Shown here piece after piece: positions 1 to 64,000 of a stretch of 64,000 bases of DNA. Position 1 is the first letter of the stretch. Every line of letters begins with the position of its first letter. This DNA is from Felis catus (Eukaryota). A program made the translations under genes and the position numbers. The stretch is taken from NCBI RefSeq assembly GCF_018350175.1, contig NC_058368.1, positions 97,218,001 through 97,282,000 on the forward strand. The letters run 5' to 3'. Under the pieces are notes generated by a model. It searched no databases and was not told where the DNA came from. It saw only the letters and a list, made by a program, of their open reading frames with translations.

Positions 1-574
1 AGAAGTGTCTATTCATGTTTTCCGCCCATTTCTTCACTGGGTTATTTGTTTTTCGGGTGTGGAGTTTGGTGAGCTCTTTATAGATTTTGGATACTAGTCC
101 TTTGTCTGATATGTCATTTGCAAATATCTTTTCCCATTCCGTTGGTTGCCTTTTAGTTTTGTTGGTTGTTTCCTTTGCTGTGCAGAAGCTTTTTATCTTC
201 ATAAGGTCCCAGTAATTCATTTTTGCTTTTAATTCCCTTGCCTTTGGGGATGTGTTGAGTAAGAGATTGCTACGGCTGAGGTCAGAGAGGTCTTTTCCTG
301 CTTTCTCCTCTAGGGTTTTGATGGTTTCCTGTCTCACATTCAGGTCCTTTATCCATTTTGAATTTATTTTTGTGAATGGTGTGAGAAAGTGGTCTAGTTT
401 CAACCTTCTGCATGTTGCTGTCCAGTTCTCCCAGCACCATTTGTTAAAGAGACTGTCTTTTTTCCATTGGATGTTCTTCCCTGCTTTGTCAAAGATTAGT
501 TGGCCATACGTTTGTGGGTCTAGTTCTGGGGTTTCTATTCTATTCCATTGGTCTATGTGTCTGTTTTTGTGCCA
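1..574 (-). mobile_element. Young 5'-truncated LINE-1, ORF2 C-terminal portion, continuing off the window edge
   Basis: Reverse complement translates without stops as [51 protein letters not shown]...[11 protein letters not shown], typical L1 ORF2; similarity ends abruptly at ~574. Confidence 0.95.
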
Positions 575-1916
575 TCTCCTTGGTTAATTTAAAATCTCAA
601 CTTATGGAGATCTCTTTCATTGGGACAGTTTTCTGGAATTCCCAAGGATGAGATGCCCTGAGATCATAAGCAACAAAGATGCTTATATTTTGATCATTAC
701 CACCTCAAGGGACTTGCTCAACAAACAAAACACCACAAACAACACAGTTGGGCTCTGTCGGTGGCTTAGAATCCCTCTTTTCAAATACCATTGTGACATT
801 ACTCCAACATTGGCCAAATTACCAGCAAAGAGTCATCATGGTTTTGATATTATCTCTGGCAAACTATTAAAAAGAAAACATGAGAGAGGCCAAGGTACTA
901 TAAAAAGAAGAAAGGACTCCTACCAAAGAATTTGATAAAAATGACTTTGCCCCAGGTTGCTAACTTTACCTTAGAAGAAAACACGGCTATGATTTTGATT
1001 TGATGCATTATGAATTCATTCCAATGGGAGCCTTTCTGAAAAGGAAAGCTGTGCAGCCAAAGTATAGATACAAAAGCAAAGGGGTAGTGGCTGTACAGTT
1101 GAGCACACAACAATGGCATTTTTAACATACTATATGGAGGGAATCTTTTAAAAGGAGATTTGGCTCCTGAATAAACTTTTCATGGTAAGCAATCAGGGAA
1201 GTTAAGCTCCCCTTATTAGCCTCTTTTTCTGTTCTTCTCAGTGGCCCGTATCGTTTAAACTAATAAGCAGCAGCAGTTGAAATACACAAAAAGCTCCTGA
1301 TAAACAACAGCTAAGGGAGGCCAGAAAACGGGCAAAATTCAGCTCTCGTGACATAAATCTCAATGCAAATCCAAAACCTGGCATATGTGGCTACGACAGT
1401 GCCCCCAAATGACACAGAAAGGCATTCGCCTGATCTCTTAAGTATATTTTTCACGTGTTAATGTTACAAGAATGTAAAAAAGAATTCCATTTCCTGCTTG
1501 ATATATTCTCTCCCAATGTCTTCCAGGTCCAAAGATTTGGAGACTCTCCAAACAACACATAATAACACAAGAGGAGGAAGGAAATGAAGGGGGTGTGGGT
1601 AGGTAAGAGCAATTTGCATTTCTCTTGTGTTCCATACTTGTTTAACAGCCTATCATCAATATCACTACTGATTTGGTTTCAGCTAAGTTTCAAGCAAGCG
1701 TGCTGTCAGTACTAGGAAAGGTGATTTCCAGGTTAAAATAAGTAGGGAGTAGGATGACGGTATCTCCATTTTTAGGCATCCCTTGGTTAATGGCATCTGC
1801 ATTTCATTCTTGGTTGCCCAGTGCAAACTGCCTCACTTCTTTATGTAACATAGTCCTCATCAGTCAAGTGGGACTCAAAGCCAGCACCACTCACCCCTGT
1901 AGAAATTCCTCTAGAA

Positions 1917-2051
1917 CAGTGCCACTTCAAGTAGAGTCACAGAGCAGTAGCATAAACATCATCTTCATGCTTGTTAGAAATTGTGAATGACAAGTTCCAG
2001 CCCAGATTTACTGAATTAATCACTCACTTTGACGCACTTTGAGCAGCACTG
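1917..2051 (+). mobile_element. MER5-like hAT-Charlie relic, internally deleted
   Basis: cagtg...cactg termini, internal 'cttgttagaaat...cccagatttactgaat', 8-bp TSD ctctagaa/ccctagaa. Confidence 0.6.
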
Positions 2052-2358
2052 CCCTAGAAGCAAGCTGCCAGTCTGCAGCCTGCCTGTCCCCAGTCCACTA
2101 TAGATAAATACAGACTGTGGGTGTCAGCACTTAAAGCATTCACAGACATGTGACACTCTGGCCGTATCCAAGCACATGAGTGATGGACTCATGTCCTTCA
2201 AAAGCAATGGACCAGTGTAGGGTTTCAGCATTTGTGCGGTGAGCTGTATAAGGCACAATGTGCCACCAGTCATGGATAGCAGAACCCCTCATCATCATGA
2301 TGGATTAAAAAAAAAGAAAATTCCTTCATCAGAGAGTCTGAAAAGTCCTACTCTAGAG

Positions 2359-2583
2359 CAAAGGTCAGTAAACTTTTTCTAAAAAGGACCACACAGTCCA
2401 TAAAGCTTAATATCTTAAGCTCTGTAGGTCATAAAGTCTCTGTAGCAACTACTTACCTGCAATTATAAAGCAAAAGCATTAAGAAAGTGTAAGCAAATGA
2501 GCATGACTGTTCCAACAAAACTTTATCTACCAAAACAAGCGGAGGGCCAGATCTGGCCCAGAGGCTGCTCTGTGCCAACTCCT
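2359..2583 (+). mobile_element. MER58A-like hAT-Charlie element
   Basis: 'aaactttttct...tgttccaacaaaactttatctaccaaaacaagcggagggccagatctggccc' matches recalled MER58A; flanks ctctagag/ctttaaag. Confidence 0.75.
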
Positions 2584-2909
2584 CTTTAAAGGATGACTGG
2601 TGACCAAATATGATGACATCAGAAGATTCTGCCAAATCTGCTTGATTTCACGCAACCCTTACTTTCGAGAACTGAGAAGATGAAACAAACCACCACGATC
2701 CTCTACTTTTGTCAGTGGTTTTCCTTCCTTACAGTGACCACAGAAATAGAAATTGTACCTCCCCCTTTGCTCCTGTAACAGTGAGAAACCTGAGGACAAA
2801 GCCAAACACATCTGGTCAACCTTCAACTACCACCCTAACAAAAAAAAGAGGATCAAAAAGGAAATGGCCGCATCACAGAAGGAAAAGTTAAGTCTCCCTT
2901 CCTCTAGTT

Positions 2910-3138
2910 CCGGGATCTACAAAGTATGGCCCATTGGTGAATGGCGTCTGCCAAATTCAGCCTGCCACCTGTTTCTATAAATAAAGTTTTATTGGAACAA
3001 AGCCATGACAACACAATTACAAACTGTCTACAGCTGCTTTTGAAGTACAGTGGCAGGGGGGAGCACCAACCTTATGTCCCACAAAGCCTAAAATATTTAC
3101 TATTTGGATCTTTAAAGAAAAAAAAAATGCAGCCTCTG
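2910..3138 (-). mobile_element. MER58A-like element, opposite orientation
   Basis: 'ataaagttttattggaacaaagcca...cccacaaagcctaaaatatttactatttgg' is the reverse complement of the MER58A core. Confidence 0.75.
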
Positions 3139-3889
3139 CTATGTTCCTCCCATGACTAGCAGCCCCTTGTTCCAGTCCAGAAAGCCTCAAGCAAGTAGGT
3201 AAGAAGACAGATATCTACAACGCCATTAGCAGGACTTCTGCCAACTACTTTCTCTGGAAAAATCTTCTTTTGCTAAACAAAGTGGCATAGTGAGAGGCTT
3301 CTTGCTGAGTTCCTCCCAAGTTTCTTGGTGGCTTTCAAGTCCCTTTTAAATAACTTCTTTTAACTATTAAAAATATACAGGCAGGGTTACTTATTGATGA
3401 AGCAGTCTATTAGTCATGTAAAGGCAGCATTAACTTGGTGCCTTTTTACATTAAACTCATACAAAGAATATTAAAAGCCTTGACAAGAAAAAAAAAAAAA
3501 CTTGACAAGATAGACAAAAACATCCTTGCATGTAGATCTCTGGAACATTCCCAGAGTGAGCGAACAAATGAGTTCTCTTATTTCCCAGAGAACTGGGGGC
3601 TTTGTTTTTGTCAGAACTTCAAAGAATACAAAGCATCATAAATACATGGAGCAAACTTCAACAAACAAAACCTTCCGGCCTTTGAATCCATTGTGAGTAA
3701 CACACATAACATGAAGGAAAGTAGGCTGCAAGAGTCTGGGTAATAGCAGAAATTCACCAAAAAAAAAAAAAAAAGCGCTGTGTAACATGGTGCTAACAAA
3801 ACACAGTTGTTTCACTGGTAGCCAGTTGGAAGGAAACAAGTGCCGTATCAGTTACCTAATGGTCTGTGGAGGCGCCTTATAAATACTAC

Positions 3890-3924
3890 TAGTGCCACCT
3901 TCTGGTCATCTGATGCTACTGCAT
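3890..3924 (-). promoter_or_regulatory. CTCF motif with upstream (ZF9-11) module
   Basis: Minus strand reads ATGCAGTAGC-ATCAGA-TGACCAGAAGGTGGCACTA: a strong core plus a TGCAG module at about the expected spacing. Confidence 0.65.
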
Positions 3925-5224
3925 GCCCCTTATCCCATCTTGGCCTCATTTCCCCCAAGCCACTGAATAACGTGTGTCCTAGAATCATGGACTAAATAGA
4001 AAAAAAGATCTGCAGAGCTCTCTACAGATCTTCACAGATTACGGAGACCCCAGACCAACCTGCCTTCGTGCTGACGTTTAATACTGACTTTTGAGACCAC
4101 AGGGTGGCTACGTTGGAAAGACCAGAATCGCTTCTGACCTTATTTTTTGGCTCCAAAAGCTTGAGAATTCTGTAAACCAGAGAGATAGGATTATACAACT
4201 AGATTTCCACCCCCTCACAGCTCTCTTCATGCCCCAAAGATAGCCAGGCAAAGGGAAGTCATTGGACAAGTTGAAAAAGATGAGAGGTATGTTACTGTTC
4301 GGAGCCACTTTTCCCTGATAGTGAAGAAAGAGACTCTTGGGTTTGGAACCAGGTTTCTTTAGGCAGGTTGCCATGCTCCTGATGAGAGCATTTTAGGAGT
4401 CAGAGGTTGGTAGGAGAAGTAGTTTCTCTTCTGTTTTATAACACTTGCTGCAGAAGTGAGTCTCAGGAAATAAACAGAGGAAGTGCCCAGAACCTGCTGG
4501 GAAAAGCCCACCTACACAACCACAGGAATAGAACCAGCCTTGCTCTTCACACACAGACATTCTCTGCCTTATCTGCCTTCATCCTCAATCACATTCTGGA
4601 TACAGAGCAGGGCAAGGCCTGGCCACAAGGTTTCAAGGAGTAAGATCAGGAAGGGAAAGCTTAAAGCACGACAGGGAGGTGAGGCCCCGTGGGAAATACA
4701 TTAGGGCCTGGGGGGAAAGTGAAAGTTTCATAGTGTCTTCCTTGACTGAGATCAGAGCCTGGCCTGCCTGTGCTAAACCCTTTGCTTCTGATTTGAAAAA
4801 CATTTGGCTTCCTGAAGAGTAAAAACTATTAAGGGCCTTTTCGTAATCCATCTTGCACATCTTCAGAATTGACGTCAGCAAGTCACGAAGGGAGTTTCTA
4901 CCAGTCCTCCCTGGGCGGAGTGATGATGGCAATGATACAGGGCCATTGTGGCCCAGGATCCCCAAGGGGAGGGAAAGGAAGGATGTTCACAGGGATCTTC
5001 TGGGCTCTGTCAGGAAGAGGGAGAAACACATCCCTCTAAGGAAAAAAAGGCATTTGTCTCAAAGAAAAATGGCTGTACTGGGGGGAAATGTCATACTTAA
5101 TGAAGCTAACCAATGGTAAAGGAAGCAAGCTGCAATCTCTTCAGAATGTTAGAAAAATAATGTTTATGTTTAGAAGATGTTGTTATCATTTACAATTATA
5201 GCTGCCATTTGTTGATGGACACTG

Positions 5225-5360
5225 TTTTCCTTTAATCATAGAGGCGTTTATTACCCCTGTTCTACAGATGATCAAACTGAGGTTCAAGAAAGTTCAGTAA
5301 CTTTCCCAAGGTCAACAGGGAGTAGGCAGAAATAATCCCAGTTCTGTCTCAGTCCACTCC
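5225..5360 (-). mobile_element. MIR fragment
   Basis: 'tacagatgatcaaactgaggttcaagaaagttcagtaactttcccaaggtca' is the MIR core. Confidence 0.7.
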
Positions 5361-6091
5361 ACCCCCAGCTTCCATGATTCGAGCAGTTGGTTTGTTCTCA
5401 TGAAATTAAGCTTGCACATGAGCACATGTACTGAGATTCTCACATTTTGGAAACTGAAGACTGGAAAGACAGACTTCCACATTGACATCAGAGATTGGCA
5501 GACTCACGCTTACAAACAAGTGACCCCTCCAAACTCCCAGTTGAAATGGACCAGGATGGCCAGGGCTGCCTCTATCAACAGCGCTTCCTGCAGCTGGAAC
5601 CATGGTAGCTGTTTCACCTCTTGCCAAGTCAACAGCCTGAAGTGCACTGCCCATTCTCAGCCCCACATAGTCATCATCTCACTGTTAGCTTTTCTGTCTC
5701 CTGTACTTTTTATTTGGACCCTTCCAAGGTGAGAAAGGGGTCTACAATTTATAGCAGGTAGATGTTTTACACTGAGCCTTGACAGGGAATTCACCAGACT
5801 CCTCCAGCAGAAGCCAGCCAGCAGGACACTCGATGATCAAGAGAGTTAGGGAATATCTCCACAATGACCTGAGAAGACACCAAAAACAGCACAGGGACCC
5901 AAAGACTGGCTATCCCATCCTGATTTCCTTAAGGTACCCTGTGCTGATATGTACATGGCACCTCGGAACAGAAAGTGAAGAGGCAAATATTCAAAAGGAG
6001 AGAAATAACCTAACTTTGAATCTTGAATGAAATGAATATTTACCCCAAAGACCCTGAGCTAACTTAAGAGAGACTATTTCAAAACACAAGA

Positions 6092-6257
6092 GGGGCAACT
6101 GGGTGGCTCAGTCAGTTAAGCGTCTGACTTCAGCTCAGGTCATGATCTCACAGCTCATGAGTTCGAGCCCCACGTCAGGCTCTGTGCAGACACCTCAGAG
6201 CCTGGAGCCTGCTTCGGATTCTGTGTCTCCCTCTCGTTCTGCCCCTCCACTGCTTGT

Positions 6258-6302
<45 letters not shown>

Positions 6303-6342
6303 AAAATAAACAAACATTAAAAAATATTTAGAAAAAAAAAAG
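6092..6342 (+). mobile_element. Can-SINE
   Basis: tRNA-like head, (CT)n, A-rich tail; TSD aaaacacaaga/aaaacagaaga. Confidence 0.95.
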
Positions 6343-6478
6343 AAAACAGAAGAGACAAAGTTACCAAGATACTAAGAACTGGAAAGTTTTAGATTTATTT
6401 TTCTTGCTCCCAAATGGAATAAGGGATTGAGGAAAAGATGAGGTCACTTACGGAAAATAAAGAGTACTGGTTTTGGCT

Positions 6479-6494
6479 GGGGGGGGGGGGGGGG
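6479..6494. repeat. G16 homopolymer
   Basis: 16 consecutive G. Confidence 0.9.
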
Positions 6495-6564
6495 TTGCAC
6501 ATTTAAGTTGTAATATATAAATGTTGTCTCACCTGTGCCTGTGTATTAGTTTGTGTTTTATGTT

Positions 6565-6830
6565 AGATAGCCTGATTTCCTTTTTGACATGCCAATCCAC
6601 ACAAGGATTTCAGCAAGGCATTTTTATAAAGTCTCCCCTGGTATCTTTGTGGACAAGGTGGAGAAATGTAGGCTGGATGATAAAACACTTAGGTGAACTC
6701 TCAAGCTGCCTATATTTTGTTCCTTTTTGGACACCAAATTTTCAGGGAGACACTGACAAAGTGGATTTTCCTGTAACAAAATGGTCAGAATGACGAAGAA
6801 TCTGGTAATCCTGTCCTAGGAGGGAAAGAA
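6565..6830 (+). mobile_element. CR1/L3 LINE relic
   Basis: 'gatttcagcaaggcattt...gtggacaaggtggagaaatgtaggctggatga' resembles the CR1 RT DFSKAF region. Confidence 0.55.
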
Positions 6831-9599
6831 TGTTTTATCTTAGAAAAATGAAGGCTCTGGGTGGAGGCGGGAAGGAGGTATGCATTGGTGATAGAGTGGA
6901 ATGAGTGCTCTCTTGGAGGCAACCAAGGTTCAAATCATGAATCTTCCTTACTACAAAATTTTTTTGTGTCCTTACCATGCACTTACCATGCTCTCTATTG
7001 TAACTCCATTTTTTGCAACAATATCTACAGGGCAGGGTGAGCAACGCAGCATACTGGAAGACACAGAGCCAGGGCTAGAGAGAACTGGGTAGCACAACTA
7101 GGAAACCTGGGGAAAGGATCAGCAGCCCCAGGGAGGTGTTACTATTCACCAAGTAAGTTCCTAGTCTAGATAGGGCATTTCGGGAGTTATTCCAGATGGA
7201 AAGCAACAGGGTTCTAATCACCAAGATGCAGAGGGAATGTGGTCAATGGGCAAATGGGGTGGAAATGGTAGGAGGGGTGAATCTGGAGTACGTCTGTAAC
7301 TGAGAAAGATCCTTCCAAGAACTGATGGGGATGTTTGCAAACAAGGCTGAAACCCTGGATGTGGATCTGACAGGAATACACAGAAATCAATCCCCTGCCA
7401 GCTTGGCTCGAAGGGAGGATTTCCCAAAACCTTACTGAAGGAGATGTGGAGAAAGCCCAGAAAAAGGATCTGTCTACCCCAAGGGAGATATATCTATTGG
7501 ACCAGCGACGCCTGCAATTCCACTTCAGGATGATCATTCCTTTGGCTTAAATGTAAACGGTCCTTAAGTATTTCTTATCAAAATGTCAGCGTTCTTGGGA
7601 GAAATAATACATTAGGCATTACAGTGCATTAATAGCTTAATGAGGCTTGGTTCCAGAAGACGTACTCATTTTCAGTAGTGACAGCTAATGGGGATCCAGG
7701 CTGCAAGGTCAGGTATCTTCTTTGTTTAGTTTAGATGATTGTTTGGGGGAGCCAGACGAGGGCAAGGTGCACCACCTAGGGCCAGCGGGCCTAGGCAGGC
7801 AGAGCAGGGAGGACCCCGCACATCTGGAGGCAAGGACAGGTAGAGAATGAGGATGAGCCCCAGAAACAGGAGAGGGGCAGTGGAAGGGAGGTCTGAGGGC
7901 CCCTTAGGCAAACCTCATCCACATCATAGTTCAGTCGAGGGCCAGGCTGGTCTATTGCTGCTTTATTTCACATCTCTTTGCCAACAGCAAAATAAACATG
8001 CACTGATTCAGTGAGTTCCTTCCATCATTTGAAAAAATGCTGCTTAACAGAACAGCTGAAAGGAGACCATTTGTTCATTCATAAGGCATGACGTTGCGAT
8101 GATTAAACTGGTTTATCTGAGGACCTTCCATCTAAAATGCAGACATTTGCCTTTTGCAAAATGCAAAGAGCTGATCTCTCCTCATCTTCTTTCATACTCA
8201 GAACCTACGAAAATCAGAGGGAGGGCGGGGGGATGCCCAGGAAGCCAAAAGAAATGCTCCAAAGTCAGTGTATGAAATACATGCGTTTGAATTACGTGCC
8301 AGCATTTCAGGTCTTCCCAGCTTAGAAACAGAAACTAAGAAGGAAGCCCAGAAGTCTCTTAGAAGCAGGTACCCTGACAGTTCTCAGAAGTGACAGTTAC
8401 CAGAAATAGAGACATACCACAAAATTAAGAGAGCTTAACAACTTGGGGTCATGTGCACAGAGGAAAAGATCTCTAGTTGTTTCAAAGTCCATGGGGACAC
8501 AGAAAGCAGAAGTTCATGGCTGAGGCAAAGTTACTGGGAAAAGAATAGAATGGGATGAAATAATTCTAGGAATACTGACCTCGAATGAAGCCTCACGACC
8601 TTTATTTTCTGTGTCCTATATGGGCATCCTTCTAGAAAGTGAAATTGTTTAATATCTCAAATGCATCCCTACGCACTGATAGAGTTAATAAATATTACAC
8701 TGCCACCGCATTCATGATTGGACTCGTGAGAGGTTAAGTCATCACCAGTAAGGTGCTGCACGAGGGAAAAACTAATGCGCAAAGGATTAATACCTCACGT
8801 AAATTCAGACATGAAGAGGCCTCAAGTATCTCCCAACAAACACAAAGACGGACAGGGGATTTACTCTAGAAATAATATGACACAAAAAGATTCCAGAGAG
8901 AACAGATTGGAGAACCACCAAGCTGACATATCGGTGACGGTCCCTCAATTTTAAAGCCTAGAGGTGAGTGTGAGACCTTGGAGATTCCTTACAGAATCGG
9001 GTAGCGGTCTTCTCGTACTAGTTCACCTGCTTAGATCTGGCCTTGACATAGGTACGCTCATACAAGTATTCCTCTCCACAGACAGCAAAGTACCACCTGT
9101 CTGACAGGAAGAGTTCATACCACACCTCTAGTGGGCTTGCATCAAAAAGACACCCTTGCTAATGGAGCACCATTTGTGAGAGGTTCACTGAGACTCCTAG
9201 GACCGAGATGGGGAGGAGACAGAATATAAAAAGCACATTTCCTATTTAGTCCACTCCATCCCAATAAACATTTTCAGAAAAGCTTATATGTGAAGAATAT
9301 TAAATATGATTAGCCTTAGGCAAATCCATATGGAAACTGCAAAATCTATCAAGCACTGAAAACAGTAAGTTTTATTAACCCAGGTAGGGCTTTTACAAAA
9401 TATTATTTCTTTTTTAATAAACTATCTAGGGGGACAAGAAAAGTACATGCTTTTAAATATGATGCATTTGGGTAGACATTTACCGTTGCCTTTCCAGCTT
9501 CCATTATGCCTTCCTAGGACCTTGATTTTCAATTGAGAACTTATCCCTTGCTGTCTTTCTATCCACTGGACTCCTGAGGGTTCCACTGACCCAACAGAA

Positions 9600-9960
9600 A
9601 TCAATGATCCAGCCTCAGTCAACCAGTGTGTAGTATTTCCCTACATCACAGTAAAGGTTCAGAGGTGGGCATGTGATCCAAATCATTTCCATCAGCGTGA
9701 ATGGCATAAGCTTTACAGGATCCACTGAAAAAGAGGCAGATGGTAGTGAGGCATAAAGCTGCAGCAAGGGGGCTGACCACAGAGGGAAGACAATCTAGAG
9801 GAAGGAAATGAGAGACAGAGAGAAACAGAGTCCTGGTGACACCGTTTAAGCCCTGTCCTCCAACAGCTGGACTCAAACCTCTCACTTTTGACAAGCATTG
9901 AATGCCCCTCTTGCTAAGCTCATCTGTGTTGGTTTTCTGTTAATAACAACTAAAATCAAT
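9600..9960 (+). mobile_element. MLT1-type (MaLR) solo LTR
   Basis: 'ggttcagaggtgggcatgtgatccaa' and the 3' 'gttggttttctgttaataacaactaaaa' are typical of old MLT1. Confidence 0.6.
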
Positions 9961-10196
9961 GACTGTAATGATTTCAGATAAATGAGATGCTAGTCAATAG
10001 AAATGAACATTCATGGAGCCAATATAATTGCACATCGGTTAATACTTTTCACTTAGATCTCAAAATCATGTTTTCTTCTTATGCTAAACCTCAGGAATTA
10101 TGAGTTCTTCCTGAAGACAGGACTCCCAGGTTTTGCAGCTGTAATCTACAGCACATTGGAATATTCTTATTGCCTTCTTTAAAAACCCTGAAATGC

Positions 10197-10410
10197 GGGG
10201 CGCCTGGGTGGCGCAGTCGGTTAAGCGTCCGACTTCAGCCAGGTCACGATCTCGCGGTCCGGGAGTTCGAGCTCAGAACCTGGATCCTGTTTCCGATTCT
10301 GTGTCTCCCTCTCTCTCTCTGCCCCTCCCCCGTTCATGCTCTGTCTCTCTCTGTCCCAAAAATAAATAAAAACGTTGAAAAAAAAATTTAAAAAAATAAA
10401 TAAAAAAAAT
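10197..10410 (+). mobile_element. Young felid Can-SINE with a ~26-nt internal deletion
   Basis: CpG-rich head ggggcgcctgggtggcgcagtcgg; perfect 15-bp TSD aaaaaccctgaaatg (10181-10195/10411-10425). Confidence 0.95.
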
Positions 10411-10575
10411 AAAAACCCTGAAATGAGAATTTTTTTTCCACTTAATTTTCCTTAATTTTTTTCTCACTAGAATTTCCCTCAATGTTCTCTTAAAATTTCC
10501 TTAACTCTTCTTCACTGAAATCAAATATGAAACATTTCCTCTACAATAAAAACTTTCTCTGAAATTGCAAGGACT

Positions 10576-10799
10576 GGGGCGTGTGGGTGGCTGAGTCGGC
10601 TAAGCGTCCAACTCTTGACTTCGGCTTGGGTCGTGATCTCACGGTTCGTGAGTTTAAGCCCCACATTGGACTCTGTGCTGACAGTGTGGAGCCTGCTTGG
10701 GATTCTGCCTCCCTCTCTCTCTACCCCTCCCCCACTTGCTCTCTTTCTCTCACTCAAAATAAATAAAAATAAACTTTAACAAAAAAAAAGAAAGAAAGA
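10576..10799 (+). mobile_element. Can-SINE
   Basis: Head, CT region and A tail; TSD aaattgcaa(g/t)gact. Confidence 0.95.
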
Positions 10800-12609
10800 A
10801 AATTGCAATGACTGAAAACAGTGGGATTTTAATGGTGAATAATTCATAAATTATTCTTAGGGATCATTCTCAAAAATAATTATTACACTCAGCATATATA
10901 ACATGAAATAATGTATAAAATGTATGGAAATTGTTTAAAAAGTGAGTAGGGCCCCAATCCAAAACCAACCAAAAAAATTAAAAGAAAAACTGCCTGCAAG
11001 TATAATAAACACATTTCACAAATGTCCTTACCCACTGATATGGGTCTAGTGCAAAGGGTGAGTCAGCCTGAAACTCACTTCACCCTACGTCAACCTCAGA
11101 GCCAGTCCTGGGACCTACTGGCAAGGTTACTCTAATTCCCCTTGGCTCAACCCAACACAGCCGTGCTCATATGCCCTGAAATGGAAAAAGCCTTTGAAGT
11201 AAACTCTCCAAATGGGCATAAAGTGCCTACTGAAACCAAGAAAACTTCCTCATTGTGGGGCTGACCTCGCCACTCTGCCCACACTCCCCAGAGGTACGGA
11301 CAGTAGCTAGAGCTGAGGAAGTGTGCCATTCAGCAGTTTTGTGCGAACAAAATTTGAGAAATGTGCACAATATGTGTGGAAGCCATTGTTCATATCTAAG
11401 CTTATTAGCTGTAAGAGTTCCTGAGAGGGAAAACGGAATCCCCTGGGAGGAGGGGAGGTTTGAGGGGGCTTCCCGGAGGAACCTTCACGGCAGGCCTCAT
11501 TTCATTACAAATGACTTCACCAGAGGCCTAATGAGAGGAGGTCACAGGTATTGACCTTTCTTCACCGTCTGTTCCCATTTGTTTTATGGAGGAGAGAAAA
11601 TGCCAATGCTCTCCTCATCCTTGAGCCTCAACAAATTCATTCTGCAGATTTTTGCATGGAAGGGCAGACTTTTAAAACAACAACAACAAAATGTCATTGG
11701 AACAGACTTAAGCTTTGTTCACAGACAGACTGATTGCTTACCTGAGCCGCAGTGGATTACTTCCCCCCCCAGCCCTGTCATTTCTTACAAGGGAGGCCTT
11801 GTCAGAACTTTTATGGCCTAACACATCCTTGAATACCACCCACCTCTAATAACACGGCAACACAGTTCACAGAGGGGACTCCACAGGACATGGGAAGAAA
11901 ACAGAGTAATAGTTTACAAATGCAGTTATGGGATTATTAGGCTAATGTATGTAAAGTAAGGTATAAATAATCCAAAAGAGTGGATGTTCCAAAATCTAGC
12001 TATATTTGCCTATGTATATATGGTTAAGTATGTCTGTCAATTGGTGTATTTGTTTTCATTCAGTAAATATTAACTAAATATTTTTTTGTCAGGCACTGTG
12101 CGAGGTACTAAATACACATGCACACACACAAAAAAAAAAAAATAGAAAAGGAATATCTGCCCTCAAAAGTTTCTCCCTCTGGTAAGGAAAACAAGAAAAT
12201 AGACAAAGCTCTATAAAGTTTAACTGAAGAGTGTAGAATATTAAGGAGAATGAACATATTTAGGTACAAGTGTTAACAGAACAGGTCACATGGCTAAGTG
12301 CCAAGAAGCTTCTCAAGAAGATTCTACTTTGGTAAATCTCCAGGTACGAGGCTTGCCGTGCTCCCTGGGAAGCTCAGATATCTGATTTTGTCAGCACACT
12401 GACCATGAATCTGTCTCTGGGACATTAAGTTTTATTAACTGAGCTTAACTGGGAATTCTAATTCTAATTAACAAGTTTACACTGAAACTTGCATTGTCTT
12501 GAGTATCATGGACGGAGGGCTTGAGGAGGTGAAGAGCCACCTTACTCTGCTTCTGAAGACAGCTCTACATACACATTCTCAACCTCGATTGTATTCAGAA
12601 GAGTGTTTA

Positions 12610-12819
12610 TTTTTTTTTTTAATGTTTCATTTGTTTTTGAAAGAGATAAAGAGAAAGAATGTGAGCAGGGGAGGGGGAGAGAAAGACGCAGACACAGAAT
12701 CCAAAGCAGGCTCCAGGCTCAGTGCTGGCAGCCCGATGTGGGGCTTGAACCCACGAGCCATGAGATCAACACCTGGGCCAAAGTCGGACGCTCAACTGAC
12801 TGAGCCACCCAAGCACCCC
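12610..12819 (-). mobile_element. Can-SINE
   Basis: T tail, GA-rich region, ends tgagccacccaagcacccc. Confidence 0.9.
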
Positions 12820-13121
12820 ATAAGAATGTTTAGATAAGTAGAGTGAAAGCTAGAGAAAGTATGCAAATGTAACACGTTTGATGACTTCAGGCTATGGTGG
12901 CATAAGAAATCCATGTGCACACTGGTGAGACCTGCTAAGAATACCTGGATGGTTAACACAATAGTCACCCTCCCCCCAGCTAAGGCAATGGCATGCTTTT
13001 CCTGCTGACCAACCTACTTCCTTACCAACTCTTTTTAAAGTTTAAATATACGTGACTTTTATGTATATAACTTTTATATGGAACATATTTCTCTGACTAC
13101 AGATACCTTAAGAACAAAACA

Positions 13122-13345
13122 GGGGCGCCTGGATGGCTCAGTCGGTTAAGCGGCCGACTTCGGCTCAGGTCATGATCTCACAGTCTGCGAGTTCGAGCCC
13201 CGCGTCAGGCTCTGTGCTGACAGCTCAGAGCCTGGAGCCCGTTTCAGATTCTGTGTCTCCCTCTCTCTCTGCCCCTCCCCTGTTCGTGCTCTCTCTCTGT
13301 CTCAAAAATAAATAAATATTTTAAAAAATTTAAAAAAATTAAAAA
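13122..13345 (+). mobile_element. Can-SINE
   Basis: Full head, body and tail. Confidence 0.95.
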
Positions 13346-13966
13346 AAAACAAAACTAAAATTACCTGTGATCTCCTAGATTTTGGGAAGCATTTCCACCC
13401 CTCCATCCTTATAACATTTGCATAGACAGATGATACATGTATGTATATATTTGCACACATACACCCATCTACATATATTTACATATGTACCGTGGTAAGC
13501 TAAGGGCTCTGGAATGTTTCATGTCAGCATGGTGGCATACCCAAAGATATCTCAGCTCAGCATCTAAAATAATTGACAAGTAACTTAAGTATTTCCAATA
13601 GTCTTCTGCTAAAAAAGGAAAAAACAAAATAGGAACATATTTAGCAGAAATTCTTAAAAACCCTCTTACCTCATTTGATTGATTGTCTCAGTGTCTCACC
13701 CCTACAATTCTCTCCCACCCCCAAAAAATTTATTCCCTTCAAAACTCACTCGGTTTTTTCAAACCAATAAACTTTCTTACTTGCTCTGTCTTCTTCTTGG
13801 TCCTTTTGCAGTGTGAATCTGGCTATTCCCCATCAGCATCAGCACCAATCAGCATCAACTTTCCCCACTAATCTGGAAGCAAAGTGAAGGAAGTGAACAT
13901 GTCTTTTCTTCTTTCCAACAGGGCCCCAGTACCAAGCACAATGTGTTTAAAACATTTGTTGATCAA

Positions 13967-13972
<6 letters not shown>

Positions 13973-14002
<30 letters not shown>
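13973..14002. repeat. (CA)n microsatellite
   Basis: Direct reading. Confidence 0.9.
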
Positions 14003-14005
<3 letters not shown>

Positions 14006-14799
14006 TTTTAACAGAATTGAATCAATCCTCATATACCTTTGAATCACTTGCATTTTACATTGGGACCAATTTCCCAATCATAACAATTTCTTCCTGCAGA
14101 CCCTTGTTACTGGTTGCCTAATATTCCATTACACAACTGCTCCATAATTTCATCATTTCCCAATTTGGATGTTTCCCTTTTCTCTGCATAAATAATGCAT
14201 CAGTAAACATCTTTGCACAAAATCACCTCTGATTATTCCTTTAGAATGATTTTCAGCAAGTGGAATCATTGGACTTGAACATGAACTTCTTAAGGTCTCA
14301 GCACAGACTTCCAAACTGCTTCACAAAACAATCGCAATTTCAATTCCACAGCACAGTGTATTGGGGTTTTTTGTTTTTATCTTTTCAAAATTGAAATTTA
14401 AAAAACAATATATTTCTTTTGGCTATATTAATACCTTCAGTAAGACTGACTTGACCTGGGAGACAATATGCGTTAAATCTTATATGTCACACAAAATTTC
14501 CTAGGTGACCCCATGTCCTCTATTTCCAAGTTGATGCCTCACATGTTTTTGGTAACAAGGTGAAGTATAAATGAATATAGTCTCACTAAGTTCTAGAGGA
14601 GCACTGCTCTCTAGAGGAGCAGCACTCACTGCTGCTCCCAGGGGAAATAACTGAAGACAACCCCATGTACAATAAGAAAATGTAAGAAAAGCCCTGGAGA
14701 GGACATGGAAGGCTTTTTAGAGGAGAAAAGTGATCAAAAGCTTTGAACAAAAGTTCTTCAACAGTTAGACAATGATGATAAGTGCACATGCAGGACTGC

Positions 14800-15430
14800 T
14801 ACATTAGTGGCCCCCAACACACCACACATCATGGTATGCAGACCCTGTACAGTCCTTTCCCATGCTGACTCTGAGCTGGGCCATGTGACCTGCTTGGGCC
14901 AAGGGAATATCAGCAAATAGGACACCGGGGAGGCTCTCCAGGCACCTGCCCATTAGGACTTGCCCACCCTCACACAAGAAGTTCAAATGAAACATCACAA
15001 ACAGAGGGGCGCCTGGGTGGCTCAGTCAGTTAAGAGTCCTCTTAATCTCCACTCAGGTCATGATCTTGTGGTTCATAAGTTCAAGCCCCACATCAGGCTC
15101 TGCAGTGACAGCACAGAGCCTGATTACGATTCTTTCTCCCTCTCCCTCTGCCCCTCCCCTGTTTGTGTACACACTCTCTAAATAAATAAACTCAAAAAAA
15201 AAAAAAAAAGATCACAAAGAGAGAGATCAGTGATCCCAACTAATCCAACTAAGGCCCCAGACACATGCGTAAGGCAATAGTGGAGCCCCTAACCCCAGTC
15301 AAGTTGCCAAACGACCACAGTCACAGGTAAAACATAAGTAAGACCAACAGAAAAACCGTGCAGATAAATCAGTGTTGCCTTCATCCATCAATCTAGGGAA
15401 TGTGTTACACAGCAACTGACAACTGGTCCA
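14800..15430 (+). mobile_element. MLT1-type solo LTR interrupted by a SINE
   Basis: 'gactctgagctgggccatgtgacctgcttgggccaaggg' and the end 'gtgttacacagcaactgacaactg'. Confidence 0.65.
15006..15209 (+). mobile_element. Can-SINE inside the MLT1 LTR
   Basis: TSD atcacaaa(c/g)aga. Confidence 0.95.
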
Positions 15431-18186
15431 GCACATTCTAGGCATAAAAAACAGCATTCCTTCAACATTTACTGAGCACTTAGAGTAGTATCCTACGGCC
15501 CTAAAGGAGAGATTCATGTGTTAATTGAAAAACAAAAGCAAAAACAAAAACAAAAACAAAACAAACACAAAACCTATACAGTGTGACAATGGCTGTAATA
15601 TTTGATAGGTGGAGGCACAAAGGAAGGGGTTCTCTACTCTACTTTGGTTAGTCAGAAATTTCACATGAACTCTGCCTTAAAAAACACGACCAGGCAGACT
15701 ATGAAGAAAAAGATTCTACAGGCTGGAGGAAACAACGATGGTGTACAGATGAGAAACAAAAGAGGATGTTCAGGAACCTGCACATGATTTTCTCCAATAC
15801 AAGGGCAAGCAAGAGAAAAGCAGAATTAAAGTTCTTCAGACTCTGACAAGGACTACATAAATTCTCAGTATCTCCATTTTACAGACATGATGTGGGAAAG
15901 TAAGGATAGAAGTGAGTATGCTCTTAAGCTTACACCACTCTGCCTTCCTAGAATGTCCATGTATTTGGATCTAAACGCATCCTGGTTTATAAATGTCATA
16001 TTTCAGCTTGACCTTAGAGGTAAAGTATCCAGGTGGGGAGCAGTATGCTGCAGTATTGGAACACATCCCTCTTTGGACACCTTTTTCGGCAACTAGTTCA
16101 TTCCAAAGGATTCATCATTCTGTGTCTTACCATATAATTCAGCTAGATCTTAGAAACATTTTCTTAAAGTTATCAATAGGAATAAGATATGACTTAACCC
16201 AACAAACAAATTTTTAGATGATCTGAGGAATGGATATAGGGATCTGAGTGAAAGCCAACAAGTAACATAAAACCAGCAGCATATTTTCTGTGAATGTACT
16301 AATTGTTTATACTAATTAACGGATTGCAAACCACCAAACAAGCCACTAAATTTTTTGATATGAAGAAATAGAGTGGAGAATGAAACAGCACCAGCTAATC
16401 CTTAGCTGGCAAGAGTAATTTATTTATCGAGTCACTAAATTCCATTTTCACATAAAGGCAGGATTTTACATTGGTGAGAATATCATATAAAAAATGAAAG
16501 AACAAAGTCAAGATGAAATCAAATCTTAATTTGTAAATAACCTATACTGGTGTTGGCCATCCAACAATTTGTTGGGTGTAGAAAAGAGAGAGCTATAACT
16601 TGTAATTTGGTCTTGGAAAATGGACTAGGCAGCAAGCTCCAGACCCAGTCCTCCACATCAACACAGATCGTGAACCCTGGCTGCAGAATAGAAGAAGCCC
16701 CCCTTAACCTCATCAGCTGTTGATATTTACAGAGGAGTCTCCCTTGCACTCCAGATAAGGAATGACAGCCCATGCCACAAAATTAGTGAGGGTCAATAGA
16801 ACAAGAGTCAGCAGTTAATCGATTGCAGAAGGAAAGCTTCAGTGAAAGGAGCCAGACCCCTGTTTTCTCAGGATAATCAAATGCCTGACTCATGTAGACT
16901 CATAAAATTGACTTGTTTTTTCTTGGTCTAATTGACTGATGCCTGGGTATTATATAAACCTTAGGTGTCCTCCAGATAAGAGTTAATACTATACTACTAA
17001 AGCCAGACATCTAATTACTTTCGTTCCACATGAAAAAGAGCCCAGTGAAATGGACGGATGCCTTTTCCACCAACACAAGCCTTTGCTGTGAAAGTGTCAA
17101 GGGGCTCTGGGTAAGCTCCACTGAGGAACACCTTCTGTAAGTCACGTGGGTCAGATAAACTTGCAGCTATAAACAGTAAAGATGAAGTTATAACCACAAA
17201 ATACACTAAACATATAACTGTTATTCTGAATTCTGTTTTGTTTATTCCAAACTGACTCCAGTATTTTATAACTTTAGATCTGAGTTTAAATCATAGAATA
17301 TTAGACTTAGGAAGGACTTGAGAACTTTTCTAGACTAATAAATCACCCCAAAGAGAAACCTCACGTACACTATCCCTGGAGATTGGGCATAATGCATGAT
17401 GAAAGGAAAAAGGCAAAAAGCAAATTATTAAAGTAAAAAATAAAACCTCAAAGCAGCATATTTCATATTTGAATAGCTCTAAGTGTAAGAAAATTCTCCC
17501 ATAAATTGGGGCTGAATATGATTCTTGAAGTTTCCACCCAATGACACTTTTAGAAATTCGTGTGATTAATCCCACACATTTGTTTTTGTGTGCAAACAAA
17601 GCCATATAACTGTACTTTGTTATGTTTTGCTCTAGCAAAATTTTTAGCACTTCTGATTTAATTTCTATCTTTATACACAAATATTTTTCAAAACTTTCAC
17701 TATATATCCTTAAAATGAGTAGTTTCTATATGTGTTTTGTCTAATACCTCCATTAGTAACTGTCTTTAAGCATACCTTCACAACTTGAAAAATTATAAAT
17801 TATACACATGTATAGTTTTTGCCACTGTACAAGACCTATGTTAATGTCAACTTTTAATAAGATCATTTAGAAAAAATAAAGAGTGCTATACCACACAATA
17901 AACATTGCCACTCTATGTAGCTAAATGACTCCCCTCATGCCTCATCCCAAGCTACACATTCTAGCAAAAGAAAATACTTTCTAGAAAGTATTGTGTGGTT
18001 GGGTGAGGCACTGTACTGGGGATGATTAAGTTAAATTCTATATACAAAAAGGGGAGACTTTTTGTATATAGACTCCATACCCTTGACTTTACTCAGCTAC
18101 TGGAATACTAGACATCAAGATCCAACCATGCATGAAACTGGAGGTTCCTGTGAAGAAACAGAACTGCTCGAAGAAAAGGTACAGGA

Positions 18187-18395
18187 GGGGTGCCTGGATG
18201 GTTCAGTCGGTTGAGCATCTGATTCTTCATCTGTGCTCAGGTCATGATGTCACAGTTCCCTGGGATTGAGCCCCCCATCTTGCTCTGTACTCACAGCGGG
18301 GAGCCTGCTTAGGACTCTCTCTCTCCCTCTCTCTGCCTCTCCCTCACTTGCTTTCTCTCAAAATAAAAATAAATAAGCTTTAAAGAAAAAAAAAA
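18187..18395 (+). mobile_element. Can-SINE (older)
   Basis: Diverged head, CT region, A tail. Confidence 0.9.
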
Positions 18396-18817
18396 TGGAA
18401 TAGGTACACTGTTTGGCAATTCCAGAGTGAAAAAACCTGCCCATTGCCTTATTATCCCATTATGAAGCTCACCAGCAGATTGATTAAACCTCAATCATAC
18501 ACACAGAAATTTCATTAAGCTTGTTAGTATCTCATTCCTGACTATAAACAAAGAACAAAAACCATCAGAAATTTCAGAAAGATCTCAGACAAGAAAAACA
18601 GAGATCAAACCTAACAGAAAAACAAGGCACTCAGAATGAACACAACACAGGTTAAAATATAAATAAATAAAAGGCAAACAACAACAAAAGGTAAACAGTA
18701 ATCAGAGTTTAAGAGAATGTATCATACCCTTGAAACAAAAATAATAAGTTATAATCAAAGAATATAAACAGAAAAAAATATCTTGGAGATTAAAAGGTTA
18801 ACTAAAATATAGTTCCT

Positions 18818-19035
18818 GGGGCACCTGGGTGGCTCAGTCGGTTAAGCGTCCAACTTGGGCTCAGGTCATGATATCACATTCCGTGAGTTCGAGCCCCACA
18901 TCAGGTTCTGTGCTGACAGCTCAGAGCCTGGAGCCTGCTTCGGATTCTGTGTCTCCCTCTCTCTCTGCCCCTCCCCTGCTCACGCTCTATCTCTCTCTCT
19001 CCCCAAAATAAATAAACATTTAAAAAATGAAAAAA
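18818..19035 (+). mobile_element. Can-SINE
   Basis: Full-length; flanks aaatatagttcc/aaataaattcc. Confidence 0.95.
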
Positions 19036-19063
19036 ATAAATTCCATACAAGGAGTGGGGAGGA

Positions 19064-19223
19064 GGGCACCTAGGTGGCTCAGTCACTGAAGTGTCCAACT
19101 TCAGCTCAAGTCATGATCTCACAGGTTCATGAGTTCAAGCCCCACATCACACTATCTGCTCTCAGCACACAGCCTGCTTCAGATACTCAGCGCCCCCCCT
19201 CTGCCCCTCCCCTAGTTGTGTGC

Positions 19224-19268
<45 letters not shown>

Positions 19269-19283
19269 AAAAAAAAAAAAAAA
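19064..19283 (+). mobile_element. Can-SINE
   Basis: Head, (CT)n, poly(A). Confidence 0.92.
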
Positions 19284-19790
19284 TGAAACAGTAATCAGAG
19301 TTTAAGGGAATATATTACATCCATGAAACAAGAATAGTATGCTATAAGCAAAGAATATTAAGTGAGAAAGAAAGATATCTTGAAGACAAAAATGTTAGCC
19401 AAAAAATAGTTCCATACAGGACTATAAGAAAAAGGTGACAAAATACACCAGAAAGTAGAATTTAAAAATAAAGAGATGGAAAAAAGGGGGAAAAATAGAA
19501 AATTAAAATAATATAGAAGTTCCCATATCTAATGAATAAGAGTTCCAAAAACAGAGAATAAAGAGAGAGAACTAAAACAAAAATGATACAAGAAAAAAAG
19601 TCTTCAAAACTGAAGGATACGAGTGTCTACAAAAAGGCATATCATCCTGAAATCTCAGATCCCTGGAGGGAAAAGGAACATTTATAAAAGTTTCCAGAAG
19701 AAAAACAAAGGGTCAGAAATCAACATGGCATTAGCTTTCCTGATAGGAACTCAGGAAGTTACAAGTGGATGAAACAATTCCTTAATGAGG

Positions 19791-19800
19791 AAAAAAAAAA

Positions 19801-19853
<53 letters not shown>
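19791..19853. repeat. Compound A/(AT)n/(AC)n microsatellite
   Basis: Direct reading. Confidence 0.9.
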
Positions 19854-19854
<1 letters not shown>

Positions 19855-20420
19855 TTCTTAACCACAGTAGTATACTCATCAAAACTATCACTCACATTTT
19901 CAGACATGCAAGTTCCTGAAAAGCTTTTCGCCCCCCGTGCCTTCCATCAGGAAGCAATTGGAGAAGGGGACCCACCAAAATGAGAGACAAAAGTCAGAAA
20001 AAGGAAGGTCTAAGATATAGCAACAAAAAGAGGCAAAGGTAATTCCAGGATAAGATGAAGGGCAGGCAGCAGATCTAGAAAACAATCCACTGCCACAATA
20101 ATCTAAACAGTGACTATCACACAAAACGTTTACATATAATCATACTGGGACAATGGAAGGAAGGCAAGAGCATGAGTAAGCAGAATGCGAAATTCTTGTC
20201 TTTCATAGTAGAAGTCAACAGATAACATCTACAGGTGAAAAACAGAAAGAGCAGTCTGGGCTCACCATTCAGAGATAAGGAAGTAAATGGCAAAGGAAAC
20301 AGCCCCTGGAGAAAAGGAATGAGAGTGGCAACGGGTGTAACTTGAAAACACTATGTTTCTATCAGAAACTTTTTAATTTTTAAGTTTTATGTATTTCATT
20401 CACATAAAAAGTAAGTTACA

Positions 20421-20645
20421 GGGGTGCCTGGGTGGCTCTGTTGGTTGAGCATTTGACTTCGGCTCAGGTCATGATCTCACAGTTTGTGGTTCAAGCACCA
20501 CATCAGGCTCTGTGCTGACAGCTCAAAGCCTGGAGCCTGCTTCGGATTCTGTGTCTACCTATCTCTCTCTCTGCCCTTTCCCTGCTCATGCTCTGTATCT
20601 CTCTCTCTCTCTCAAAAATAAACAAATATTTTTTAAAAAATTAAA
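20421..20645 (+). mobile_element. Can-SINE
   Basis: Full-length; TSD taagttaca. Confidence 0.95.
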
Positions 20646-21015
20646 AAAATAAGTTACAGAGGAAATTAATTATTCTAATATTTTCTTCCTGGAAGTAAGA
20701 TTATGGACTTTGCGTATGCACAGTCCCCTTGGAGACCATCATTTTGTACAATAAGACAAACGATCTTATTTCAATAGCAAAATTCCTAAGAGCTCTGCAA
20801 GTGAGGAAACACAGAATAATGTAGAATTCGGAGAGAACCCTCCAGCCTATCTCAATCCATAAATGACATTTCAGATAGAACCAGAAGGTCTGCCTAGACT
20901 AAATCAGTTCTAGGCATCCAGAAACCCACTTTCATTTCCCCATACAAAGCAATCATTCTGATTCCAAAGTGCTCGGAAAAACCACTCAGAACACAAGTTA
21001 AAAATGTATTTTCCA

Positions 21016-21685
21016 CTGATGCATAGGGGCACTTGTACCTCAATGTTTATAGCAGCACTCTCAACAATAGCCAAATTATGGAAAGAGCCTAAATGTCCAT
21101 CAACTGATAAATGGATAAAGAAATTGTGGTTTATATACACAATGGAGTACTACGTGGCAATGAGAAAGAACGAAATATGGCCCTTTGTAGCAACGTGGAT
21201 GGAACTGGAGAGTGTGATGCTAAGTGAAATAAGCCATACAGAGAAAGACAGATACCATATGGTCTCACTCTTATGTGGATCCTGAGAAACTTAACAGAAA
21301 CCCATGGGGGAGGGGAAGGAAAAAAAAAAAAGAGGTTAGAGTGGGAGAGAGCCAAAGCATAAGAGACTCTTAAAAACTGAGAACAAACTGAGGGTTGATG
21401 AGGAGTGGGAGGGAGGGGAGGGTGGGTGATGGGTATTGAGGAGGGCACCTTTTGGGACGAACACTGGGTGTGTATGGAAACCAATTTGACAATAAATTTC
21501 ATATATTGAAAAAAAAATAAAAATTAAAACATAAAAATAAGCAAAAGATTTGAACCAGATACCTTACCAAAGACAACATAAATGTGGCAAATAGCATATG
21601 AAAAGATGTTCAATGTTATACAATTTTGGTGAAATGCAAATTAAAATAATAAAATATTACATTATATTATCTATTAGAAAAAGAA
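21016..21685 (+). mobile_element. Young 5'-truncated L1 (ORF2 end + 3' UTR + A tail to ~21540) with ~140 nt extra 3' sequence inside the TSD
   Basis: Intact ORF2 C-terminus (MFIAALSTIAKLWKEPKCPS...EISHTEKDRYHMVSLLCGS*); flanked by aaaaa(t/c)gtattttcca at 21000-21015 and 21686-21701. Confidence 0.9.
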
Positions 21686-21701
21686 AAAAACGTATTTTCC
21701 A

Positions 21702-21880
21702 GGGGCGCCTGGGTGGCTCAGTCGGTTGAGTATCCAGCTTCAGCTCACGTCATGCTCTCACAGTTCATGACTTCGAGCCCTGCACGGGGCTCTGTGCTGA
21801 CAACTCAGGGCCTGCTTTGGATTCTGTGTCTCCCTCTGTCTGCCCCTGCCCCCACTCTCTCTCTTAAAAACAAACATTAA
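21702..21880 (+). mobile_element. Can-SINE (shortened)
   Basis: ggggcgcctgggtggctcag head, short tail. Confidence 0.92.
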
Positions 21881-22056
21881 AAAAATGTAGACTCCAGAGT
21901 CCGCATGGCTCTGTGGATTTCTGATTAGTACAAAGTATGACATCAGGACAGGGAAATCTGCATTTTGACAACTGCCACAAGTGACTTTATATCATTGGTG
22001 CCCAGATTTTGAGAAGGAACCTCAAGGTGTTCTTCCTGAGTCCCATGCTTTAAGGG

Positions 22057-22402
22057 TAGGGGTTGGCACACCTTTTCTGTGCAGTGCCAGGTGGTTAGTA
22101 TTTTAGGCTTCACCAACCATTCAGTCTCTACTGTGAGCGTACTCATCTCCACGGTCGTAGCACAAAAGCAGGCACAGACAGTATGTAAATGAATGAATGT
22201 GGCTATGTGCCAATAAAAAAAGTGGTTGTCAACACTGAAATTTGGATTTTATACGATTGTGACATGTTACTGAATATTCTTCCTCTTTTGAGTTTTTTCC
22301 CCAACCACTTAAAATGTAAAAACCATTCCTTAATTCCAGGGCCTTACAGAACCAGGTGGGAGGCCTGGTGGGGCCCTTGAGCAGTAGTTTTACTGGCCTC
22401 TG
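22057..22402 (+). mobile_element. MER58B-like hAT-Charlie element
   Basis: MER58 5' arm plus the B-type segment 'cactgaaatttggatttt...aaccacttaaaatgtaaaaaccattcctta'. Confidence 0.75.
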
Positions 22403-22700
22403 CTCTCGGGCACTCCACAACCGCTGAGTGAGCAGAAGTTCTCGAGAGGAGTGCACCGGGAGAAGGAAGCTCCAGAAACCAGCATTCGAAAAGTTCTGTG
22501 ATTTGACATCAATCGTAAAAGCCCTATTACAAACAAAGCAGGCTGAGCAAAACAGGCACTGCCTCCCCTCCACATGTATTCTATTAGGCACAATGACTGA
22601 CGACTTCCTCTCATTGCCTATAGTCTTACCCCATTCTTTTGGGACTTGCTTTGATGATGATATTCATCTGATTGCACCCAAATAAAAATACCAGGTGGGA

Positions 22701-23119
22701 GGAGCGTCTGGGTGGCTCAGTGGGTTGAGTGTCCGACTTCGGCTCAGGTCATGATCTCATGGCTCGTGAGTACCAGCCCCACATCCGATTCTGTGCCTCC
22801 CTCTCTCTCTGCCCCTAACCCACTTCCACTTGCATTCTGTCTCTGTCTCTCTCAAAAATAAATAAACATTGGGGCACCTGGGTGGCTCAGTTGGTTGAGC
22901 GTCCAACTTCGGCTCAGGTCATGATCTCATAGTCTGTGAGTTCGAGCCCCAAGTCAGGCTCTGTGCTGACAGCTCAGAGCCTGGAGCCTGCTTCAGATTC
23001 TGTGTCTCCCTCTCTCTCTGCCCCTCCCCCGCTCATGCTCTGTCTCTGTCAAAAATAAAAATAAAAAAAATTTTTTTAAATAAACATTAAAAAAACAATT
23101 TTTTGTAACAAAATTAAAA
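22701..23119 (+). mobile_element. Nested Can-SINE pair (inner copy 22871-23077 inserted in the tail of the outer copy)
   Basis: Outer TSD aaaaataccaggtggga (22684-22700/23120-23136); inner TSD aaataaacatt (22860-22870/23078-23088). Confidence 0.92.
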
Positions 23120-23239
23120 AAAAATACCAGGTGGGAAAGGGGAAGTATGTAGCGTGGCTTCCTCAAAGTCTCCTTTCCTTCTCTGATCAGGACTCCTTTC
23201 AGAAAAATCAGGCTTCCACAGGGCTTTTAAATTGGGTTG

Positions 23240-23479
23240 TTTTTTTTTTTTTTTTGAGAGAGAAAGCAAGGGCACAAGTGAGCGAGGTGCAGAGAGAGAA
23301 AATCCCACAAGGGGCAGAAAGAGAGAGAGAGAGAGAAGGAAGCAGGGCTCACCCAATGTGGGGCTACTGATCACCGGAAGTGGGGCTTGGGCTCACCCAA
23401 CTGGGACCTGAACTCACAAACCGTGAGATGATGACCTGAGCTGGCCAGATGCTTAACAACTGAGCCACCCAAGCACCCC
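23240..23479 (-). mobile_element. Can-SINE variant
   Basis: T tail, GA-rich region, ends tgagccacccaagcacccc. Confidence 0.88.
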
Positions 23480-23651
23480 TTGTCTTCTTAATCATACAAA
23501 ATTTTTGGTTACATAAGTCAGAGTTTTGGGCATCCACTAACACAGTTTAAATTGTAAATTTCTCTGAATTATTAAAGACCATCCCACTGAACCAGAACCT
23601 TAGCATCTAAATAAATCACTTATTGTTCTTGTCATTCATTTAATAGTATTT

Positions 23652-24058
23652 GGGGCATGTGGGTGGCTCAGTCGGTTGAGCATCCACTCTTGATTTCCAC
23701 CCAGGGTCATGGGATCAAGCCCCTCATCAGGCTTCACACTGAGCATGGAGCCTACTTAAGATTCTCTCTCTCTCTTAGGGTGCCTGGGTGGCTCAGTCAG
23801 TTAAGCATCTGACTCTTGGTTTCAGCTCAGGTCATGATCTCACTGTTTTATGAGTTCGAGCCCCACATGGCGGGGGGGGGGGGGGGGGCACAGAGAGCCT
23901 GCTTGGGATTCTCTCTCCTTCTCTCTCTGTCCTTCCCCCACTCATGCTGTCTCTGTCCTTCTCAAATAAATAAACTTAAAACAAAAATTCAATCTCTCCC
24001 TGTGCCCCTCTCCCTCCAACCTCATGCTCTCTCTCTAAAATAAATAAATAAATAAATA
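23652..24058 (+). mobile_element. Nested Can-SINE pair (inner copy ~23778-23984 in the CT region of the outer copy)
   Basis: The outer body breaks at 'aagattctctctct' and resumes at 'ccctgtgcccctc' after the inner tail. Confidence 0.88.
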
Positions 24059-24153
24059 GAAGAAGAATATTTACAGTGTGACAATAGAGGATGCATGGGT
24101 TAATGAGATTACATCATTACACCAGAAGCTGGTTTAGAAAACGGGTACTTATT

Positions 24154-24379
24154 GGGGTGCCTGGGTGGTTCAGTCAGTTAAATGTCTGACTTCAGCTCAG
24201 GTCATGATCTCACAGTCAGTGGGTTCGAGCCCCGTGTCAGGCTCTAAGCTGACAGTTCAGAAACTGGAGCCTGCTTCAGATTCTGTGTGTGTGTCTCTCT
24301 CTCCGCCTCTGCCCTGCTCATGCTCTGTCTCTCTTTCTCTCTCTCTCAAAAAATAAATAAACATTAAAAAAAGAAAAAA
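24154..24379 (+). mobile_element. Can-SINE
   Basis: Full-length; degenerate TSD agaaaa..g.gt.cttat. Confidence 0.95.
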
Positions 24380-24519
24380 GAAAATGTGTCCTTATAATAG
24401 AATATGGGCTCATAACCATAATGATTTCTATATCAGTTATAGGGTTTCAAAAGCATTCCTTTGACCAAAACATTAGATGATTCACCTCTCAGGCTTCAGG
24501 GTTCCATTAAGATGATGTA

Positions 24520-24522
24520 GCG

Positions 24523-24572
<50 letters not shown>
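24520..24572. repeat. G(CG)5(CA)21 alternating purine-pyrimidine tract
   Basis: Direct reading. Confidence 0.95.
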
Positions 24573-24574
<2 letters not shown>

Positions 24575-25420
24575 GATCTAGCACCTAGAAGGTTTCCTCT
24601 GTTTCATTATTATTTCCCTTTAAGCAACCACATTTAGATGAACAACGATCTCAATTAAACATCAGCTTTTAAACATTCTAACCAACTCTCGAACCCCCTT
24701 AACATTTAGTATAAAATACAAGGACCATGGTGACACATTGTATTACACTATTTATCATTCATGTGTTGTCATTATTTTAGATCGTTTTGTAACTAACCAA
24801 ATAAGCTCATCAGTACATTTTTATATCTTCAAATGGGGGGGGGGGGGTTTGCAAAAATATAATCCTATAAAACTATTTTATAAAGTCTGCATATTTAAGA
24901 GCTCAACTTCTATCCCTTTGAGATCATCATGAATGACAAGTGATTCTAAAACATAGTGCAACTTAACGGTTTGGTAGAAGTTGCAACCAAAAAGGAAATG
25001 GGTACTTCTGTGCAGTGTTTGCAGACTTCTCTGAAATAAACAGATAGCCTTGGAAATGAAAGCTCTACAATCTGTCAGCAGCTCTGCCCTGCTTGCCTGT
25101 TAGACGCTACTTCAAATTTAGATAAACAGTTTCAAAAAGTCAACGAAACTGTTACTTGGCCCATCTTTTGAGTGATTCTTACTGATCTGATCAATTAACT
25201 CTACCTCGAAATTCCATGAAAGACTAAAAAAATTTAAAAAAGAAAAAAGAAAAGAACAGAAAAGAACAAATGGAAATGTCAGCAGCAGCCAGGACAGCAG
25301 ATGTGCAGAAAAGGAGACGGGAGAAGGCTTTTGGCATTTCAACTATACTCAGCTACAACTCACAGGCAACAGGAGTTATTTCCAATTCAGTCTGAATTCT
25401 TCTCTGAAATCCTTCACACT

Positions 25421-25423
<3 letters not shown>

Positions 25424-25471
<48 letters not shown>
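25424..25471. repeat. (CA)n microsatellite
   Basis: Direct reading. Confidence 0.9.
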
Positions 25472-25473
<2 letters not shown>

Positions 25474-26315
25474 ATTCTCTCCCTTCCTGCCCTCCCCTCT
25501 CCTCCTGTTCCTGTTCCTCTTCTCTCCCAACCTTTCCTTCCCCCATATTCTCCCTCCCTCAAAACACTGCACCACAAACCCCCTACTCTTGATTCTCTCC
25601 AGAGAAACTAACCACTTCAACTCTCTTACATTCATCTTCCAGAATTACAATACTTCTAATGTAGAATAGTTCACATGCTTACTCTGTAGCATCTGCTTTT
25701 AACACCTTGTCTGAATATAGGAGTAAAAATAAAAATAAAGCATCGAGATCTCACATGAAACCTTTGCAGATTTACAGGAAAGCAACAGAAACATAACCAC
25801 TTTTGCTTTTGTCTCTGGCATGCATCTTCATTAGCCCTACTCTCACCCAGATGTAAACAATTCTAGGAAGGTGTAAAGAACAACCCAAAGTGAGAAGCTT
25901 CTGAATCTGAGGTGAGTCCGATCCAGGGCTTTGGAGGCCTCCTCCATTCTACTGCTTCTTTCCGTTGTCCCTTATGATACAACTCATGAACCCTTAAAGG
26001 GTTTGTTTATTCTTAACCAGGTTACTATACGTTCCTTGGTGTCTCTTCGAGACAGACACTCTTCCTTCGGGGCACTCTGTTCATCATTCTTATACAATGA
26101 AATTTTTCCACAAGGACTCTAGTTGGAATCAAAACTGTGTAAAACGTTTCAAGTACAGACAGAAGCAACAGACTATGTCCACAATGGCCCTGCCTTGGCT
26201 CCCAGGAGCAAAGATTCTGAGATAAGCAACTCCGTTCATATTGAAACAGAAGTTTTTTTCTACCACAAACTTACACTAACACATCTAGCAACCTTCCATG
26301 CCCACAGTGAATACT

Positions 26316-26346
<31 letters not shown>

Positions 26347-26599
26347 GAAACAATACTCTTATGACTGTTAATCTATTTTCTGTACTGTTTTGGTAGACAT
26401 GGTAAGGGCAATATGTCAGCAGCTATACATACAATAATAAATAATCTAACAATACCACTGGGAATATCAAAACACTTCTCTTGGTATCCTCTTTGCCTAT
26501 AAGGAGTTCTATGTAAGTACTCGGCGGATTTTAAAACAAAATCTGTAGGCTCAAAGGATACCAGGAGCCAGAGAGGTAAGGTCACACAAGTGACCAATA

Positions 26600-26840
26600 G
26601 GCCAAGGAGAAGTAGACACCAGCCTACGTAAAGAGGGCAGACCACAATGACCATCCAACTGTTGCTGTGAAGGAATATAGGCTCAATCAGGCGAAATCTT
26701 TCAATTTTTTTAAAGAAGCCAGAAATTTGGGTTTTTTAAAAAGATTCCCCATGTGAAATGTTAGCAGCTTTTTTTTTTTTAATTAAACAGTGTGCAGGTT
26801 GTAAAAAGCATGTTATTTCATGAGCCACCAGTCTGTCATA
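26600..26840 (+). mobile_element. MER102-like hAT relic
   Basis: 'aaagaagccagaaatttgggttttt...aaatgttagcagc...aaacagtgtgcagg...gagccaccagt' resembles recalled MER102. Confidence 0.5.
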
Positions 26841-27712
26841 TCAACATATATAAAAATCATTCATCGTAGCCCCTCCACCTCTACCATCAGGGAGCAATTC
26901 TCTTGAATGCATCTGTGACGAAACCTAAAGAAGAAGTCCCACAAAATGGTGCCCCATTGACCACCTTTGATAGGACTACTGTATCTATCTATGGCATCCC
27001 CAGTGTGTGAGAGATCAAGGTGAACTAGGTTAAGAACGCAGACAGGCTTTATAGAAAGGTGTCTGGCCTTCTATAGACACCTGCACAGAATGCTATGGGG
27101 AGGGAACAAGGCTGGAGTATATCTTACCACAATATACAGCTGGAACCCTAACGGCTTGATCCCAGCTCCTGATCACACTGAGGGAAGGGCTGATTCTTCC
27201 CTCAATAATTTATCTACGAACTCCTACGTGCCCTTGTCTAGGCTCCTAGCCCAGAGCCTGCCACTCAGTACTCTTACATTTCTGTGCTCTGCTCCAGAAG
27301 ATGAAGAACAATGAGGAATTTACTTCTCCTTCTGCTCCTCCCCTCCTCCAGGTTTTCTCCAATACACATCATTACAGGCCTGGGGGTGCTCTGGTCAGCC
27401 ACTCCTGTGAGGTGTTTCAGTGGACCTAGCTGAGGTTTTAGGGAGAAAGCAAGGTCTAGGCTTCAGATAAGGTGGATTAAGAGAGTCTCTGAGGTTTAAA
27501 TATGGTCAAGCCCAGCTCCCTAGGGCTGAAGGTAAAATGGGGGTATAGAGAAGGCAGAAATCTAGCCACAAATGCATCACTAGCAACTTCCCTGGGTCAG
27601 AACTCTGGTAATCAGTGACAGAACAGGATCCAGTGAAGGAAAGTGAACTCAGATTCACAAGTAAGAATGGGAAGATAAGCATTTCTGTTACAATCACACC
27701 AAAGAATGTTGA

Positions 27713-27922
27713 GGGGCGCCTGGAGGGCGCAGGTCAAGAGCATCCAACTCTTGACCTTGGCTCAGGCCATCATCTCATGGTTCATTAGATCAAGCCCTGC
27801 ATTAGGCTCTGCACTGACACTGCAGAGCCTGCTTGGAATTGTCCCTTTCTCTCCTCTCTCTGCCCCTCCTCTGCTCTCTCTCGCTCCCTCAAAATAAACT
27901 TAAAAAAAAAAAAAAAAAAAAA
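27713..27922 (+). mobile_element. Can-SINE
   Basis: TSD caa(a/g)gaatgttga. Confidence 0.93.
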
Positions 27923-30900
27923 GCAAGGAATGTTGAAACATTACAATTTGCAGCTAAACCTTCAAGATCACCCAAGACCAGTTAGTGGAGTCTTGCTATT
28001 GTTTTATACATTCCTGCTGTCTCAAGTCAGCAGAAAAGTAGCTGGTTATAATACTGGTCAAAAAAGAGTAAGTTTTTCTAGAAAGATATTTTGACCTGTT
28101 AAAAGTTTCACCTTTCTTTGGTAAGGGAGAGAGAGGTCTCTGGGCTCTTCTGAAGTTTTCAAGTAAGAAGAAAAGATAACCACAATTATAAATGAAATGG
28201 TAAGTTGTCTAATTACCTGCAGGACTCATGAAAATGCTGAAAAGGTAAGACTTACTGAGTTCATTAAGACAGAGTGCATTATTGAGGAGTTGAATTTAGA
28301 TGAAAAGGAAAGATAACTGTGAAATAAAATTAACATAAAAAAGGTTTAGCAATTATTTTGTCACAGACGTTGAGCAAAACATGAAGACTTGATTTTTTTT
28401 TCTGGCCAAAAAAAACTGAATGTTACAGAAAATATTAAAGGTTAGTAATCAAACACATCAGAATAAATCCCCAATTCTCTGAAGCCTTACAAAGTTGAAG
28501 TGCCTGACTCATAAGTAATGTAAATGTTGGCTTTTTCAAATCGCTGGAATCCTTCATGAGGAGTTCACGCTACATGGGCAATTAGGCTTGATGTATAGAA
28601 ATGGTGAAGTACTTGGGTTTTCTTTTTAACTCAAAAGCAACAAACTATAATTTACTCACTGTAGTTTCACAGTAAAAGTAGGTTGAGTTCCATTTTCTAC
28701 TATTCTGAGCTAAAATTTTGGGGTACCTTAATAAATCAAGAAATAATTTTCTCATCTTTAAGAATATTCCAGAAACATTTCTAAAAATATTGAAGAATAT
28801 ATATGTAACCTCCTGACCTGATTATTATGATGGGGACCTTGGGGTGTATATATAGGGAGGCGTTTTTAAAGACATCACATCAATAATTTTAAAAAACTTT
28901 TCTATCATGAGTAATTAATACATAAAAGAATCTGTGTGACCCAGGGAGGGGCTTAATATTCTCAAGACTGACGGCTACGAGGATACCATTTCGAGGGCTT
29001 AAACTCTCCCTCCTCTGAACTACCTTCCATTCCCTGCTTCGCTCCTACCTCCAGTCTATGAGGGTCTTTATACATTAGGGAATATCTATTTTTATTTTCT
29101 TCACCACGTGTGTTTGGCCTTTTTGAGAGAGCACATCTCTCTCACATCAGGAGCTCCGGAGACACAATAAGGAAAAAAACCCATCTAGAAAGACAACCCT
29201 GATACAGCCCACAGGACTGTTGTGACCCCAGGCAGCGTCTCCACATCCAGAGCACACTTTGTGTGTGAGGAGGATGTGCGTATGAGTCGGCCTGCTCCGG
29301 GCTCCACAGGGCTTCCTTTGTGTGCTGTAACCGTTAATGTACCTGTCAGATGCTCTTAAGGGCTCCTCCTCTCCTAGTCCTGAGAGCTTCACTCTAACAG
29401 CTCTCCTCAGGCGGGGTTGACCCTTGTATCCTAACCCAATGGCCAACTATTAGCCGGTCCATCTTTGGCACTCGGCTGGAAATGGTCACAGTATAAAGCC
29501 AAGGGGGAGTAACTGGGGAGTGGACAGTAAGGCTTTAAGCAAAAAACCCTTAAATAACAAATTTAGCCTTTCTCCTTCAAAAGGCAGCACACACATTCTT
29601 AAATTCCACATAATGCAGGGAGCACTGTTTCACTTTGTGCATCCTGACTCTTGAGCAAGTCCAACACTCTGAGAGCACAATTCCCAATATTATAACATAG
29701 GTTTTGTCATTCATTTCCTCCTTAATGGGAGAAGATCCACCGTTGACATGACGTTTGAGGTGATGACATGGAATCTGTTGCAGAATTTCTACTGGGAATT
29801 TTAAAGTCTGACAATCATAAGCCTGGCTTATAATGCAACGAGGCAAAGTCACTCTCAGAATAAAAAAGAGAGAAGGAGAGAGAGAACTTTTCTGCATTTT
29901 TTTCAAATACATGGGCAAATAAGTTCAAAGAGGAACAGGAAGCTGATGCAAGAAGTGTATCGTCTGAAATACTGCAATTTTGTATGGTTGATTGGGGAGA
30001 TCCTAGCTAGTCACAATAAGAATTGCATTTGTGAATTAGGAAACCTAGATTCATATTTTAATCATTTGAGAAAATGTTTTGCAGAAAGAAGAGATCAGAG
30101 ATGAGCCATTTCTTACCTAACTTCGCTTACTTACTCTATGCAGTCTAATATAAAAGATTAAAAGCATTTCTGTTAGACATATGATGCTCATTACTGAACA
30201 ATTATTTTAGGATTCTTCCTACATCGCCCTGTTTTCTTTTCCATATTATAACAATATATTTGAGAAATGTTTGCCTATGTGTTTCTTCATAAATTTTTTT
30301 ACACCTGCCTATTCATAAATATCTAAATAATTAAAGAAAAAGATCTCACCATTAGCCTGGAAAGATGTGTCGCTTCCTTTGGTGTGTGTTATGTATAGAA
30401 GAAGTACTTCTAACCAGAAAATATTTTTCTAGCCTCACCTTTTGGGGGAAACTCTGTATTCACATCAAGTAATGCTGCAACAACTCCAGATAACAAGCAC
30501 TCAAGCTCCTTCTGATTCTATTTTAAAAGAGATTGTTTTGACAGCTCTAATTGTGGCATACAGAAATGCCAGTCAGGTAGCTGAACTTGCAGTTCAAAGA
30601 CTACCCTGCAGGACTGGAGCTATTAAATATTAAATGTGAGCATTAAGAACATCATACATTTTACATAGAATATTTTGGTTCCAACATGTTTTCCTCACTG
30701 AAATCATTGGTCAGTCCAATCCCTTGCTTCTATCTTCCCTGAATTATGCACTAGGCAAGGCATTTTCCTGTAGAAATCAGCAAGTTAACTGGAACAGCCT
30801 CTCTACAGGAAGGCCCTGTCAACATATATTACAGTCCTTTTTCTGAATTCTACTCTGATGATAATAAAGTGAAGGACGTTAAGAAAAGAAAATTAATTTT

Positions 30901-31415
30901 CTTTATAAGAAACATCTAATGGAGCTTTTATTCACTCCTGACAGAGATGCACCACATGTGGAGAGCAACATCCTGGGCTCGGGAGGAAAAATCAGATTCT
31001 ATTCCCCATTCAAAGAGGAAGTGGATGTGATATGGTTTCTAAAATGATAAATTAAAGAATTAACAACCAGATCACAAGAATTGAAGCAAATATTTTAATC
31101 AAACAAGGTATTTAAAATATTACTATTGTGGTAGCCTTCCTTATAAAGATCCAGACAGGATTAAAGAATTTACTAAAAACTACTGATGCCCACCACTGTG
31201 ATTAAGAGTATTCTGGGGTTTTTTGGTCCAGTAGACATTTATAACTATAAAAAGAGAATTAACTGGAGAATGAACTGGTGTACAAGCTGGCTTTTTTAAG
31301 TACAAGACTTGTTTTTTTAGAAACAAGCATTTAGATCCTATAAATGTCCTATCAGTATCAAATTTTCCCATCTAAAATCCAAAATATTGGAAAACTCAAA
31401 TAGTTAGATTTTTTT

Positions 31416-31651
31416 TTTTAAACATTTACCTTTCTTAAATTTTTTTTTCAACGTTTATTTATTTTGGGGACAGAGAGAGACAGAGCATGAACGGGGGAGG
31501 GGCAGAGAGAGAGGGAGACACAGAATCGGAAACAGGCTCCAGGCTCTGAGCCATCAGCCCAGAGCCTGACGCGGGGCTCGAACTCCCGGACCGCGAGATC
31601 GTGACCTGGCTGAAGTCGGACACTTAACCGACTGCGCCACCCAGGTGCCCC
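31416..31651 (-). mobile_element. Young felid Can-SINE
   Basis: CpG-rich; TSD tcaaatagttagattttttt (31396-31415/31652-31671). Confidence 0.96.
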
Positions 31652-31877
31652 TCAAATAGTTAGATTTTTTTATGTGCATCAATATACTTAAGACAGTGCC
31701 TGACACCAACTAGGTGATAACTGTGTATTTGTTGAATGAAAGATAAGGTGAATTAAAAAATGAAGAAAGTCAAGGTCTGCATGGTATATCTTTTCCCATC
31801 CTTTTAATGTTAACCTTGTCTTTGTCATGACTGGTGCTTCTTATAAAATGCATACAGTTGGGTCTAGCTTTACTAGT

Positions 31878-32400
31878 GATCACTAATGGTTAAGGAAATG
31901 CACATCAAAGCCACAATGAAATACCATGTCACACTTACTAGAATGGCTATCATCAAGGGGACAAGAGAGAAGTGTTGTTGAGGATGTTGAGGAAAGGGAA
32001 CCCTTCTACACAGTAGGTAGGAATGTAAAATGGTACAGCCATTATAGAAAACAGTATGGAAGTTCCTCAAAAAAACTAACACATGACCCAGCAATCCCAC
32101 TCCTGCGTATATATCCAAAGAATTAAAATTGGAATGTCAAAGAGATAGCTGCACCCCATGTCACTGCAGCATTATTCACAACAGCCAAGATATGGAAACA
32201 ACCTAGATAAAGCAAATGTGGTATGTGTGTGTATGTATACATATACATGTGTCCATACGTGTACATGTGTCCTTATGTGTATGTATACATATATATACCT
32301 GCAATGAAATATAACTTAGTCATAAAAAAGGAAATCCTGCCATTTACAAACAACATGAATAAACCCAGAGAACATTAGGCTATGTGAAATAAGCCAGAAA
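31878..32400 (+). mobile_element. Old L1 ORF2-end fragment
   Basis: 'ggaaatgcacatcaaagccacaatgaaatacc...gacccagcaatcccactcctg...tatgtgaaataagccag'. Confidence 0.85.
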
Positions 32401-32403
32401 AAG

Positions 32404-32930
32404 ACCAGAGAAGGGAGAAGGGATGGAAGTTACATCAATAACCAATCACCACTGAATTCATCAATCATACCTATGTAATGAAGTCTCCATAAAAATCCAA
32501 AAGGACAGGGTTCAGAGAGCTCCCAAGTTTGGAGATACAGGGAGAGTGGTGCACTCAGAGAGTAAGGAAGCTTCGAGCCCTTTGTCACATACCCTGCCCT
32601 ATGCATCTCTTCCATCTAGGTGGTAATCTAGTAAGTAAAATGTTTCTCTGAGTTCTGTGAGCAGCTCTAGGAAATGAATCAAACCTAAGGAAAGGATCGT
32701 TGGAAATTCCAATCTACAGCTGGTTGGTCAGAAGCACAGGTGGCAACTTGGACTTGAGATTGGTGTCTGAGGCAGCGGGTACAGGGGGAGGTCCTGTAGG
32801 ACTGAGACCTTAATGTGTGGGATCACGTTACACCAACTCCAGGTAGTATCAAAACTGAGTTAAATTTGGTGGAACACCAGATCAGTGTCCACAGAGAACT
32901 GACTTAATTGCTTGGCAGTGTGGAAAGCAC
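32404..32930 (+). mobile_element. MER21-like LTR
   Basis: 'atcaatcatacctatgtaatgaagtctccataaaaa...gggttcagagagct...ccctatgcatctcttccatct...tctgagttctgtgagc'. Confidence 0.65.
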
Positions 32931-33039
32931 ACACACACACAATGAACAAACCCTTGCACTCTTTTAAAATTCATGGTCAGTCATCAACAGGGTGACTGTG
33001 TTACACTTTGCACATTACTGTGTCTCTTTACTGTTTTTC

Positions 33040-33970
33040 CAGTATCCCGTCCAACAGATGGAATGATCTTCATTTATATAATAAATTAGATGATCAACCC
33101 AATTATACATTAACTCTCCCACCTTCTGAAGGTTTCCCTCACCATAACTACAACCTGCTGTCCCTTTGGGACACTGCTTCAATGGTAGCCCTCTCAAGGG
33201 GAGGCTGCTTTTCCTGTCACAGTTTCCTCTTTGATGGCCACTATCACTTTCCATCCAACTCTCTTGCTCCCTCCTCCTTTTTCATTAAAAACCTCTACCC
33301 ATCTGCAATGTATTATTTGACTTTATTACCTCTTAGCCTCCTCATTGACATCATCTATTAACCTCCACTCACTTCCCCTCACTCATTGATGAATTCAATA
33401 CCTACATTCCACCACTAGTTTTATCCTTGGAAACGTCCATATCCAAAAAGTTTTCCATCCAATTCTATAGCTTCTTGATTCTTTACCTCATTAAGACCTC
33501 CAATCAATGACCACACCAGTGTTTCAGTATCCATGGTCCAGATGTTCTTCTTCCTTCCTTATCCAGCCTAGAATCTATGGTCTAGCATTTTGACACACTA
33601 CCTTACTTTGTCTCCTTCCCCTGTGCTTATCTAACAACACCCCAATCCAATGGGGTGCTTACTCGGGAACTACATGCCACAGCAGAACATGGCACGTGCA
33701 CACATACATAAATCACATAACCATCCTGACCAGATCTACTTCAAATTCATACTCACGTATCTGAAAGGGGCACACCACAATGCCAAACAATCCTACTGCC
33801 TCCTCTGGTAAATCCACTCTCTAGATAAATATTTTGTGTCTTCTCTCTCCATACATACATCTCAGTATCCCTCTTCATGCCTCCTTGAGAACTTTGCCAC
33901 TTTCCTCACTATAAAAAATGCAATTAGATAAAAATTGTCTCTTTTTCCTTCAAACAAGTCTACCAGTCTA
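33040..33970 (+). mobile_element. L2 relic
   Basis: C/T-rich decayed sequence with an L2 ORF2-like texture. Confidence 0.5.
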
Positions 33971-34059
33971 CCAAGATAGCTATCGTTAATAACCCATATG
34001 TCTTTAAAAATTCTTCTCCTTTAATCCCTATGAACTATTAGTTTTCTGAAAAATTCCTT

Positions 34060-34175
34060 GGGTGCCTGGCTGGCTCAGTTGGTAAAGCACACAACTCTTG
34101 ATCTCAGGGTTGTGAGTTCAAGCCCCACCACACTGGGTGTAGAGATTTCTTTAAAAAAAAATAATGCCTTTTTAA
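34060..34175 (+). mobile_element. Short tRNA-derived Can-SINE variant lacking the CT region
   Basis: tRNA-like head through 'ctgggtgtagagatt' then an A tail; TSD aaaaat(t/c)cctt. Confidence 0.85.
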
Positions 34176-34189
34176 AAAATCCCTTAGGA

Positions 34190-34571
34190 GGTTAGTATCC
34201 AAAACATATAAAGAATTTATACAACTCAACACCAAGAAATAATCCAATTAAAAAATGGGCGGAAGATAGGAACAGACATTTACCCAAAGAAGATATCTAT
34301 ATGGTCACCAGTCACACAAAAAGATGCTCAAAATCACTCATCATCAAAGAAAGGCAAGTGAAAACCATAATGAGATATCACCTCACACCTGTCAGAATGG
34401 CTAAAGTCAAAAACTCAAGAGTCTGGAGTGTATGTGGCTCAGTTGGTTAAGTGTCTGACTCTTGATTTCAGCTCAGGTCATGATCTCACTGTTGATGAAA
34501 TCGAGCCTCACATTTGGCTCTACCCTGAAATGACAGAACCTCCTTAGGATTCATTCTTTCTCTCTCCCTCC

Positions 34572-34631
<60 letters not shown>

Positions 34632-34695
34632 GTCCCTCCTTCCCCTCTCTCTCCTCTCTCTCCCTCTCTCCCTCCCCTACTCATGCGTGTGCACA

Positions 34696-34741
<46 letters not shown>

Positions 34742-35079
34742 GTCTCTTAAAATAAATAAAACATTTAAAAAACACACAAGAATCAACAGGTGTTCGTGAG
34801 GATGTAGAGAAAAAGGAACACTCATGCATTCCTGGTGGGAACAGAAACTGATGCAGTAACTGGAGAAAACAGTATGAAGATTCCTCAAAAAGTTAAAAAC
34901 AGAACTATCTATGATCCAGTAATCATACCATCATTCTTTGGTATATAACCAAAGAATAAGAAAACACTAATTCGAAAAGATACATGCACCATTATGTTTA
35001 CTGCAGCATTATTTACAATACCCAAATTATGGAAGCAGTCCAAGTGCCCATCGAATAATGAATAAAGAAGAGGTGGTGC

Positions 35080-35132
<53 letters not shown>

Positions 35133-35521
35133 TATATATATAGAATATTATTCAGCCATAAAAAAGAATGAGATCTTGCCATGTGCAACAACATGATGGA
35201 GCTAAAGAGTATAATGCTAAGTAAAATAAGTCAGTCAGAAAAAAACAAATACCATATGATTTCACTCATATCTGAAATTTAAGAAACAAAACAGACAAAA
35301 AAGAAACAAGCCAAAAAACAGATTCTTAACTACAGAGAACAAACAGATGATTACCAGAGGGGAGGTGGGTGAAGGGATGGGTAAAATAGGTGATTGGGAT
35401 TAAGAGTACACTTACCCTGCTGAGCACTGAGTAATGTATAGAATTGTTGAATCACTAAATTATAGACTTGAAACCAATATAACACTGTATGCTAATGATA
35501 CTGGAATTAAAAAAAAAAAAA
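34190..35521 (+). mobile_element. Carnivore L1 3' portion interrupted by a SINE and (TA)n
   Basis: 'gttagtatccaaaacatataaagaa...aaatgggcggaag' through the 3' UTR and poly(A) at ~35509-35521. Confidence 0.9.
34421..34770 (+). mobile_element. Can-SINE with an expanded CT tract, inside L1
   Basis: Head 'gtggctcagttggttaagtgtctgac' and a ~190-nt pyrimidine-rich tract. Confidence 0.92.
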
Positions 35522-35569
35522 GCTACCTGAAGAATTATTTATCTGCTGCTTCCTTCTCATCATTTAGCA

Positions 35570-35820
35570 CAGACCTGAATTTCATTTCCTCTAGCAAGGC
35601 CTTCCCCAACTGTGACTAAAGTCTCATCATACTCTATTCTAGGATGCTCTTCCATAGCAGTTATCAAGATCTAAAATTATGTTATCATGATATGTCTCCA
35701 ACAGCCACAACTTCAACTTCTCAGACATAGGGACTCTGTCATCCACATCACTCTAGCACCCAACACAGTGCCTGACACAGAGTAAAAGCTAAACAAAAAT
35801 ATCTACTAAATAAATAGTTT
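35570..35820 (+). mobile_element. L2 3' end
   Basis: 'cacagtgcctgacacagagtaaaagct...aatatctactaaataaat'. Confidence 0.55.
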
Positions 35821-37088
35821 ATTGAACTGATTAGTGAGAAATACGAAGTAAACAAAGATCTACGAATAGACATAAAAGACACAGATTACAGATACTTTTA
35901 CTATATACTATTAAAACCTCTTATGGATGCCCAAGCCTATTTTGCTACTAATATCGTCACGTCCATTATTCAAAATAATGGTAGGTGCATGCAGAGATAT
36001 ATTACCCAACAGACCCTGTTCTTTAATGCTAGGAATAATTCATACATTTCAAATTAAATATTTATGATATTTTAATAATGATGTTATTGAGGATCACCAA
36101 GAAAATAAAACATAGCAATTATATTTTCAAAAACATTTCAAATAATGTTTGCTATCAACAAAAAATAGTAAAGCCATTATGCAAAATAACTATTGAGTCA
36201 TTAGGAACTTAACTATTTCTTTTAAAGTGGAAATTAAATTTAACATTGCATTAATAATTAAGTGAATATTAGGTATTATAAATCACACATGTCTAGTTCT
36301 AAGTAAACACTATTATCATATACCAAGAGTAAAGACATTAACAAACTCTCAAGCTAAAATAAGTACTAATACTCTTAAAAATGATAAAATCAATTAGCAC
36401 AAATGAAAAATCAAAGTGACATCATAAACCATTTTTCCTACTTTAAGTTACTGAATAAACACTTCACAAATTAAAGGAACAATCAATTTGTTAATGCATG
36501 TTACCTTATAAACATTCCTTATTTCAACTAATCTTTACTTTTACCTTATTCATTAAATGAATATTTTTCTTTTATATGAGACTATATATGTCACAGGTGA
36601 AAGTACCTGCCACATGGAATTTGCCACAAAGAATTTGAACTTATGAGAGTTCTGAGAGTTACTAACAAAATAAGTATTAAAATATGCTGTTAAAACATTT
36701 CTTTCATTTCCATAATATCAGATATTCCAGAAACAGGAAAAAGGGAAGCTTACATTTTAGATCCAGGTTTTTCATGTACATTTTAAAAATTTCTTCACTG
36801 ATTTTATTAAGAAAAAGGCAACTTTAGAAGTAAAACTATTTAATAAATACAAAATGATAGGCAGTTATGTTTATAAAATCTGATGACCATATTGTAAATT
36901 ATTGCCATTTTCATATCAACTAATGTTTCCCATAAAATTACATATAAAAAATGTAATAAGTGATTTTTCACCTTGTAAATAACATATGTGGAGAGAGATT
37001 AATAAATGCTATTAGTATGCAAAATCAGTGAGGAGTACAGGGGTAATGACAAAAATCCTGAGGCAGACGTACTTTTAAAAATGTTTCA

Positions 37089-37810
37089 AGGTCTCTTTAA
37101 AAAATTAAAAGTCGAACTACCATACAATCCAGAAATTCCAGTTCTGGGTATTTAACTGCAGAAAGCAACAACACTAATTTGAAAAGATACATGCACCCCT
37201 ATGTTCACTGCAGCATTATTTGCAATAGCCAAATTACAGAAGCAGCCCAAGGGTCCATCAATGGATGAATGGATAAAGAAGATGTGGAATTATATAATGG
37301 AGTGCTACTTAGTCATAAAAAAGAATGAACTGTTGCCATTTGCAACAACAACATAAATGGACCTTGAAGATATTATACTAAATGAAATAAGCCAAACAAC
37401 AAAAGACAAATACCATACGATATCACTTACCTATGGAATCTAAAAAGCAAACCAAACAAAACACAAAGAGAAAAGAATGGTGGTTGCCAGAGGAGAGGGG
37501 GCTTGGGAAGTAGGCAAAATGGGTAGCTGTGTTCAAGAGATACAAACTTCCAGTTATAAAATAAGTAAGTCATGGGAATGTAATGTACAGCATAGTGACT
37601 ATAGTCAATACTGTATTGCATATTTGAATGTTATCAAGAGAGTATATCGTAAAGTTCTCATCACAAGAAAAAAAGTTTATAATTTCATACGATAACAAAT
37701 GATAACTAGGTTTACTGTGATCATCTCATGGTGTACACAAATATCACTCAAATCACTAAAAACACGAGAAACTAATTAATGTTTTATGTCAATTATACTT
37801 CAATTAAAAT
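37089..37810 (+). mobile_element. L1 (L1MA9-like) 3' end
   Basis: ORF2 end plus 3' UTR 'tacaaacttccagttataaaataagtaagtcatggga...tcaattatacttcaatt'. Confidence 0.88.
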
Positions 37811-38329
37811 GAGGGAATGAAGAAGAATGCTTTCATTTCTTAACATACCTTTAAATAAGAGTAAACTATAATTTCTTATTCAAAGGCTACCTACCTCAGT
37901 TTTTTAAAAATTCTTACATTAAAAAGTTTCTTTAAAAAATTCTTATGTTGTTGATTCACGTGAACAATTATTCAAGACTAGTAAGTGATTACATGTTTCT
38001 CTAGTGTAGAGAAAGGGAGAGTAAGGGAGTAAGGGAGTAGAGTAGAGTAAGGGAGACAAGTCAGCAGCACAGAGTAAGTGCCTGATTTTCTGCACAAATT
38101 TCAAAAATAAAATTGTAAGCTGTGAAGACTACTACATGATCTTTTTAAAAAAACCACTTATGCAAGGATACACAAATAATTTGTACACATTAAAAAAAAC
38201 ACAACAGTAGACAGGATAAGGATACTAGAAAAGGAAAGAGGACAGGGAGAGTGAGGAGAAGGGAGAGGAGGAATCTGGGAAGAAGAAAGTATGAGGAGAA
38301 AGGAGGGGGAACATGGCAGCTGTAGTCGA

Positions 38330-38795
38330 TAACACTGGACCGTATAACTGAAATCTGCCACAACAGTAGAACTTAAATGTTATCACACACACGAAAAAAC
38401 ATTTCTACGTGAGGTGATGGATGTGTTAACTTGATGCAGAGACTCCTTTTACAATGAATATGTATATCGTATCATCATGTTGTACATTTTTTTTTTTCCA
38501 ACGTTTATTTATTTTTGGGACAGAGAAAGACAGCATGAACGGGCGAGGGGCAGAGAGAGAGGGAGACACAGAATCGGAAACAGGCTCCAGGCTCTGAGCC
38601 ATCAGCCCAGAGCCCGGCGCGGGGCTCGAACTCACGGACCGCGAGATCGTGACCTGGCTGAAGTCGGACGCTTAACCGACTGCGCCACCCAGGCGCCCCT
38701 CATGTTGTACATTTTAAATACCTCACAATTTTATTTGTCAATGATTCCTTAATAAAGCTAAAAAAAAGAAAAAGAAAAAGAAAAAGGAAAAAGAA
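38330..38795 (+). mobile_element. Old L1 3' UTR fragment interrupted by a young SINE
   Basis: 'gtgaggtgatggatgtgttaac...atcatgttgtaca...ttttatttgtcaat...aataaagct' plus an A tail. Confidence 0.75.
38491..38699 (-). mobile_element. Very young felid Can-SINE
   Basis: Intact A/B boxes, CpGs retained, perfect 16-bp TSD tcatgttgtacatttt (38475-38490/38700-38715). Confidence 0.97.
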
Positions 38796-39349
38796 TATAT
38801 TAAGCAAATCCAGTAAATAAAAATTTGATTGAAAAATGTTAAGAGGTTGTGATTCATTCTATGCTATGGGACACAATTAAATGCAAAGTTTCATTACATC
38901 TAAACCATAGTATTATTTACCTATAAAAAAATCCACTCACACTTATTTTTAAGGACTAAATCTAAATAATAAAAGGCCCATTAGATAAAACTTTTGAGTT
39001 CACCTAGTCAAATCTAGTTTTTTTACTTAGGGCATCAACATTTACTTCTATACCAATGACAACTGTATCCAAGGGTCAACAATTTGCTTTCCTGAAATTC
39101 ATCAATATTCAATGGAAAGGATTCTTTAATAACACAATCACATTTTTTAAATAGCCAATTTAGGGCAAGTAGGAATAAGTGATGAAGAAACTGAAGAAGT
39201 TATGAAGAAGTACTCTTCTATATAACTCATTAAGGTGGTAGTGAAGAACTTGCTCCTTCTAAAATCTTAGGGACAAGCCCTAATGCTACAATAGTCACGG
39301 CTGAAGAAAGTTGGGTTTGAAGTCTTAAAATAGGGGGAACATAATTTTT

Positions 39350-39623
39350 CTTTCTTTTTTTTTTTTAATGTTTATTCATTTCTGAAATACAGAGAGAGGC
39401 AGAGCGTGAACAGAGGAAAGGCAGAGAGAGAGAGAGAGAGAGGGAGACACAGGATCGGAAGCAGGCTCCAGGCTCTGAGCTGTCAGCACAGAGCCCAATG
39501 CGTGGCTCCAACCCACAAACCTTGAGATTATGACCTGAGCCGAAGTGGGACGCCCCGACTGACACCAGACTAACACTAACACTAACAGATTGACACTAAC
39601 TGACTGAGCCACCCAGACACCCC
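39350..39623 (-). mobile_element. Can-SINE with an internal hexamer expansion
   Basis: TSD gaacataattttt; ctaaca-like repeats in the head. Confidence 0.93.
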
Positions 39624-40040
39624 AGAACATAATTTTTAATATAACTCTCATGTTTTCACCTGAGAAATCTTGCAAGCTAACCTAGAGAAATCTGCCAAGT
39701 ACTGTGACTTGCTTCATTCAGTATAGCTCTCAACCCTTCATACTCAAGTGCAAGAAAATGAAAATAACACCACTCATTATATGGTGATTTTCAACAATGT
39801 ACTGTGCTAAATGCATAATCAATCACCTTGTGTATAAAGAAATACTACTTTCTAAATTACGTGGTTCAAGTAACAATTCACAAAACAATCTACCCAACAA
39901 CAAAGTGTAGTTCAAGTTTGTATGTAAAGACTACTATCAGCTATAAATCCACAAAAAAATGGAACTAGTCCAGGCAAATCAAACAAATAAAAAGCATCTG
40001 GACTTAAAAGCCAACTAACACAATAAAAAGGTAACTTTTA

Positions 40041-40252
40041 TATTTTTTTTTATTTTTTAAATGCTTATTTATTTTGAGAGCACATATGCACAAGCTGAGG
40101 AACAGGCAGAGAGAGAGGGGGAGAGAGAATCCAAAGTGGAGTCTGCACTGCAGTGCAGAGCTCTGCGTGGGACTCAATCTCACCAACCATGAGATCATGA
40201 CCTGAGCCAAAATGAGAAGTCTACACTCTGACTGAGCCACCCAAGTGCCCCC
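40041..40252 (-). mobile_element. Can-SINE (older)
   Basis: T tail, ends tgagccacccaagtgccccc. Confidence 0.9.
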
Positions 40253-40271
40253 AAAAAAGTAACAACTTTTA

Positions 40272-40500
40272 TTTATTTTTTTTTTTAATTTTTTTTTCAA
40301 CGTTTATTTATTTTTGGGACAGAGAGAGACAGAGCATGAACGGGGGAGGGGCAGAGAGAGAGGGAGACACAGAATCGGAAACAGGCTCCAGGCTCTGAGC
40401 CATCAGCCCAGAGCCTGACGCGGGGCTCGAACTCACGGACCGCGAGATCATGACCTGGCTGAAGTCGGACTCTTAACCGACTGCGCCACCCAGGCGCCCC
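40272..40500 (-). mobile_element. Young felid Can-SINE
   Basis: Perfect 18-bp TSD aaaaagtaacaactttta (40254-40271/40503-40520). Confidence 0.97.
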
Positions 40501-40607
40501 TGAAAAAGTAACAACTTTTAAAAGCCAGGTCAAAATTTCAGTTAAAATGTTCACATAATACTACACATTATAAGTATTTTTAACAACTAAACCTACTAGT
40601 GATAGTT

Positions 40608-40752
40608 GTTTTTTTAATGTTTTATTTTTGAGAGAGAAAGAGAGTGCAAGCTGACAGCAATGAGACTGATATGGGGCTCGAACTCACCAACTGTGAGATC
40701 GTGACCTGAGCTGAAGTTGGACACTCAACCGACTGAGCTACTGGGGCACTCC
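40608..40752 (-). mobile_element. Can-SINE, internally deleted
   Basis: 'ggggctcgaactcaccaactgtgagatcgtgacctgagctgaagttggacactcaaccgactgagc'. Confidence 0.85.
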
Positions 40753-41264
40753 AATGGTTTTAAATTTTACCTAAAACTGCCTGATGAAAGCAAGTGACTA
40801 AAGAAGCATTGAATACCAGAGAGGAGTAAATGAAATAATCTTGTCAGGAGATCAGTAAGAAATAAAAAATTAATTATGTAATTTAAGAAGTCAGTAAAAT
40901 AAGAAGTCAGTATAAAAAAACTATATAAACTTATTTTAAAAATGCTTACGCATTTCCAAAAATACTAAATTTTAAGCTTTTGTAAGTGTTAAAAAATTAC
41001 CCTAATTCTGTAGTTAAAAGATAAAGGTAGTAATTATTCTAAAAATCAATATAAATTAAAATACAATTTAAAGACTTATATGGGTCATATATAGGAATAT
41101 CTTTTTTAAAAAGGCAATAATAGTGGATAAAAGAAATTTGCAAAATTTAATTTTAATCTGAAAACAATTACTGTAAGACTATTTTAACCCATTTGTTAGG
41201 AGACCATTATACATTATTATTACTATTTCTTTTCTATTATACCTAGATAGTCACTTGATAGTAG

Positions 41265-41440
41265 TGGGTAGCTCAGTTGGTTAAGCAACCAAGTCTTCAT
41301 TTTGGCTTAGGTCATGATCTAAGTCGTGAGATCAAGTTCCACATCGAGCTTATCGTGGATGGAGCCTGCTGAGGATTCTCTTTCTCCACCTCCCTCTGCC
41401 CCTCCCCCACTTTCTCAAAATAAATAAACATTTTTTTAAA
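41265..41440 (+). mobile_element. Can-SINE (diverged)
   Basis: tgggtagctcagttggttaagc head, aataaa tail. Confidence 0.85.
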
Positions 41441-42103
41441 TGAGCCAAACTGTGTTTTAATTTTTAAAAAAGTCAATAATACAGGATAGAAATCTAACTT
41501 TTGTTTAATATTTTAAAATATTTTCTACATAGTTTCCCCAAACATTTACTATCATTCTGACTAGCATTAAAGCTTTTAAGAAGGGCTTAATCTAGGCCAA
41601 CAATAAAAATAAATAAATAAGAATGAAAATGGTCAGAAATAACCACTCATATATCACACATGCACATGTATTTATAACAAGATTACTTTTAGGTCACACA
41701 TTTAGTTTTTCCTTACAACTTGATACTGGATACAAAAAACTCTAGAAGTCATAAATAAAGAAAACAAAGTCCCCTCTCCTTGCCAATATGGGTATACGAC
41801 TGCAGTAGATTTAAGTTAGATACAAATATATATTACATACATGTCTCTACTAGTATATAAAATGTCAGTAAATATTTTTCCCAAAAGGGTGGGGAAAATT
41901 TGCTCTCTGAAATTGAAAGTTTTTGTTCACGAAAAAATATTTAAATAGCCCCAGTTAGAAAAATATGTTGTTGAAATTATAGTTATATTCTATTTCAGTT
42001 GTTTCCATATGACTAGTTTATCACATTCAATAAGCCTTTTTGATGAATAAACTAAAAATGTGTGCTGTGCCAAAATTCCATGCACCTTTTTCAAAATTAG
42101 GGC

Positions 42104-43872
42104 TACTACACAAAGCAATCTACAGATTCATTGCAATCCATATCAAAATTCCAGAGGCATTTTTCAAAGATATAGAACAAACAATCCTGAAATTCGTAAG
42201 GAGCCACAAAAGACCCCAAAAGCCAAAGGAATCCTGAGAAAGAAAAACAAAGGGGGAAGCATCATACTCCCTGATTTCAAACTGTACTACAAAGCTATAG
42301 TTATCAAAATAGTATGGTATTGGCATAAAAAAAGACACAGAGATCCATCAAACAGAATAGAGTCCAGAAATAAACCCACACATGTATGCTCAATTAATCT
42401 ATAACAAAGGAGGCAAGAACATTTAATGGGAAAAGGACAGTCTCTTCAATAAATGACGTTGGGAAAACTGAAGAGCCACACGCAAAAGAATGAAACTGGA
42501 CTGCTATCTTATGCCACTCACAAAATTAATTCAACATGGATTAAAGACGAGTGTAAAATGTGAAATCCATAACACTAGAAAGAAAACAAAGGTGGTAAGC
42601 TCCTTGACATCAGCCTTGGCAATGATTTTTTAAATCAGGCACCAAAGGCAAATACAAAAAAAACAAAACTAAACAAGTGAGGCCACATCAAACTAAAAAG
42701 TTTCTGCACAACAAAGAAAAGCATCAATAAAGTGAAAAGGCAACCCCCAGGATGTGAGAAAATATTTGTATGTCAGATACTGATAAGAAGTTAATAACAA
42801 AAATAAAGGACTCCTACAACTCAACAGCAAACACACACACACACACAATTTGAATAAAAAGGGGGCAAAAAAAATGGGCAGAGGAAGTGAACAGACTCTT
42901 TTCTAAAGAAGACATACAGATGGGCCATCAGGCATATGAGAAGATGCTCAATATCATTCATCATTAGGAAATGCAAATCAAAACCCCAAAGAACTGCCTC
43001 TTCACACCTGTTTGAACAGCTATAATGAAAAAGACAAGAAATAAAAAGGGACACAGATAGGGAGAAAAGGGAAGTATCATGCACTGTTGGTGGGAATGTA
43101 AATTGGTGCAGCCACCATGAAAAAAGGTATAGAGGTTCCTCAAAACAGTAAAAAATAGAATACCATAAGATCCAGTAATTCCATTTCTGAATATTTATCC
43201 AAAGAAAACAAAAAGACTAACTTCAAAAGATGCACCTGTGTTAACTGCAGCATTATCTACAATAGCTAAGACATGGAAATAACCTAAATAGACATCGACG
43301 GATGAAAAAAGAAAATGTGGTGTGTATATAGACAGTGGAATATCATTCAGCCATAAAAAAGAATGAAATCTTGCTATTTGCAACAACAGGGATGGACCTG
43401 GAGGGCATAATGGTAAGTGAAATAAGTCACACAGAGAAAGGTAATTATCATTTGATATCACTCATGTGGAATCTTAAAAAAAAGAAAAGGAAAGGAAAAA
43501 AAAAAAAAAAAACCACAAGCTCACAGATACAGAGAACAGGCTGGTGGCTGTGGGGTGGGCAAAATGGGTGAATGGGGTCAAAAGTCACAAACTTCCAGTT
43601 ATAAAATAAATACCTCATGGGGATGTACTATAAAGCATGGTGACTGTAGTTAATAATTCTGCAAAATTACAAATACCATATATTAAAAAGTTGCTAAGAA
43701 AGTTTATCTTAAAAGTTCTTATCAGAAGAAAAAAATGTTTTAAGTATGTATGAGGGATGTTAGGTAGACTTATCATACAGTGATTATTTTTGCAATGTAT
43801 ATAAATATCAAATCATTATGGTGAACACCTGAAACTAATATAATCTTACATTCCAAGTATACCCTAATACAA
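42104..43872 (+). mobile_element. 5'-truncated L1 (ORF2 3' part + 3' UTR), antisense to DTWD2
   Basis: Frameshifted ORF2 peptides (KAIYRF..., [21 protein letters not shown]); degenerate TSD caaaattagggc/caaaactggggc. Confidence 0.92.
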
Positions 43873-43914
43873 CAAAACTGGGGCAATTAATAGTAACACT
43901 TAAATCATAATAGC

Positions 43915-44499
43915 TGAGTTCAAGTTTAGTACCTAAGTAATTTATTTAGTTCCCTTATTCTGCTATATTATTCTATGAAAAAAATAAATTCAATCTAAAC
44001 TACTTGGTGACCATTATTACTTCAAACTATAAAGTTTATGTACAATATTGCATATTGACATAAGTATCCTCTATTATATACACCTAATTATCTATTAACA
44101 TTCATGAAAACAATACTGTCCCAATCAGGTACAATAATTTCTTTCCATTTTACATAAAAAAACAAAAAAAACAAAAAAAACAAAAAAAACCTTCTAACCT
44201 CACTCAACAACTAATTTCAAACACATTCCAAACTATGGATCTGGAAAAATGTATTAGAGGCACATTTTTTTTTTTTAAACAAACTCAGTATGAAACCTTG
44301 GTTTTTACTGGGTCAGCGAAAATTTTTTTTTTTGTTTGCTTTTTTATGGCTATTTGCTTGACTTCCTTCTTCTGCTGGGCAAGTTTAGCATGCAACTCTC
44401 ACTCTAGACAACCAAAAACCCACAGACTTAAATTTTCTGAAAACTTCACCTGGTTTTATCAGCGGAAGACACCATAACTAGCACCACGGAACAACAGTA
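43915..44499 (-). other. DTWD2: Proximal DTWD2 3' UTR (true 3' end unknown)
   Basis: Unique AT-rich sequence directly after the stop codon, running to the first AATAAA I noticed on the minus strand. Confidence 0.55.
43941..43946 (-). terminator. Candidate polyadenylation signal AATAAA
   Basis: tttatt on the + strand ~555 nt after the stop; GU-rich sequence (gttttgttgtatt) lies ~65 nt further downstream on the minus strand. Confidence 0.35.
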
Positions 44500-44670
44500 C
44501 TAAATTTTAACACTGTTCATTAACAGTTCCATTTTCCTGAGCTTGCGTTTGTTCTTTGGCATTGGCTTAGGATATAATCCATTTTTCAGAAGGTGTTCCT
44601 TGCTGAGGCGAATTTGAGCACCATGCTGCAGCTGGAAAGAGCACAAAGCTTGAAGAGGGCGAAGCAAAGT
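44500..44670 (-). CDS. DTWD2: DTWD2 terminal coding exon ([10 protein letters not shown]...[14 protein letters not shown])
   Basis: Polypyrimidine tract plus cag|ACT acceptor at 44671/44670; 56 codons then TAG at 44500-44502. In frame with the upstream exon (5557 nt intron); matches the recalled DTWD2 C-terminus. Confidence 0.95.
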
Positions 44671-45599
44671 CTGTGAAGATAAAAAAAGACAGGGTCTGTA
44701 ACAAATCATCATATTCTATTTAGCTTTTTCTTCAGAAACAGGGATTATTATGTTTATTTTTATTATTATTGGCTTTTTACCATGAAAAGTAACAGGCACT
44801 CTACTAAATATAAATATATGACATCCAAATATACAATTTCTTTTAACTCATACCTTACATACTGCTAAGGAGTTCCAGTAAAAAGACACAAATAGTTAAT
44901 TTCCCATACAGATACTAAAGTCCAAATCTACATTAATACATTCAAACACCTCAAGAAACTGTTGCCATTATAACATTTAAATCTGTAACAAATAGAGTAA
45001 AAGAGACCTTTAGACACAAATTAGTTAATTTGGTTTCAATCACAGACTGATGCAAGCTTCCTGTTACCTGTAACAATCAGATGAAGGTTCACAGGTTTAC
45101 GAATTCTCTCACAATGGTCCAAGGACTACACACAAGTTAGATACCCAAACCTGGGGTTTTTCTGACTGTATCTGTACTTGTCTACATTCAAATACCTACA
45201 GAACCAGCCATATAACATAAACATTTAAGCCAGGTGGACCCATACGATAACAAATATGGTAGAAGTTAAAAAACAACTAGAGCAAATGCCCTACCTAAAG
45301 TTTTTCAAGGTCAAAAATAAAAATAATTTAAAACACACACACACACACACAACAACAACAAAAAAACCCTACTATGTCATGCATTTAAAACATTTTGAGT
45401 CAGATAATTTCCTGGGGCCTGAGACCCCTGATTTAAATCTTCCAAATAACAATAGCAAACGTGACTAAGGAAACTGTTTGTTTGTTTGTTTGTTTGCTTG
45501 TTTTTTAGAAATAAAAGGAACAAAGAAAAAAAACTGATAGATTTAATTGCAAAAATGTCACAATGTCTATGTGAAAATCTATTCCCTTTCACATACAAG

Positions 45600-46100
45600 G
45601 TAAGTGGCAGCAAAGAGCTTAAAGGTTTTAATTTTACAATGAACTCAGACATCGTGGCAGTCACTGGTGGTTGCTTCTCCACACTCATTCTTTTCTTCCT
45701 TATCATTCCAAATGTCATTCAAGGTGCCAATGTATCCAGCTAGTAATACTAACTGGCTAATGACACAGTCCATATAAGGAAAGGTAAGTTGAGGTCCTTG
45801 GGTGGGACTTCCAGAAACACTCTTTAAAATGGGACAGACTCAGCAGGCAGGGGCTTTTGTGCTTTCTTCTTGCCTGGAACAGGACTGTTAGAGGTGGGAT
45901 AACCATCATGTGACTACAATGCAATAAAGACAAAGATTAAAGTCAAATACATATGATGATGGGCAGAAAGAAAGAAGAAATCCCCAGCCCTGGACTGCTC
46001 ACCTCACATTACTTATTTACAGGAGAAAAAGAAGCCTCTATATGCATGGTTCAATCCCCACAATAAAGGCTCTGTTACATGCAATCAAATTGACATACCC
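45600..46100 (+). mobile_element. MLT1-type LTR relic
   Basis: 'gggacttccagaaacactcttt...aaccatcatgtgacta...ccagccctggactgctcacctc...ctgttacatgcaatcaaa'. Confidence 0.55.
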
Positions 46101-46539
46101 CAATAGGTAAGAGATAAACATCGTGGAAAAGTTCTGCAGGACATTATCTTGGAAAGCCCCATCTGTATGTTATCATAATTTCCTTTAATGTCTTCATTTC
46201 TTCAAATAAGAGAGGGAATGTGGAAATGACTATATATTTCCTTCCTGAGTAAACATAGTGGACTGACTGGATTCTGAAACATCATCCCTAGAAAACATAC
46301 CTAGGACATTATACAGATGGAGACAACTGAAGGAAGGTTCTATTGCTATTTAAGACATTCATTAGATTCTTAATGGACAGAATGCTAATATTCCTATTGT
46401 TAAGGGCCTTCAACTTTTATCTCCTGAAGATAAGACTCTACCAATTCTCTGAGGTAATTAAGAGAATGATTTTTGGAGACAGATCTGGATTAGACCCGTA
46501 CTCTATCTGTGTGATCGTCAATACTTCTGTTCACAAATA

Positions 46540-46910
46540 GACCGACCCTCCTTCTTGCTGCACAGTCTGACTACATTTTCCAAACGCCCTTTGATGTTAG
46601 GTATGGCCATTATGACTTACTCTGGTTAAGGAAACGCGAGCACGAATAACATGTGTCACCTCTGGGCAGTAGCTCGAAAGCACGTACAATGCACCACCTC
46701 CCTTTATGCTTTCCTTGATGAAAGGAGAATGACCTATCTACACAGTGCCTCCATCAGCCCGGGCCCCTAAGCAACTGCAGCGAGCACAAGTCATCCCGCT
46801 AATCTCCCAAAGACAGTGAGAGAGAGGCACAAACCACTGTTGTGTTGTGCCATTCTGATTTTGGAGTGTTAGGTTACTGCAGCTGCATCTGGCCTGTCTT
46901 GACTGATGTA
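46540..46910 (+). mobile_element. MLT1-type LTR inserted in a MIR
   Basis: 'gactacattttccaa...gttaggtatggccat...tgtgtcacctctgggc...gttactgcagc'; the MIR core 'cctcattttcttcatctataaaatgagga' follows. Confidence 0.6.
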
Positions 46911-49900
46911 ATCACTTGCTGGCTAGGTGTTCCCGGATAAGCCACATAAACCTCTCCTTGCCTCATTTTCTTCATCTATAAAATGAGGAAAACACTGTCA
47001 ACCTTACGACATCATTATTAGGTTAGTTACACTAAGAGCACTAAGAGGATGCATTGAACATGTTCGGCACACTGCATGATAATAAGTGATACTGCTTCTG
47101 TATAAACTAACAACATTATATCTGAGGCAACGTGAAGCTATATATTTGTTCAGAGGAACAAAGAAATAAGTTTGTTTCTAAAAATTTATTCGGGGCGAAA
47201 TCAGTGTTTTTTAAACCCTTTTGTCTGCAGGTATAAAGTGACAGTTCTGAACGGCCCATGATTACCAACTACTGGCACTTAGACTGTGCACAAAGCTTCT
47301 ACCACATCTAGCTATACAGGTTCATAAGCAGAAACGGTTCTATTATTTAAAAAATACCCAAGCTTGAGCTTTCCAAGGTGTGAAAAGCCCTCATAAATTT
47401 TATAGTAACTGAATGAAAATCACCAATCTTTAATTCAAAACTTTTGTCAATTTATGGGGAAGAACAGGGGTGTGGTGGGGGAGTGGAGCGGGCAAGAAAG
47501 AACAAAGGGGTTAATTCTTCTGGAGTGCCTGGTGTCAGGCGATTAACAAAAATTACTCCATCCAATTCTCACACCAATAGTAAGAGGTAACTCTTTCTGG
47601 TGTATTATAGATAAGCAAACAAGCACAGGAGATTATATGAACTGCCCACTGGCACAAAGTGGTGATGGTAAGTGATGAAGGTTTAATTCAAACCTGCTTC
47701 AAAGCTCACACTGTGCTACTCAGAGTGTGTGAAAAACTGCTCAGGAAGAAAGGACAAGGATGAATCAGCAGACTAAGAAGGCTATTCCATGCCAAGCTCT
47801 TTATTTTGAGGAGCCTTATCTACCTCCATAGAATAAAGCTAGCTGAAGAATTACCACTCTCCCCCACTGTATTGGTGTTTCATTAGGAGACCCCTTAAAA
47901 AAAGGTTACCAAGGAAAAAAACGTGTGTCATATCTTTCCTCCCCAGAAAGGAGAGAAAACACCTAAGTTCAGAACAGCTGGTAATTGTATTTCCCAGGGG
48001 AATAAAATGGTATTTTGTTTAAATTGTAGCTAGATGTGAACAGGCTGGACTTGGGATTCTCCACCGAGAAAGCTAATTTTTGGTCAGCTGGAATAATAAG
48101 CAATGTGGGATGGTCCATTATGCATTTCTTCAGCTCATGCTCCAGCCAATAATCTTATCAGCACCTTCCAAATCCCACGTCTGATTGCCAAACATCCTTT
48201 TTCTACTCCTGGTCACTAAAGTATGACTACTCCTGGTGACCAAAGCAAACAGAATGTGAACTTTAGGACCTCACCATGACTTTGGGATTTCATATTCAGC
48301 TTGATCCACAGACAACAATAACAAAAGCTGAAGAGATGACAGACCCTGTCATCCTTCTGTATCTTGAACTTTGCCTGTTATCAGACCTTATACTCAGAAC
48401 ATAAGATAAGCTTCCCTGCTGCAACGGTACACTGACTAATACCAGAATCATATATCTTATGAAACTGGGAAGGGTGGAGCAGTAGCAGGACAAACGCCAT
48501 CCCAAACCCTAGCCCTACTGTATTACAATGTTATGAAATCCACCACCACTAAGAACATTAAAGCTTGTTTAGAACTTAAGTAAAGATCTGATACCAATTG
48601 TAGAAATAAGACATACAAATCCACAGACAATTCTTTTCAGAACCCAGAGAAGGAGAGGGGATAAAGTTTCAAATCCAAAGCCAAAGAATATTACATTTTT
48701 CCCCTCAAGATTTGAGCTTTTAATGGGTCCTTGGTCTGATGTTGGCTGATCTAGAGTTTTACATCAACAAAAAGGAAACTACAAAGATTGTTCAGAAAGC
48801 AAGTTTAAACAATAGCGTAAAATAAGCTGTAAAATAAGATACCTAGAAACAGTATATTATCTGTGTTCAAGAAGGTATAAACAAAAAAGAGAAAGGACTA
48901 TACAGGTGTATTAAACGCTATGTCAATGTTTAGGTACATGCGAGCAGATGGCAAGGTTACAGTGGAGGCAGAAAGTCAGGGAACACTCTCTGCTCATTTG
49001 GAATAAAGATCTAGGGCCCCTCATGATTTTTTTTTCTCAAAGGAGAGAGAACAGTGAAAGAGAAATTGCCTAGACCCAGTACAAAGTCTACTTACACCGA
49101 TACGCATAGGAAAAAAACCTACTCAAGAAAGCCTACTTCTTTCAAAAGAAGGAAAGCCTCCAACTCTGCAGAGCATTTTCCATAGCTTAGGGTAGGGAAG
49201 AGGGAAAAAGCAATTCAAGGCTTGCTTCTGGCATTCTTTCACGCTCTGTGTTCTGGGGGTCTTTTGTTCTTTTTCTTGGTAACCAATTCAGTTACTGTGA
49301 CCTGAGCTTTTATCCATCAATGAAATTTCCTCAATGAGTAAGGCACATTCTTATAATAATAGTAACCATAGTGTATAATGAGAGAGAGAGAAAGAAGGCA
49401 GGAATAAGTACTATGTGTGTGTGTGTGCTCGTCAGAAGGGAGAGTTATAAAACTCCATTTAGTTACGCTCATTATCCTCTGACTTATCTTCTCAAGTTGT
49501 ATTTATCGAAAACCTTCCTTCGGTGATTAAAAAACCCTAACAATTTTTTATTTTGCTATTCTTTCTTCTTTGGCCTTAAGTGCAGTTTCCTACACACTCC
49601 AAAAGACTAAGACGTTTGTGGGCTCATTGAACGTTATTCTTTACTGATGATTAATTATATATGAAATCATCAGGCTTTCATGGAAATTAAATAAAATGAT
49701 GATTGCAGGTTATAACCTTTTCATATTCTGCAGGTGTTTTTTCTCAAAAACTTGTCTTTTTTATGCTCTCAGCAAGTAGTTAATAAGATACACAGAAAGT
49801 TGGTACATTCTCAAAAACACCAATGCAAAAAAAAAGCTGCTGTAAAACGTTCTTTTAATTAAAAAGAAAAAAAGTTGTGTACAAGAAAACACAAAATCCT

Positions 49901-50227
49901 AAAAGAGAAATACAAAATAATAAAAGAAAAATCTAACAAAAAAAACTGTATTTAATGTTGTGCTACTTAAAGGCAATTTAGCTTATTATAAATGCTGTTT
50001 GCACAGCTTAGAATGAATATTTAAATAATACAATCTGGATGCTGAACTAACGCAGAAAAACACCAGAGGGGGAAAGAAGGTTATAACAGTACACAAATTT
50101 CTATTACAGATACACTCTATTTGACACTGGAGCTGCAAATTTCATAGGTTATGCGTTTCTAAATTTCTAGATAAAATCTAACCAAACTGCTTACTTTCAA
50201 AAACAATATAACCTTCCAAAGACATAC

Positions 50228-50356
50228 CTCCTGTATGTAATCATTTTTCTCCAAAATGGAAAGAGCAGCAGCTGCACATTCCAGGGTAGAAAGGCACCTA
50301 TTAGTCGGTTGTGTCCGAATTACATACTGACTAGAAACGCTAGTTTTTAACTGCAC
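50228..50356 (-). CDS. DTWD2: DTWD2 penultimate coding exon (43 codons: [43 protein letters not shown])
   Basis: Minus strand reads ...tttggtttcag|GTG...GAG|gtatgt. The 129 nt exon is phase 0/0 and open. The peptide carries the DTW-domain C-terminal 'LSTLE' motif and closely matches my recollection of mammalian DTWD2. Confidence 0.95.
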
Positions 50357-50422
50357 CTGAAACCAAAACACAGAAAAACAGAATGTAAGTTTTGTTTTAA
50401 ATTTAAAATTATACAGTCTGTG

Positions 50423-50625
50423 GGGGTGCCTGGGTGTCTCAGTCGGTTGAGCGTCTGACTTCAGCTTGGGTCACGATCTTGCAGTTCAAGAGTTCAAGCC
50501 CCGCATCGGGCTCTGTGCTGACAGCTTAGAGCCTGGAGCCTGCTTCGGATTCTGTGTCTCCCCCTCTCTCTGCCCCTTCCCTGCTTATGCTGTCTCTCTC
50601 TCTCATAAATAAATAAACTTTAAAA
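50423..50625 (+). mobile_element. Can-SINE, antisense, 66 nt upstream of a DTWD2 splice acceptor
   Basis: TSD aaaattata(c/a)agtctgtg (50405-50422/50626-50643). Confidence 0.95.
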
Positions 50626-50779
50626 AAAATTATAAAGTCTGTGTTTTAAATACTAGTTCACTTCCTTCCAAAATCGCCAGTTTAAAAATATTAAATGTAT
50701 TAATATCTTCTATACATAATATCCTCTAGTTATTGTTATTGTTAAATACTCAGAGGACAGTTACACATATATCTCACAA

Positions 50780-51330
50780 TGAAAATATAACCAGAGTATA
50801 TGCAAATTACTACAAATCAAAAATTAAAAGACTAATAACCCCTTCCCAGGAGGCACAAGTGTGAAGACACCGCACCAAAGAAAATATAAGAAAGGCAAAT
50901 AGGTACATATAAAAGCACTCAACACAGAGCGCCTGGGTGGCTCAGTCGGTTGAGCAGCCGACTTCAGCTCAGGTCATAATCTCACGGTTTATGAGTTCAA
51001 GCCCCATGTTCGCTTGGTGCTGACAGCTCACAGCCTGGAGCCTACTTCAGAGTCTGTGTCTCCCTCTCTCTCTGCCCCTCCCATGCTCATGCTCATGCTC
51101 TCTCTGTGTCTCTCAATAATAAATTATTAAAAAAAATTTTTTTAAGTGCTCAACACGACTAAATGCAAATTAAAATCACAATGAGATAACTTTTCACACT
51201 TGCTAGAACAGTTAAAATCAAAACGACTACCACCACCAGATGGGGAGAATATGGAGCAAATGAAACCCTCATGCACTGTGGTAGAAGTGAAAACGATTTA
51301 ATCACTTTGGAGAATTGACAACTGGGTTTT
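50780..51330 (+). mobile_element. Old L1 fragment containing a Can-SINE (50927-51143)
   Basis: 'aaatgcaaattaaaatcacaatgagataac'; SINE TSD aag..ctcaacac. Confidence 0.8.
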
Positions 51331-51973
51331 ATTGTATGGTTTAGTCTTCCATTGTTTCTTAATATAGACTGACAGGGGTATGCCTGTATGGGGGTGAGTG
51401 TGTATAAAGAGATGTGTGTGCCCACACACACACACATAGGTGACTGACACCTGATGACTGACAGTCAGAAATGGGAAAAGCAATAGAAAACCAAATGTCA
51501 ACATTCTGGCCTTTTGATTCCTATTTTAATTAAATGAAACTCAAGTAATCTCACACTCATAAAATCGTATTCCTAGGCCACACTGTGAAAAGAATCACAC
51601 TTAAGGATGTGTGAGTAGGTAAGAATTTAAGTTTTTACTCATTAAATATGTAAACATGTGGAATGAGGGGGTGGGGTCTAACTCTTACCACGTAGTCACT
51701 TAATAAAATCAGGTGTTGTCTCTCATTTTCTGGTATCTCTGAAGTTCTAACAGTCTCTCATTCCTTTACAGCATTAAAACTGTCCCATCTCTGGACCCTT
51801 GTCCCTCAGTCCTCTTCCTCCCTTGTTTCTCTGAATGCATTTTGTCCCAAGAATTCTCTACAACTTGTATCCTTTCTCTCCTCAGAAGGTGGAAGATAAG
51901 GAGGACAGGAAGAGAAGGGGAAGGGAAGGGAGAGGGAGAGAAGTAAAGTGGGCATCATAAAAGATTCATTACA

Positions 51974-52190
51974 GGGGAACCTGGGTGCTTCACTCAGTTA
52001 AGTGGTGAAGTGTCCGACTTCAGCTCAGGTCATGACCTCATGGTTCATGAATTCGAGCCCCACATCAGACTCTCTGCTGTCAGTGAAGAGCCCACTATGG
52101 ATCCTCTGTTCTCCTCTCTTTCCCCTGCCCTGCTCGCTCACATGCTCTCTTTCTCTCAAAAAATAAATTTACATACAAACATAGTAAATA
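51974..52190 (+). mobile_element. Can-SINE
   Basis: TSD aaagattca(t/c)taca. Confidence 0.92.
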
Positions 52191-53004
52191 ATAAAAGATT
52201 CACTACAGAATGTGTTTAATTTTGGAATACATTCTTTAAAACATATTTAATAACATTTTAGTTAAAATCACTCTGCATTTCTACCAACGTAAAAAGATGG
52301 AAAACGGAGGGAGGGAAGAGATGGAGAAAAATGGTTGAGAAACTGCAATGATAAAAGAAAGCCCATGATTAAATAACTGTAAGAATAATTCATAATGTTG
52401 ATTAACTGTAATTACCAACTGCTTTGATATGTCATCAGGTCAACTAGAAAACCGAGCACAGCCAACTACTGCTTTCAATATTCAGTTCCATCACTGGAGA
52501 AATTTATAATAAACATCTGATTACAACAAAATCTTTGGGAAACATGAAAAACTCACAGTGATTTTTGTTTATTGGAACAAATTTGATTTTTAAAAAATAA
52601 GTTTGGAAAAACCGAAATTAAAAAATATAAAAATAAATTAAGAAGAAGTTTTTTATTTCAGTGAGTAGCTTTACTTCTTACCATGGCCCACATGACTGCA
52701 TGAAAATTCAGAATCTGAAATTTATCAAGTGTTAGAAGACTTCAAAATGTCCTTCACAAATTATCTCTCCAGGAATTATCTAGTAACCGGATATATTAAG
52801 AGTAAATAACTAAAGTCTGTACTATGATTAACAGGCATGTTATATAGCACGTTAATGGGATCTTCTCACAATGTCTATTATGCACATGTGCTGTATCACC
52901 TTCATCACATTTGATATGATGAGTGGGAACAAAAAGAAATCCTGTCAATCCATCTTCTTGAGAAGTCATAGGTACAATAATAATTTGTCAGAAAGTGACT
53001 TGCC

Positions 53005-53223
53005 TTTTTTTTTTTCCTTAACTTTTTTTTATTCTTTATTTTTGAGAGACAGAGAGACAGACCATGAGCAGGGGAGGAGCAGAGAGAGACACAGAATCCG
53101 AAGCAGGCTCCAGGCTCTGAACTGTTAGCACAGAGCCCATTGCAGGGCTCAAACCCACAGTCCGTGAGATCATGACCTGAGCTGAAGTTGGAAGCTCAAC
53201 GAACTGAACCACACAGGTGCCCC
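53005..53223 (-). mobile_element. Can-SINE
   Basis: TSD agaaagtgac(t/c)tg. Confidence 0.94.
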
Positions 53224-53464
53224 AGAAAGTGACCTGTCTTCTTAAATAAAAGTTCAAGGAAATCTGAGGCAAAATTTACAATTCTCAGAAAAGAAAAAAT
53301 TAAAATTTGATGAAAGTATGAGGCTCTATGGAAAGACCAGGATTTTTATATCAAACCTGACAATAGCTAACCACTTAGTTTCAATAAGGTCATTTTGCTT
53401 CTCAGTTCCTCTTCATCGACAAAAATCAGATACATGGACCTGAGGGTGTAAAACCTAATCCTAA

Positions 53465-53600
53465 GATTACATATAATATATATTATTAACTATAATTATA
53501 TATTAATTACATATCACAATACAATTAATTATATATTAATAATTTCAAGATATAATATAATTAATATGATTGTTGTAATATTGATATATCATATTATATA
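53465..53600. repeat. Extremely AT-rich low-complexity tract
   Basis: Near-pure A/T sequence (atataatatatattattaactataattata...). Confidence 0.8.
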
Positions 53601-53969
53601 GAAACTTAATTTCCAAATATTAGAAGCCATGCTGATTCAAAGAACACTTCAGTAATTTTGATCTTTTTGGAACCTGGTTCTCCAAGGGTTTAGACTGTTT
53701 GAGTACTCTTGCTGTAACTTCTTGAGGAACAGGAAAATCAGTGCCGGGTTTAGAATTCTACTGGTATGGATTCTAAGCCTATACTATAACTCCCATTTTA
53801 GAAACACCCAACTCTTCCAGTTCTAGATCCTGCATTCAGTCTTTGCCAATGATTCCCTGAATTGCCTAAAATTTGAATTCCTGGAAACACTTGTTGTTAT
53901 AATGCCTTCCTTTCTTCTCTAACATTAAATCTTAAATATATATTTAATATATAAGAATACCAGATAACA

Positions 53970-55730
53970 TACCTAGGAATAAATCTAACCAAAGAGGTGA
54001 AAAATCTATACACTGAAAACTATAGAAAGCTTATAAACTGAAGAAGACACAAAAAAATGGAAAAAGATTCCATGCTCCTGGATAAGAAGAACAAATAGTT
54101 AAAATGTCAATACTACCCAAAGCAATCTACATATTCAATGCAGTACCTATCAAAATAACACCAGCATTCTTCACAGAACTAGAACAAACAATCCTAAAAT
54201 TTGTATGGAACCAGAAAAGACCCCGAATAGCCAAAGCAATCTTGAAAAAGAAAACCAAAGCAGGAGACATCACAATCCCAGACTTCAAGCTATACTACAA
54301 AGCTGTAATCATCAAAACAGTATGGTACTGGCACAAGAACAGATAATCAATGGAACAGAATAGAGAACCCAGAAATGGACCAACAAATGCATGGCCAACT
54401 AATCTCTGAAAAAGCAGGAAAGAATATCCAATGGAATAAACACAGTCTCTTCAGCAAATGATGCTGGGAAAACTGGACAGAGACATGCAGAAAAATGAAC
54501 CTGGACCACTTTCTTACATCATACACAAAAAATGAACTCAAAATGGATGAAAGACCTCAATGTAAGACAGGAAGCCATCAAAATCCTCGAGGAGAAAGCA
54601 GGCAAAAACCTCTTTGATCTTGGCTGCAGCAACTTCTTACTCAACACATCTCCAGAGGCAAGGGAAACAAAAGCAAAAATGAACTGTTGGGACTTCATCA
54701 AAATAAAAAGCTTCTGCACAGCAAAGGGAACAATCAGCAAAACTAAAAGGCAACCAACAGAATGGGAGAAGATATTTGCAAACGACATATCAGATAAAGG
54801 GTTAGTATCTAAAATCTATAAAGAACTGATCAAACTCAACACCCAAAAAACAAATGATCCAGTGAAGAAATGGGCAAAAGAAATGAATAGACACTTCTCC
54901 AAAGAAGATATCCAGATGGCCAATCGACACGTGAAAAAAATGCTCAACATCACTCATCATCAGGGAAATACAAATCAAAACCACAATGAGATACCAACTC
55001 ACACCTGTCAGAATAGCTAACATTAACAACTCAGGCAACAAGAGATGTTGATGAGGATGTGGAGAAAGAAGATCTCTTTTGCACTGCTGGTGGGAGTGCA
55101 AACTGGTGCAGCCACTCTGGAAAACAGTATGGAGGATTCTCAAAAAATTAAAAATAGAACTACCCTACAACCCAGCAATTGCACTACTAGGCATTTATCC
55201 ACAGGCTACAGGTGTGCTGTTTTGAAGGGACACATCCACCCCCATGTTTATAGCAGCACTATCGACAATAGCCAAAGTATGGAAAGAGCCCACATGTCCA
55301 TCGATGGATGAATGGATAAAGAAGATGTGTATATATATACAATGGAGTATTACTCGGCAATCAAAAAGAATGAAATCTTGCCACTTGAAACTACATGGAC
55401 GGAACTGGAGGATATTATGCTAAGTTAAATTAGAGAAAGACAAATATCATATGACTTCACTCATATGAGGACTTTAAGAAACGGAACAGATGAACACAAG
55501 GGAAGGGAAGCAAAAATAATATAAAAACAGGGAGGGAGACAAAACATAAGAGACTCATAAATATGGAGAACAAACAGAGGGTTACTGGAGGGGTTGTGGG
55601 TGGGGGTGGGCTAAATGGGTAAAGGGCATTAAGGAATCTACTCCTGAAATCATGTTTGCACTATATGCTAAGTAAATGGATGTAAATTTAAAAAATAAAA
55701 TTTAATAAAATTTAAAAAATAAAAAAATAA
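53970..55730 (+). mobile_element. 5'-truncated carnivore L1 (ORF2 3' part + 3' UTR), antisense in the DTWD2 intron
   Basis: ORF2 peptides at 54104-54346 and 54532-55020 with stops/frameshifts; TSD aagaataccagataaca/aggaatagcagataaca. Confidence 0.95.
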
Positions 55731-55747
55731 AGGAATAGCAGATAACA

Positions 55748-55913
55748 GGAGCACCTAGATAGTAAGTTAAGCATCCAGCTCTTGATTTATAGGCACAGGT
55801 AATGATCTCATGGTTCGTGAGATCAAGCCCTGCATCGGGGTCTGCACTGACAACACAGAACTTGCTTGGGACTCTCTGTCTCCTTTTCTCTCAGCCCCAC
55901 ACCCCTCCCTTTC

Positions 55914-55962
<49 letters not shown>

Positions 55963-55993
55963 ATAAATAAATTTAAAAATAAAAGAAACAAAA
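55748..55993 (+). mobile_element. Can-SINE
   Basis: Diverged head directly after the L1 TSD, (CT)n, A tail. Confidence 0.9.
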
Positions 55994-56849
55994 AAGAAAT
56001 GCAAGATAATAGTTTGATGGCTATGATCACTGTTCAGATGCCTTCAAAAAGGGCTTTTTCAAATGTCTCCTTCCTAAGTACATCTTTAGCTTGATATAAA
56101 TGTCTTATATCATTAAAAGTCTGGGTGACATAGCATGTGCAGTGGTTTAGTCATTGCTTTTAGGGCCACAAAATAAGTAAGTACGTTATCCAAGGAAATA
56201 ACATGCCATGGCATCTCTGAATAATAAAACATATGCATTTTTAAAATAACTTACTATTATATTAATTCTTTTATCAAACAAAACACACTAAAATAAGACC
56301 TCAAAATTAAATTTTAATTCATACCTCCCATCCCCACAAATGTTATATTTTTATAATTTGATGGCAATTATTTGTTATCTGTGCTCAGGCAATTTTAAGG
56401 CAAGCGTCATTACTCCATAAAACTATTGTGCTTCTCAATTATTAAGAGTCACAAAACTTTCTAATCACTTGATCAGCTTGCTTACAGGTTTCTAGGAAAA
56501 GCAATCTACTTCCCAGGCATTCTGAAATAACTCTAGTCTGGAAAAGGCTGAAATAAACTCCCTTTTAATAGATCCTGAAGTCTTCACCACTGGAAGACAC
56601 ACATAAAAACCCTCCTTTCTGCAGCAGCCTTTCTTCTATGACTTTGCACAAGCAAGATTCATCATCTGAGCCTACGAGCAAACCTCTGAGAGGCAGAACA
56701 TCTTTTCTCCTAGCCTCAATCTTTCAATCCCTTTCATTCCTTTCATTCCCTTAGTTTAATTCAACAATATGATCTAACAGTTGGAAGAGCCCAACCTTGG
56801 CATCAGACAGTTGCCAGATCTGACACAGACTGACCCACGTATGTTCAAA

Positions 56850-57080
56850 GTTTTATGCGCTTACTGGACACTAAGTGCCCTTCCAGATAATGTACTCATA
56901 TTGTCTCTTTTAAGACTCACAAACACCCTGTGAAGTAAGTACTACTATGATCTCCATTGTACAGAGGAGGAAACTGAAGTGCAGAGGGTGAAGTTAAGTA
57001 AGTCAAAGTTCTAAAATCAGTCGTGGTGAAGCAGATACGTGAATCTATAAAACCTTATTCAGGAGTGGAACTCTTATCAC
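56850..57080 (-). mobile_element. MIR
   Basis: 'ccattgtacagaggaggaaactgaagtgcagaggg' core. Confidence 0.7.
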
Positions 57081-57637
57081 CAGGCTAATAATTAAAGGCT
57101 AGGAGAACCTCAACACGTGAAACAAAAACAACAAAGCTATTCTGTAAAGCAAGACTAAGGCACCCCCTCAAGAATTTTAGGTTTCTTCTGAACATCGTTT
57201 TAACAACACTGATATAGAAGGAAGCGTCCTCTACCCAAGAGTGAAAAGTACTCATAAACATCAGTGTCCATGTCTTACTCCAGCCCTGCTGCACTCTGAA
57301 GCCTGCAAAACTTTTTCATAGGGTAGAGATTTCAGGATTAATGTTGAAACTCAGGAAAACTGATAAAAATAAAATTAAAATAGGCATTAGTTATAGATAA
57401 AATGGTAATATTAGTGCTACTTCCTAAAATACATGATTATTTGTCTTTTTCTAGGATGGCTTGAGGAACTGCACCTTACAACAGAACTTCTACGGGAAAA
57501 TCTGCTTCCAAAACAACAACAACAAAAAACTTATAGAATAGATTTGGTTTAAAACTTAGCACTTTCTTATACATCAAAATGAGAAATAAAGTTACGTGCT
57601 AATTCTCCAACATACAAAAACTTTCATGTTAACCTGG

Positions 57638-57658
57638 AGAACTGCCCTCTAGTGGAGC
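57638..57658 (-). promoter_or_regulatory. CTCF core motif (intronic)
   Basis: Minus strand GCTCCACTAGAGGGCAGT. Confidence 0.6.
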
Positions 57659-57789
57659 TTATTAAAATTTAGGCCTACAGGGTTCTAAAAGATATTTGTC
57701 TTAGGGTCAAGGGTTGAATAAAGTTTCCTATCTTTTCTCAGATTTCTCTAAAGCAGTGATGGAAATGGCAGTTTACAGTAAAAAGAGTA

Positions 57790-57990
57790 GGGCACCTGGG
57801 TGGCTCAGTCAGTTGAGCGTCCAACTTCAGCTCAGGTCATGACCTCAAGCTGTGAGTTTGAGCTGTGAGTTCAAGACCCACATCAGGCTTACTGCTGTCA
57901 GTACAGACATTTCAGACCTTCTGTCCATCTCTCTCTCACCACCCCTCCCTGCTCTCTCGCTCTCTCTCTCAAAAATAAACATTAAAATAA
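57790..57990 (+). mobile_element. Can-SINE
   Basis: Head with a duplicated 'agctgtgagtt'. Confidence 0.9.
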
Positions 57991-58210
57991 ATTGTCCAAC
58001 TTAAATATGCTTACAGATATGCATTCTTTCATATTAGGTTTATATCAGTTTATATCCTTTATCAAGAAACTTAAATTAGAAACTTATTTAGGATATGAGA
58101 AATTGATGAACGAACTAGTCTTATCTAAATAATAATAGTCAACTTTCTAATGTCTTGCTAGTCAAACATTTCTCACCAAAGATAAATTTCATTTAAGAAT
58201 TAGCAGCTCT

Positions 58211-58337
58211 GGGGCACCTGGGTAGCTCAGTCAGTTGAGCATCCGACTCTTGATTTCAGCTTAGGTCATGATCTCACGGTTCATGGGTTTGAGCCCTGCA
58301 TAGGGCTCTGTGCTGACAGTGCAGAGCCTGCTTGGGA

Positions 58338-58388
<51 letters not shown>

Positions 58389-58440
58389 CTTCCACTGCTT
58401 GCACTCTCTCTCTCAAAAATAAACAAACATTTACAGAAAA
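58211..58440 (+). mobile_element. Can-SINE
   Basis: TSD tagcag(c/t)tct. Confidence 0.94.
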
Positions 58441-60614
58441 ATAACTAGCAGTTCTATCTGTTTCAAAAGCTGTCATGGCTTCATAAATGGTTCTAGAAAA
58501 ATGAATCGTCAATTAGGCCGGGTGTGAAATAAAGCACACATTATACTATTACTTCATAAGTTCGTTTGCCACCTAAGATTTTTATTTTAAAATTTACTCT
58601 GTGTTAAACTGTATGATATTTTATTGATTAAAAACATTTGTCTCTTCTGTAACTTCAAACCGAAATAATGTGTGTGGACTGGGAGGCAGGGAAGCACAAC
58701 TAAAAGCATGAGATGGGAAGAGACACACACCTACATTTAAATCTACAGAAGAGTGGTATGACCTCCAGCAAGTTTCTTGAACTCTCAGAGCCTAAAACAT
58801 TAACAGCTTTAAGGAGCTGCCATATACAAAGTGTTGAGCAACAGCTGCATACAATAAGCACTCAACACAGGTAAGGTGTGGATAAGGGTGGTGTCATGGG
58901 AATGAGGATGGCAGCACTGGCGATATCCAATGTTTCCTTCCTAATTTAACGACTAAGGGCGAAGCTCTCAGCTTTACCGCAATAAAGCCACACAAGGAGC
59001 CTGGCCAAGGGTGAGGGATGAGATGGAATTTAGGACAGAGCCAGAAGTCAACTTTCACAGGATGGAAGGAGGAAACCTACAGAACAGGTAGGGAAAAAGC
59101 AGACTCGGAAGCAGGAGAGATAACGAGAGGTTTTACTGAATCCTGGAGAAGAACAAGTTATCTGGGCAGATAAATAAAATATTCCTAGAGTTACAAGCCT
59201 GTAAAAAAAGAAATGCAGAAATATTTTCACTAAAAATATACTTGCAGACAAGGAATATATTAGGTTTTTACTCTTTCATCTTTTAAGTATGTGAGCTGAG
59301 CTTCAATAAAAAAGTGCAATCATCACTGAAGTTATTAGATCTTGTACCAAATCTTTACATATTTCTTTAAAACATTCCCACACAACCCTATATAACAGAA
59401 AAGACAGACCAGAAATCTGTTAGAGTTTTTGAAAATCACTTTTAAAAGAAAAAAATTCCATTTCTTGCATGATCTTGCATGAGTATTCTATCTGCCTAGT
59501 GCTTTCAACATATTTTCTTATCTTCCTCTTCCTCTTCACAATTGTGACTTATCTGTGATGTTTAAGTGATTTTACAACAGTGCAGACATACATAAAAAAG
59601 ACTTAGTCAACAACAGTATTGTTTCTTTGAACAATACAGAGTTCAGGACACCTAAACAGTAAAAAATTACGGGTTGCAAAGTATCATGACTGCTAAGACC
59701 TGACTTGATTTATACAAAATAATTTGACTTTTTGTGTACAACTGAACCAAATACATTCTGTATTTTATTGAGCAACATTGCAAAAAACCAAAATAAGAGG
59801 AGACATACACTATGTTCATACCATGGAAAACTAAATATTATACAGGTGTTAATTCTCAAAATTTGACTTATAAGTCAATTAAATTTCAATAAAAATCTGA
59901 AGAGGTTTTAGTGTAGTTTCATGAAACTGATTCTGAAATTACGTGTTAATGCAAAGTGGAAAAAATATGAAGATATTCTAGAAGAACCCAGCAGAAGAAC
60001 TTGTTCTACCAGTAAGACCTAGTGTAAAGCAACATTAATTAAGGCAGTGTGGAACTGGCAGAAACGTACAAAGCAACAGAAAAGAATTTAAAGCAGAGAA
60101 ATATACTCTCACATGAGTGCACAAGTGATACATGACAGAGGTGGCACTCCAACACAGTGAGTTCTGTACTGGCATTTTCAGTGAATGGTGCTGGGAAAAT
60201 AAATGTGCAAAAATCCAGACAGCCAAATGGGAGGGGAAAAAGTGAAATTAGACTCACAGCTCACACCAAACACAAAAATCAATTACAGGTAGATTAAATA
60301 CAAACATAAAAGATAAAATTCCAAATTTTTAGAAGATAAGATGAGAATTTGAGAGGGAAGAATGAATGCTGTAACACAAAAGACGCTAACTTGAAAAAAA
60401 AGAAAACTGAGAAATTCAACGGCATTAAAATCTAAACTTCCATTTACAAGAACACAGTATAAAAAGAGTGGAAAAACAATATATTTGCAATATATACAAC
60501 TACCAAATGATGGCTGAGATACAAAATATATAAAGAACTCCTGGAAACAAACAAGAATGAAACGCAAAAAGCCAAAAGAAAAATGGTTAAGAGATGTAAG
60601 AAGCACTTCAACAA

Positions 60615-60930
60615 GGCAAAACTAAGATATAAACAGAAAGGGGACAAACCATAAGAGACTCTTAAATGCAGAGAACAAACTGAGGGGTGCTGGCAGGGTG
60701 TTGGGTGCAGGGATGGGCTACATGGGCGAGGAGCACTGAGAAGGGCACTTGTTGGGATGAGCACTGGGTGTTATATGTAAGTGATGAATCACTAAATTTT
60801 ACTCCTGAAACCAATACTACACTATAAGTTAATTAACTTGAATTAAAAATTTTTTAAAATAGTAATAATAATAAAATAAATTAAAATAAATTAAAAATGA
60901 AAAAATAAAAATATATTTTAAAAAATAAGC
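60615..60930 (+). mobile_element. Carnivore L1 3'-UTR stub inserted in the old L1
   Basis: Perfect 14-bp TSD aagcacttcaacaa (60601-60614/60931-60944); 'ataagagactcttaaatgcagagaacaaactgagg'. Confidence 0.9.
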
Positions 60931-61346
60931 AAGCACTTCAACAAAGAGTACATCTAAGTGGCTAATACACATATAAAAAGGTGTTAAATCACATTAATAA
61001 TCATGAAAAAATTAAAACAAAATGAGGAGATACTACACACTCATCAGATTGGCAGAAAATCTGTAACATTGACATCACCAAAATGTTAGAGAGAACAAAT
61101 GCCAGACATCGCTGGTGGGAATGTAAACAGTTACAATCACTTTATAACACTTTGGTTAAATCTAGTAAAACAGAAATTATGCTTAACCCATGACCCATAT
61201 ATTTCATTTCTAGGTATACACTGACAGGAACTCTTGCATATGTACATCAAGTCATATGCACAACAACATTCAGAGCATCACTTATCATAATAGCTGCAAG
61301 CTGAAAACAACCCCAATGTTTATCAACAATAGAACGCACAGTGATA

Positions 61347-61564
61347 GGAGCACCTGGATGGCTCAGTCAGTTAAGTGTCCAACTTCAGTTCAGGTCATGA
61401 TCTCACAGTTCCAAGTTCAAGTCCCGCGTCAGGCTCTGTGCGGACAGCTCAGAGCCTGGAGCCTGCTTCAAATTCTGTGTCTCCCTCTCTCTCTGCCCCT
61501 CCCTCACTTGTGTTCTCTCTCTCTCCCTCTCTCAAAAATAAATAAACTTTAAAAAAAAAAAAAA
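61347..61564 (+). mobile_element. Can-SINE
   Basis: TSD agaa(c/t)gcacagt. Confidence 0.94.
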
Positions 61565-62733
61565 GAATGCACAGTATGGTTCAAAACTTGGGCAAAAGTG
61601 GATCATTTGGGAATACATATACCTATAAATAAAAAAGAGATAATTATGATAGGGGTCAAGGTACTGTTACCTTTGGCCGTAAGAAAGAAGGTAGTGAAAG
61701 AGGTACTGACATGTGGTGGAAAGTGGGTCTGAGCCTTTTGGGGTGCCAACAACGTTCTATTTCTTGACTTGAATGGCAGTTACAATAGGATTAAGTATTT
61801 CTTGCCTCTAAACATGGTGTATGCACATCTTAAAATAAAACATGCTGTTAAAAATTCTCATGATGAGCATTAGCTGCATAAATACTCCTTCTTTATCACT
61901 AGAAGTTTTCTCTGCTATACAAAACACTGAAATCAACAGAAAACAGAGGATAGTTGTTGGTAATTAGCTGTGTGACCTTGGGTAGGCTACTTCGGTTACA
62001 GGGTCTCACTGTATTACTAAATAAAATAATTGATTTAAATCTATCTCTGAGATTCTTTCAAGCACTAAAATTCTTGGCTTCTCATCTCCCATCACTTAGG
62101 TAAACACTATCAGGGCCCTGATTAAATCTCATGTTTATTCTCTCCACTCTTCATTGTACAGCAAAGTGGAAAAAGTTGCATATGCAGTATCAAATACATG
62201 TATGTGCAAACATAATATTATTTCACTATTATGTAAAGAACAATAATCAGCCAAACTGTGACCCTGATCTCTACTTTCTTGTCAGCCTAAAAGAGTGCTA
62301 GGAATGTAAATAGCTGCTGACTGATAAATAAGTTTTTAAAACTCAAATATGCAATGATCACTCTGTCTGACAGCTGAAAAGGTGCTAAGAGAAATACAAA
62401 CATGCATTATATTTTGTAGTGTTATGGAATTTAATTTTATTAAGACCACTGTCCATTCAAGTGTAGTCAACATACTGAGATGTTAGCTAATGCCTATACT
62501 TGCTCTGTTCATTTTCTCAGACTATTTAAGAATGCTAGTGAAATCCAAAAAGTGAACTGGTATTTCTTAAATGAATTCATTCAAACACAATTTGGGTGAC
62601 ATAAAAGCCTTGCTTAATTGTCATTAATGATACAATACGTTCCCCTCAGAGAGAGCATAATTCTGTCAACTTTGCAGCGTGAAAAATATGTACATAAATG
62701 TCAGATATGGACCTTAAGAAATGAATTCATTTT

Positions 62734-62904
62734 GGGGCTCCTGGGTGTCTCCGTCAGTTAAGTGTCTGACTCTTGGTTTTGGTTCAGGTCATGATTTCAC
62801 GGTTTCATGGGTTTGAGCCCCACTTCAGGCTCTACGTGGACAATGTGGAGCCTGCTTGGGATTCTCTTTCTCCCTCTCTCTCTGCCCCTCCCCCACTCAC
62901 ACTG

Positions 62905-62947
<43 letters not shown>

Positions 62948-62968
62948 AAATAAATAAACTTAAGAAAA
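62734..62968 (+). mobile_element. Can-SINE
   Basis: TSD aaatgaat(t/g)catttt. Confidence 0.94.
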
Positions 62969-63599
62969 TAAATGAATGCATTTTTAGTGACACATATAAG
63001 GCTGATGAATTTGTACCCCAAAAAGGAGTGAAACAATGTTAACTGCAAAGGAGAATGAGAAGACTATGGAAAAAGGAATATGAAGTGGAGAATTCTCATC
63101 AAATTACAGGGATTTCTTTTCTACTCAGTAAGAAAAACAATTATCATTTTAAATCAAAACTGAATTTTCCCAAAGCTTATCATTCATCTTTTCAAGCGAT
63201 TTAAGTGAAAATTCTATTAGATGGTTAATCAAAACAGTGGCATGTTAATTCCACACTTCTTTGTGGAAAGCATTAGTTACAATGAAAGCATCAACTATGA
63301 TGATATGCAATATTTAACAAATTGTGGTTTACTGTTATATTGTTTTTCACCATCTGCTTAATGAAAGCTTCTCCTGTAGTTTAACTTACTATCATCTTAT
63401 TAAGATTCCCATCACTTGCTTAATCCCTAGAAAAGCTATTTGTGTATATTTAATTTATTGACAATATCTAGAGAACCTAACTCTATCTATATTAATTAGT
63501 TCCTTTTATACTAGACAAGGTCAACATTCTAAGCCAGAGACATAGACACAAAATCTTTGTAACTGTTAGTATGATTTCTATGTCTGAATAACTTTTTCT

Positions 63600-64000
63600 C
63601 CAAAGACAGTACTCAGTTCCAATACACCATCATTTCTAGCCTGAATCCCTGCAAATGCCTATCTGGACATCCTGTGTCTGCTGTAGTCTTCTTGTAAATC
63701 ATTCTCTATGTGTCAATCAAGTGATTCTTTTAAAAAAAAAAAAAGATCGCATTATTACTCAGATGAAAATCCTCAACTTGACACAAAGCAAAATCCTTCA
63801 CACAGTCTGTAAATCACCTATTACATAACACCACCCTTCCCCCTCCGTCACTACATACCAGCCACACTAAGTATGGAAATGTCTTCACTCTTTGCTTTGC
63901 TTGGCTAACTACAGCCAAGTTCAGCTTTGGCTGAGCTCCTTCAGCTCTCAAATGCTACAGACGTCTTCATGAGTCTCCAGCTTCAGTCAAACCTCCATTT
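63600..64000 (+). mobile_element. L2 relic
   Basis: 'catcatttctagcctgaatccctgcaa...gtgattctttt...ccagccacact' resembles L2. Confidence 0.5.

Follow-up and report, generated by a model that had tools for sequence, protein, structure and literature searches.

The locus and its features

We analysed a 64,000-nt stretch of the Felis catus genome (the window), in which a 5'-truncated young L1, a fragment of a much older L1 and a SINE follow one another in the same orientation. The site lies about 23 kb downstream of the stop codon and last coding exon of DTWD2. An intronic position within the DTWD2 coding span was rejected, as the last coding exon lies at about 44670-44503. DTWD2 exons in the window matched felid proteins at 97-100%, which marks the genome as felid. 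Positions 45827-45913 on the minus strand match the alternative last exon that the predicted isoform X2 of DTWD2 has in cheetah and Geoffroy's cat. The features are as follows.

50228-50356 and about 44503-44670, minus strand: the two final coding exons of DTWD2 (tRNA-uridine aminocarboxypropyltransferase 2), sharing 96-100% identity with felid proteins
20998-21004, plus strand: L1 endonuclease-type site TT/AAAAA, recognised from the sequence, with a putative nick between 20999 and 21000
21000-21015, plus strand: copy 1 of the target-site duplication, TT/AAAAATGTATTTTCCA, found by repeat comparison; 5' copy of the L1-plus-tag insertion
21016-21285, plus strand: 5'-truncated young felid L1, comprising the last 89 ORF2 codons, open, plus the stop
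21286-21508, plus strand: 3' UTR of the young L1, with its own AATAAA at 21491-21496
21509-21540, plus strand: A-rich linker, holding a TT/AAAA at 21524-21529
21541-21679, plus strand: the tag, a much older L1 fragment from late ORF2, broken by frameshifts and stops
21648-21653, plus strand: second AATAAA, 26 nt before the end of the homology
21680-21685, plus strand: a second, short A tail of 6 nt that includes one G and runs on into the five A's of copy 2
21686-21701, plus strand: copy 2 of the duplication, serving both as the 3' copy for the L1-plus-tag insertion and as the 5' duplication for the SINE
21702-21880, plus strand: more diverged CanSINE-type element, beginning directly after copy 2
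21881-21896, plus strand: copy 3 of the duplication, degenerate, just after the SINE tail; 3' duplication of the SINE

CanSINE and L1M-type are the names that we take to apply to these copies. Upstream of the site, 19500-20400 is A-rich and matched nothing else among the non-SINE parts of the window; presumably it resembles an ancient L1 ORF1 region.

A single target-site duplication encloses the young L1 and the tag

The repeat at 21000-21015 starts at a TT/AAAA-type motif, as the preliminary description had claimed, and motifs of this type are described for the L1 endonuclease in passages of PMC13141329 and PMC4084570. Copies 1 and 2 match at 15 of 16 positions, with a single T/C difference that makes a CG in copy 2. 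A 16-nt repeat with at most one mismatch was recovered in none of 3000 dinucleotide shuffles of 21509-22508. Across the window, a repeat with at most one mismatch was present within 1500 nt at 4 of the 137 TT/AAAA sites, namely the 21000 site, two SINE target duplications and one low-complexity A-run. Equally, no duplication was observed at the young L1's own tail, where the best candidate had 6/16 mismatches; the repeat had already been reported as absent there. The pair 21000-21015 and 21686-21701 is a real target-site duplication. This one duplication encloses the young L1, the A-rich linker, about 140 nt of old L1 ORF2 with an AATAAA, and the 6-nt tail.

Two details of the repeat had been described differently. 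It was thought to recur only at 21686-21701; that copy is present, but a degenerate further copy was found at 21881-21896. The mismatch between copies 1 and 2 had been placed at a CpG, and copy 2 does have CG, but the variable position is T in copy 3, as in copy 1. Since copy 3 shares the T with copy 1, the mismatch may represent a T>C change in copy 2 rather than CpG decay.

A young L1 without a duplication of its own, at a site that is evidently insertion-prone, could also result from two insertions: the tag would have arrived first, as an orphan transduction (a class known from parts of PMC13009371) or a retroposed fragment, creating copies 1 and 2, and the young L1 would then have entered between copy 1 and the tag without duplicating its target. 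This sequence of events demands a blunt insertion at exactly the junction of copy 1 and the tag, whereas a normal insertion at TT/AAAA should have left another repeat of copy 1 behind the L1 tail, where there is none. The 15/16 match of the duplication also suits the age of the young L1, and we consider two insertions very improbable.

The 5' partner is a young felid L1

The open frame at 21016-21282 begins at the base directly after copy 1. The encoded fragment aligned with human ORF2p at residues 1189-1274 (E 8e-28). The top match of the 89-aa fragment among the best 120 of 1025 longer relatives was the L1-derived part of a Panthera-labelled protein (98% identity), and hyena LORF2 proteins in that set were at most 83% identical. 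The fragment differs from the top match at 2 of 89 residues, at its codons 9 and 32; because both changes set it apart from each of the five closest proteins examined, this comparison assigns them to the 21016-21285 copy or its donor. Similarly, the residue before the truncation point is Val in close relatives, so that microhomology at the 5' junction is put at 1 nt or less. The 3' UTR aligned to the 3' end of an older L1 at about 55226-55725. Both the AATAAA at 21491 and the A-rich stretch at 21509-21540 were found where the preliminary description had placed them after a young L1 3' end. The young age of the element is seen in its open frame and its two amino acid differences, and agrees with the 15/16 duplication. 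No Pfam family was returned for the 89-aa ORF2 end, and the exact 89-aa peptide was absent from the protein cluster table.

Two further L1 observations were made. A predicted HMG-CoA-lyase-like isoform of Panthera pardus includes a young L1 ORF2 C-terminus, which is either an exonisation or an annotation artefact. At 1-550 on the minus strand, a felid-type L1 ORF2 segment, truncated by the edge of the window, is open over 194 codons; this L1 is 85% identical to that at about 54350-54900.

The tag is a fragment of a much older L1

When compared with two older L1s in the window, 21541-21677 outscored 200/200 shuffles against each, confirming the earlier claim that about 140 nt of much older L1-like sequence follows the young L1. 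The tag is 73% and 69% identical to these two L1s, which are 81% identical to each other, and only about 39% identical to young felid ORF2 at the amino acid level (over 31 residues, with non-significant E-values). Because of these identities, the tag is classed by its sequence as an old L1 fossil and not a piece of the young family. It corresponds to a region of ORF2 roughly 70-115 codons upstream of the truncation point of the young copy. An origin as a rearranged part of the same young L1 was rejected on the low amino acid identity, and the felid-type L1 at 1-550 also differs where the region of the tag starts. A 29-aa peptide of the tag had no PDB match. A 22-nt primer from the tag gave 0 exact matches in metagenome, viral and genome contigs, scans with L1 peptides recovered no felid L1 loci, and plasmids contained no match to the insert; as these collections are non-mammalian, the negative results carry no weight. 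Nor did any sequencing run come up for 21541-22680, which is likewise no sign of absence.

Ungapped anchoring on four older L1 copies kept the homology of the tag in register to 21679, after which A's follow. At the other end, 21531-21540 resembles old L1, and further left the stretch is too A-rich to discriminate; for this reason the 5' boundary of the tag is blurred, and the tag may start near 21531, inside the stretch first called the L1 tail. The preliminary description had the flank spanning 21541-21677. Its start and sequence fit, but the homology reaches 21679 and the start is possibly near 21531. The linker is probably the remnant of the donor L1 poly(A) together with the A-rich beginning of the donor flank.

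The second AATAAA at 21648-21653, reported earlier as about 25 nt before a short A run, was measured at 26 nt. We read it as having arisen by decay within the fossil L1. This spacing falls inside the 10-30 nt range given in the relevant part of PMC13009371, with a chance rate of about 0.12 and a tail of about 6 nt. Since about 12% of composition shuffles yield an AATAAA at this position, the second signal is modest evidence for transduction. The untemplated tail, which contains a G, amounts to only about 6 nt besides the five A's that belong to the duplication. Just past 21679, old L1s are rich in A, so part of the second tail could be templated, as a gapped alignment allows; this counts against the transduction reading.

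The tag probably arrived with the young L1

If the tag belonged to the locus from the start, its flanks should bear on this. The upstream flank, compared with the L1 region expected before the tag, was equalled by 53/200 and 140/200 shuffles. In the downstream flank, a weak L1-like score was obtained at 22183-22283, about 290 nt past copy 3 (4/200 shuffles as high); it was not repeated against the second older L1 (74/200 shuffles as high). As the upstream flank is not L1-like, the tag is most likely an island within the duplication, with neither flank clearly continuing the old L1, although the weak downstream score counts against this. With no clear continuation of the old L1 on either side, the young L1 and the tag very probably came in one insertion.

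A tag native to the locus would leave copy 2 as the duplication of the SINE alone and copy 1 as a coincidence or a separate local duplication. The SINE's 5' duplication does account for copy 2 independently, the window holds many old L1 fossils, and the single weak downstream score points the same way. Copy 1, however, matches copy 2 at 15/16 positions, starts at TT/AAAA and ends exactly at the start of the L1; none of the 3000 shuffles reproduced this match, and the upstream flank is not L1-like. We therefore regard a native tag as extremely improbable.

The same target was probably used by a SINE

The SINE at 21702-21880 is 76-80% identical to its best matches among the window SINEs. It differs from an in-window consensus, which mixes subfamilies, at 21/119 positions (17.6%), and it sits in the more diverged half of the 32 SINEs surveyed. 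In this survey of 32 SINE heads, copies 2 and 3 were the best-scoring duplication for the 21702 SINE. Copy 3 has three mismatches to copy 1 and four to copy 2; the three are adjacent and possibly one event, so that they date the SINE poorly. Among 370 A-runs on the plus strand, four are followed by a comparable match, three of these being copies 1-3.

Two elements are thus each flanked by copies of the same target, at 21000, 21686 and 21881. The SINE, at 17.6% from a mixed-subfamily consensus, may be older than the young L1, which differs at 2/89 residues; the same nick was probably used twice, by the SINE first. SINE first and L1-plus-tag second, at the same nick and with the same stagger, is the simplest order that we infer. 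One mobile unit made up of the L1, the tag and the SINE between copies 1 and 3 was rejected, as it leaves the better-matching copy 2 unexplained. The pre-insertion felid site would accordingly be expected to carry one copy, the SINE and the degenerate third copy, not a lone copy.

Passages of PMC4084570 report site reuse for felid SINEs, and parts of PMC3219598 report it in human NF1, once with an equal-sized duplication. As in these felid CanSINE hotspots and NF1 cases, where independent insertions at one nick show overlapping or equal-sized duplications, our locus has two insertions at a single target. From what these sources give, the published cases mostly lie on different chromosomes or in different lineages, with one Lynx locus having adjacent SINEs; in contrast, one haplotype here carries a SINE and an L1 stacked together, with three target copies.

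Other stacked SINEs were seen in the window. At 22681-23136, one SINE (at 22871, with a perfect duplication of 12 nt) lies inside the tail of another, older one that begins at 22701, and a 21-nt repeat (22680-22700 and 23116-23136) encloses both. At about 40110-40520 on the minus strand, two stacked SINEs (heads at 40500 and 40251) have overlapping target duplications; this pair is possibly a second case of site reuse in the window.

Partnered 3' transduction as the probable origin of the insertion

Read-through of a weak poly(A) signal and target-primed reverse transcription are established L1 biology. The locus displays one duplication round both pieces, an endonuclease motif, two signals, two tails and pieces of different age. 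The reading that we favour, at a probability of roughly 0.8, is partnered L1 3' transduction at a target site that had been used before. A 3' transduction had been proposed in the preliminary description, and the proposal is supported by anatomy alone: duplication, L1, tail, foreign sequence, poly(A) signal, tail, duplication.

The proposed events would be as follows. A CanSINE would first have entered the TT/AAAAA nick at 20999/21000, with a duplication of about 16 nt from which copies 2 and 3 descend. At another locus, a full-length young felid L1 would have lain, in matching orientation, within the A-rich late ORF2 of a fossil L1, and its transcription would have continued past its own AATAAA, ending 26 nt after the second AATAAA, that of the fossil. 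ORF2p, following the usual L1 mechanism, would then have nicked the same TT/AAAAA site and reverse-transcribed the tail, about 140-150 nt of flank and about 490 nt of L1 before stopping, the new 16-nt duplication being copies 1 and 2. The resulting insertion is dead and probably neutral; there was no sign of function for it.

The same single duplication, shared orientation and two tails would also be yielded by a chimera of two RNAs, in which reverse transcription started on a polyadenylated fossil-L1 RNA and then continued, by a switch or by ligation, on a young L1 RNA from its poly(A) end. This would likewise be one insertion, of pieces that were never DNA neighbours. Template switching and RNA ligation are described for same-orientation L1 chimeras in passages of bioRxiv 2025.02.02.635956, where U6/L1, Alu/L1 and other LINE-1 chimeras similarly join two same-orientation sequences within one duplication. 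In the cases given there, however, the foreign RNA lies on the 5' side and L1 on the 3' side, whereas the young L1 is the 5' partner here. Furthermore, the TT/AAAA in the linker adjoins the start of the old-L1 homology, as expected of a donor L1 inserted there. We judge such a chimera improbable. Such an insert would be an L1 chimera of reverse polarity, in which ORF2p began on the transcript of a dead fossil and jumped to the 3' end of a young L1 RNA, at the nick that had earlier received the SINE and was recut with the same stagger. If true, this polarity would record directly that L1 families far apart in age had recombined at the RNA level.

Comparison with published transductions

The anatomy that favours partnered 3' transduction has published counterparts. 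The Fig. 1 legend of PMC4862182 gives the same transduction layout. According to the parts of PMC4862182, PMC13009371 and PMC13141329 concerned, transductions in humans, other primates and dogs share with our locus the duplication, the endonuclease site, a truncated L1, a first tail, extra sequence and, probably, a signal 10-30 nt before the second tail. They differ in host, which is a felid here, and in that the donor here is deduced. Transduction rates in these sources vary: 2.5-8.8% for 3' transduction in non-human primates (PMC4862182), about 25% of insertions, with the signal 10-30 nt before the end of the transduction (PMC13009371), and about 1.8% of dimorphic canine L1s for mappable transductions (PMC13141329). 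The low canine figure speaks against a transduction here, although repeat-only tags such as ours are discarded from it. The pipeline outlined in PMC13141329 discards tags without 25 unmasked bases; unlike the canid cases retained by it, the tag here is wholly fossil L1 and would be discarded where 25 bp unmasked are needed. In the same canid data, as far as this source details them, 3 of 27 mapped transduction sources adjoin an L1 in the reference, and because of this low fraction a source lacking an upstream L1 would still be compatible with transduction. Our literature search, with most subscription papers outside its coverage, returned nothing on felid L1 transductions or this locus. We regard the insertion as a clear but ordinary felid case: primates and dogs offer well-documented 3' transductions, and site reuse is likewise known from felids and humans.

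The case shows a class of transduction that is dropped by repeat-masking pipelines, and it bears on the low estimates of transduction in carnivores. Through the tag, a felid donor L1 that is active or was so recently could be found, together with further copies derived from it. Similarly, the stacked SINE and L1 form a two-step presence/absence marker near DTWD2, the exons of which serve as a landmark for the orthologous site.
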